The translations under genes were made by a program, and so were the position numbers. The notes beneath the pieces were generated by a model. It searched no databases. It was not told the DNA's origin and saw only the letters and a program-made list of their open reading frames with translations. Below, in pieces: positions 1-64,000 of a stretch of 64,000 nt of DNA. How positions within the stretch are numbered: the stretch's first letter is position 1; each line of letters starts with the position of its first letter. This DNA comes from Batkoa obscura (lineage: Eukaryota): contig JASVEC010000001.1 in NCBI GenBank assembly GCA_030770535.1, positions 2,108,001 through 2,172,000 on the forward strand, read 5' to 3'.

Positions 1-3000
1 CATACGGTAATGAGAACAATTCTAATGCAGAAAGAGAAATCCAAGAACATACTGATTCAAGAAATCTTCCTGAACAAAGCGCTTCTAAAAATAGAAGTAG
101 ACCTAAGGTATTTAACTGTTTTTTCAAAAAAAAAATAGGCTTTAATATTTTAACAGCCTTCTCGAACTACCCCTATTTTACAACCATTAAGGAGGCCAAC
201 AATGTCAAGAGATGATTTAAAACAATGTAGTAGTATTATTAAAGCGATGCGCAGGCACCCTGACGCAGGCCCTTTTCTTGAGCCAGTTGACTATAAAAAG
301 CTTAAGCTACTTGATTATCCAACAATTATTAAAAGGCCAATGGATATAGATACAATTGATAAAAAACTCATCGTTTGTGATTATAATAGTGTTGATGAGT
401 TTTTTTCTGATATAAAGCAGATCTTTGATAATTGTTATTTATATAATGGAAAGGATGCACCTGTATCTGTTATGGCTAGCAAGCTTGAAGCTTATTTTAA
501 CAAATATAAACGTGATTTTTCCCATGCTGTAAGTTTTAAATTTCACTTTGGAATATTTTAACTTATAAACTAGACCGAAATATTGGAACAAACTACAAAC
601 CCAGTTACCCATCAGATATCAAGAACTAAACCTAAACCCAAACCTAAACAAGTAATTATTATTTTCTTAAAAAAGAAAAAACATTTAAAAGGTAAATAGC
701 CCTTAAGGAAAGGTTCTCACATAAATGGTAATGGTTCGCATAAAGAAAATACGCGAATTTCAAAATCAAGAATGCCAGCAGAACATTACGAATTTTGTCA
801 GAATTTGATAAAAGAAATGTTCCATAAAAAACACAATGCCTATTCATTCCCTTTCCTTCAGCCAGTAGATTGGGAAGAAATGAATATACCGGATTACCCA
901 ATCATTGTAAAATATCCTATGGATTTTTCTACTGCAAAGACTAAACTTGATACTGGAAAATATAACACGGTTGATGAGTTTGGAGCAGATATTCGTTTGA
1001 TATTTACAAATTGTTATAAATATAATCCTCCATCAGGCCAAGTATATTTAATGGGGAAAAGATTAGAACAGGTTTTTGAGAAAAAATGGGAAGCTAGACG
1101 TGGTTTGTCTGCCTCTATAAATGATGGACTTAGTACTGATGAAACAACATCAGAAGATGACATTGTACCAATCAAAACTGACAGTAATTTACTTTCAATC
1201 TATTTTTATTGTATTGAAAATTCCTAGGATCACAAAGGCAAACCAAGGAAAGTACACGACCAAGTAAACCTGTTAAAAAGGATCCTAGACCTGTTAAAAG
1301 AAAGCATATAAATGAACCTGCAACGAATAAAATTAAGAATATAGTAAAAAGTGGGAAATCTAAAGAAAGTGGTACGAAAAGTAATTATGAAGAATACCCA
1401 CCTGTTACTATGGAACAAATGACTGAATTGAGTGCTGTTATAAACCAATTAGAAGGCGATCAATTAACTACAGTTGTAGATATTATTAGTCAATCAATGC
1501 CAGAAATTATTGGGGTATTTTATTTTTTTATTGAACTTCCAAATTTTAAATGTTTTAGGCAAACAAAGCTATCGAACTTGATGTTAATTCATTGGACAAT
1601 ACTACTTTAGCAAGATTATACGATGAAGTAGTTGAAAACCCAAAAAGGAAACAGGCTAAAATAGCTCATAATGTTGATAGCAGACAGAGTTCAACTCATG
1701 TACCAGCATCTTATAAAAAAACAGGTAAATTAATGACTTTGTATAAAGTAAAGTTGAGAAGTAACTTTATCTTAACAATTTGAAATTAGGTAAAGAAACG
1801 TCCCATAAAAGAGATTTAAGTTCAACAGATGAATCATCTGGTTCAGATTCAGACTCAAGCTCTGGATCAAGCACTTCAGGTAGTAGCGATTGATTTTTTT
1901 TACTTATTATAAGGAACTAAGTAGTTTAATACTTTACTTTAATTACTATGGGTGCTTAATATATTAAGTTTATACCCTAAGCAAATGATTTATTTTAATA
2001 AAAAAAATGATTACATTTTTAACTTATATTTCTTTTTAAAGATTCTTATGGAGTGTCTGAAAATCGTAAATCTAATAGGGTAAAACACTGTTTTTATTTG
2101 TTTAAAATTAAATACTCATTAATATAGCCTATTCTACCATCAGGGACAACAAAGCCTGAAAAAATATTAAAGAATGACACAATGACCCCTAAAGGTAGCT
2201 CACTAATTAATTAATTATAACATATTAAAATTGACTATAGCCAAAGCTTCTGTTAATCAGGTTAAGCCTGTTGAAAAGCAAAGAAGTAATCCACCTTTAC
2301 AAGTAATTACATGCAAATTTAATAACGAAAATGTACTTAATGATTAAAGGGAAAGAATAAATCTCCATCTAATACTCAAAAGAAGCCTGTTGCTAGTGCT
2401 AATCCTGAACCCAAATTACACAAGGATAATGACACATCTAATGTCACTCCCAAACTTCAGTCTTCTACAAAAGAAGCAGCTGATCAAGAACGAAAGGAAA
2501 GGCTGGAAAGACAATTGGCACGTGATGAGGAGATTGCTAGGTATAATTATATCAATGTTTTGGTATTTAATATTCATCCTTTTTTAGAGAAGTTGCTAAA
2601 AGGAAGAGACAAATTGAAGATGAAATTAAACAAAGGGTTGAGAAAGATAAAGAAAACAGAGTAGAACTCCAAGTAATAACATTAATATACTTTACTATTT
2701 TAAACTAACCTTAAACATCATAGATTCCACCTTTGGATTTTTTATTTCAATCTCGAGAAATCATTAAGTTTGAAGAAAGGCTTTCTCACGAATATTTTAT
2801 GGCCCATAAAAAGATAGCAGCCAATAATACTCAAACACAGCGTAAAGACCAAGCCATTATTGATAATAACCATACTATTATTCCGGCCAATTCGAATCTT
2901 ATGAATCAAAATGAAGCTCAAAATGTTGAGGCACACCATCCTAAACCTCCAGAAGACAATCCACCACCACCACCCATTGAAAATAAGGGTTTCAATCACC

Positions 3001-3083
3001 AAGGTCAGTCCCTCAGCCCTCCTTTAGCTAACCCACCTTCTCCAAAAAAAAATGATCTGGAAGAAGGTGAACTTGATGAATAA
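1..3083 (+). CDS. BDF1: BET-family double bromodomain + ET domain protein (Bdf1/BRD4-like), 5'-partial, multi-exon; short isoform stops at 1893, long isoform at 3083
   Basis: BD1 (PFLEPVD..DYPTIIKRPMD..NCYLYN, 202-530), BD2 (FPFLQPVD..PDYPIIVKYPMD..NCYKYN, 772-1180), ET domain (ELSAVINQL..IELDVNSLDNTTL) and Ser/Asp-rich tail. Six further exons in 2042-3083 splice in frame via GT-AG introns. Confidence 0.92.
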
Positions 3084-3588
3084 GTTAGCGTTAGATAATT
3101 TCATTTTATTAAATCAATGTGTAACATTTTTATATTCGCTAATAAATTTAAAATAAGTGTTTTGTATTAAATAACTTATATTTATAATTAGTATTTTAAT
3201 TTCCCTGTTTGTGCTTTTCTAAACAAGAGACCATTTCCCGTTTTAACTAATGACTTTTTCAGCATGTATTGTATAAAAATTAAAATAAACGATATAAATA
3301 AAATCAATTATATAACTAGAGTTTGATATGGTTTAGGTGAAATTTTGCTCATTCTACTTAATACAATCTGATTGTTCAACATAATCAAATTCCATTTTAG
3401 TCCTTTACTGTGCTTTTCTTACACATCATAAATCATCATTTCGCTGTCCTTATAAAAATCCAAATAAAATCGATATAAAGCCTATTATTGTAAATTGTAA
3501 AATTCTATTCAATTCGGTTAGTGTAAAATCACAATAAAGTGATTTTATTTTTAAATTATTTTGACTACCATTATAAATGAAAAACAGT

Positions 3589-4417
3589 TTAACGGTAACG
3601 ACGAAGGGAAGTAGTGTTACGACGTAACCAAGAGGCCTTACGAGAACCACCAATAGTCTTGTTGAAAGCATGACCCTTTCCAATACCACGGGCTTTCTTA
3701 CCAGTGGAGGTAAGTCCACGCATTTCACGATGTTTGTGAGTGGCTTTGGTGATCCATTGGATACGAGGATCACGACGGATAGCAGCGTGAGCTGGATCAA
3801 CTAAAATGACTTCAAAATATTTGTAGGTACCGTCTTGGTTAACCCAGTATGAGTTAAGAACACGGAGGGCACCGCAGTGACGACCAACACGTTCTTCAGC
3901 AATTGAACGGTGGGAACGTTTTGATTTAAGTTCGTTGATACCTTGGTTGACTGGTTTACCGAAAACGGCACCTTTCTTTACTTGTCTCTTACGACCACCA
4001 CGACGGACACGTACACGGTAGATAACATAACCTTGTTTGGCCTAAAATCATTAGTTTTTTGTATACTTTTTTTGTAATTATATATTTACTTTGTAACCGA
4101 GACGACGAGCCTTATCTGGGCGAGATGGACGGGAAGCACGGTGAATTACGTTGAGCTGTCTGATGTTGGCAAGGAATTAACATAAAAAAATTAAGTTAGA
4201 AACTTGAAGTGTAATGCTTAGTCATTGGAATGAAGAGATAAATCTCAACATAACCTAAGGGATAAGGACTAACCTGTATTCCCAGCATCTTACACGGAGC
4301 AAGAAGCGCATAATATCAGATTGCTTCTTTTTGCTTAATTCTTCGAGGTATTTATAGGCTATAACCTCATTTAAAACCAGAATTATATTATATTTAACAT
4401 TTGATCTTACCACCCAT
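3589..4417 (-). CDS. RPL15: 60S ribosomal protein L15 (eL15); exons 4417-4411, 4358-4274, 4159-4090, 4041-3589
   Basis: Spliced translation [73 protein letters not shown]...LRRYR*; probable 5'UTR intron ~4433-4558. Confidence 0.97.
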
Positions 4418-5839
4418 TTTATTTTAGTCCGTCTAAAATAAGAAAATTAGTCAATTACATCCATCAAAATATTTTTTGGTCTTCTATTTTTTCTGCTGTT
4501 GATAACTATTGGTTTTATTCCTTCGCTTTTATATATCTTATTAAATCAAATAACTCACCTTACAATTAGTATAAGCTGTAGGATGTGAAAAGGAAGAATA
4601 TTTCTCCCTAAGTCCTAAGTTGATATTATGTTCTGCTTATTTTTTCGTTAATTTCATGATTTATGCAAATTTTACGATTTTAGAATTCAAATTAGAATAT
4701 CAAAGTTAAACATATTGAAGTCTTTAAATATGACTAAATTATAGCTATATAATTTAGATAAATGATAATAAGACAATATTTTAATATGTAGTTCTTAACA
4801 TTCAATTATTTCAATAGTAGATATCTTTATTTCATATTTTGTTTATCTTTGCCAAATATCTCATAATTTACGAATTTTAACATAAATTTGATTATAATAT
4901 TGTTAAAATAAATTTGTTAAACTAATATTTTTTTGGTTAGTATTTTACATAGCATTTTAGCATAATTATATACTTTGTTTTAAGTCAGAATTAATGATTA
5001 TAAATTTTTAACTGAAGTTATTGGTTTTTATACTAGAGTATTATGATATAAAATTAACCGAATTAACCTTAAAGTGAAATCAAATATAATTATTTAAATA
5101 TTATTTATTTATAATAATACTTTACAATAAGACCAACTATTTTTTTATATTTAATGACATTGATAAGTAGCGGCTTTACAAAACATATTTTTGGTATATT
5201 GTTTTACTTGATTGTTAAGATCCTGAGATTATAGAAACAATATATTAACAAAAAATATAAAGATTAAAGGAAAAATAACAGCTATATTTGTAATAAAGAA
5301 CCATCGATATGTATTATAAGGTTCTTTGCGATAACTTTTTTAAAGTCATATAATACACTGCATTTAATACAAGGTGACTATAAAGATTAAAATAATTTTG
5401 GTTATTGGACATATCTTTAGAAATAAAAACTAAAACAATTTCTTGTAATTTATCTTTACTCTGATTTTATTCATTACTTGATTAGTCATTCTTTAACTAT
5501 TATATTATAACAAATTTATAAGATATTGATCCTATATATATGTGATGGGTACAGGTAGCATATATATGTTATCTTCTATAAACCTTGATGTATTTGTTTA
5601 GTTTATATACAGCATCAGGTTTAAAAGTAATTCAACTAAAAGCGCATTTGATGTATTTTATGATGATAACATAATTATTTTATTGAGTCAGGTCTCTGGA
5701 ACTTACTATCGAATGCAACTAAAAACTCAACTATTTATTTTCACTTTATATTTAAAGCAGAATATAGATGTGTTTACGATATCATTTACAGTCTGCTGCA
5801 TAAAACAAGGTAAAGCCATAATTTATTCGATCAGTATAT

Positions 5840-5930
5840 GAGGATGTTTTGGTTTCATCATTTTCCATTTTTTAAGCGCTATTTGAGCGGAAAGATTGTT
5901 AGTAAAATTCTTAAACAAAAATGCATCCCT
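5840..5930 (-). mobile_element. ~100-bp MITE family A copy (+ defined as GGGGATGTATTTTTGTGTTTAAGAATTTT...)
   Basis: Matches dispersed consensus; ATAT on both sides (5836-39, 5931-34). Confidence 0.85.
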
Positions 5931-6402
5931 ATATTTTCATTTTGTTATATAAGGTACCAATCTTATTAATGGTTCTTGTAATAATAGACTGCCAGCATTT
6001 TACGAAGTTATATATAAATACTTATTTTGCTAATGGATCTGTAATTAAATATATTTTGATATTCTTTTGGACATATTTAACTAAATATTTAAAGTTTGAT
6101 TTCTTTTTCAAAATGGACAAAAAAATCTTAAAGGAAAACTAACTAGCAGCATCAGGAAGTAAAGATAAATATTTAGTGCGTATTCAAGCTTGTTTAGACT
6201 GGAACAATCCAACACTGAATATTTAATTTTCAGTTTGATCGAAGATTTTAATTCTAAGATATTTGAAATTATACTACTAAATTATAGAAAAGTTAAAATC
6301 AAAAGAAACAATGTCAAGGCTATAATTTAAATGATACAACTATTTTTTAGATTATTTATAGCGAAAATAAATTAAAACTACAACCAATAAATTTCAATAT
6401 AT

Positions 6403-6501
6403 GGGGATGTATTTTTATGTTTAAGAATTTTACTAACAATCTTTCCGCTCAAATAGCGCTTAAAAAATGGAAGAAGTGATGAAACCAAAAAAAACATCTC
6501 C
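6403..6501 (+). mobile_element. MITE family A copy
   Basis: GGGGATGTATTTTT...AAAACATCTCC; TSD ATAT. Confidence 0.9.
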
Positions 6502-6701
6502 ATATAATCTATTATATCTAGTATATTTTAATGTCTTTATAAGGTCCACATTTTCAACTTTAGTAATTTTACATTAATCTATAAGCACTTTGTCACTAAA
6601 TCCATCATAAATCTATTTTCTAAAAAGTAATTAAAATGTAACTACATTAATTTATTAATTTACAAATCAGTGTTGTACTGAGTTTAAACGAACTATTTCA
6701 T

Positions 6702-7055
6702 TTAAAGTAGATAAAAGAACGATATCAACATTACAGAGAAGATGATATAGTTTGGCGAGCCATAAGAGAGTATGCTATTTGATGAGCTTTTGGCGAGATT
6801 TTGACCATTATTATTATTCTTTGATTTATCAGTGACATTCCAACCAGTAAGTTTTTCGATTCCTTCACCAATACCATTGATAATACTATCAGGCGTAACA
6901 TCTCTTTTGTCGTTATGGTGGAAAGGTAAATGTTCCTTTAAATCTTTCACTACCTTTTGGGCACGCTCTTTGATGGAGTGTAAAGAAAGGTTATCAGGTA
7001 TATGGAAGGCTTGAAGGCAAGCAATTAATAGAAAAAAAAAAATGAAGAATCTCAT
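6702..7055 (-). CDS. Small secreted, possibly GPI-anchored protein (117 aa)
   Basis: Hydrophobic N-terminal signal (MRFFIFFFLLIACLQA), internal KR dibasic site, SSSNS followed by a hydrophobic C-terminal tail. Confidence 0.7.
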   Translation of the reverse strand: MRFFIFFFLLIACLQAFHIPDNLSLHSIKERAQKVVKDLKEHLPFHHNDKRDVTPDSIINGIGEGIEKLTGWNVTDKSKNNNNGQNLAKSSSNSILSYGSPNYIIFSVMLISFFYLL

Positions 7056-8297
7056 ATTGCGGTTTGTTCGTAATAGGCTTATAGATAAAAGGACAAAAAG
7101 AAGTCCATTTTTATTATTTATATTTTACACAATGTCCCGTTTTTTTATTTTCACGGACAAATAAGGGGTTTGTTATTTTTAAATCTCACGGAGTATCTCT
7201 AGAGCCTTGATTTGTTATTTCCCAATTTTCGGATTTGTTTTAAAACTACTACAATTTGCTATAAATAAACTTAATAAAGATTTTAAAAGAGTATACTAAT
7301 TCTATCTAGTGTTCTGATATAATACCATACTTTTGAGTAACGATACTATCTTAATAACCGTTTAGCTTATTATTATTTTAAAAATGTAATATTTTGATTA
7401 CAGCTAATAGTCTTTTCTAGAATAAAGTTATTTTGCAGGAGAAATATTAAAAATGATGTTCTTTTATATAATCATGCTGTTGATTTAGTAACAAGTAGGT
7501 GAAATAACTTTAACATCTAACATAATGGAGCAATTAATAAAGCAGTATTTTATGGTGTACCAGAAAAATTTGATAGATATTTTGTGAATTACTATTACCA
7601 AAAATGAGCTTGTTACTTTAAGATAATTTTATATTTATAAACGATATTATAATAAATAAAATAGTAAAAGGGATAGCTATTCGAGTATGATATTTTAAAT
7701 CTAGTATCTAATCGAATTTGAAGGTATATTCTTTAAGCTTTATCTCCAGGATGATGATCTATACCTCCAAAATACTTATTTTGATCAAACAAATAGAAGC
7801 AAATTTAACTATTTATATCAGTTTTATTATTATATAAATTATATTAACAATAGCATGACAAATTAAATTTCTCCTTAAAAATCATCATAATTTCATTAGT
7901 AATCGTGGATAATGAATTATATTTTAAAGCAATACAATGAAATATAGTATAAAAGTTATACCATAAAGCGTTGATTAACATATAAATGAAATTAGGTATA
8001 TGGCTGTTGCTCTAACTATAATATTTAGTACATTTATGTTGGACTAAATGATCTAAATTTCAAATAAGATAGTAAATAGAAATAAGGAATAAAAGGCAAT
8101 TTACGAATTTAAACTCTAAATTACAAAACTACTATACTAATGTAATCTGCTAAATACAACATGATAGATTTAGTTTGATTACTGTTCTGGACAGCATTTT
8201 TAATAAACAGTAAGATGTAAAAATTGAACGCGAAAATTAATACCAGTAATTAAAGCTACAAATTTAAACATAATCAACCCATTTTTACTAAAATAAA

Positions 8298-9172
8298 ATG
8301 AGACTAAAAGTATATGATTTAGTTGATCATACAGATGGTGCAAACTTCAGTTCCTTTGGTTGGAGGGTAAGGTTATGTTTAAAACATAAGGTAAATTGAC
8401 AGCTTGGACGCTTACCTGATGAGTAGCTAATTCAATATATAGGGTTTACTGTTTGAAAAGGTAGATCTAACTTTTCATCAAATACAAACTGAAATACCAA
8501 AGATAAGGTAGTTTCGTTTAAATATTCAAAAAATCGAATTAACCTTTATAATTAGCAATGGGAAATGGAAGTTGACCCCATTATTAGTAGATGATGGGGA
8601 GGTAGTAGCAAATAGTAGGGATATTGCAGAATATTTAGAAGACAAATATAGCGATCAACCTTCATTATTTCCAAACGGAAAAGAATATTCTTTCTTCTTA
8701 GAAAATTATATTTCAACCCATATGAGAAAATTGTTTAGTTTGTGTGTGTTATACATTTATAATAATTTGCATGGCGAAGATAAAGTTTATTTTAAAAACT
8801 TAAGAGAGACTCAATTCAATAAACCCTTGGAACAGATTGCTGAAGAACCTGGTCCAATTTATCTTCAGATTTCCAATGCGTTAAAACCTTTTATTAGTAC
8901 TCTAAAGGTTTATAAGTATCTCGAAGGCGAAACTGGTAATTTATTATTAATGTTTTAATGCTGGTTAATATCATACGTTTTTAGTAACCTATTCCGATTA
9001 TCTTTTATTTGGGACTTTACAGTGGGTTCGAATTTTAGCACCTGTTCATTTTGATAATATTATTAAAATGGAAACCCAAGAGAGTGACGATACTCCTGTA
9101 CTTTTAGCTTGGTTTAACTCAATCGCTCATCTTTATTCAGAGTATGGGAATGATACTCCAATTTATTATTAA
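8298..9172 (+). CDS. Glutathione S-transferase, LigE/beta-etherase-like; exons 8298-8390, 8443-8507, 8556-8935, 8985-9172
   Basis: MRLKVYDL..FSSFGWRVRLCLKHKG, TPLLVDDGEVVANSRDIAEYLEDKY, C-terminal TYSDYLLFGTLQWVR. Confidence 0.82.
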
Positions 9173-9373
9173 TCTTATGTGAATAAAATTGAATTTTTTT
9201 TTCTATTATTAGTTGCAAAAATATTACAGTTCCACCAATAAGATCAACCCTCTTCTAGTTAGCTTAGTTTTTAACGTCATCTAAGCTTTCATTAAGTTAA
9301 AAATTTAGAATTGAAATTTGTTAGATTGTATTTTAATTACATTAAAAGCTAGCTTAAATTTTAAAGAATCAAT

Positions 9374-11134
<1,761 letters not shown>

Positions 11135-11770
11135 ATTTTATTTTTCTAAATAATTTTGTGATATCGTTTAAGTATTTTCTTTTTGATTTTTGATTTCATA
11201 AATAATCAACAAATACTGAAACAAAATTGTTATTGGCTTAGCAAAAAAAGAAATAGAAATAGAATAGTTCAATATTTTAAATAGGGGTTTAATATCAATT
11301 AGAAGCAAAATCTTAAAAAGCACTTAACTCGACCCTTTAGTTATTCGCTAAAGAATCATTAAAAACTTAAAGTCAATGCTTAAAAAAGGATAGTATTACT
11401 CATGTTTGAGTTTTCACTAATGTTTCCAATAATCTACTTCAATACTATTATCGCTACAAGTTAAGCCGGATTTGTTAATCCTGAAATGATCAAAATATAT
11501 TAAAGCCTAAATATAGTAATTTATTGTTTTATATTAATTATATTTTTGATCACTTTCTATTAAATCATTTAGCAACGCATTATTATGCTTTATTTAAGAT
11601 TAAAAGCCAGATATTAAATTTAATGAAAAAGTTTATAATAAACCGTTGGGAATATCTATTTTGAAATTAACATAAGTTATTATTATGGTCTTTATGTCTT
11701 CCTATATTTAAAATAATTGCAGTGGATCTACTAAGTTAACTTTAGTTATGTATGTATTAAATATCAATAT

Positions 11771-11869
11771 GGGGATGTTTTTTTTGGTTTCATTATTTTT
11801 TACATTTTTTAAGCGCTATTTGAGTAGAATAATTGTTAGTAAAATTCTTAAACAAAAAAATACATCCCC
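11771..11869 (-). mobile_element. MITE family A copy
   Basis: Both TIRs intact; TSD ATAT. Confidence 0.9.
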
Positions 11870-12294
11870 ATATAAAAGTAAATATAGAGTTGTTAACTAT
11901 AATGAATAGAAATTGTTTAAAAGTATAAACGAAATAAATAATAAAAGCTACTACTTTAGTTATACATTTTCTTACTATGATTGTAAGCTCTCGATTAAAA
12001 AACATATATTGACATTAACAATCCCAGATATTAAATCAGATCTTTGAGAATATTAAGCTATGTTTTTAGGTGATACTAAAGGTCTCTCCCTATAATTTTT
12101 TTATTTACATGTTTTGGGAGTTCATACATCCTAGTCAATAAATTTATGTATATGTGTTGGTTGTTCATTCTTTGATTTTTTTTACCCTTGTTACATAAAT
12201 TTTTAATCAATTCTAACAAAATAAAGTTACAAGGCACCACCTGACTTCAACCTTGAAGTTTTCAAAAAATAAGCTTCAATAAAAATTAACATAT

Positions 12295-12431
12295 AGGAGT
12301 GTTTTTTTTGGCTTCACTTTTTTCATCTTTTAAGCACTATTTAAGTGGAAAGACTATCCAGTAAAATTCTTGAACACAAAAATAGTGTTTAAAAAATGAA
12401 AAAAGTGATGAAGCCAAAAAAAAACACTCCT
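12295..12431. mobile_element. MITE family A rearranged copy with two identical ends
   Basis: AGGAGTGTTTTTTTTGGCTTCA...TGAAGCCAAAAAAAAACACTCCT; ATAT on both sides. Confidence 0.85.
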
Positions 12432-12793
12432 ATATTAAATAAGTCAATAAGTATTGTTTATGTTTAATATTATTAGAACTACTTGAATATAAAATGAACA
12501 ATTATAAATCTCAATAGTTCTGATCATGAAAATAAAGTAATCAAAATAATCAAGAAACGAGAGATAAATTAAATGTAAAATTGCTCCATAAATTTTCGAA
12601 AAAAAGAGCTGACAATGACCAAACTAGGTAAAAGTGAACTATGAAGCCACTCAAAAAAACTGGAAACTGAATAGTAATAACCACCAATTAAAGCATTAAA
12701 ATTGAAGTCAAAAACTAGCAAGCAAGTGAAAAATTTAGATTAAAGAATGAACAAAAAGAGCATTTTTAATAATATTTTTCTAACTAATAGCTA

Positions 12794-14146
12794 ATGACAA
12801 TCCAAGTACAAGTCAATTTCCACCAGGAAGGGGTTTTCTATTGTAATGAAAAATTAAGAGTATCCTTTAAATTTATCAATTGTATACAAAAAGAGGATAT
12901 TATACCAATAGAAGAAAAAAACTATCGAGGAAATGGCAATGAAATACTAAAATCCCGGTTAAGAAAAAATTCTTCTTTGAGTGAATATAACGTTGATGAT
13001 ATTAAAAGTGCTCCCAGTTCAAGATCAAGTACTGAATCTTATAATCGATTTGGTTCTATGGGATTTAAACCAAATAGATCAAACTCAAGTACGTCTTATT
13101 ATCAGGGAGAAGGGATGGAAGGGGATGAAGTTAATAAAAAGGATATGGAATCCAATCATCAAAGTACACAAAGTATGCCACATTTTAGAAATTCAGAGGA
13201 AGTAACCAATATCCATTCACAATTAAGAAATTTTCGACCATCTTCTGTATCCTCGTGGTTTTCTTCGTTTTCTACTTTAGGGGCAGATAATAAATCTTTA
13301 AATGGTAAGCTAAATTTTAATTTTTAACTTAGATGTTAAATAAAAACAAATAGTCAACAATACACCCATAGCTAAAAAAGAAAAATTATTATGGGGTTTT
13401 GCTCAATTAGTGGGCCACTTTGTATTAGATGAAAATTTAGTACAAACAAATGCTTTTGAACCATTAAAAGAAAAAAGAATGTATAGGGCTGCTAATGGTG
13501 TAGGCCATGGTGGTAGTTTAGGAGGTGGTACTTTTGGTTATAATGCCTCTACTTTTATCAATGGGAATTCAAAAAATTCTACGATGGCGGATTTAAAGAG
13601 ACAGGGTGGTAATAATTTATTATTTTGGAATAATGAGCTTATTGTTAATAATATTTTTATTTATTTAGAAAGTAAATTATTTCCAGTTTACTCTACACCA
13701 CCATCGGTTTTATTTTGTGATATTACATTGGAACCTGGGGAATCAGTGATATGTAAGCTTTAATTTAATTTAAATAATAAAATAGAGGATTTTATTTAAT
13801 TGTTATTAATAGATGATTATGAAATTCAATTACCTGAAAATTTACCACCTAGTTATAGGGGGAAATCAGCAAGATTTTTATATTATTTAATATTAGGTAC
13901 TCAACAAGGTGAAATTACTTTAGAACCCAATGTAGTTCAATTACCTTTTAGATTATTCAATACTAAGAATGGTAAACATTTATTATTATATTAATTGTTT
14001 TATGTTTATTTATTAAATCTATATAGAATATGGAGAATCATCAACATATAATTTACTACAACCTGAATTAATATATTCGGATGATGCTATTGTAAAAAAT
14101 AATCAAGATAAAATTAAAATTAAAAAATATCAAACAAATGGTAAAT

Positions 14147-14210
<64 letters not shown>

Positions 14211-15176
14211 TAACAATAATAATAATAATAATAATATTTATTTATTTATTTAATGACTAATTTATTAAACTTGTTTAGTAAATACAAATATTGAAGAGTT
14301 TATTAATAATGGATTAAAGAGTTTAAATTTGGATGAAGAAGAAGAAGAAGATTTAGATTTAGAAAATGAGTTGCAATTTAACATGTTAGATATTGAATCT
14401 CAATGTTTAAAAGCAGTCCATCAATTAACTAGAAGAACTAAACCAAGTAAGTTAAAGTAATACAATGGTGGTAATGTACTTATAATATGTTTTTATTAGT
14501 AAATTATACAATCTCTAAAGATGATACAATAATTGGTAAATTATATTTAAAAAAACCATATTATCGAATTGGTGATTCTGTAAATACAATTATACAATTT
14601 GTGCCATCTCCAGTTAAATGTTATCAAGTAAACAAGTAAACAAATAAAATTAAGTTGAACTAATAAATTATTATTAGGTATCAATAACTTTAGAAAGTTT
14701 TGAAGCTTTAAAAGAAGGTTATTCTCATCATCCGAAATATCGTACAGATCAAATGACACGGCAAATATTAACTCATCAACAATGTCTATTAATTAATACG
14801 GATAGGATAGCTATTGATTTAACTATTCCTACTACATGCACACCTAATTTTGAAACTACTGTTGGTAAGATAATTTATAATTAATATATTAATATATTAT
14901 AATTTTTATAATAACTAATATATTATTACCATTACAGTTGAATTAGGTTATCGACTAAGAATTGAATTTATGGTAGGAGAAAGAAATGAACAGAACATAT
15001 TAAGTACTAGTATTGATCGATTTCGAACATTAAATAAAATACAAAATGGTAATACTAACTTATTAGAAAAACTAACTTGTTTAGTACCCATTCAATTATT
15101 ACCTACCAATCCAAATTATGCTAAATTATATCGTTCTTCCCATTCTTTTCAATTGGAAAGAAATTTTCTCCCGTGA
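12794..15176 (+). CDS. RGP1: Rgp1 family protein (Ypt6/Rab6 GEF subunit), multi-exon
   Basis: LLWGFAQLVGHFVLD, PVYSTPPSVLFCDITLEPGES, LPENLPPSYRGKSARFLYYLILGTQ motifs. Confidence 0.85.
14151..14236. repeat. (AAT)n microsatellite with AAC interruptions inside an RGP1 intron
   Basis: Directly visible run of ~28 units. Confidence 0.95.
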
Positions 15177-15689
15177 GTAAAATGAATTTAAAAAAAGTTA
15201 AACTCACCCTATTGTTGAACATTGGTCGTGTATATACTTTATATGAGCACATCTGAACTTTATAAATACGTTAAAAAGTAATAATAATTACTATCCTCTA
15301 TTAATCGATTCTATTAAATATTAATCTAATATAATAAGTAATAATTTCCAATCTAATTAATAATTTAGATTATAAATTTCATTACATTCTAAAATTATAT
15401 TTTTCTAATATGTTCATTTTGCCATATCTAGAATCAATGTTGTATATATCTTATGATTTTTCTATCTCATTCTCTATTATTCACAAAATTAAATAGTTAA
15501 TATATTCATTGTTTATTTTCTTTGATTTTTTATTGTTTAATCATGATTTTAATCACATTAATCTTTTTTGCAAAAATTTAAAAATTACTCAATTTAAATT
15601 TAGTCCAAAAATATCCCTTACAAACTAAAAACTCATTAGAACGTAACTTTAAAGTTCAATTTCTTAATTTAATTATCTTAAAAAAACAA

Positions 15690-17858
15690 ATGGAAGCTGC
15701 CAATCAACGTAAAAAAAAGACACGAAAGAAAAAAATAATATCCTCACCGCCTGTTCCTGAACCAACACCCTCTCATGAACTCTCTTATCTAACTCCTTTA
15801 AGCACTATGGACATCACTCCCATTACCAACCTTACTCAAACGATCAAAGGAATAACTCAAGCTACTTCTCAATTATTATTCAGCCCCTCAACATTCCAAC
15901 AACTATTACTAAATATATTGAAAAAATCGGTAGGTGGTGGGAATCAAAATCGAATAACTTCTGGTGAAGAAGGAAGTAAAGGATTGGATATGGATGTGGA
16001 TGATGATATTGATAGTATCTATAGTAATGGGAATACGTTATATTCTGGTTTTATTCATAAAGATGAGAGGAAAGATGAGAGGAAAGATGATACTCCGGAA
16101 TCAAGTGTGGTTAATGGGATGGGTTATGAGGAGAGTGAGAGTGGGGAAGGGAGTAGTGTACTATTGAAACTTAAAAAGAAGGAAAAAGAAGTCGAAATGA
16201 TTAAAGCAAAAATAAAATCATATGATGATAAAATGGATAAGATTATTAAAAAAAAGAATAAACTCGAATTGGAATTGGGTCAAATAGAAGAAGATTTGAA
16301 TTTGTTAAGTTTACAGTTACAGCCTGCTGTGGAAGACAATAAGGCTCAAGAAAAGGATGAAATTAAGGAAACGGGTGATATAGAAACTCCAATAATTAAT
16401 ATTACACAGGATGAAAAAGAGGAATTTAATCAAAGTATTAAAGTTGAAGAAGTTGATGAGACAATAGAGGAGAAAGAAGAGATCAAGATTGAAATAACAA
16501 TGGATACAGAAGAAGTGCATCAGCATGAACTTACCAGTATGAAATCAATAGAAGGATCCGTTATTTCTAATAATATTTATCCAATGGTAAGTCGATTATC
16601 ATTTGTATTATTATGCCATTTGTTTAATTAATCGCTTAATTTAGATTTTTAAAGCCCATGATTCTATAGTAAACTCGATTTATTCGGATGAAAAAACTCA
16701 ATTGTTAGCTACTTCAGAAGTTGATGGTAATATTAAACTTTGGGATATGAAAACTTATGATAGTTATGAAAATTTATATGAAATACCGGCAAAATTTGGT
16801 AAGTTTTATTATAATATTATAATATTATATTATCAGTATATAATATATTTATTTTAGGAAATATTTATGATATCAAAATCAATGATGGAATCTTAATTGG
16901 AGGAGGAAAAGATACTAACTTAAGAATTTACAATACAAGGTCATTATTAGAAGTAACAGAACAAATTTATGATAAAGAAGAAGAAGAAGAAATAATTGAA
17001 AAGCCATTATTATCACCTAACTTATTACCCAATTTAAGTCCGAATAGTTTAAGACCAGAATCTGAATTATCTGTCTATTCAGCACCACCTTCTTTTTCAT
17101 TACCTCCAACACAAGCATTACCTTCATTTACTTTGAAAGGTCATAAAAGTTATATTAAATGTTTAGATATGGATTGTAATTATGCATTATCTGGATCTAA
17201 TGATGGTACAATTAAACAATGGGATTTAGAAAATGGTAAATTAATTAGTACATTTGATTGTACTTGGCAAATGAATTTAAATTCAATCAATCAAAAACAA
17301 AATAAAATAACAGGTGTATTAGAATCAAAAGGAAATAATTATAATATATTAAATAGTATTATTGGTACAATTAAATTTTATTCTCATGCTTTAGCATCAG
17401 GTACAAATGATGGTATTATTCGTATGTGGGATTTAAGAACAGGACAATGTCATCGATCATTGGCAGGTCATCAAAATAATATTACTTCATTAAATTTTGA
17501 TACTTTTCATTTGATTTCTGGTTCCTTGGATCATACAGTGAAGATATTTGATTTAAGAACGGGTAAACAATTGGAAAGTATTAAATATGAAGATATTATT
17601 CTAGATTTACAATTTAATTCTAAAAATATATTTACAAGCTGTGATAAAGAAGAGATAGAAGTAAGTTTTTTTTTAAGATAAGATTTTAGACTTTTTATTT
17701 TACTTTTCATATTTTAGGTTTATCAAAGAACTACATTTCATAAAAAACAATTATTTGGGTTACAATCCACTTCATGGGGTTTACATTTAACTAGAGACAA
17801 TTTATTAATTGGTGGGACTAAAAATGGTTATCTTAGATTTTGGAATGTTAATAGTTAA
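15690..17858 (+). CDS. Coiled-coil + WD40 protein, Mdv1/Caf4-like mitochondrial fission adaptor
   Basis: N-terminal extension, heptad region, WD40 repeats including ALASGTNDGIIRMWDLRTGQCHRSLAGH..LISGSLDHTVKIFDLRTG. Confidence 0.75.
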
Positions 17859-18057
17859 AATCATAGTTTTTTCAATTTATAAATAGAAAAAGTTTTTTTG
17901 ATTTTTACACTTTTATTGAGTTATAAAGTTAGTTATTAAAATAATAACTTTATAGCTTAGTTCTTTTTATTTCATTCTTTTAATAAAATTGTTTTGGTAT
18001 ATTTGTTTTTTTATTAAATATAATAATAAAATAAATGAATTATCTAATTTATTTTCA

Positions 18058-18762
18058 TTAATAATACATGCATATATATTCTACTTTTGTTTCAAACTCT
18101 TGAAATTCAATATTATTTTTGTGTGTTTGTTGCATACTGTACAATTTAAAAACCCCAGAATGAGCAGTGTTAAGTTCTTCACTACCCAAATTTCTACCTC
18201 TAATAAGATTTAATTTTTGATGATGAATAAACTCAGGCCAGTTAAGTTCTTTAAAGGCATATTCTTATAGCATTCCATTTCCCAAGTAATGGTTAAGTTT
18301 AATTCACCTTTAAGACCTTGTGGAAATACTCTTTTATCATTTCGATAGTTTGGTAAGTTAATTGATATACGACATAATGGAGATAGTTTATGTTCTGCCT
18401 GATCTATCTCTTTTAATTTACGTAAACGTTTTGGTAACGTTAACTAGCTCTCATCACAAATTGGGTTCGGATAGGTGAATAAAGAATACCATATAATATC
18501 TCTCATTTTATAATGATCAAAACCATACATCACTGCAATAAGTTTACAATGATCTCTATGTAACTTATGAATGGGTTGTTTTAAATGAGTTTGGACATCG
18601 TCTAACTTTTTATTAAAAAAATTCTTGATTTTCTTCAATTAAATTGATCTCCTTTTAATTTACCTGTAATACCCTCGATGTATATGGTGCCACTTGGCCA
18701 TTTGTAATATGATGGTGTATAAATAAACTACATTGTAAACTAAGTTTAGGTGGTATTGTCAT
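18058..18762 (-). pseudogene. Degenerate tandem duplicate of the Mhr1/mL67-like gene
   Basis: Colinear with 18950-19628 including intron position; TGG>TAG at 18444-18446 and a frameshift near 18245-18260. Confidence 0.85.
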
Positions 18763-18949
18763 TTTTTAAAGCTGTTAAAAGGACTAAAAAGTTAAAAAGC
18801 AAAATCCTAAATTTAAATTTAATGTTTATATATTCATTTAATTTTCAACAAATATAATAATATTAAAAATCAATCATAATATGATATTAATAATTAGTAA
18901 ATGAACTATCTAATTTTATTTTCATTAATAATAATGGTTATTTTATCTA

Positions 18950-19628
18950 TTATTGAGTTAATTCCTTCTTACTTTCAATCCTTTGTTTATGCATATCTTG
19001 TAATTTGATCAATTTCTCCACACCAGAATGAGTAGTATTAAGCTCTTGATTTGCTAAATTTCTACCTCTAATAAGATTTAATTTTTGATGATTGATAAAT
19101 TCTGGCCAGCTCAATCCTTGTTTTTGTGGTAAATTTTTAAAATGTTCAGTTTCCCATAAAATAGTTAAATTTAAATCTCCTTTAAGACCTTCTGGAAATA
19201 CTCTATTATCCTTTGAATGTTCTGGTAATTCAGTTAATATACGACATAATGCTGAAAGTTTATGTTCTGCTTGATCTAACTCTTGGACTCGGCGTAAACG
19301 TTTTGGTAAAGTGATCCATTTTTCATCACGGATTGGGTTAGGATAAGTAGTTAGTGAATGCCATACTATATCCGCTGTTCTTAAATCTTCAAAGCCAGAG
19401 ACTACAGCGATTGGCTTCCAATGATCTTTACGTAATTTATGGACAGGTTCTTTTAAATGGTTCCAGACATTATCTAACTATATTAAAGTAGAAGTAATTT
19501 ATTGAGTTAATCTTATAACTTTGTATTACCTTTAATACATTGGATCTAGAAGGTATTACTTGGCCATTTGTAATATGACGGAATAAAAATACACTGTTTT
19601 GTAAACTGATTTTAGCTTGGGCTGCCAT
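18950..19628 (-). CDS. MHR1: Mhr1 / mitochondrial ribosomal protein mL67-like; exons 19628-19530, 19477-18950
   Basis: VFLFRHITNGQVIPS..LRKDHWKPIAVV..LTILWE..WPEFINHQKL pattern; open through a single intron. Confidence 0.75.
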
Positions 19629-19805
19629 TCTTTATTTTTTGAGTTTCGCTTCAAAGTAAATTGAACTGAGTTTATGGGAATGAAAAAATATCCAAAATTT
19701 GGTTGGAGTTTCTGATTATTATTCTTAGTTAAAAAAGTTGATCCAATCAAAAAATTTCAAAAACAAAAAGTCACTTATTTTTTGTTTCATTTATTATAAT
19801 CGTCA

Positions 19806-20588
19806 ATGCAAAAAAACTCAATTATAAAACAAATCCAACAAGTAATTAAACAATTAAGCCACACTAATTCCATTAGTTTTTTCAACTCCAACACCAAAAC
19901 TTTAACCACCTGTAAACACTTATTGATCTTAGACTCTTCATATAATCCACCAACGATAGCACATGAGCAATTAGTCCAAGCAAGCTTAAACCATTTACTC
20001 AAAACACAAGCTTCAGTAGGCTTACTTTTATTACTAAGTAATAAAAACATGGATAAAATAAACTTCACTGGAGCTAGTATTGAACAACGACTACATTATA
20101 TGAAATTGATGCATGATAAACTTATCAAACAGTACCATAATAAGTTAAGTTTTAGTGATATTGCTTTAACTACTTCAGGAAAATTTATTGATAAAATAAG
20201 TATTCTGAGTCAAGTGGATGGGAACGAGGAAACGAAGTATCATTTTATTATGGGTTATGATACTTTAATTCGAGTGTTTGATTTTAAATATTATATGAAA
20301 GAATATAACTATGAGGGTATGGTAGAGACATTAAAGCCTTTTTTTCTAAACGGTAATATCTACTATACTAAAAGAGGAGAAGAAATTGTAGATAAGGAAA
20401 TGGATAAGTTGTTGTCAAGGTTTAAAGAAAAAATTGTTTATTTTGAACTACCGGAAAAGTATCATGAAGAGGTTTCTTCAACGAAAGTTAGACAAGCGAT
20501 TAAAGATGGGAATAAGGAAGGCAAGCTAAAGGATATGGTGGATAAAGATATTTTGGAATTGGTTTTGGAAGACAATCCATATGTTTAA
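19806..20588 (+). CDS. Pof1-like nucleotidyltransferase (NMN adenylyltransferase-like)
   Basis: LDSSYNPPTIAH, NKNMDK, MGYDTLIRVFDFKYY, VSSTKVR motifs; divergent from MHR1 across 177 bp. Confidence 0.82.
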   Translation: MQKNSIIKQIQQVIKQLSHTNSISFFNSNTKTLTTCKHLLILDSSYNPPTIAHEQLVQASLNHLLKTQASVGLLLLLSNKNMDKINFTGASIEQRLHYMKLMHDKLIKQYHNKLSFSDIALTTSGKFIDKISILSQVDGNEETKYHFIMGYDTLIRVFDFKYYMKEYNYEGMVETLKPFFLNGNIYYTKRGEEIVDKEMDKLLSRFKEKIVYFELPEKYHEEVSSTKVRQAIKDGNKEGKLKDMVDKDILELVLEDNPYV

Positions 20589-21029
20589 TTATCAAATAAT
20601 TTGTATTTTGAAATAATGCTATTGAATTTATTATTTAATTATTTAAACGTGACCTTTATTCTTTTGTATAAAATAAAACTTTAAAATATAAGTTGTTATT
20701 TACTATATTTAAATAGAATAATACTTTATTTTTACTTTTTTTATAAAAATCGATTTAACACAAAAATAACTTAGTATAATATTTTCACAATATTAGAAAT
20801 AAATCAATACAAAATATTATTTCTGATACTACGATATTCAATAAACATAATAATAAAATTTAATTTTAGACCCTTTATTTAAACTCCTTTTAAAAAAAAT
20901 AAAAACCTGCCACGATTAATGATTATGTATTTTGATTTAATTGGCTACAATAACAATGTTAAATTAAACTTCAAAAATTCAAAAAAAACTTTTTTTATAA
21001 TAATATACAACTAATTCTATAACTACAAT

Positions 21030-23230
21030 ATGAGTTCCTCCTTCTCTGTATCAGAGGGTCAAAAAAATTTAAGGAGTCGCCCAGTTGGAGGCGGCCAAGT
21101 GAGTGATGACACTAAGGATTTAAAGTCAACCTCCACTATTTCTGATAGAAACAAACCAACTCAAGAGGTAATAGTTAATTAGAGCTACTAGCTATCATTT
21201 TTATTAACATTAAAAACCTTATAGATAAAACGTAGCTGGACCTCATACGAAATGTATTCTCATTACTGGTTACTATTGTTTATCTTTTTAGGTTTTGTTA
21301 CTCGTTTTTATGATTTATCATTTCCTGGGGAAGTAGTATTTGATGAAGTCCATTTTGGTAAGTTTGCCAGTTATTATTTACGTAGAGAATTTTTCTTTGA
21401 TGTGCATCCACCATTGGCAAAGATGGTATTAGCCTTAGGAGGTTATTTTATTGGTTTTGATGGTTCTTTTTTATTTGAAAAAATTGGTTTAGTATATGCA
21501 GATTATAATGTACCTTATGTTGGTTTACGTGCAACTTCAGCTATTTTTGGTGCTTTAAATGTACCTTTAGTTTATATGTGTATGCGTGAATCTGGGTATT
21601 CTATTTTACCTTCTGTTGTTTCTACAATTTTAGTATTATTTGACGGTTCTTTAGTAACCCAATCTAGACTTATTTTATTAGATTCTCAACTTATATTTTT
21701 TGCTACATTATCGATTTATTGTTATATTCGATTTTATAAATTCAAATATGGTGAATTTACAAATGGTTGGTGGTTTTGGTTAATTGCTACTGGTGTTTCT
21801 CTTGCTTTAACATTGGGTGTTAAAATGGTTGGTTTATTTGTTATATTGACTGTTGGTATCTGTGTCATTGTTGATTTATGGAAAATGTTAGATATTAAGA
21901 GAGGATATTCAATGAAATATGTAGGTAAACATTTTGCAGCAAGAGCTGTTGGTCTTATTTTTGTACCAATTATAGTATATTTATCTATCTTTTGGATTCA
22001 TTTTAAAGTGCTATCTAATTCTGGTACTGGTGATGCTTATATGAGTCCAGAATTTCAATCTACTTTAAAAGGTAATGAAATTCATTTAAATAGTTTTGAA
22101 ATTCGTTATGGTGATGTTATTACAATCAAACACAAATCAACTAAAAACTTTTTACATTCTCATACCGATCGTTATCCTCTTAGATATAAAGATGGACGTG
22201 TTTCTTCTCAAGGTCAACAGGTCACTGGATATCCACATTCAGATTCCAATAATCATTGGCGTGTACTTCCCAAAGAAGATTTAGATGATGGTTTAGAAGA
22301 GCAAGACTTTGTTAAAAATGGAGATATTGTTCGATTTGAGCATGTTAATACTAATTCTTTACTAATGACTCATGATGTTGCATCACCAACTATGGCAACT
22401 AATGAAGAAGTTACTACTGTTGATATTGATATTGCTAATAATTCAACTGAAAAGATGAAGTTCACATATTTTAAAATATCGGTAGATTCTGAAGATGAAG
22501 GACAGGTATGGAAGTCTAGATCTCAATATACCAAAATATTACATCAAGAAACTTCTGTAGCAATTTGGAGTCATCCAGTTAAATTACCTGAATGGGGTTA
22601 TAAGCATAACGAAGTGAATGGGAATAAAAATTTACAAGATGATACTAATGATTGGTTTGTAAACGAAATTATTGGTAAAAATGATACCGAAATTCAACAT
22701 AAGGAGCCAAAGCATCGTAACTTTTTCCTAAAATTTATCGAATTAAATCGTGAAATGTTGGTTAAAAATAATCAAATTTCTGCTTCTCATCCTTATGCTA
22801 CTCGTCCATGGCAATGGCCGATTACTCATCGTGGGTGTTCTTATTGGACACGTGATACTTTTGGAAAAAAAGAACAAATTTATTTACTTGGTAATCCATT
22901 TGGTTACTTTTTAGGATCTTTAGTTATTTTATTATTTGTTGCTTATTTTATTTCGGACCAATTTTTATTACGTCGTGGTTATACTACAAGTGATTTAGGT
23001 AATTTTAGTTCTATTTATTTATTTTTATAATATATTTTAATCAATTTTATTTAGGTTTCCATAATCGTATTTATAATTCAGGTTTCTTTTTATTAATGGC
23101 TTGGGGTTTGCATTATTTCCCCTTTTTCCCGATGGGGCGTCAATTATTTTTACATCATTATTTACCCGCTTTAATCTTTAAATATTGCTTAGTTGGTGCT
23201 GCTATTCAATATAGCTTTTATTCAAAGTAG
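21030..23230 (+). CDS. PMT4: Dolichyl-phosphate-mannose protein O-mannosyltransferase, PMT4 subfamily (C-terminus truncated); exons 21030-21167, 21225-22998, 23055-23230
   Basis: VVFDEVHFGKFASYYL..FFDVHPP, MIR domains (RVSSQGQQVTGYP), RQLFLHHYLPAL; stop at 23228-30 comes before the expected last TM segment. Confidence 0.9.
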
Positions 23231-23266
23231 ATCCAGTTGTACCAGATTATCCAGATAATACTATGA

Positions 23267-24136
23267 AATGAAACAGAAATATTGTTATCAATTGGTCAAG
23301 CATTAAATAGTTTATTAGCTACTTCTGTTATTGGTATTGCTACAAATGAAGTATTAAAAAAAACAATCTTAAATGGATTAGTGGCTTCTATTGCTTGGCC
23401 ATTGACTATTTTACAAGCTGGTAGTATATTAGATAATCCATGGTCATTGGGTTTAGATAGAAGTAAAAAAGCAGGATTAATATTAGCAGATGCATTAATT
23501 AATTATGCACAAGGTCATCGACCTGTTAATTTAGTTGGATTTTCATTAGGAGCAAGGGTAATCTTTTATTGTTTAGAAGAATTATTATTACGCTCCGAAA
23601 ACAATTTTCAATTATTTGATATCATTGAAAATGTGGTATTGTTAGGGGCTCCAATTACTTGTGATAAAAAGCGATGGAAGGCTGTTAGAACTTTAATTTC
23701 TGGTAGATTTATTAACGGCTATATTGAACAAGATTGGATCCTTTCCTTTTTACATCGTGGTTTAAATTATGGTCAATCAGTAGCTGGAAATATTAATCTG
23801 ATCAAATATTGGAAAGAAGAATTATCAAATAAAGAAGATAATGAAGGTGAAGAAGATGAAGTGTTGGATTCAGATTCAAGTAAATCCGATATTGAATATT
23901 TAGATACAACTATGACCACTTATGAAGCTACTAGCTTAATGAAAATGAAAGAGAATAGTTTAAATATCAAAAATAATACTATTATTGAAAGTGTAGATTT
24001 ATCTGAAATTGTAGAAGGTCATTTGGATTATATTAATCAAGTACCTACAATTCTGAACAAGTTGGGCTTCCAAATTAATGAATTTGAAAGCGATGTAGTA
24101 CCAGAAACATTATTTGAAACAACATTTACTTTTTAA
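23267..24136 (+). CDS. DUF726 / TMCO4-like alpha/beta hydrolase, C-terminal half only
   Basis: LDNPWSLGLDRSKKAGLILADAL, RPVNLVGFSLGARVIFYCL, DWILSFLHR, VEGHLDY; no ATG or upstream exons, in-frame stop at 23264-66. Confidence 0.8.
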   Translation, partial: NETEILLSIGQALNSLLATSVIGIATNEVLKKTILNGLVASIAWPLTILQAGSILDNPWSLGLDRSKKAGLILADALINYAQGHRPVNLVGFSLGARVIFYCLEELLLRSENNFQLFDIIENVVLLGAPITCDKKRWKAVRTLISGRFINGYIEQDWILSFLHRGLNYGQSVAGNINLIKYWKEELSNKEDNEGEEDEVLDSDSSKSDIEYLDTTMTTYEATSLMKMKENSLNIKNNTIIESVDLSEIVEGHLDYINQVPTILNKLGFQINEFESDVVPETLFETTFTF

Positions 24137-24216
24137 ATGTCAAGTATGAAATTTAGTTATAAATAAAGATTAAACATAAAATAAATGAACTAGAATATTT
24201 TGTTATTTTTTATTAT

Positions 24217-24588
24217 TTAAAAATTACTTAAATCTAATTGATTAACGCCATCTAATTTAAAAACTTTTTCGATATTGTTAAAAGATATACTATTATAGTA
24301 ATGAGGAAAATAGTGAGTATTATTATTCTCTATAACTGGTTCATATTTTAGTTTATCTTGGTTTAAATTCTTAGTTGATAATTTCAAAATTACTAAATCC
24401 TTCACATCTTTATAAAATCGAGTTAATACACCAGAAATTTGTTGTTTAGTACACAAATGAATATAACCTGAGGATTGATCTAAGGAAGTTAAAACTAAGG
24501 AATCAGAGTTGTTGCTAAAATCCTGATGGGAGACTTCACTCTGTTTGTAAATTTTGTAAATATATGACTCGTTGATTGAGGTAGTCAT
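24217..24588 (-). CDS. DUF952 family protein
   Basis: IYKI, DQSSGYIHLCT..Q, LKYE, FPHYY motifs; intronless. Confidence 0.8.
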   Translation of the reverse strand: MTTSINESYIYKIYKQSEVSHQDFSNNSDSLVLTSLDQSSGYIHLCTKQQISGVLTRFYKDVKDLVILKLSTKNLNQDKLKYEPVIENNNTHYFPHYYNSISFNNIEKVFKLDGVNQLDLSNF

Positions 24589-25047
24589 TTTTTAGATTTG
24601 GAATAAAAAAGTTCTAGTTTAAAATTTAATGAAAAGTTGTTTTAATTGTTTTAGTGCTTCATTCTAATTTTTTAAACCTTATGCCAAATAAGGGGAATGG
24701 ACAAACTAATTAAAAGTAAAATTTTTGAAATTTTGAAAAGTTCAGTTTATCTTGGTAAAAATTTAACAACTTTTTTCATCATCATTTATAAGACGTATCT
24801 TTTTGTAACTCAAAAGATACCTAGAAATAAGACACAAGTTTACTTCATAAAGTATACATTATATGCTATTAAAAAACCCTGTTCAAAACTTTCAAAATCT
24901 CATAAATGTTTGCAATAACTAGCAGTCCTATTCATTTCCTAGATATTTTTCTTAGTATACTTTTTTTTATCATTTTATTTTTTCTTCATTTTTGAATCTT
25001 ACTTTGTTTTGATTCAATAAAATTTTAATACTTTAAATTTACAATTT

Positions 25048-25144
25048 GAGGGTGTATTTTGTATTTAAGAATTTTACTGTAATCTTTCCACTTAAATAGC
25101 GCTTAAAAAATGGAAAAATAATGAAATTAAAAAAAAACAGTCCC
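25048..25144 (+). mobile_element. MITE family A copy (first of a tandem pair)
   Basis: Matches consensus; ATTT left, ATAT right. Confidence 0.8.
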
Positions 25145-25148
25145 ATAT

Positions 25149-25234
25149 ATTTTTTTTAATTTTTTGCTGACAATTATTCTATTCAAATAACGCTTGAAAA
25201 ATGGAAAAAGTGATAAAATCAAAAAAAATACCTC
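25149..25234 (+). mobile_element. MITE family A copy, 5'-degenerate, head-to-tail with previous copy
   Basis: CAAATAACGCTTGAAAAATGGAAAAAGTGATAAAATCAAAAAAAATACCTC matches the right half of the consensus. Confidence 0.7.
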
Positions 25235-26012
25235 ATATTTACTACTCTTTTTAGAGATACTTTACTTGCTTATAGCAGTGTTTATTTATAATCAATTTAA
25301 TAACTTTATCTGGAATTAGAAAGAGACTTCTAACTAGCAACGTACAGCGAACATCATAATCAAACTACAAGAGAATAACTAATAATCATAGCGAATTTAT
25401 GAATAACAAACGAATAGTTCTACAGGTTATAAATAATATTATAGGATATGGAATGTACTTCACATGGTTGCCTGAGAAATGAAATTATGGATCCTCAGCT
25501 AAAAAAGATATTTATTATCTTGAACAATGTTTTACGTTTACGTCTAAAAATAATCTAATAATTCAATTAAATAAAAATCAAACTTGTCATTAAAAGCAGT
25601 AGAATTTAAATCAAATTATTACTATTGCGTTCTATACTAAAAATAAAAAAGTAACATTTTATTTTTGGTTTAAAGAAGGCATCTACTTTGAACACTATGA
25701 TAATTTACATCTACCTTTTAGGTATTATTTAATAATCTAATTGAATAAAAATCCGTTAAATTTGATCTTAAAAACATTACACTTTAAACTAGTTTACTAT
25801 TACCGTGTTTCATATCCTAAATGAAAGTAGATGTTGTCATTTAACTTCTTGGTCAACGGTACTCAACCATTATAAAAACTCTCTCTAAACCCATGGTTAT
25901 TTAAAAAAACCTAAATTCATAAACTTACCTGGTATACACATCATATCATATCAATTTAATCTTCAAGACTAATGTCTTTAAAATAAACTATAATTTACTC
26001 TTTAATTTTATT

Positions 26013-26544
26013 AGATTTTACACCTGACATAGATCTTAATAAAAGGGTTACAATGGGGATACTATATGGGGATCTATTTGATTTAAGGATCTTGCTAATA
26101 ATTTTTCCACTCAAATAGTGCTTAAAAGATCGAAAAAGTAATGAAGTAAAAAAACAGCCCCTATCATAGAATAATGAGTCAAAGACGTATTTGTTTGAGG
26201 CTGGAGAATATATTGGCCAATTTAGACCATAGGAGCATGATGAATTTGCAAATGTTTTACGTAATACAAGGAGTAGTGGAATCAAATCCAATAAAATATT
26301 TGCTTACAACACTGAGGTCAATGGTGTAAAACACACTTTTGCTACTGCATGTTCTGTTGAATGTTATATAGAAGCATGTCAAAAAATGGTTTGGAATACA
26401 TTCAATAGAGCAAAAGCGAGTGAATATAAAGAAATAGCAAAACTTGATGAATACTTTGCCTCTTTTATTTATAAACCAGTTTCAATATTTAGTAATGGTT
26501 CTATAGACAGCTTAGCTAAAGAACTATTGACCGCCCTTGTTTAG
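26013..26544 (+). pseudogene. Candidate decayed gene of unknown family interrupted by a MITE
   Basis: ~125-codon coding-like frame 26170-26544 with one internal TAG; short open stretch before the MITE. Confidence 0.4.
26068..26161 (+). mobile_element. MITE family A copy
   Basis: GGGGATCTATTTG...AAAACAGCCCC. Confidence 0.85.
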
Positions 26545-26856
26545 CTTAGCTTACGATAGTTTTATTATTGCTTTTATAATAAACAAAGGATACAAATTTT
26601 TATTTTTTTTATTTTTTGCTATTCTATAATTTTAAAACTTTTATTTCGTATGAGTTATTGTAATATAAGTTTTAATAGTTTGGTAGTCTTGGTTACTTGA
26701 ATATATTTTATAGGAATTGGAAACGCTATGAAAAGGGCTACTATTAATTTAACTTTAAATACATGTATATTATCATATTTTTGACTTCAATGTTTAAATT
26801 AATTTTAATTTTAAGTCGTTAAAAAATGGACAAAATAGTTGAGAAAAATAGTATTT

Positions 26857-26954
26857 GGGGATGTATTTTGTGTTTAAGAATTTTACCAACAAATTTTCCG
26901 CTTAAATAGCGCTTAAAAAATGGAAAAAATAATAATGTCAAAAAAAACACTCCC
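26857..26954 (+). mobile_element. MITE family A copy ~100 bp upstream of the coilin ATG
   Basis: Both TIRs; TSD ATTT on both sides. Confidence 0.9.
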
Positions 26955-27053
26955 ATTTTTTATCTGTTTTGCTAATTTCAACAAACCAAGCTCAAAATTT
27001 TTGAGTTTTAATCGTTTTTAATTTTATCCAAATTTGTTTCTAATAAAATAAAA

Positions 27054-28865
27054 ATGAGACTTAAACTCAATATTATCAATAAAAGTAAAGAACAAGAACC
27101 AATTGATTATAAAAAAATATTATACGTAGTACCTAAAGATCAATCTGAACATAAGATAAAGGATCTAATACAACAGGTAGTGAAAAAATATAACTTATCG
27201 AAAAAATTACCCAAATGGAAAGTATTATTTCAAGATTATGAGTTAGATAACGAGTTTATTGTAAATCAATGTTGTAATGATTTGGATGTTATAACGTAAG
27301 TTTTTTTAATTTAATTTTCAAGGAGTTAGGGTTTTAATAATGATTATTTACTAGATTAAAGTATTGTAAAGTTGTAAAAAAGAATGAAAAAGAAAAAGGA
27401 TTGTTAAAGCCAAGTAAGTGATAAGAAAAAGTGGTAATTGATTATTTAATTAACATGTAAATTTTAGAAATACAAGTAAAAGAGGGCTAATCGAAGAAGA
27501 GAAACAAACTGATAAGAAGAAAAAAGGTAAAGATTTAATTATATAAAAGAAAATTTAAATTTATATAATTTCAAATATTAGTAAATAAAAAAGAGAATAT
27601 CAAAAATATTGAAGAGGCTAATAAAAAGAGCGAAGGAGTCACCATTAAAGATACTCCAACAACTACCGAAAATGACACCAGAAAGTTAACAGCTACCCAA
27701 AAGAGAAACTTAAGAAGAAAAAAACAATTATTATATGCAGTTAAAAATGAATTAATGGAAGAAAATAAAGATGATAATTCAATTCAGGTCATAGATGAGA
27801 TTCTAAACTTAAATAATAGCCTTCACAAACAAGAAAAATTGAAACAAAATAGTGATAGGGATAATAAAACTAATTTTGTTACAAGTAAAAAAGATGTCAA
27901 GGCTAATGAAAATGGTAAACATAATACTATAAATCTAAAATCCTTCTCCTAATAGTATTAGGTACTGAAATAAATAGTGATAATTTAAATGATGTTAGTA
28001 TCAATTCGAAAGCTTTTTTTCATACTTTAAAAAATAAAGGGGATAACAAAAATAAGGAGAATGATAATATTAAAAAGATAATCAATTATAGAGTAACAAG
28101 AAAAGATGTTGAGGCTAATGAAAGTGGTAAGCAATTGTTTTAAAATTTATTTTTTGTTTATTAAGTTTATTAGGTATAGAAGTAAATAATGATAATTTAA
28201 ATGACATCAGTATCAACTCCGAAGCTTTTTTTCATACTTTAAAAAAGAAAGGAGATAATAAAGACTATAACGAAAGTATACTAGACCAAAGCTTTATTAG
28301 TGAAAATTATCAAAAACATGAAGAAAATCAGTTAAAGAAAGTAACCAAAATAAAGAACCAAAAGAAGCATATTAGAACTGAAGAGGATTACCAAAAAATG
28401 CAAATGCTCGATGTAAATATTATTTTACCAGATAGTAATCAAAAGATGGCTTTTAAAGTAAAGGATTTTATAATTTATAATTATAAACAGACTAATAATT
28501 TATATTTTGTTTTAGATTTATGAATTAACTAAAGATTATGGGATTGGTATATCAGATTTTAAAGTAAATTAAGAAACTGTGAAATTATCTGTTAAATTTA
28601 TGTATTTATATTATTTTAGGAAGCCGTTATCACCAACTACAATTCAAACACCGAAGAAATAAGCTATAAATTAATTAATCAACAAGAAGAAATTAATGAA
28701 GTAGATGAAGAAGGAAATCCAATTTTGGGTAAGTTTGAATTAAAAGAAAACCCAATGATTCAAAATGAAAATGGAGCTACAGTAGAATATATTACGGAAT
28801 CAGAGAAAGACACAATAACTACAGTGCCCTTTTCGAGTTTAATTGATGTCAGATTGTTGGAATAA
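27054..28865 (+). CDS. Coilin (p80 coilin-like), multi-exon
   Basis: N-terminal ubiquitin-like domain (MRLKL..IKDLIQQV..FQDYELD..NDLDVI), basic TQKRNLRRKK, C-terminal Tudor-like MAFKIYELTKDYGIGISDFKEA..GKFELK..NENGATVEY..LIDVRLLE*. Confidence 0.8.
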
Positions 28866-29306
28866 AAAATAGATTTGGTTTTTAACTCAAATATCACTGT
28901 GTATTTTTGAAATTTATTTTTAAACTATTGAACAATACTCTAGAGCTTCAATCTAACATAGATTAGTTTTATTATTGTTATTGTAATTTAACATTGCCTT
29001 TCAATTTTTTTAAAGCTAGTGACAAGTTTTTATTTGGTGAATTAAATCAAATAATATGTAAGGAAACTAAACCAAAGGATAGCAAAATTACGATTTTATT
29101 TAACTAAAAGAGCTTCGTCCATTACACTCTAAGGTATTTCAAAGCTCAAAAACTCTTTGAGGTTAAGACATACTCTTCGATCCAAATTGGGAAACCTAGT
29201 ATTAGGAATGGATAAGGGGTGAGTTTTAGTTGACATAAAGAGATAGAGGGAAAGTTCGGATGGGTTTTTCACGTGTTTGTAGTATTATTTGAACTTAGAC
29301 AATATT

Positions 29307-29402
29307 GGGGATGTATTTTTGTATTCAAGAATTTTACTAACAATTTTTCCGCTCAAATAGCACCTAAAAGATAGAAAAAATGAAGTCAAAAAAAACATCC
29401 CC
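29307..29402 (+). mobile_element. MITE family A copy
   Basis: Both TIRs intact; flanks TATT/ATTA (imperfect TSD). Confidence 0.88.
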
Positions 29403-29827
29403 ATTAGATATATTTAGTCAGTCGAGTCAAAAAGCCTAAAAAAGCTCTATGTCAGGCACTATTTAATAATAGATATTGCTGAGAAAGGACATAGGTATAA
29501 AAGGATTATATTTTTATATATTAGGTAAATTAGTGAAGAAGAGATATAATGCGGTAGTTTTAATTCAAATATTTAACAGTTTTAGCTAATAAGGTTTAAA
29601 ATAACAATGACAATAACTAAGCACAGTAAATTCCCATTAATATAAAAAAGCTACTCTGTATTACACATCACTAATTTTAAATAGGCTAAAAATACAGAAA
29701 TAAGATACAAGCAAAGAATCAAAATCATAATGAGTCAAAACTCTGATTTAATTTCATCTAATTTAATTGAGCGTTTTTTATAGTCCATCATAATAATCTA
29801 TAGTATGAATCTAGTCAATAGGCGCAA

Positions 29828-31116
29828 CTAACAATAAAGGGCTAGTAAACATATAAGTAACTTTTCATATCTTATTTTCAAATATATCAAGGTGTTTTGC
29901 CTTGATTGTTTCAAGTTTTGGAAATAAAGATAACAATTTCTCAAAGGACAAAAACTATACATGTTAGTTTGTTTGACAGAGCTGCATTTGACTAACTCGC
30001 ACTTTTCTTCGTAACTACCCTCCTTAATATAAAATAAGTCATCGACTATTTTTATAATATTATCATCTATAAAAAAACAACCTGAGCACTTGATATAAAA
30101 GAAATTACCATCAATGATTCTGTTGAAAATTGATCGAAGTGGGTTTCTTTCAATCCTTACAATTTTGCAAATCAAAAGAGGTGAGATGTTTTGTATGAAA
30201 ATGCCCTAAAGAAGTACTGTTGGTATATTTTAATGATTTTATGATATTTTATACACTTTTGCTTTCAAAAATAGTATAATCAAGATACAATGATCCAATA
30301 CTTTTTAATTGTTTAAAGTCGCTTAAACAATTAAACTGGAATTCAATATCCCCCTTGATTTTTATCTCTAGGCTAGAATCAAAGTTTATGTTAGGATCAA
30401 CTTCACTATTAGTAAAAATAAACGAGTCCAACTTTAAGTTTAATGCCTTTAAGTGTAACACCTTCAAGTTACCAAACTCTGTTTTAATGACATCCAACCC
30501 ACTAAGATTTAGATGATGTTTAACATAAAATGTAAGAGACCTTATCTTGTTTAAGTTTAGACAAATCATCTTATCTTTAATGGTTAAAACAAAATTAATA
30601 ATTTCAAGTGCTTCAAGTTGATTCAAATATCCATCAAATAGCCCAAGTGTTAGTGTGTCTTGTAAAGAACGCACTATTAATTTTTTCTAGCTTAGGTAAT
30701 TTAATGCTTATTTCGAATTTACTATTTCTATCACTATTGATATTAAGACTGTTGTTATTATTGTTATTGTCATCACTGTCATCAATATTTCTATCATCGT
30801 AATCACAACGATATAAACTTATATAGTTTATGAATCTCGTGTCTGAGCAATATTCTAGATATTCAATGACATTGTCATTTATGTTAATACGCTTCGTTGA
30901 CGATCCACTATTTACAATAAACTCTTTTCGATAATTGTATAATTTGTGTCATTTTTGAAGCTGTCTAAACTGGAGAAATTAAACTAAATCCAATAACACT
31001 TTTCGTAACCCTTAACATTTATTCAACAAACCCAAATTAAACAACTCCACTGGATGTAGTAATTCGAATATATTTTATAGTAAGTCATCTGGTAATCGAT
31101 TAAGCTTTAATCCCAT
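29828..31116 (-). pseudogene. F-box (+ LRR-like) protein pseudogene
   Basis: MGLKLNRLPDDLL*NIFELLHPVELFNLGLLNKC* is an F-box motif with stops; fragmented Leu-rich frames 30249-30674 and 29828-30175 follow. Confidence 0.65.
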
Positions 31117-31795
31117 TGTAAATAAAAATCAGCAAAAGGAATGAAACAATTAATTCACTTTCCTTATAGCTTTTGATTTTTAATTGTAAATTTACAACTC
31201 ATTATTATTGGTTGAATGAATCAAAGTATCTGTCAAAAATGAGTTCAAATAACATGCAGAATGGTAATTGATACTTTGAAAACTATCAATGTTATTGTAA
31301 GTTTATTCGAATTTAGGATACTTAACTTTAATAGCAAGGTTATTAATAATTAAACTCAAAACTCAAGTAACACAATTGAAAATTAAAAATAATCTGATAA
31401 AATTTTATTTACCTTTCAAATTATTAAAATTAAAGTTTTTCATATCATAAGCAATGTTAATAAAGTAACTACTAATTAATTATGTAAAAGTGCAATTGCT
31501 TCTTCCCCTTTATCATCCAAGATTATGTAGTATGATAGTCATCATAAGTAAATGAATGTTTTATGGTGTTTAGCTTCTATTTGAGATATCTAAGGTTAGC
31601 ATTTATAATATAAATTTAGCTTTCAAAAATGATTTTGTCATTACTGTTGTTTGAGATAATACTATAATACTATAATACTATAATACTACTAACATTTGAA
31701 TCAAAAGTATGAGATTACTGAAGCTAATAATAAACAAAACCGATTGTTATTTAGATGATCCGGTAATAAATAATATTGAAATCAATTGTATCAAA

Positions 31796-34700
31796 TTACT
31801 TCCTTGGCTCAGATTTTTTAGAGCTGTTTGAATTGGTCTTTGACCGTGCTAATAATCGTTGAGGTTGTCTATTGACATTCGTTTGACGATTAAATGTAGT
31901 TGAGCGAATTGGACCTCCAGTAGCTCCAGTAGCTCCAGTAGCTCGAACTGGTTGAATTGGTTGAACTAGCTTTGATCCATTTTTAAAATTTGAATCTTTA
32001 CGAATAATACTCTTTTTTTCACTCAATTTTTCTCCACCTGATTGAACAGTAGTAACACTTGATTCGGATTTTTCTTCTTTAACTTGAGGAATTTCATTGA
32101 TATCAGTTACTACATAATCCTGAGGATTAATTAAAGGCCACTCTTTTGGATATTCTTCAGTATTAATGTTGAATTGATCTGGATTACTAGTTTCGATCTA
32201 AAATAATAAAAATGATTTAAAAAACCGTTATCAAATACTATAATTTAAAATTACCATAAACTGCTCATTCACAAAAGCAGTTGTAAGATTGAGATTCGTG
32301 TTATTAAGCTCACTGAGTTTTATGATTTCTGGAAGTACAGATTCATCGACATGTGTCTTGGCAAGTCCAACTAGGTTGTCTTTACTCTTGTTTACTGAGT
32401 CATTGAGATGTGACATTGAAGTAACATGATTAGATTGTAGATTTTTTAAAGTTGAAGTCATTATTTCTAAATGTTTTTCTAATGTCTTATTTCCATTATC
32501 AATATGGGAATGACAAGTGTTTATTTCATCATTGTATTGATTTTTGTTGCTGGTTGTTACTTGTTTCATTTCTTCATGAGATTTGTTAATGATATTTTTG
32601 TTGTTATTAGTCAAATTAGTAATGTTATTTGAGTATTCTAATGAGACTATGCGATATTTATCAAGAGTCATGGAAGTATCTTCTAAAAATAAACCCTGCT
32701 TTTTGTTCTCTTTTTGATAATTATTATTGGAGTTTTCTAATGATTGAGTAAACTTTGTATAAACATTTTCCTCATATGCCTCTCTTGAGTGTAACATACT
32801 TAAATGCTTATCCATAGCATTAGAAAGATTACTATGATGATAGGAAGAGTATTCTTTGAGAGCATTTTCCATAGTAGAAATTACTTTGGCTCTTTGTAAA
32901 GCTTCCGACTCTTTAACATCTTTCAATAGCTTCTCAGACCATTCATATTGAGCTCTTAATTTTTGTACTTCGATTTCACGTTCCTTTTTCAATTCCTCCA
33001 TTTGATTATCATACTCCTCGGTTTTTTTTTGAAATGATAAACTATATTCCTGCTTCATATCATTAACTTTAACATTAAATTCATTTCCTAAAGCTTCGAT
33101 TTGATGACTAAAGTCACTATTATTTTGATCAATTGTAATTGAAAATTGATCTAAAGTATCACAAGTAAATAAAGTCTGTTTTTCAATTAGACCGGTAAGT
33201 TCATGGAAACAAGTTGCAAGGCTTCGAACTGATGATTTGATAAACCCAAGATTATCTTCAAGTTTATCTTTATTAGTCGATGTTAAAGCATTGAGTTGCT
33301 CAAAACAATTCTTAATATTACTAGTAATATCTGTTGATTTTATTGTAAGTGAGTTCATTAATGCCTCTGATACACTATTAATTCCATTTTTAAATTCAAG
33401 GTTAGATTTAGATAATTGTTGTAACCTTGAATTTGATTCCTCAAATTTAAAAGAAGTGTTAGATAATAACTCATTGGCAAATTTCATATTAGTTTCAGCA
33501 GCCCTATACTTATCGCTAACAACTTTAAATAAATCTTCCAATTGTTTACTTTTCATAATAGTAGTATCTAGTAAATCTCTAGCTACTTTATCTAATTGGG
33601 CTTCACTCGATAGATAAGCATCATTTTGTCTCTTTAAAGTTTCAATCTTCAATAAAGCTTCTTCAAGTTTCTTATTGCTGGTTTCTAAATGAATCTTGGT
33701 TGTTTCAAGTTCATTGGTTTTCTCATTAAGTTCATTATCCTTCAAAATCAACTCTTTTTTATTCTCTTCAAACTTGTTACTAAGATCTGAATTTATTTGT
33801 TGTAATTCATTAATTTCCGAGTTCAATCTCTTAGTTTCAAATTCCAATTCTTTAGATCCATTGGTTAATTTTTCATAAACATCATTAGCTAAATATGCCC
33901 CATCTTTATCGCGTTGTGCCTTTAAGCTAGCTGCCATTTTTTGATATTCTGTTTTATATTCTAAATAAAGAGCAGCTTCTCCAAGAGAAATGTTAGCTCT
34001 AGGTCTGTTTTTGATAGACATTGCTTGTGAAGCATATTTAATTGTATTGATACTTTCTTTTAAATCGTTCTCAAGTAAAGAAACAGTTGCTATCATGCGT
34101 GTTTTTGTGCCACCACCTAATGAATCTTCAAGGATACGTGTTAATTTGGAATTTCTAAATGTTAAGCCTCCAGTTGAATTAGGGTTCAATTTAGAAGAAC
34201 TTCTATCAGAAAGATCTTTTATAATTTGACCTAAAGTAAGTAAAGAACGATTGATTTTACCAGCTTCAGCTGCTTGAGCTTTTTCAGCACCTGACCTTGA
34301 AATATCTTCGGATCCAGCAAGATCTACAAGATGTAATTTGCCTGTCGTGAAATACTTTTCATCGCCATTTTTTGAATTGATTTTAATTTTAAGAGTATAT
34401 ATACAATGAGAACGACTTGAGCTCTTATTAAGCTTTGTTGAGGCAGTATGACGCATAGCTGCTCCTTTTTCTAATAAAGCAACACCTTCAGATGGGTTAG
34501 TAATTACTGTTTCTGCTAATCCTTTAATAACAAGATCCTTTTCAAGTCCTTTAATAAGAATAAGTTTAGATAATTCAGTACCTGGTTCGTTTGCACCAAG
34601 AAGGTCATAAACCTCCTCATTATAAATTTCAATCATAGAAACCTTTATCAATGACATGTTTTCTTTGTCTGATTCAAGTTTCTCAAATATTTCATATAAA

Positions 34701-35179
34701 GTTCTTGGTATAATACCTGAATTACCTGAGGGCATAAACTGTACTTCGTCTAATTTTCCTTCCATGGTATGAGTCTTTCCTGTACCAGTTTGTCCATAAG
34801 CAAAAAGGGTACAACTATATCCTGATAATACTTCATCGATCATTGGTGAAACTATTTCATCATAAACTGCTTTTTGTGAGGCTGCAGGACCAAATACTCG
34901 ATTAAAAGAATAAGGTCTAGTCACATAACGCTCAGAAGTTCCTTCTTTATAACTAACTTCATTATTTTCTTCAGAAGCTTCAATGCCTATTTTTTTACCA
35001 ACTAAAACGCTTTCTGGACCACGACAACGAATGTAAACTTGGATAGGACAATCAATTGGTGTATCTTTTTCTGGTTCATTTTTACGTTTTTTAAGGGCAG
35101 GTGGAGGTATACTTGAATCTAAGGACTTAACTTTATTTTCTAATTTTCTATTAAAACTATTGGTTTGTGGAATGGACAT
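31796..35179 (-). CDS. Kinesin-5 (BimC/Cin8/Kip1/Eg5 family); exons 35179-32255, 32197-31796
   Basis: IQVYIRCRG, GYSCTLFAYGQTGTGKTHTMEG, SSRSH, LVDLAGSE, SLGGGTKT, IKNRP neck, RDKDGAYL, long coiled-coil stalk. Confidence 0.9.
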
Positions 35180-35609
35180 TTTGAGACAAAGTTTATAAAT
35201 AATTAATCTTTAAAAGATTCAAACATAGAACAAAATCTTATTGAAAATGTAAAAAATAATTGTTTGCCTATCTCTTTAATTGGCCAAAAGTTAAATTGGG
35301 CTACAAATCATTGAGGTTGTAAATTTATGGGAACAAAACTTAATTCTATAATTTACCCAATGCTACTCTAATTTTTCTTTGTTTTCTAATTGGTTACGTA
35401 TCCCTTCCGAAATCTATCCCTTGCTTAAATATGCTATGCTTTATTAAAAAAACATAATCATACCAATAAATGCATCCATTATTATGTCTTTGTTTAATTC
35501 ACAGGAAAAATTGGTGATATATCTAAAGAAGAAATTAAAGGATCTATATATTCATACTAATTTTGTAGATTCTCATGGTTATAATAGTTTAGATGACTAT
35601 GTGAGATTT

Positions 35610-35704
35610 GGAGATGTTTTTTTTTGATTTCATCACTTTTTTATTTTTTAAGCATTATTCGAGTGGAAGATTGTTAGTAAAGTTAAATAAAAAAATAAAT
35701 CCCG
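35610..35704 (-). mobile_element. MITE family A copy (diverged)
   Basis: Matches consensus. Confidence 0.75.
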
Positions 35705-35982
35705 GCTTGTTGATAATGCTAATTAGTATATATACAACGATGACCAATTAATTGATGATGCTAATAAATACTTATATGCAAATTGTAATTGTACCATATT
35801 TGAAGTTAATAAAGAGCTATTTGATTGAGATAAACTAGATGTAATGTATGCGAAGAATACAGATTTTAACCTAAATAGAAAGACACTTGGGATACTACTG
35901 GGCCAATAAATACTTTATAAAATTAATTAGAATTTCGATAATTTAAAAAGAGATGATTAAACAAAGCAATATAATAGTATAA

Positions 35983-36078
35983 GGGGATGTTTTTCTGGTT
36001 TCACTACTTTTTCCATTTTTAAGCGCTATTTGGCCAGAAAGGCTATTAATAAAATTCCTAAACAAAAAATATATCCCC
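35983..36078 (-). mobile_element. MITE family A copy
   Basis: Both TIRs; TSD ATAA on both sides. Confidence 0.9.
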
Positions 36079-36557
36079 ATAAGTCCAATACTTTTTTAGT
36101 TTCTGTATTACATAATCAGTTTTTTATTGTATTTGATAATCCCCGAAATAATATTCTCAAAAGTTGAAAAGATAGTTACATAACTTTATGATAAAAGACT
36201 TCTTAAAAGTAATATGATTTTTTTATTAAAAAAAGTAGCTTAATTAAAACCAGTAAAAACACTGTTAACTTTATTTGAAAATATAGACTTAAAATTAGTG
36301 TCAAGGACCTTGTCTATCTTTCAGCTTAAATTAAATTTCAGATCATAAATACATAAATAAACCAATGCTAGATTTCATTTTATATAGTTAAAAATAAAAA
36401 TAAAGATGTAATAACAATCGATAAGCCTTGAGTTGAACTTAATGACTATAATAGCTTTGTTAATAATATTATATAAAGAATAATGATAAAGTACTGAAAA
36501 ATTAATAATAAGTATTTTGAAAGAAAAAAAATCCCACTAATTAAAATTCCTTTTAAT

Positions 36558-36651
36558 GGGGATGTATTTTTTTACTCAACAATTTTACTAATCTTTGCGC
36601 TCAAATAAGTCTTAAAAATAGAAAAAGTAACGAAGCCAAAAAAATATCCCC
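36558..36651 (+). mobile_element. MITE family A copy
   Basis: Both TIRs. Confidence 0.85.
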
Positions 36652-37359
36652 ATATATTAAGGCTATTTGTTAAAAAATATTTACCTATTTTATATCCTAA
36701 CAAATTGTTTAAAGTCTTTATCTATTATAATAACACGCTATTTATCATACTTGTAAAAAGGTATAAAAAAGTGTAAAAATATACTTTAGATATTAAAAGA
36801 AAATATAACATTCCTATATTTCTAAAGGTGGGGGTAGGTATCCTTATAAAATCCCAAGATTTAGTACTTGTTTTTTTTGCTTTTAATTTTATAGGTGTGA
36901 AATCTGATACTCAGTGTTTAGAGTCAAGAATAGCTATTGCTGGGTTGACTACACTATAAGTCGAAAGGTCTTAGTTTATGTGACTAAGATAGACTTGGAT
37001 TATGAGGAATAGCACATAATAGGTTACAAGCTATATAAGACAAATAAAATAGACAATACTAATGTAAATCTATGTAAAATACTATTAAGAAAACTTAGTG
37101 GCTTTGTTAAATGTTTGAGATATTAGGGAATAATTCAGTTAAAAAGCCTCGAACTATTATACTCTGTAAACTCTTTTATACTCTGAAAAGTATAAATATC
37201 AAAATGAGAAGATAGTATTCTTTGAGATGGAGCTAGAAGTTCTCATAGCAAATCAAAATAAGAACGTGGGATTGATTGTCTCTGAACTCAAGAACACAAC
37301 AGCTTAGGCGATTGTTATGCTATAATTAACCATGGGACTGACAAAGCGATGTTTCACAT

Positions 37360-37458
37360 AGGGATGTATTTTTTTATTTGTGAACTTTACTAGCAATCTT
37401 TTCCACTCAAATAATGCTTGAAAAATTGAAAAAGTGATAAAACCAAAAAAACACCCAC
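37360..37458 (+). mobile_element. MITE family A copy
   Basis: Matches consensus; flanks ACAT/ATAT. Confidence 0.8.
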
Positions 37459-37701
37459 ATATACTTACTCTTTTGTTTGCAATATTATTTAGTTTTAAAC
37501 TTCAAAGACATTAATTTATACAATATGATAATAACAAAATAAAACAAACATTACAATGATAAATTTTAATTATTAAAATAACTTTGTATTATATATATAT
37601 TTTTCAAATAAGCAAATTGTATAAGCTATAAACAGGTGATTTAAAAATACCTTCAAAGTAACAATACCACTTTAAAAGACTGTAGGAAAAACATAAGTAA
37701 A

Positions 37702-37800
37702 GGTATTTGTTTTTTTGACTTGATTGCTTTTTCCATTTTTTAAGCATTATTTAAGTGGAAAATTTGTTAGTAAAATCTTTAAACACACAAATACATCCCC
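37702..37800 (-). mobile_element. MITE family A copy (left arm of inverted pair)
   Basis: Matches consensus. Confidence 0.85.
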
Positions 37801-37850
37801 ATATAGTAAAATTTTTCAAGATAGATCAATAAAAGGCCTGAATATTATAT

Positions 37851-37947
37851 GGGGATGTATTTGTGTGTTTAAAGATTTTACTAACAAATTTTCCACTTAA
37901 ATAACGCTTAAAAAGTGAAAAAATAATGAAGTTAAAAAAAACAATCC
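37851..37947 (+). mobile_element. MITE family A copy (right arm of inverted pair)
   Basis: Matches consensus; 50 bp from the left arm. Confidence 0.85.
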
Positions 37948-38267
37948 ATGTTGTCTTTTGAAATTAGTAATCTCACTGTAATGAGTTCATATTTAAATAT
38001 AATTTATAATGTCAAACCTAACTTCCAATGAAAAATTTATTTAATTGTTATATGAGATTTAAAAACTATTGTGTTTAATATCATTAATCAATAAATGTTT
38101 TTGTTTTATTTAATATTTGAATATGATATTAAAAACAAACAGTCAATTAAAGTACTAAGTAAAAATACTAGGCAATCAATAAAAAGTATAGGTATTTTGC
38201 TAAAAATAAAACTCAAAATACTCCCACTCTGAACTTTATTTAACTACTTTATTAAATAAGAATTTAT

Positions 38268-38534
38268 TTAACCATAACGCACTTTAGTAACAATATTTTC
38301 ATGGTCAATATGGACATTAAGTCTATCTTCAACAAAGTCCATAGTGCTCATACTATCTGGTTTCAAAACTCGATGTTTATCTGGTAAATCTTGTTTGGTA
38401 ACCTAAAGGAAAGTCAGTACAAACAAAACTCAGTCTATATGAAAACATACCTGGTTACTACCACTACTTACACTTTCTCCTTCATTAAATTTTCTACCAA
38501 CTAATTTAGCTTCCCAATGTTCAATGTTTTGCAT
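38268..38534 (-). CDS. Peptidase inhibitor I78 family protein (~72 aa); exons 38534-38451, 38402-38268
   Basis: MQNIEHWEAKLVGRKF...KQDLPDKHRVLKPDSMSTMDFVEDRLNVHIDHENIVTKVRYG*; absent from the ORF track. Confidence 0.8.
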
Positions 38535-39003
38535 TTTTTGAATATTTCTTGTTATAACTCTTTAAATCGTAGTTTAAGTTCTATTCTATTCTATAAATAT
38601 AAAAATTATGTTTACTTTAAATAACCTAGTTTATTATTAATTTGTTTAAAAAGATAACTCATTTTTATTTTTATTTCCTATCTTAAGCATTTTTTATATT
38701 AAGACGTCATTAGTTGATCATTAAAATTTAGTGCTGTTGCTATTTTGAGAATTTTTAAATTTTAAATTTAAATATTGCAAAATGAAACTATAAAAACAAT
38801 ATTGAGATTTATTAAAAACAAAAAAATATCTAAGAATAAGCTTCGAATTATATACAATAAGTTGCCGGTTATTCCAACAATGATTAGTAGATATAAGAAC
38901 ATTTATAACACATAAGAGCCTATATTTTAATATTTATAAAAAAATATGGTCTTATAGAAGATTTTTCCTCTTATTTCAATTACTTAATCTTATTATATAA
39001 ACG

Positions 39004-39398
39004 ATGGCGGATCCTATATCGACTATTATACAACATTTTGCATTAATTGTTGTAACCCTGTATGTTTATAACTCCACGTTTGATCTCGTTAGTGTGAATA
39101 TATAATTGTTACCACCAATAGCAACCACATACACAATAGAATAGTAGATAATTATTTAAAACCAAAACCAAAAATCGTAGTAGCACAAAACGAGAGCACA
39201 TTGAGTTTCAGGCGTATAGTTCTATATATCGCAGTATTTGATGCTTATGAATTCATTTCAAAAAAACTGGATTATAAAAATCTTATTACTTCACTTCTAT
39301 TAGCTATATATACAGCTCAGACTTTGGATTATCATTTGTTTCAAATGACAAAAAAGTATCCCTCCTTATCTTTCAAAATGGTTATGATATTGAAGTAA
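39004..39398 (+). pseudogene. Pseudogene paralogue of 41308-41685 membrane protein
   Basis: MADPISTIIQHF.. and VLYIAVFDAYEFISKK..LLLAIYTAQTLD..TKKYP align to the intact copy; internal stops and a frameshift. Confidence 0.75.
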
Positions 39399-40451
39399 TA
39401 TTGCTTTTTTTAATAAAGTTAATGATTTAACCAAATCTAAAACTATATACATATTCTATTGAGAACATTATCATTTAGTCGTTTTTTTAACCTTGAAAGG
39501 TAAAAACTCAAATACTATTTCATAATAATTAAGTTTTTAATGGCTTTAATTCTAATGATCAAGTCCTCAATATAAGTTTGCTGCTGTTTTCTAATATTTG
39601 TTGTAAGTAAATACTAAACTGGTTTACAAGGTTTATTCATTTTTTATATACAGCAGTGGAAGCTTCTTTGACTTAAAAAAGCAATAAAGTGGCTAGAAAG
39701 ATAGATTATGTAAACTCGGAGATAAAATCAAAAATTATTATTAGAATGAAATAGGATTTGATACATAAATTTATTAAAAGCTAAAAATTTACACAAGAGC
39801 AGGTGTAATTATAGAGCTAACTTAGATTCGGATATGCAGTGTCTAGTGATAGTTTCCAATGAATATTTTATTGAGAACTTCGAAACACAAGTTGTTTTTA
39901 GCTTTTGGGGACAGTTAAAAAAATTAAAATAAAAAAATAGATAAACAAAATAGCCTGTGCAAATTAAGCTGGATTTATCAATAGAGGACTCTCAAAATCA
40001 GAAGCTGATTTCAAATTGCATTATATTTTGAAACCAATTTCTGTTTTGATGAGTTTCTTAATAAAATTTTAAAGTATTTGGTATTAAAACAATTATATGC
40101 AAAAAAAGCACTTTTTTTCAAAATTCGAAAATATACAGCTTATATAATGGATAGAAAAAACTATCATTGTTTTATTTTTATCTCAAGCACTCTATTTCAA
40201 TAAACTTTTATGTTTAAATTTTTAAATTTATTATCAGTTTCTTACTAGAATTTGTATAATTAAAATATGGTTTTTTACAAAGCTTAGTGCAAATTATATT
40301 TTTTACATATTATACAACTAGAATTAAAAACTTTTAGTGCATTCATTTTCTATTTTAGTAACTATACTTGAAAAATAGTTAGTAGGTTATTTAGAGATAT
40401 TAAATCATAAAAACCAGCTTTTTTCTAGTCGCTCCGTTTGATTATAATGAT

Positions 40452-40674
40452 ATGCTAAACACTGTACCAACTATTGCACAATAATCCATGTTTGACATTA
40501 TAGCCTTATACACTTACGACTTCATTTTCGATCTTCTTGGTTCTTCATCTACCAGTATTCCTTGTATGTGAGTACATTTTTAAGCAAATTGAATATAAAA
40601 AGCTATCGTCTTTATTTCTCGTTAGTATGTATGCAACAGCAATTATTAGTAGTCGTTTGAGAAAAATAATATAA
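40452..40674 (+). pseudogene. More decayed, internally deleted paralogue of 41308-41685
   Basis: MLNTVPTIAQ*..LYTYDF and VCEYIFKQIEYKKLSSLFLVSMYAT resemble the N- and C-terminal parts. Confidence 0.55.
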
Positions 40675-41307
40675 ATTATATGAACCTTTCATTTAATAAT
40701 GATATTAAAATTAGAATATTTTTTTTATTAAAGTATTTAATTAAATAATAAAAATAAATTATTCATCAAACTAGTTTTAGTAAATATCTTAAAAAGTGCT
40801 TTTTATTTAATAATTCAAGTTTATAAATATTATTTGTTCCTTTTTTTAAATATTTATTATAAACTATATTATATCGATTTATGAAGATTTTATTCATTTC
40901 ATATATACAGCAGTAAAAACTTCTTTGAGTGAAAACAGTAATAATGTGATTGTACCAGATAAGCTCTAAAATTTTAAAAACTAATAGTGAGGTATAATTT
41001 TTTAAGTAATCTCGCTACAAACATCTGTAATCAAAATCAGTCCAATCATAATATCTCATCCATTAGTGTTATATTACAATACATCCTAATATCCGAGTAA
41101 TTCTATCAATGAGTATAGTTCGTAAATTTGCTAAAAACGTAAAAAGTAATACTCAAATAAGGAACTAATACGCAGCAAGATACCTATCCTAGTAGTTATT
41201 AATAGCTTGGCATTTTGATAGTTAAAATTAATGCTTATTTATATTAAAAATGTGGGTTTACAAAAGGCTCTACTCCAACTCTATTTAATAAACTTATTGT
41301 ATAAGCA

Positions 41308-41685
41308 ATGGCTAATATTACGTCAACTATTATACAGTTTTCTATAGCCCTTATAGCAGTTCCATATATATATGACTACTTTAATGGCCCCTTTCATCAA
41401 ATTCTGTACTTGTTTCCAATAATAGCAGTCATCTATATGATAGAGTGCATAAGGGGCTACTTAAGATCAAAAGCAAACGACGGAACAGTACTAGGCGGAG
41501 CTATATCGATTTTCAAATACGTCGTCCTTTTTATAGCAGTATGTGATGTTTATGAATTTATTTTTCAAAAAATTGGATTTTCCAGCTTTTCCACATCACT
41601 CATATTAGCTATATATACTACGCAAGCTTTAGATCATTCTTTGAAAGAGACGACAGAGAAATACCCTTATATTTCAAAGTGGTAA
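41308..41685 (+). CDS. Small multi-pass membrane protein of unknown function (125 aa)
   Basis: Intact intronless ORF with about four hydrophobic segments; supported by two adjacent paralogous remnants. Confidence 0.7.
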   Translation: MANITSTIIQFSIALIAVPYIYDYFNGPFHQILYLFPIIAVIYMIECIRGYLRSKANDGTVLGGAISIFKYVVLFIAVCDVYEFIFQKIGFSSFSTSLILAIYTTQALDHSLKETTEKYPYISKW

Positions 41686-42061
41686 TGGACTAAAAAGCAC
41701 ATTTGAATAAAATTAGCACTTTCACATATATGTATGTATATAGTTTATTAAATGATTCTATTTGTTTTATTCTTTAAAAATTGCTTTGTTTTGAATATGC
41801 AAAATTAAAATAACTTCATAATACACTTTTTTGATCTTTATCACATTGAAATATTATCATTGTGTTTTTTATTCGTCTCTTGCAAATATCAGTATGTCTT
41901 TCTGAACAAAAAATAGTAAAATGTTTATAGAGGTAAGCTTCGGAAATTCAAAAACAAAATAAAGATTTTATCTATTGAAATGAAACTTATTAAGTGAGCT
42001 TATTGTATATATTCCAAACTAGACATTTATCAAACAAAATAAATACAGATATGTGGATAAT

Positions 42062-42419
42062 TTAAGTATTATTATTTTTAATGAATTTAATCTCTTTTTC
42101 AATCTTACTACTTAATTCATTCATATTAACTTCTAACTCATCTAATCGCGTTTCATTCGTACTATCAGCTGAAAAGGAAGATATATTGGAGTTCAAGTTT
42201 TGTTTCAAGTTTAAATAACTTAATACTGGAGCAATGTCATCTATAAAAAGAAAAATGTTTAATTGCTATAAAATTTTCTTTCATAAAATGAATAAAATTT
42301 TATATCGCTGCCTTTTTATTACCTGTTTTTTCAATATTTGAGTACGTTTCATCATTTTTTATTATTTCATTTAAGTCTTCTAATATTGAATTAAATTGTA
42401 TATTTGATACTTTGTCCAT
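42062..42419 (-). CDS. Hypothetical small coiled-coil protein (~92 aa); exons 42419-42323, 42240-42062
   Basis: MDKVSNIQFNSILEDL...RLDELEVNMNELSSKIEKEIKF..* in frame across a GT-AG intron. Confidence 0.55.
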
Positions 42420-42950
42420 TCTCTTTTAAAAGTTGAACTTAATTTTCAGATATTAAATTTTTAAGTTTCATATTAGATAAATTTTGAATTTGAAATTACA
42501 GTTTTTTATAACCTAGTTTGAGCTAGAATTTTTATAGTTATCCTTACATATCCGACTAATATATCTTTTAATTAGCTTTTTTAAAATCAGATTCTCTCTA
42601 TATAGAATCTATTTAATAAATTACAACGAGTATAAACAAAAATTTAGTTTAATTAATAAAGAAGATAAAACGAAAAAACAGTTTAGAAGAGAGAGGAAGG
42701 GGTACTATAGAATGAAGTTAAACACAAAAATAGTAACAAGTTAAGCTCTTTTAGTCTCAAACTTTAGTTTTAAAGGCTGTAAAAATAATTCATTTTGACA
42801 AAAATTGGACGATTCATTAAGCTCTCTCAAATACAATGCACCTAAGACTATATAATGAATATACAAAAAAATGATAACAAAGTTAAGCTTCTTTGGGATT
42901 TTAAAAAACAATATTACAAAAAAGAAGAGAACCAAGCCCTTTTAACAAAT

Positions 42951-45013
42951 TCATTCTTCATCTTCATCTTCTAATGTATTTTGATATTCGATTGATTTTC
43001 TATATAAATCTACTATTTCTAATGCTGGGCTTCTTCGTTTTAAAAACTTATTCTAAAAATATTTTATTAATAGACGTTTTTTTAAATACATCAATTTAAC
43101 TTACTTCCAAAAGTTCTGAAGCACTTGACCTTTTTTCTGGATCACATACCAAGGCGCTATAAAGTAATTGTTTAAACTCTAAACTCCAATCATAAGGATC
43201 CTCTAACTGTGGCGGAACTCCAGATAAAATAGATTCTTTTGCCTGAATTAATTAAATATTAAAAATAGTTCTCAAAAAAATCAAATATTACCGTAACAGC
43301 ATCTAGTCCCATTAATGGTGGCCCGCCTTCTGCCATTTCTAATAATAAAATACCAAAACTCCAACTGTCAGTCTAAAACAACGAATAATTTAATTTATAA
43401 TGCATAATCAAATAATTATAAAGCTCACTTTGTGATTATAACGATCTCCTCTTATCATTTCTGGTGACATCCAATATAAAACACCAATAGATTCATTTGG
43501 TTCAGCTATTCCTTGTTTAAAATCACATGCTTTAGCAAAATCAGCTTGAAGGTTAGATTAGTATTTATTTTATTGGTCAGTACAATTAAAATACCTAGTT
43601 TAATTTGTCCATTAGAATTGATAAGGATATTGTCACTCATAATATCACGATGAATACGATTCAACTTTTCTAAAAAAGAGAGCGCGCATAAAATATCATA
43701 AGAAACCCTAGCAATTTGGTATTCGTTCATTCGTATCTCTGGATAAGATGAAATTATATCTGTTAATGGTCCCATATCCATATATTCCATTACCATCTAC
43801 ATGAAATTATAAACTTATTTACTATACATAGAATATAAAAGTTTTACCCATAATGAAGCATCATTTATATAACAACCATCGAAGAATAAAAGGTTAGGGT
43901 GATTGTTAGTTTTCATCATAAATAATTCGTTTTTTAAAGTCTCTAGTTTTTGCTTCATATCTTTTTTGACTATTTTAATCGCAACCTATAATTTGAAGTT
44001 AATAACCTTAATTTCAAATTTACATTTCATTACCTTTTTCCCGGTTTTGTTATCAATCGCTTTATGTACATCTCCTGATTCCCCTTCAGCTATTGCTTCA
44101 ATTTCGCTAAACTTAATACTCGGCTCAATAACATCAACCACATAATCCCTTAACTGATAATCATCAACAAAGTGAGGTGTTAAAGGTCCTACTGAACTTA
44201 AAGAATCACGCGGGCTTGAGGTTGAAAATCGATCTGAGTATGATGTAAGTGCTTTCAAAGGCTGCGGTATTTCTAATGATTCTCTTTGAGCCTTATCCAA
44301 AGCCATTTCTAAAAGAGAAGGTTCTCTACTTTGATTAAATACCTCTTCTTGATAAATCGATCGTCTTTTAGTCAAACTTGAGATTGAATTTAAACTAACT
44401 CTACGAGTTGCTTTTGCTGTGGAATAGCGAGTTGAAGTCCTGTTGAAGTTAAATCCTTTATCGTCCACCAATTTATCTGGGTAAGAAGATGGCATAAGTG
44501 AAATACCACTTTCTGCAAACTTGTCAAGCCAATCTTTAGGTATACCAATAGCGGATGGTGTGCCTGAAGAAAAATTTATTGACATTTCATGTTTCACTCC
44601 ATAAGGAGTTCCAATTGAAACAGGATTTTCTCTAGTCCTAGGGTAGACTTCTGGGATTTTGGGTACTAAGTTAGGATCAATATAACGAGTATTTAAAAGA
44701 TCCTCATGCGGGACTCTTGATTGCCAAACATCTGGGACGCCCTAAAAAATTAATATTGTATACTAATAATTCTTAAAGCTATATTTACCATAAATCTTCC
44801 AGAGTCTCCGTTATACTCAATGTGTATACCATGTTCAAAATTAGTCGGACCACCTATTGAAATAGACTGACTATTTGGATCTTGACTCAATTCAGGTACA
44901 GTCTTTTCTTTTAATCCTTTGCCTTTAAATATACGTGATGGAGATTGAAGTATATTGTACATCCATCCAGACATGGCTGGTTTTCCGTTTTGTTTTGAAG
45001 TTGAGCCAAGCAT
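42951..45013 (-). CDS. PAK/Ste20-family kinase with two CRIB-like domains, multi-exon
   Basis: CRIB1 IGGPTNFEHGIHIEY..FMGVPDVW; CRIB2 IGTPYGVKHEMSI..GIPKDW; kinase IAEGESGDV, VAIK, HRDIMSDNIL, DFA, YWMSPE, EMAEGGPP. Confidence 0.88.
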
Positions 45014-45939
45014 AAAAAACCAAAAGTAAAATTGTGAATAAAGTACTGAATCAAAGATAAAATAAAATTATTGAATCTTCAATTATGTAGTTTATTAGTT
45101 AGAATAATTAATAAAGTAAATTTTATCGAACACTTAATAAAACTTTTTTTTAATTTTAAACATTTAATTATAGAAATTGTCTTTATTAAGAAATATGCGG
45201 GAGAGGGAAAATAAAATTGGCCAATCAAACCACATTTGCCTGGTAAGCAGTAAATCCCCTTAAAACTATCTTTAAAAAAATCAACTAATAAATCGATAAA
45301 AATGATCTTAAAAGCTATTAAAAGTGAAATAAGTGAGATTTCAAATAATAATAGTGATTTTAATAAATTGTAGTACATTTTATAATTATATATTAAAGTA
45401 AGACCCTAATATCTTTACGATAATAAGCTTTATTCTCCTTTTCTCAAAATATACAAAAATCTTGAATTTTATTTTTAAATTAGGAACCGTTGAATACAAA
45501 AAATTAGAACAAATTCTTAAATTAATCTGAAATTTTAAGCTTTATTTGTTAAAAAATAATACTAACAAGTTTTGATGATTGTACTTTGACTATGAGGTGA
45601 ACTTTCTAAGTTTACCTATCCATTTCAATTGTTATTACAATGGAATTTAGTATTAATAGTAAAGTTATCATAATAATATAGCGTTAATTATTATGCTTTG
45701 ATACTATTAAAAGTGCTATCGAATATAAAATATACACTAGATTAAAGAATACGGTATATTTCGAGTCTGCTTAAAAATAAACTTAAGCTTTAAAGATTTA
45801 CTGGTAAAATCTATGTAACAAGGATCCGGGATAAACCTGAAATTTAAAGTTTTATTTAAAATTTCATTTGATATTTCTATAAAATTCTGAAATTAAAAAA
45901 ACAACAACATTCAAAAATATATTTTTTAATTTCAAAATT

Positions 45940-46034
45940 GGAATGTTTTTTTTGTCTTCATTACTTTTTCCATTTTAAGCGCTATTTAAGTGGAAAGATT
46001 ATTGGCAAAATCCTTAAACAAAAAAATACACCCC
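45940..46034 (-). mobile_element. MITE family A copy
   Basis: Matches consensus. Confidence 0.85.
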
Positions 46035-46931
46035 AATATAATGCTTTTGCTGTGTTTTATAGTATGCTAGTTTTTGAAGCAGTTTCTGTATCTAAACTAT
46101 ATTATATGAAAGAGATTATGTTATTTATATATTACACTAAAGCTTATTAGTCTAGCAAGGTATATAAGGTATATAAGGTATATTTATTAAAAAGATTGAT
46201 AACTTAAATCAAAACTGAGAATAATACTGGGCTTTTTAATGTTTAACAAGAACTCTTAAAATTCTTTTATTAAATGAGCAAATATTGTCAGTCTTTAAAT
46301 ATTCAATATTGTCAAATTTTTTCCAAAACACAGTATTGAAAATATATGGTAAACATAAAATAGCTCATTTATCAAAGTTAAATTATTGTTAATGTCTTTT
46401 CCTTAATAATACAAATATCCTTTTTAAGGAGTGAGAAGAGAGAGGGTAAATGATAAACTCATGTTAGATAAGGGATGAGAGCAAAGTCATCAAAAATATC
46501 CTATGATAAGTGCTAAAATATTTACAGTTTTCGATTTTTCATCTTGGCCTAAAATTAATGTTTTCGTGGCATTAAATTTAATTTTATCCACATGTTTAAT
46601 AGTGGTGAGGGTTAAGGAATATTTAAAAATTACAAATGCACTTAGTAGCCTATGAATTAAATATATTAATATAAACTATATAATTGATCAATTATTTATT
46701 AATGTAATATTCAGTAACATGCTAGGTACTTTAACAAATGTGAGTATAGCTTTATGTTTTGAACTTTTAGCCTCATATTTAATTGCTAAAACCGAGATTT
46801 AAATTTATGCTTACTTTGACTATTACAATTAGTTTTATTTACTAAATAAAACCCATAATAACTGATCCCAGATTATAGTCAACTAAAATAGTGTGACTGG
46901 ATATTTTTTTCGAAAAAAAGAAAAATTCAAG

Positions 46932-48569
46932 ATGAGTAACCATTCAGCCTATAATTCGCCATTAACTTCTCGTTATGCATCTAAAGAGATGTCTTACAAC
47001 TTCTCAGATGATAAAAAATTTTCAACTTGGAGAACTCTTTGGTTAAACTTAGCTACTGCTGAGAAAGAACTTGGCATCGGGGGTATTACTGATGAAATCT
47101 TAAAAGAGATGAAAGATAATTTAGTAAGTGAAATATAATATAACTGATAAGATATTGAATCGATTGTTAGACAAATATTGATTATACAATCGCTGCCGAG
47201 GAAGAAAAGCGCAGACGTCATGATGTTATGGCTCACGTACATACCTTTTCGATTGCTTGTCCAAACGCAGCTCCAATCATTCATTTAGGAGCAACCTCAT
47301 GCTTTGTTACCGATAACGCTGATCTTATTGTTTTAAGAGATGGGTTAGATTTACTTTTATCAAAGCTTGTACCTGTTGTTGAGTCCTTAGCCAAATTTTC
47401 AGTTGATTATAAAGACTTACCAACCCTTGGATTTACCCACTTTCAACCTGCCCAGCTTACCACTGTTGGTAAAAGAGCTACTTTATGGCTCCAGGTATTG
47501 CGACTGGAATTATTTTTATAGTTATAAATTATAATAATTATTTTAGGAACTTTTATGGGATCTTAGAAATATTGGTCGTGCTCGTAATGACCTCAGATTC
47601 CGTGGTGTTAAAGGTACTACAGGTACCCAAGGATCTTTCCTTTCACTCTTCCAAGGTGATCATGAAAAGGTAAGCAAAATAATATTACTAATAATTTTTT
47701 AATTAAAGCAAATAGGTTGAAAAACTTGACGAATTAGTAACCAAACTTAGTGGTTTTGAAGTACCATATGCTGTTACTGGTCAAACCTATTCCCGTAAAG
47801 TAGATATTGATGTTGTCAATTCTTTATCTTCTTTCGGTGCAACTGCTCATAAGATTGCTACTGATATTAGACTACTTGCTAACCTTAAAGAAATTGAAGA
47901 ACCATTTGAAAAGGATCAAATTGGGTCTTCTGCTATGGCTTATAAGCGCAATCCTATGCGCTGTGAGCGTATATGTGCCTTGAGTAGGCATTTGATGACT
48001 TTATCTGGCAATACATTAGCCACTGCTAGTGTACAATGGTTAGAACGTACTTTAGATGACTCTGCTAATCGTCGTATCACTTTAGCTGAATCATTTTTGA
48101 CCGCCGATATTGTACTTACCATCCTTCAAAATGTAATTGAAGGTTTAGTTGTTTACCCACAAGTAATCCAAAGCCGTATCCAACAAGAATTACCATTCAT
48201 GGCTACTGAAAATATTATCATGGCTATTGTTAAGGCTGGTGGTGACCGTCAAGTATGTCATGAAAAAATTCGAGTACTTTCTCATCAAGCAGCTTATGCT
48301 GTTAAAGCAGAAGGTAAACCAAACAACTTGATCCAATTGGTTAGAGAAGATCCTTATTTCGAACCTGTTTGGGCACAGGTAATATATTATTGATTAGGTT
48401 TTTCATTTTTTAATACTTCAATTAGCTTGATGAATTATTGAGACCATCCACTTTTATTGGACGCGCACCTCAGCAAGTGGCTTCCTTTATAGAGAAAGAA
48501 GTCAAACCTGCTTTAGATAGTTACCCACAATTCGTTGGTAAAAGATTTGATTCCAGTTTAAATGTTTAA
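46932..48569 (+). CDS. ADE13: Adenylosuccinate lyase, multi-exon
   Basis: [51 protein letters not shown], signature [19 protein letters not shown]. Confidence 0.97.
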
Positions 48570-49059
48570 AAGAGGCATTATAGAGATTTATAAAATAATA
48601 AATAGGTGTAAACAGCACTTTTTACCTTTATCAGTTTTGATAAGATAGCTTGTATCATAAATTTGATTTTATAGTTAATACAATTTTAGAATATTAAATT
48701 GATTAAATTGGATAGTAATTTAGTAATTAAATTTTATCATATAAAAAAGCTTAATCTAAAATAACTTACTATACTAATATTTATAATAAACACCAAATAC
48801 CCAAACATATTGTTGTTTGTAAAGTCAGTGTAAAATAAGAGAATAAAAAACAAACAAATGGTACTTAGTTAAAACAAAGCTTCAAAGCTATTATTCAGTA
48901 CAAATAATACCTGTTAAAAGTTTAAATAACATTGAGAGAATTGAAAATCCAGTGTTTTGTTCTTATTTTAACAACTCTAACATGCTAAAAAAGTCATTTA
49001 AGTTCTCTTTATTGATTCACTGGTTATTAAACGATAGTATATGATACAAAATAGCATAT

Positions 49060-49158
49060 GGGGATGTGTTTTTGTATTTAAGAATTTTACTAGCAATTTT
49101 TCCACTCAAATAGCGCTTAAAAGGTGGAAAAAGTAATGAAGCCAAAAAAAACATCCCC
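49060..49158 (+). mobile_element. MITE family A copy (left arm of abutting palindrome)
   Basis: Near-consensus; TSD ATAT. Confidence 0.92.
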
Positions 49159-49162
49159 ATAT

Positions 49163-49261
49163 GGTGATGTTTTTTTTGGTTTCATTACTTTTTCCATCCT
49201 CTAAGTACTATTTGAGCGGAAAAATTATTAATAAAACCCTTAAATATAAAAATACATCCCC
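49163..49261 (-). mobile_element. MITE family A copy (right arm of abutting palindrome)
   Basis: Shares ATAT at 49159-62 with the left copy; ATAT also at 49262-65. Confidence 0.92.
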
Positions 49262-49550
49262 ATATAAGAAAAGGAAAAAAATAATAGGTTAATTTTGGTA
49301 TCATTAACGAAGATAAGTAAAGTTAGAAAATAATCGACTTTAAATGATAATTAAAGATTTTGAAGTAGATGTATTAACTAAAGGTATCTAGTAACAGGTT
49401 GGTAACAAGCTTCTATTTCATTATAAAGAACTTTAGACGATAAAATGTTTAAACTAATTGTAAGGCTTTATTCGTTTCAATAATATCTTAAAAACAAAAC
49501 TTTAACCCAGATACTAAAATAATTGATGACTAATAAGGACCATTATTTCC

Positions 49551-50462
49551 TCAAATAGGCAAATTAGCAATAATTGCATTGATCAAATTTTCATTTCCAT
49601 ATCTATTTCTATCACGATAGGATTTTGAAAGTTCAATATGGATGCCACCACCATTTCTATTTGCTACATTCTTTTCATGGATTCCAGCTAAATCACTAAC
49701 GCCATTCACTACAATATCATTATTTACATAATGACACGAAGGCACGTTATCTTGGTTTTTACAATAAACAACCTTTTCATTATTACCAATAGAATTCTGA
49801 ATGTCTCCAGCAACCTTTTGGACGTTTTTATAACGACCTCCAACAATCACTTGAATATCACCTCTTTCAGCAAACCCATGCCATGAAACAATAAATTTGG
49901 ATCTAATAAGGTTTGAAAGTTTAGTTGTATTAAAGACAGTGGCAGTGACATGCATGGCATTTGGATGGCAAATTTGCTTTTTAATACAATTTTCTTTGAT
50001 GGTATCAGGACATCGAGACTTGTTAAACTTTTCGTTAATAACATTCTCAATTTTTTCACAGCAAACATTTTTATTACAATTATCAGTTCGAATCTTATTA
50101 CTAGTTTCTCCATTTATACTGCAATTAAAGTTATAAAAGCTTGCATTATCAAGTCTGCTATATAACTTATTTGCAAAGTTGTCTGAGTTTAACTCAATGA
50201 AACCCCCATGAATCGCAATTGATGCCACACTCTGACTAGAGCTAGTCTTATCTTCACGGATACCAATGAATGGGATGCTTACTTGCCTGGAACTCGGATT
50301 AGCTTTGTGGACAGCAAATGGTGTGGCCTTTTCTTGCCTTGGTTTAATCTCAATGGTCTCGACTGCAGCGTTAGGATTTGCATTCATAGCATCGCCAACA
50401 CTGGTATAAAAATCAGCAGCAAAAATAGATGATAGGAATAAGAACACATTGGATAGCTTCAT
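49551..50462 (-). CDS. Secreted poly-gamma-glutamate hydrolase-like Zn peptidase (PghP/DUF867 family), copy 1
   Basis: Signal peptide MKLSNVFLFLSSIFA; IAIHGGFIE, MHVTATVF, IVSWHGF, VIVGG, LAGIHEKNVANR..GGGIHIELS..R; intronless. Confidence 0.82.
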   Translation of the reverse strand: MKLSNVFLFLSSIFAADFYTSVGDAMNANPNAAVETIEIKPRQEKATPFAVHKANPSSRQVSIPFIGIREDKTSSSQSVASIAIHGGFIELNSDNFANKLYSRLDNASFYNFNCSINGETSNKIRTDNCNKNVCCEKIENVINEKFNKSRCPDTIKENCIKKQICHPNAMHVTATVFNTTKLSNLIRSKFIVSWHGFAERGDIQVIVGGRYKNVQKVAGDIQNSIGNNEKVVYCKNQDNVPSCHYVNNDIVVNGVSDLAGIHEKNVANRNGGGIHIELSKSYRDRNRYGNENLINAIIANLPI

Positions 50463-50894
50463 CCTTAACAAAAGTTAATTCCAAAAAATGTCAATTTTCT
50501 ACTTTTTATAGTTGACATTTTAAGGTTTTTGTTTTATTGGCTATATTAGGATAGATTAACTTTGGAATTATCAACAACCTTTGAATCTATTTTTATTCTT
50601 ATACCAAAGCGTATACATAACTGCAACAAGAGCACTCCGATTTTAAGCATTATCCGCAAAATAGCTCTAAATCCCATAAAAAACACAAAATAAGTCATAA
50701 AGTAAGTGTAATGATTTAGAGTCTTGACATACTATCTAAAGGGTTTTATTTTATTAAAGTAATGTAAAATGTTAAACTTACTATTATTAGAATCAAGGGA
50801 TGTCTCAAAACCACTTTTTAAAAAAGGTAGTTTATAAAAGTCATTTTGATCTTGAATACAAAAATTTATGCAGAAAAGTTAAAGCGCTATATTT

Positions 50895-51890
50895 CTACTT
50901 TATATTAAAGCATTTGATCATAAATAAATTTTTTATTATATATGTAGATAGAAACATAACCAAAAAGGGCTTTATCTTCTTTGAAAAAGTAAGTTTTTTA
51001 ATGATTCTATCAACCATACTCTTATTTGCGTCCTTATATCTATCACAATAGGATTTGGAGAGTCTAATATGAATATCATCGTCATTTCTATTTGGAGATG
51101 TTTTTTTCGGCTTCATTACTTTTTCCATCTTTTAAGCGCTATTTGAGCGAAAAAATTGCTAGTAAAATTCTTAAATACAAAAATACATTCTCATTTGTTA
51201 CATCCTTTTTGTGCATTCTAGCAAATTCACCAATACCACTTACTTCGCTGTTATTATCAACATAATAATAGGAATACGTATTTTTTAGTATTTATAACAA
51301 ACCACTCTACATTATAGTTAAGAGAGTCATGAATGTCTTTAGCAATCTTTTAGACATTATAACGTCCTCCTCTAACAACTACTTGAATATCTCTTCCTTT
51401 GTCAAAACCATCCGATGAAACAATGAATATAAGTTTAATAAGTTTTCAAAATTTAACTGTACTAAAAATAACAGGACAATATACATAGCGTTGACAAACA
51501 TCTTTTTTACTACAATATCTTCCAATGGGATCAGAGCATTGAGAATCATGAAATTTTTATCTCCATTCCCATTAATATTTTGACAACAGACACTTTTATG
51601 CCAATTAAAAGTTCGAACATTTTTACTATCTCCATCACTTAATTTACAATTAAAATTATAAAAAGCTCGATTTATTAAAGTCTACAAAATAGAAGGTTTG
51701 TAAGGTCATCTAAGTATCCTTCAATAGTACCTTTATGGATTGAAATCAATGACACATACCCTCGTTCAGGACCTCGTATAATCTATTCAACTGGAGCAAA
51801 AGGATTTACATGTATCCCATCATTAGTACTAGTATAAAAATCACCAGTGAAAATGGATGATAAAAGTAAGGACACTTTAAATAGTTTCAT
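50895..51890 (-). pseudogene. PghP-like pseudogene (copy 2) interrupted by a MITE
   Basis: MKLFKVSLLLSSIFTGDFYTSTND..E*..ISIHKGTIE; SWHG>SSDG; IHIE>IHIR; stops and frameshifts; MITE at 51094-51192. Confidence 0.85.
51094..51192 (-). mobile_element. MITE family A copy inside PghP-like pseudogene
   Basis: ATTT duplicated (51090-93, 51193-96); the paralogues carry a single ATTT here. Confidence 0.95.
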
Positions 51891-52354
51891 TCTATAAAGT
51901 TTAACTTAATTTAGTAAAGTCAATGTTTTGATTTTTTATACTTCAAGCCTATCGATAATCCCTTTGATCGATTTGAGTTCAATAGGGTGTAAGCAATTTA
52001 GCTGATTCTATATGCAAAAATAAATGCAGCAGTTATTGTTATTTTTGGATCCTACTTAGTATAAAAAAGTTAAATTACATAGTTTATGTTTGCCTTTTAC
52101 AGCTATCTAACTTTAAATGTGTAGTATTTTCTATTAGATTAATTTAAATATGGGCTGGTCATTCTCAATTTTGTATTTGTCAAATAGAAAGATAGAAAAA
52201 CTATTAAGAATAAACTCAGCTATATAAAATTCAAAATGCTCAATCCGTACTTAAATTGGTTTAAGGGAAATACCATATATTTAAAGTTAATAGTTGTAAA
52301 AAGCTGTTTGAAATTTATTTTAAAGTCGAATTGTGAAGTGACTATAATTTTTTA

Positions 52355-52709
52355 CAGGATCCCAAGTACACTTTTAGATTTATACATTGTTCTCAAAAAA
52401 AAACTGTATATTTCAAAAAATAATTTTGCACTCAATAAATTAAGTTAGTTTCCTAGAATCTTCAAAAGCTTTTAGTAAAGGGGGGATATCCATTCTTGAA
52501 AAATTCCCACACTTTGAAATAACGCTGGTTTTACATACAAATAGTTTAAGCCTGAAAACTTTTTCTCTAAGTAGATGAATGATTTTTTCTCTAAGACATG
52601 AAATATTTTAGAAGCTTAAATTTTTTTTGAGTGCGCAATTTTTTCCTAAGAGTATGTAAGCTTTTTTTTAAAATCAATGTATAAATCCGAAAATGTATTT
52701 GAAACCCTC
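52355..52709. mobile_element. Second, older non-autonomous TIR element (~355 bp, ~85-bp imperfect TIRs)
   Basis: CAGGATCCCAAGTACACTTTTAGATTTATACATTG..GCACTCAA at left is mirrored by TTGAGTGC..CAATGTATAAATCCGAAAATGTATTTGAAACCCTC at right; preceded by TA. Confidence 0.6.
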
Positions 52710-52897
52710 TCTATATTGAACCTTTTTCAATATTATTGAAATATCTTCCAAAACAGATATATAGTAAAGAACAACCACCATTATAAACATAAAAGCTAAT
52801 AAAAAGGTTAAAAAAACTCAACATAGCGATGCTTTACATCAAGGCATTTTACAATAAATAATAAATTTATTTTTATTATGCAATTTTAAATATCAGA

Positions 52898-53728
52898 CTA
52901 ATAAGAGCTATCAATATTACGAATAGGTAAATTGTTGATGATTGCATTAATCATTTTCTCATCTCCGTCCTTATTTCTATTACGATAGGATCTAGACATT
53001 TCAATATGAATACCACCACCATTTCTATTTGCTACATTCTTTTCATGAATTCCAGCCAGTTCACCAATATCATTAACTTTACGATTGCCCTTTACATAAT
53101 AACAGTAAGGCGCATTGCCTCTATACTTGCAATAAACTACTTTGTTTTCATCACCAATAGAGTTTTGAATGTCTCCAGCAACCTTTTGGATGTTATCATA
53201 ACGACCTCCAACAATCACTTGAATATCACCTCTTTCAGCAAACCCATGCCATGAAACAATAAATTTTGACCTAATAAGGTTTGAAAATTTCTTAGAATCG
53301 AAAACAGTGGAAGTAACATGCATTGCGTTTGGATGGCAAACTTGCTTTTTTGTGCATTCTTCTTTGCTATCTTTACATTGAGTTTGATCATAGTCTTCAT
53401 TGTTGTTATCATCAATTTTTTTACAACAAATTTTTTTATAACAATTATTAGTTTCAATTCCATTGCTTATTTTCTCGTCTATACTACAATTAAAATTATA
53501 AAAAGCTGCACTATCAAGACTGTCATATAACTTCCTTGCAAAGTTATCAGAATATCTTTCAATAGTACCACCATGGATTGCAATTGATGCTACATCTGGT
53601 CGTCTAGAGTTTTTATCAACAACCTCTTTTACAGCATCAGGGTTTGCTTTCATGGCATCATTAGTGCTGGTATAGAAATCAGCTGCAAAAACAGATGATA
53701 AGAGTAAGGATAATTGAGATACTTTCAT
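52898..53728 (-). CDS. Secreted poly-gamma-glutamate hydrolase-like Zn peptidase (PghP/DUF867 family), copy 3
   Basis: Signal peptide MKVSQLSLLLSSVFA; IAIHGGTIE, MHVTSTVFD, IVSWHGF, VIVGG, LAGIHEKNVANR..GIHIEMSRSYR; intronless. Confidence 0.85.
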   Translation of the reverse strand: MKVSQLSLLLSSVFAADFYTSTNDAMKANPDAVKEVVDKNSRRPDVASIAIHGGTIERYSDNFARKLYDSLDSAAFYNFNCSIDEKISNGIETNNCYKKICCKKIDDNNNEDYDQTQCKDSKEECTKKQVCHPNAMHVTSTVFDSKKFSNLIRSKFIVSWHGFAERGDIQVIVGGRYDNIQKVAGDIQNSIGDENKVVYCKYRGNAPYCYYVKGNRKVNDIGELAGIHEKNVANRNGGGIHIEMSRSYRNRNKDGDEKMINAIINNLPIRNIDSSY

Positions 53729-54111
53729 TTTTTAATATTTTTAATTCAATAGTGGTTTATATTTCTACTTTTTATACTTGGTTTTTCGTCAACCATGATA
53801 TTGCTGGCTATGCTAGATTGGCTAAACATGTAAGCATTTAAAACCCAATGAAATCTTAATAAGATTTTACTTTAATTTTAAAAGCTAAAACTAAATGTGG
53901 CTTATGCTAACTATAATGTCAGAGAATTAGGATAGTTTTTACATAACTTTAAAAAGTTAAAAATACTTTTTACTATTATTTGTTATTCACCAGTATTTAG
54001 TCTTTTATAATAAAAATTGTGATTCAATAGATCTGATTAATTTAGTAGTATACGAGATAGTGTTTTGGTGTTAATGTTTAGCTACTAAAAGTAGTTCAAA
54101 ATTTAAGAATT

Positions 54112-54210
54112 GGGAGTGTTTTTTTTAACTTCATTATTTTTTCCATCTTTTAAACACTATTTAAGCGGAAAATTTGTTAGTAAAATTCTTAAACACAAAA
54201 ATACATCCCC
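54112..54210 (-). mobile_element. MITE family A copy
   Basis: Both TIRs; TSD AATT on both sides. Confidence 0.92.
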
Positions 54211-54308
54211 AATTCTTTATAAAAATAGACAAAAACATATGCCCATAAATAATCTAACTTTACAAGCTTATTTTTCATTTCTTACAATTTTTGGTTAAAT
54301 TTACAGCA

Positions 54309-54972
54309 ATGTTTAATAAAACAGAATGGTTTAATAAAATATTATCAGAAATAAAGGAAAATGGATTAAGTAAATTTAAAATAGCTATGCAATATAGGAC
54401 AAACTAATGACCAAACAATAGAAGATGAATCACTCATGTCTTTATTTACAATATTCCATATCAATAAAGTTATAAACTCTCTTAATTTGATTGATGAAGG
54501 AAATGGTAATATTCTAGCCCTTTTATAATAGTTTTAATTTTATTATTCATTAAGTTATTGTATTACCTAATTCACATCTATTTTCATATGAGGTAAATTA
54601 ATTACATTAATTATAATTATTAATGATTGTAAAGCTTAATGATAAAAATACAAAGATCTATTGTAGATTAAAACCAAAATGTTATTGTACTTGTGTCGAG
54701 TTTTATCAGCTAGGTAAAGCTGAATCATATATAAACAACTTTTTCTAACTTACTTTATAAAAAGCTATTTATAGTTCCGATGTTAAAGTGGTAAGCCTAT
54801 TGCATTTTGGCTCATTTTAACTTATCTATTTCTATAGTGTCATCATTTACTTAGTATTAATTTACTTGAAGCAATAATGGAATCTGGGAAAGAAAATAAT
54901 ATACAATCCAATGATAAGTCAAAAGATAAACTCACATTTAATGATTGTCATTTTCTTTATCTAAATATTTAA
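54309..54972 (+). CDS. SWIM zinc-finger protein, ZSWIM7/Sws1-like, multi-exon
   Basis: Manual splicing gives MFNKTEWF..SLMSLFTIF..SLNLIDEGNV..CYCTCVEFYQ..VCHHLLSI (CxC..CxH); absent from the ORF track. Confidence 0.65.
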
Positions 54973-55504
54973 AATCTCCTGCTATCACCAGATCATATTT
55001 TGGATTATTGCATGCGATTAAAGGTTATTTTCAGGAAGATAAGGAGTTAATTTTATAGTTAATAGGTTTTATTTGAAAGCGATTGAAAAATAGTATAAAA
55101 GTATTGTGATATTACTTAACCAAGTAACTGTGATTACCTTTTTGCTTTATCATTCTATCCATTTATATACAATATTAAATAAAGAATCATTAGCTGAATA
55201 CTCAAACAAAGAAGACTTAAATACGTTATTATTAACCATATCTAGGCTTTATCACGTTAACATAAATTTCAGTTTTTATTATTTATTCAAATTTTGATGC
55301 TATAAAAATTCACTAAATAAATTAAATTTATGATATATTACAATTGATATAATTATATAAAGCTAATTAAACCATAATAAATTTTATCCAATTGTAATAA
55401 TACAAGTACAAGAATTATTGCCAGATTCCTCAAAAAAATAGATATTTACATGTATTAACATATATACCTACATGCTTTAGAATCGTTGTTCTTTTAAATA
55501 CAAT

Positions 55505-56876
55505 TACATACCATTTCGCCATCGTAATTCCTTCTTGCTATTATCAAAATGAATCAGTGCAAAAGAATATTTCATTCATTCTATAGCAGGATAAATACCT
55601 TTGCTCCATTTATTAATCATAAATGTATTCTTATTAGTAATATGGGATTGAAGATATCCTTCAAACTTAGGCAAGTCAGATATTAATCCAGTTGATTTCT
55701 TTTGGTCCTCAGGTATGTATAGATATTGATCCTATGCTTAATATAAATAATACCATCATTTATCTCACAAGTGACTTCAAGGTCTCCATCATTTTTATAT
55801 AAAAAAGCCTATTATCAAAAACATCAATGACATCATATTCATAGTAGTCTTCATAGCCCCTGTTATCATCAGTGTCATCAATATCATCACCATCACTTTC
55901 ATTGTTACTATCACCTTTGTCGCTTTTATTTTGATTGTCGTTATTATCACTTTGCTCTTTACTACTACATTCCTCATCATTGTCTTTATCGTCATTATTG
56001 TGTATGCCTTTGTTGTCACTAATACGGACCTTTTCTTTATGTAATTTTAAGATATACTTTTTATTTTCCTGAATTTTGTTTCCATTAATATTAGTTAGAG
56101 TAAAGTTTGACACTGTCTTGACTTTAGGCCTTTTATTAGGTAACTCTTTATCTTGAATTAATTCATCAATATTGTTAATATTTTTATTAATCATTCTAGT
56201 AACTCTTAACTTAATATTTGTGCTATACCTATAGTTCATTGTTATATCATGTATGTTAAAATATTGATACTTTTCGTTACCCAAATAAACGATAGAAAAG
56301 TGAGCTAGAACATTTCTTGATTTGGTAATATCAACAAACTTGTCAATATCTATGGCTTTATAATATTCAACAACAGTATTAGTTTCAGTTAGGTTTGGCA
56401 TAATAAAACCATTTTCTCTCACAAACAACATATATGATAATGTCTTATTGGTTACTATACTGTCAACAAGGTACAAGCTACCAAATAGATAACGATATAT
56501 ATGGGGATGTATTTTTGTGTTTAAAAATTTTACTGACAAATTTTCCGCTTAAATAGCGCTTAAAAAATGGAAAAAATAATGAAGTCAAAAAAAACACTCC
56601 CATATAGTTTTTTTAAGTAATTATAATAAACATTAAACCCAATTACACTATTAGTCGCTAGATTCCTACAGTTTTAATCGTATTTTATCTCTCTTTAATA
56701 GATATGTATAGAGAAATAATATTCTCTTAGTGCCACGAAAATATCTTCGTTTATCTTCTAAATCTCAACGTCAATATCGATTACCTTCGTAAATTCACGT
56801 TTTTATCAATTAAACACTTATCAGTAATATTGATATCAACTTCAGAATAAACCACAATCATTCCTATTCCAATCAT
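55505..56876 (-). pseudogene. Decayed gene of unknown family with acidic low-complexity tract, interrupted by a MITE
   Basis: The 259-aa ORF starts inside the MITE; coding-like frames continue on both sides with stops and frameshifts. Confidence 0.55.
56503..56601 (+). mobile_element. MITE family A copy
   Basis: Both TIRs; TSD ATAT. Confidence 0.92.
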
Positions 56877-57011
56877 TTTATTTTATTTTATTATAAACTT
56901 AAATGGAAATGAATAGCAGCTAGTTTTGATTTATACAGTGTTAAGAACCATAATATCATTTTAAAAATCATTTGCCATTTATGTCAATGTAATTTTGGCT
57001 ATAAAGAACAT

Positions 57012-57068
57012 GGGGGTGTTTTTTTGTGTTTAAGATTGTTAAATCCTTAAATAAAAAAATACATACCC
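57012..57068. mobile_element. 57-bp MITE family A derivative made of two left ends
   Basis: GGGGGTGTTTTTTTGTGTTTAAGA...CCTTAAATAAAAAAATACATACCC. Confidence 0.7.
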
Positions 57069-57422
57069 ATGTTTTTCTCATCACTTTAGCCATATTTTAT
57101 ATAGTATGATATTGAATAATTTATAAATTAAATTAAACAGACATTTTTAAATTAACAACTTTTTAAAAAGATTAATAAAAAACAAAATCATTAAGTTACA
57201 CCATCATAAGAAAGCATTTAAGAAAATGATAAAGATAAGGTCTAACTTGTATTCATTAAAATTTATAAATACTTTAACTATATTAATCTACTGGATTTGT
57301 ACATTATATAATAAAAATCATTTCCCGATTTGAAATAATAATAAAAGTGTAATTGAAAACCAAAAAATATAAGCTTAACTAATAAAACAAGTATATTATT
57401 TTAAATCATAACAAGATATTTT

Positions 57423-60334
57423 TTATAGACTTGCAAGTTGTTCTTGTAATTTGTGAATTTTTTCAAGGAGAGTCTTATTAATTGAATCTTTTTCTTCGTT
57501 TTGTTCATTGAGTATCTTAATTAATCCCTGTAAAAAAAACAATTAAATTTCATGATAAAAAAAAGTCATAACAGAAACACTTACATCAAATTGAACAAGT
57601 TCATTAGTTTTAGTTTCAACTTGTTTCTTCAAACCTTCAATTTCCTCATAATGCTCCTTTTCTCTATTTGAAAGCTCCTATAATATTGAAGTTTAATAAA
57701 CGGTACTATAAGTATAATATTCAATCTAATTACCTCACAATTTTTTTGTGAAACCTCAAGTTGATCAATAGTCATACTTAAAGCTTGTTTGGTACCTTCA
57801 TTTTCTTTAGTAATAGAATCTAATTGATCTCTAAGTCCAGTGGCAGAAATGAGCTCCGTTTTTAGTTGCTAATATAATAAGTTAGAATTTTAACTAGTTA
57901 ATAATTAAACTTACGTTCATATTTTCAAATTCAACTTCATATTTCTTTTCCAATTCTTCATACTTTTTTAAAATCTCACCTTTTTCAGATTCAATAGTTT
58001 CAATTTGTTGTTCATTGATTCTAAGATTAGCAATTTGTTCTTTTAAAGTCTAAAACTTATAAGTATAATTACGATTAATATATAAATTAATCTTACTTCA
58101 ATTTCATCCTTAAATTTGCTTTCTTCTTTTTTAAGTTCATCTAATTCAAAAGATAACTTTCCTTTTTCAGAATGCAAATTTGTAATTTGCAGTTCGTAAG
58201 CTTCTTTAGATTCTTTGAATTTCGTATTTAATTCCTAAAATTATTAAATATCAGCTCTAAAAGCTAAATCTGATTTACTTACTTCAAGTTCATTTTTACT
58301 TTGAGAAAAGGAATCAGCTTGAGAATGAAAGGATTCAAGTTCAGAAACTAAATTATTTTGTTTAATTTCTAATTTTTCCTTTTCTTCAGTAATCTTTTCA
58401 ATATCTCGTTTAAGTGAATTAATTTCATTTTCGAGACCAAATTTAACATCCTCAATATTCTTTAAATGTTCATTTTGAATATTCTACTTTTTTTTAATAT
58501 ACTAAATTTAAAATTAATATCTAAATTACTTCAATCTTTTTTTCGTATTCCGAAGTTACAACTGCTTCTTTATCATTGTCTTTTTTAATCACTTCCAATT
58601 CCTTTTGATGAGTCTCGTTAACTTGCTGAATCTTTTCTTCAGTTTCTTTATTTAATTTCTATGAAACAAATTAATACATGTGAAATCAATCCTAATGGCT
58701 ACTTACGTTCATAGCATTATGAGCTTCTTCTACTTCATTTTTACTTTCAGTTAATTGATTTTTAAGCTCTTCAATTTCATTTTTTAAGTCCTGTTGAGCT
58801 TGACTTTGCTGTTCCTTGGCTTCTTTAAGTAATTTAGTTAACTCTTGAAGTTGATTCTCAAGTCCTTGAATTTTTTGATCTTTTTCAGCAATTAACTCAT
58901 TATCCTTTCGATTCTTTTGTTCATTCACTTGGCTAATATCAGCAACTAAAGCCTCCTATAAAGTTATAAGTACTTTTGAAAATCTACAAAAACGAACCAA
59001 CCTTCTCATCAACCAATTCCTGTTTCTCTTCATTCAGTTTGATAATTTGAGCTTCTAAATCGAATCCTTTTTGAGTAAGAGTTTTGATGCTAGTTTCACC
59101 TTTTTGAATCAAGTTTTCTTTTTCTTCAATTGTTTCATTTAAAGTTTTACACTAAAAATATATAATTAAAACCCAATATGACAAATAAATTACTTACCTT
59201 TTCATCAAGTTTGCTAATTTCCACACGAAGTTTATTTATTTCAATAGCACTAGCGGTGGATGCTTGAGAAGTTGCGCCATTAAGCGGAGCTCTAGGCTTA
59301 ACACCAGTTATAGGAGCAGTACCATTAGTTGCTTTTTTAGATAATTCAGCTGCTACTTTTCTAACTGAAGTAGGTTGAGTAGTAGATGTAGATCTAGAGC
59401 TTGTTTTACTCAATCCACTAGAAATAGGTTTGGATATAGTGCTTCTGACTGAAGCAGAAGCCTCAGGTTTAGCTATGCTATCAGAAGAAGCTGCTTTAGT
59501 TGATACTGCTTTTCTCAATGGAGTTGAGCCCTTAGCAGCGCTACTTGGAGTAGTCGTAACAGTAGTTCTTGATGGACGAGTTAATGGAGTTGGTCCTGGT
59601 TTGGTTCCGGAAGTACTAGCGGCTGTTGGCTTTCTTACTCCAGTAGCAGCAGATACTCTAGATGGTTCTTTTCCTACTGTACCGGTTACAGGCTTCCTTA
59701 CTCCAGTAGTAATAGGCGCTTTACTTACTCCCGAAGTTGTAGGCCTTACTGCGCCTTTGGTAGCAGGTACTTTACTTGGTATTTTACTTGCTCCGGTAGT
59801 TGTTGGTTTTCTCACTCCAGTAGTAGTGGGTGGTTTGATTGGTACTTTACCTGCTCCAGTAGCTGATGGTTTTACTGCACTTTTGGCACCGGGTGATTTA
59901 TTTGATATCTTGTTTTCCTCAGTAGCTGCAGGTTTATCTTGAACTTTAGACTCTTCTTTATCTTCGGGCTCTTTTGCTTCAGTTGAAACAACAGACTCTT
60001 GTTCAGACTTTTCTTCTCCTTTAGAAGCTTCTTGTTTGTTTTCAGGGACTAAACCCTCATCTTTACTTTCATCTTTTAATTCTTCTTTATCAAAATCCTC
60101 TTCTTTATTTTCACTTTTCAATTCTTCTACATTACTTAAACCATCAATTTTTTTATCTTCTTTAGCGTCCACATCGATCAGATTTTCATTTTGATTTTCA
60201 CCATTCATTCCATTTTGAGTATTAAAGTTATCTTCATTTTTAACCTCATGAATTGGAAAAGAATTTTGATCTTCAGTATCTAAATTGTTTTTGTTATCAA
60301 TTAATGGATTACTGCTTGCTAATATATCGGACAT
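57423..60334 (-). CDS. Large protein with acidic N-terminus, basic Pro/Thr/Lys-rich repeats and long multi-exon coiled coil; function unknown
   Basis: Long first exon then about nine short heptad-rich exons bounded by GT-AG introns, ending KIHKLQEQLASL*. Confidence 0.75.
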
Positions 60335-60763
60335 CTTTTAAGGGATCGGTAATAAAAATAATACTATAAAAATTGAAATTTTTTAAATAGGAATTTAAAC
60401 CAATCATTAAGCTTCCCCTTGGATTTTACACGGAGTTTTTTATTGGTTTTAAATTCAATCAGATTCTGAACACGTAGTTTGTTTTTGAGATTTAAGCCAA
60501 TCATTTGGATTTAAGAAAAGCCTTATTTTTGGTCAATGTTATATGCTACATATTGTCCATATACTACACTTTTGTAATATTAAATTTCGACATGGCTATA
60601 TGTTACCAGCTTATTCAGCTTTTAAAAAACCTCTTGCTACAAGATAGATATTTAATGTTGCTATTAATGGAGTAAGCCTTTATTTTACTAACCGCACTAA
60701 TAGAAATTTGGCTTAAAACCAATTATTAACAAATGTCATGAATTTTTTTAAAAACTAGAATAT

Positions 60764-60858
60764 GGGGATATATTTTTTTAAGAATTTTACTACCAAGTTT
60801 TCCACTCAAATAGCGCTTAAAAGATGGAAAAAATAATGAAGCCGAAAAAAACACTCCC
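60764..60858 (+). mobile_element. MITE family A copy
   Basis: Both TIRs; TSD ATAT. Confidence 0.9.
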
Positions 60859-60983
60859 ATATTATGTTATACTTAAGGGTTCACAAAGTCTTTGGGAGTA
60901 AATTTTAAAATTTAGAAAAAAAATAGCTGTAAAATAAACAAATGCTTCTTTCATGCTTTTTTTATTATATCAAGTTTATAAAT

Positions 60984-61175
60984 GAGAATGTTTTTTTTGA
61001 TTTCATCACTTCTATTTTTAAACACTATTTGAGGATGTATTTTTATGTTTGAGAATTTTACTAGTAATTTTTTCACTCAAATAGCACTCAAAAAAATGAA
61101 AAAGTAATGAAATCAAAAAAAATATCCCCATTTAGTGGAAAAGCTATTAGTAAAATTCTTAAAAGCAATAATCCC
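60984..61175 (-). mobile_element. MITE family A outer copy split by a nested copy
   Basis: Halves 60984-61030 and 61130-61175 rejoin to consensus; TSD AAAT. Confidence 0.85.
61031..61129 (+). mobile_element. MITE family A nested inner copy
   Basis: TSD ATTT (61027-30, 61130-33). Confidence 0.9.
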
Positions 61176-61758
61176 AAATCTAAAATATAAAAAATTTATC
61201 TAAATTTCACTTTTCATTTTACGAATCAAAACAAAAGCTATTTTTGCATAAAAAAGTAAAATTTTAACAGGATATTTGTATAAAAGTAACTTTTATCTCA
61301 AATAAAGCTATAATAAAAAAATACTGCAAAATTGTATAACGTTTTATACTATATTGATAGCTTTAAACTTTATTAAATGATAATAGAAAAATACATCCAA
61401 GACTATTACTATATGACTTTTGGTATTTTTTTGAACATTAAGAGTTTTCACTAAGTTAATTTGAAATCTTTTCATGTGCTAATTTTTTGAAAAAGTCTTA
61501 ATAAATTATTAAGTTAGGCTTAGTAAATTAAAGTGAAAAATTTTGTGATTTTGTTATGTATTGAAAATAAAGAAATTATTTTAATTTTAATTTCAATATT
61601 ATATATATATCTTTCTTTATAATATTGACTATACTTAGTTCTTTAAAAAATTGAAAGATTAAATCCAAAAACAAATTTATTTATGCTTCAAAATTCTAAA
61701 ATTTTCAAATCTTTTTCAACTATTCCTATTATTTCCAACAAACGTTACACAGTATCAA

Positions 61759-62284
61759 ATGCATCAAAACAAAGTGCACTCTTTATATCGCTCATTGCTA
61801 CGATCCGGTCGACAAAGTTTAGGTGATAGTAATCGAGGTTTACGTCCAATGAAATTAAAATTACGACAGGGATTTGAAGAAAATAAAACTTTGAATCTAA
61901 AAGAAGCACAAGAAAAATTGGAAAGAGGTAACATCTATAGATTTCAACATTAAGCACAGTTATTAATGACGATTATATTTAACCAGGCTATAAGACTTTA
62001 CAGTTTTTGAAAGTAGCAGCAGATAAAGATAGTACCGAACATAGAATCGTTAAATCGTTATGTATTATGGAACATTACCAGGAGAGCTATAGTATTAGGT
62101 AAAAGAGTTATTAATATTATTCTATTAATTGAAGCTAATACCAATTTTTTACCCTACGTATAGACCACCAGTATTTGGTAAAAAAGTGAGTGAAAGTCGA
62201 AAAAAAGCATATAGTGAAAACTATGATAATTATTTAAGAATGATTGAAATGTTAAATAAAACAGAAGGATTGGCTTTACGTTGA
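61759..62284 (+). CDS. LYR-motif / DUF1763-like mitochondrial protein, 3 exons
   Basis: VHSLYRSLLR..LRQGF; TLQFLKVAA..EHRIVKSL; YLRMIEMLNKTEGLALR*. Confidence 0.7.
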
Positions 62285-62511
62285 TGGGTAGAAAAGAGAG
62301 ATTATAGAGTGCTTTGGATTATATAGCGGAATGAATTAATATTTATAGAACATAGAAAATAAAAGTTCAAGCTCTATTGATAGTGCATTATTTTTATTTT
62401 TAAAAATGGTTAAAATAAAATAAAAATAAAAAATAGACTTTTATTATAAAAATACGTATTTATTCATTTATTTATTACACATAGCTACTAAAAATCACTT
62501 AAGTCCCAGGG

Positions 62512-63232
62512 TTACAGTCTCGGTTTCAATTCTACATTATCATCTAACTCTCCATTTCCAATCTTCTTTATCAATTCAATCAGCTCTATCTTAAACCCTT
62601 CACTCTCCCTCTCTTTCACTTCCTCATTAGGCTTAAGCTTATACTCCGCAATAAAAGCCAATCTTTTTAGTTTTATAGAATAACAATTAACTATTAATTT
62701 CATCTCTTCTTTTTTCATTGAAGCTAATTTTGAAGCTATTATTAACTAATCAAAATAATCAAAAATCCAATCAATTTATTTTTATAGTAAACAGTCGAAT
62801 TACTTACTTTATCTGGATACACTACTGCCGATTTATAATAAAATTCACAAGATTTCAATTGAAATGGAGAATCTTTATTTAATAAAGAATCAAACTGAAA
62901 CTCGGTATTAGAAGTAAGGGATTTTATTTTTTCAATAAAAGCAATAAGACCTAAAAGTTGTACAATAGTCAGTTTTTAATATATATTAATATTAGATAAG
63001 AAATATCAAATGAAATTTACCAATTTCTCCATAATGAGACCACCAGGCGTTATTAATGTGCTGATAAATATCCTATTTACAAATGAGGTTACAAGTTATT
63101 TGATTAGATTAAAATAAAGTTGAATTTTACTTGATGTCCCCAATGAACTGGTAGTTGAATTAAGATAGGGTGAAAGAGTATAGAATTAGCTATTGAGTCT
63201 GGGAAAGTAGATAGTATTGATTTTATTGTCAT
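62512..63232 (-). CDS. Hot-dog fold acyl-CoA thioesterase (4HBT-like); exons 63232-63131, 63072-63021, 62950-62808, 62745-62512
   Basis: LPVHWGHQDIYQHINNAWWSHYGEIG and LKSCEFYYKSAVVYPDKLII motifs; all exons in frame. Confidence 0.75.
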
Positions 63233-63627
63233 TTTAAATAATGATAAAAATAATTTAGCCTTGAATTTTATTAACTTAACAGAAAAACACGTGGTAATTA
63301 ATAATAGTCTACAATTAAAATTGAAATTAATTATCCTTTATAAAACTAAATAGTTAGATGAATTATTTTAATCTAAGAAGATATATCAAAGTAAGTCATA
63401 AATCTAACAATTAAACAATAAAAGTGTAAGCTAGAAGCATTTTAAGTCTTAATTAAAAACAAGCTTTATTTATTAAAAAAAGAAATATAAAAAAACTTCA
63501 TTTGACTCATTATAGTTTTAATTAAGAATAAAACCATAACCCACCTTAACACATCAACTACTCGTTCTTTTTTATAAAAAAAACTGAAGTATAGTCCAAT
63601 AAATCCCTTTAAAATTAAACCACAATT

Positions 63628-63950
63628 CTACAAATTATTTTCCTTATTATTGTTACTAGCAAAATCTCGCCATTGCTGTTTACTATCCGAATATTTATTA
63701 TTATTACCAAAGTTATATTTCATTTTAGGTTTCATATTAGTGTTATTATTGCTACTATGATTACTATTATTTTCATAATTGGATTTATTGTGCTGATAAG
63801 TTCCTTTTGATGAATATGAATAATTTTTGTTATAATATCCTTTCCTTGGTTTGATTCGTTTTTCTATTGTTATTAATGTAAATTATCTTTATAAATTTAA
63901 TATTATAATAAAAACTTACGTGTAGCTAATAATCGACGTCCTTTAAATTC
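63628..63950 (-). CDS. 3' end of a gene entering from beyond the window (Asn-rich tail; small exon EFKGRRLLAT)
   Basis: 78-codon open frame 63863-63628 and a 31-nt AG/GT-bounded exon 63950-63920; exon phases not reconciled. Confidence 0.35.
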
Positions 63951-64000
63951 CTATGATATTTATTATTTATTATTAATTGAAACTATTATTATAAATTTAA

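What the first reader, a model, noticed from the sequence alone, without database searches (positions are those of the whole stretch)
1790..3083. BRD4-style long/short isoform switch and BRD4-like C-terminal motif in a fungal BET gene
Seen: exon 1790 reads to a Ser/Asp-rich end SSGSSTSGSSD* (TGA 1891-93) with AATAAA near 1997, giving a complete Bdf1-like short protein. A donor CAG|GTAGT at 1880 can instead splice over a long 162-nt intron to 2042. Six exons (2042-2079, 2128-2194, 2241-2302, 2350-2540, 2588-2672, 2724-3083) then join in frame, encoding a charged helix followed by LDFLFQSREIIKFEERL. Established, from memory: metazoan BRD4-L/BRDT/Fsh-L end in a P-TEFb-binding motif (human IDMNFQSDLLSIFEENL) that yeast Bdf1/2 lack, and BRD4 and fs(1)h make long and short isoforms. 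Inference: both the motif and the isoform switch predate the animal-fungal split.
Basis: partly seen in the sequence, partly recalled or inferred. Interest (0 to 1): 0.75.

Follow-up and report, generated by a model that had tools for sequence, protein, structure and literature searches.

The report
Fungal BET gene with BRD4-like isoforms
In an insect-infecting, early-diverging fungus, one chromatin-reader (BET) gene yields RNA for both a short yeast-like protein and a long protein whose tail carries a motif likely inherited from the same ancestor as the transcription-elongation switch of animal BRD4, which suggests that this feature, described so far as animal-specific, is likely older than animals.

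Summary
The gene is the BET (two bromodomains, ET, Ser/Asp-rich SEED stretch) gene of an entomophthoralean fungus, 471/477 identical in its N-part to a Neoconidiobolus thromboides protein. RNA contigs show both forms: the 162-nt intron 1880-2041 is spliced in 3 of 7 runs laid, and read through to the stop at 1891-93 in 6 of 7; two runs hold both. The helix-plus-motif recurs in long BETs of Zoopagomycota and Mucoromycota. It fails Pfam BRD4_CDT (0 of 12), yet a fungal-only matrix ranks the fly Fsh-L C-terminal motif first of about 350,000 windows, so homology is likely (0.85). Corrections: the motif is internal (99 residues follow); the AATAAA is at chance level and no 3' end was seen; the short form is seen as intron read-through. 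Additions: a terminal EEGEL fitting the published ARS2-binding motif in 7 of 12 long fungal BETs; a second box shared with fly Fsh-L in other fungi; the same phase-1 post-SEED intron in another fungal locus. Cdk9 binding (0.55) and common ancestry of the switch itself (0.45) are untested.

The parts
1..107 (+). upstream coding exon, open to the window edge (start codon lies outside the window)
   Evidence: joint 105>155 GT..AG (cut +2) in 4 of 4 runs; open frame
157..528 (+). exon with bromodomain 1
   Evidence: PF00439 E 1e-21; joint 528>574
574..651 (+). linker exon
   Evidence: joints; frame
700..1183 (+). exon with bromodomain 2
   Evidence: PF00439 E 3e-21; joints
1228..1514 (+). exon with first half of ET domain
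   Evidence: PF17035 E 4e-8; joints
1559..1724 (+). exon with second half of ET domain
   Evidence: PF17035 E 0.002; joints
1790..1879 (+). Ser/Asp-rich (SEED) exon shared by both forms
   Evidence: sequence; contigs
1880..2041 (+). switch intron, 162 nt, phase 1, donor CAG|GTAGTAG; spliced = long form, read through = short form
   Evidence: spliced in X5, X7, X8; unspliced contigs in X1-X4 and X5, X7
1891..1893 (+). stop codon of the short form (ends ...TSGSSD)
   Evidence: relative P0003 ends in the same residues
1997..2002 (+). AATAAA inside the switch intron; role not shown
   Evidence: present but at chance level; no poly(A) end listed
2042..2302 (+). three small linker exons (2042-2079, 2128-2194, 2241-2302) of the long form
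   Evidence: joints
2350..2672 (+). exons 2350-2540 and 2588-2672; charged, predicted helical stretch from about 2473
   Evidence: joints; 51/53 identical to P0001; helix inferred from composition
2724..2783 (+). BRD4-CTM-like motif (D/N-x-x-x-Q-x6-FE core)
   Evidence: 27/27 identical to P0001 over motif and flank; conserved in relatives; ranks fly CTM first; no PF17105 match
2784..3059 (+). low-complexity, proline-rich tail after the motif
   Evidence: sequence; 73/81 identical to P0001
3060..3074 (+). terminal EEGEL, fits the ARS2-binding motif [ED][ED]GE[ILV]
   Evidence: motif definition from PMC9402713; binding not tested
3081..3083 (+). stop codon of the long form
   Evidence: contigs run on to 3139-3233

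Best explanation
This single BET gene makes two RNA forms that differ in one 162-nt intron right after the Ser/Asp-rich stretch: read-through gives a short Bdf1/BRD4-S-like protein and splicing gives a long protein with a charged tail whose motif is likely homologous to the C-terminal motif of animal BRD4/Fsh-L and would likely contact the Cdk9 elongation kinase. Shown: gene structure, both RNA forms, conservation of the motif in two fungal phyla, purifying selection on helix and motif. Inferred: the non-consensus donor (GTAGTA) is weak and doubles as the coding end of the short protein, so splice efficiency sets the long/short ratio; the short form reads acetyl-histones and binds ET partners only; the long form adds a Cdk9-stimulating helix-motif (0.55) and, in Zoopagomycota, a terminal EEGEL that would dock on ARS2 and so on the cap-binding complex (0.5). 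The tail is probably ancestral to opisthokonts and was lost in yeasts.
For: RNA: joint 1877>2040 (GT..AG, cut +2) in X5, X7, X8, two studies; X8 holds the whole long form in one 3525-nt contig; X5 has both arms (spliced joint and unspliced contig 1850-2069); X7 has the joint and a contig 1850-1951 through the stop; unspliced contigs 1788-2072/2078 in 4 of 4 runs of a third study, one continuing with the next three introns spliced. Relatives: P0003 ends ...TSGSSD, its close relative P0004 is long. Motif in 9 of 120 BET homologues listed (leave-one-out recovers 8 of 9), plus P0121, P0122, P0284 and locus L017 (35.5 bits). Helix+motif 78/80 against linker+tail 153/175 identical to P0001, Fisher p 0.01. 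Fungal-only HMM: best 4 non-seed hits among 231 proteins are the 4 fly Fsh-L CTMs in register, E 4e-4 to 0.04 (longest window); shuffles reach the score in 0, 0, 0, 2 of 2000, motif-only shuffles 0 of 2000 each; hhalign P 6.8e-5, probability 63.5; fungal-only matrix puts the fly CTM first of about 350,000 windows, 27.7-30.0 against 13.5 for the next. A second box [LIV][KQE]NxxxWxx[LF] lies upstream in 6 long fungal BETs and 11 fly long forms and in none of the other 276 proteins (pattern drawn after seeing both). Phase-1 intron after SEED also predicted in L017; L003 has the same 12 nt at the short end. EEGE[IL]/DGEI in the last 25 residues of 7 of 12 long fungal BETs, 0 of 281 others, 0.06 expected.
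Against: PF17105 matches 0 of 12 long fungal BETs while the fly control scores 65 bits. The reciprocal fly profile finds no fungal motif, and four Entomophthorales seeds alone rank the fly motif only 8th and 9th; the shortest HMM window is not significant. The 1.8-billion-protein search returned 6 hits, all fungal, no animal; PDB searches missed the human peptide 2NNU_B. Seeds were chosen partly by eye with the animal motif in mind; the 11 fly rows are one independent locus; no vertebrate long form was in hand. The W-box HMM did not find Fsh-L and the window's protein lacks that box. In register the window has 2 of 4 basic residues at the RRRR cluster and Glu at the first Leu of the LL pair, both needed for P-TEFb activation by BRD4 (PMC4081074). 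The motif is internal in all 12 fungal proteins. The splice joint was seen only in runs whose alleles differ from the window (90-99% alike), with 28 letters on the short side in X5 and X7; unspliced contigs may include pre-mRNA; contigs are not single molecules. Five of 12 long fungal BETs lack EEGEL.
Confidence: 0.7

Rival explanations
1. The motif is homologous to the animal CTM but no longer (or never, outside Holozoa) acts on Cdk9; the fungal long tail serves another partner, for example ARS2/CBC through EEGEL, and Cdk9 is reached through the ET domain as in yeast.
For: Basic cluster and LL pair only partly kept in the window; motif internal; HEXIM and cyclin T are placed near the origin of Holozoa (10.1101/2023.02.19.529146, passages); yeast Bdf1 binds Bur1/CDK9 by its ET domain (10.1101/2025.05.12.653540, passages).
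Against: BRD4 PID binds P-TEFb but not cyclin T1 alone and stimulates it without HEXIM (PMC4081074), so neither is required; Q and E of the core are invariant in 9 of 9 aligned fungal sequences.
Confidence: 0.3
2. The long/short switch arose separately in fungi and animals: the motif is old, but cutting the protein at the SEED/tail border is an easy convergent outcome of a weak intron at a domain border.
For: No dedicated short end at the same intron in L017 (read-through gives unrelated residues); the fly short entry continues with Ala, which a GT read-through cannot give; low complexity prevents exact alignment of the junction; phase 1 is common (5 of 11 introns here).
Against: Break point directly after SEED in window, fly (P0292 against P0163) and human (short form ends GPA, PMC8579545); same 12 nt at the short end of a distant fungal locus.
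Confidence: 0.45
3. Only the long form is functional; the unspliced RNA is slow or failed splicing of an unusually long intron, or differs by strain, and is degraded.
For: Run X8 shows only the spliced form; contigs cannot tell mature RNA from pre-mRNA; no poly(A) end seen.
Against: In 4 of 4 runs of one study the unspliced path is the only one assembled while neighbouring introns are spliced; the read-through gives a clean SEED-type end shared with P0003 and resembling 27 of 120 homologue ends.
Confidence: 0.1
4. The resemblance to BRD4's motif is chance or convergence of an amphipathic helix end after a charged helix.
For: No Pfam, PDB or large-library match; reciprocal search negative; seed choice not blind.
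Against: Rank 1 of about 350,000 windows with a wide gap, motif-only shuffles 0 of 2000, second shared box in the same order, same protein family and position.
Confidence: 0.13
5. The downstream exons are a separate gene.
For: In one Mortierella assembly the tail is annotated as its own protein next to the BET (P0283 and P0022, adjacent accessions).
Against: Splice joint in 3 runs and one full-length contig; no ATG before the motif shared by window and P0001; P0283 is contained letter for letter in the fused P0284.
Confidence: 0.02

Closest known systems
Human BRD4-L / BRD4-S and BRDT
   Same: Two bromodomains, ET, SEED; short form ends a few residues after SEED; long form adds a low-complexity tail with a charged stretch and a D-x-x-x-Q...FE motif (8 of 19 residues identical, by my count, to the 2NNU_B peptide shown).
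   Different: Fungal tail is about 270 aa, the motif is internal and followed by 99 aa ending in EEGEL; no PF17105 match; RRRR and LL only partly kept; short form seen as intron read-through.
Drosophila/dipteran Fsh-L / Fsh-S
   Same: One gene, two forms by alternative splicing (PMC4053998, passages); break point after SEED; CTM is the best match of the fungal profile; upstream W-box shared with other fungal long BETs.
   Different: Fly motif is at the extreme end; no [ED][ED]GE[ILV] in 4 of 4 Fsh-L checked; W-box absent from the window's protein.
Budding-yeast Bdf1/Bdf2
   Same: The short form has the same domain set and ends in the acidic Ser-rich stretch.
   Different: Yeast has no long form (10.1101/2025.05.12.653540); no motif was found in 79 of 80 metagenome BET-like loci, many of them short or, by their intron-poor look, from other lineages.
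Plant GTE8-GTE12 BET proteins
   Same: A GTE9-like cluster was the first feature hit for one fungal tail (score 0.80), a lead only; that these proteins have a long helical C-terminal region ending in an EEGE-type motif is recalled, not tested.
   Different: One bromodomain; no plant sequence was compared here; a second tail gave no usable hit.
ARS2-binding motif of Red1, ZFC3H1, FLASH, NCBP3
   Same: Terminal EEGEL fits [ED][ED]GE[ILV]; tandem copies in P0002, P0004, P0005 as in several known binders; lies in a low-complexity tail.
   Different: Not reported for a BET protein in the passages read; binding untested; absent from Mortierellaceae and Calcarisporiella long forms.

Membership tests
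BET family | two tandem bromodomains | tested here: met
   PF00439 twice
BET family | ET domain followed by Ser/Asp/Glu-rich stretch | tested here: met
   PF17035 55 bits on P0001, split over two exons in the window; SEED exon
BRD4/BRDT/Fsh-L C-terminal motif (PF17105) | match to the Pfam model | tested here: not met
   0 of 12 long fungal BETs; fly control 65.3 bits
BRD4/BRDT/Fsh-L C-terminal motif (PF17105) | detectable sequence homology by an independent profile | tested here: met
   fungal-only profile and matrix rank the fly CTM first, shuffles 0-2 of 2000, hhalign P 6.8e-5; one direction only, reciprocal search negative
BRD4/BRDT/Fsh-L C-terminal motif (PF17105) | position at the extreme C-terminus | tested here: not met
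   30-147 residues follow in 12 of 12 fungal proteins, 0 in fly
BRD4/BRDT/Fsh-L C-terminal motif (PF17105) | polybasic cluster and LL pair needed for P-TEFb activation | tested here: inconclusive
   window: 2 of 4 basic, Glu-Ile at the LL position; most other fungi keep two hydrophobic residues there
BRD4/BRDT/Fsh-L C-terminal motif (PF17105) | binds and stimulates CDK9-cyclin | not testable with these tools
BRD4/fs(1)h-type long/short isoform pair | both forms transcribed from one gene | tested here: met
   both arms in X5 and X7
BRD4/fs(1)h-type long/short isoform pair | homologous junction (same intron) in animals and fungi | tested here: inconclusive
   same position after SEED and compatible phase; no animal gene DNA available
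BRD4/fs(1)h-type long/short isoform pair | short form ended by its own poly(A) site | tested here: inconclusive
   no poly(A) loose end listed; contigs cannot show ends; AATAAA at chance level
ARS2-binding short motif | [ED][ED]GE[ILV] in a disordered region, conserved | tested here: met
   7 of 12 long fungal BETs, 0 of 281 other proteins in the last 25 residues; disorder inferred from composition
ARS2-binding short motif | binds the ARS2 zinc-finger leg | not testable with these tools

The most novel reading that the evidence does not exclude
The BRD4-type long tail and the long/short switch after SEED are ancestral to animals and fungi (and the tail perhaps to plants' GTE8-12), and yeasts lost them. 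The fungal long BET both stimulates Cdk9 and, through a terminal EEGEL, docks on ARS2/cap-binding complex, linking acetyl-chromatin to elongation and to RNA sorting before HEXIM/7SK existed. The conserved ...S-G-S-S-x-D end of many early-diverging fungal 'Bdf1' entries is the read-through of this donor, so many of those genes have unannotated long forms.
Probability: 0.3. Interest if true: 0.88.

Novelty: new variant of a known kind. Interest (0 to 1): 0.7.

Why it matters
Papers read here describe the C-terminal motif as a feature of BRD4-L, BRDT and Fsh-L (PMC5133849, PMC4053998, passages) and the long isoform as an evolutionary acquisition seen in mammals and absent from yeast (10.1101/2025.05.12.653540, passages). 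A homologous motif and a two-form gene in early-diverging fungi would make yeast the derived, reduced case, date BET-Cdk9 coupling before HEXIM and cyclin T (placed near Holozoa in 10.1101/2023.02.19.529146), and give a simple, testable system for what the tail did first. The EEGEL end points to an unreported BET-ARS2 link. It also flags likely truncated gene models in Mucoromycota.

Tried and rejected
No whole genome is held. Pfam on single exons found no tail family. PDB searches with the P0001 helix-motif and with alignment A2 gave no BRD4 chain, only weak designed or coiled-coil hits. The large-library profile search did not reach animals or plants. The W-box HMM did not find Fsh-L; the reciprocal fly profile found nothing. 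Atlas: 0.80 for GTE9-like, under the tool's bar; no usable hit for P0283. The search for long animal BETs returned mostly fungal TAF2-bromodomain proteins and only 4 Fsh-L. No listed run is on record as RNA; I take them as RNA because GT-AG introns are removed. 7 of 8 listed runs were laid (X6 not). X7 has no cover at 1973-2031 and contig depth is lower after the intron in several runs; both would fit an intronic 3' end but the tool's depth and holes cannot carry that, so it is not used. The X2 loose end at 2030 is not poly(A). An apparent alternative acceptor at 1181/1183 was an allele difference. AATAAA at 1997 rejected as evidence. No structure or complex was folded: no partner sequence was available and a lone charged helix would tell little. 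Earlier scan notes held nothing. The 2007 paper defining the PID was not held. Supplements were not read; alignments in supplements of the BET reviews or of the pausing-evolution preprint may bear on novelty.
Full report
Gene and organism. The window (26-33% GC, introns mostly 44-51 nt) begins inside a BET gene: bromodomains in exons 157-528 and 700-1183, ET split over 1228-1514 and 1559-1724. The last exon's only hit among longer proteins is P0001, a 745-aa bromodomain protein of Neoconidiobolus thromboides; the window's spliced product is 471/477 identical to it up to the SEED stretch, so the source is that species or a sister (Entomophthorales, Zoopagomycota). P0001 is already annotated with the long tail, so the long gene model itself is on record; its motif and the second form are not described in that entry's name or domains.

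The observation. Read-through of the donor at 1880 adds G-S-S-D and stops at 1891-93; splicing of the 162-nt, phase-1 intron opens six more exons. The motif is followed by 99 residues. The AATAAA at 1997 is what this AT-rich window gives by chance (0.49 per 162 nt).

RNA. Eight runs hold the stretch, all as assembled contigs and flagged only as probable RNA; 7 were laid. In X1-X4 (one study) the other introns are removed at GT-AG ends but contigs run unspliced over 1788-2072/2078 in 4 of 4, and no 1879^2042 joint is listed (one joint and 506 pieces not shown). In X2 one 719-nt contig keeps the switch intron and removes the next three. In one search the joint is listed in 3 of 4 runs: X5 and X7 (second study; 28 letters on the short side) and X8 (third study; 39 letters; a 3525-nt contig with the whole long form). 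X5 also has an unspliced contig 1850-2069 and X7 one at 1850-1951 that passes the stop. So spliced in 3 of 7, read through in 6 of 7, both in 2. Limits: X5, X7, X8 carry alleles 90-99% alike, not the window's; contigs drop rare forms, are not single molecules and show no ends. Independent support at protein level: an unnamed relative P0003 ends ...TSGSSD and its close relative P0004 is long.

The motif in fungi. Of 120 BET homologues listed (of 1083 hits), 9 carry a charged stretch followed by [DNW]-x-x-x-Q-x6-[FY]E: Entomophthora, Massospora, Basidiobolus, Mycoemilia, Spiromyces, Calcarisporiella, Linnemannia, P0004 and P0001 (chosen by phmmer, a pattern and by eye). Leave-one-out profiles recover 8 of 9 at 14.8-54.4 bits against at most 5.5 for non-seeds; P0074 failed. 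A search of 1.8 billion representatives with their alignment returned 6 hits: 4 seeds and two more long BETs. A Mortierella assembly annotates the tail as a separate protein with the accession next to the BET, while another strain has them fused. One of 80 metagenome loci (L017) has the motif (35.5 bits); the other 79, many of them too short to hold a tail, do not. Between window and P0001 helix and motif are 78/80 identical, linker and tail 153/175 (p 0.01).

Is it the BRD4 motif? The Pfam model says no: 0 of 12 long fungal BETs, fly control 65 bits. A test from the other side says probably yes. With 4 dipteran Fsh-L proteins hidden among 231 non-seed proteins, an 11-seed fungal HMM returns their C-terminal motifs as the top 4 hits, in register (E 4e-4 to 0.04; weaker with shorter windows, not significant with the shortest). 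Shuffles reach the score in 0-2 of 2000; shuffling the motif alone, 0 of 2000. Five phmmer-found seeds plus P0031 still place the flies 2nd to 5th, though not significantly; four Entomophthorales seeds alone do not; the reciprocal profile from four near-identical flies finds nothing. hhalign gives P 6.8e-5, probability 63.5. A 12-seed substitution matrix ranks the 11 fly long forms (one locus in effect) first of about 350,000 windows, 19.7-20.7 against 14.2 with 19 columns and 27.7-30.0 against 13.5 with 31. A second box, [LIV][KQE]NxxxWxx[LF], stands upstream in 6 long fungal BETs and 11 fly forms and in none of 276 others (0.45 expected in all; pattern drawn after inspection; HMM version negative; absent from the window's protein). 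The window's motif matches the human peptide of 2NNU_B at 8 of 19 positions by my count. I put homology at 0.85. No vertebrate long form could be included.

Function. BRD4's PID needs two basic clusters and an LL pair to activate P-TEFb, and binds the complex but not cyclin T1 alone (PMC4081074, passages and section 14). In register the window has 2 of 4 basic residues and Glu-Ile at the LL position; most other fungi keep two hydrophobic residues. Cdk9 contact is thus plausible but open (0.55). The long form ends in EEGEL, which fits the ARS2-binding motif [ED][ED]GE[ILV] defined with a Red1-Ars2 structure (PMC9402713, passages). It sits in the last 25 residues of 7 of 12 long fungal BETs, all Zoopagomycota, tandem in three, and of 0 of 281 other proteins (0.06 expected). 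Binding is untested (0.5).

Is the switch ancestral? The break point follows SEED in the window, in a fly short entry against its long form (the entry may be a fragment) and in human BRD4-S, which ends GPA (PMC8579545, passages); all first differing residues have G-initial codons, as a phase-1 intron with an exon-final G would give. L017 has a predicted phase-1 intron at 4365-4456 right after SEED, but without a tidy short end (no RNA). L003, a distant fungal BET, has the same 12 bases at its short end, though its contig stops before any tail could be seen. 27 of 120 homologues end in an S-G-S-x-x-D-like string (pattern drawn after inspection), and long Mortierellaceae forms diverge from that string at the Gly. 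This suggests a dual-use donor old within fungi; identity with the animal junction is not shown (0.45).

Print. Search listings (open PubMed Central and bioRxiv only) showed no paper on a fungal BET C-terminal motif, fungal long/short BET forms or a BET-ARS2 motif. Passages read assign the motif to BRD4-L, BRDT and Fsh-L (PMC5133849; PMC4053998; PMC11908497) and call the long isoform an acquisition absent from yeast (10.1101/2025.05.12.653540). Passages of PMC10451976 and 10.64898/2026.06.10.730826 on plant BETs mention no such motif; passages of 10.1101/2023.02.19.529146 do not mention BRD4. Subscription papers and supplements were not seen.

Verdict. A real, expressed two-form BET gene and a likely BRD4-CTM homologue in early-diverging fungi, with a different end (internal motif, proline-rich spacer, EEGEL). 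Member of the BET family; not a member of PF17105 by its model; works like BRD4-L/S at the level of gene output, with the partner of the tail still to be shown.

Noticed in passing
window 49554-50474 (-) and 52901-53731 (-): Two ORFs match Pfam PF05908 poly-gamma-glutamate hydrolase (E 1e-13, 4e-16), a family I recall from phages and bacteria; possible gene transfer into this fungus.
   Followed up: no
window 3589-4360 (-): Ribosomal protein L15 gene converges on the BET gene's 3' end; some contigs bridge the two 3' regions.
   Followed up: no
window 831-1035, 2350-2540, 2724-2890: Runs X1-X4 hold two alleles side by side (up to 20 differences in 191 nt) while 1788-2078, which includes the switch intron, shows one difference; hybrid, mixed culture or constraint on the intron.
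   Followed up: partly
proteins P0123-P0158 and others: TAF2 proteins of many early-diverging fungi and basidiomycetes carry bromodomains in the same chain.
   Followed up: no
P0022, P0283, P0284: The BET tail is annotated as a separate hypothetical protein in one Mortierella assembly and fused in another; split gene models may hide long BETs elsewhere.
   Followed up: yes
P0121, P0122, P0284, L017:6100-6130: Mortierellaceae long BETs end in a conserved acidic D-E-D-D-M-x-x-[DE]-[ED] string instead of EEGEL.
   Followed up: no
window 1-198: The reading frame is open upstream of the ATG used by the P0001 annotation and resembles the N-terminal extension of relatives; the annotated start is probably too late.
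   Followed up: partly
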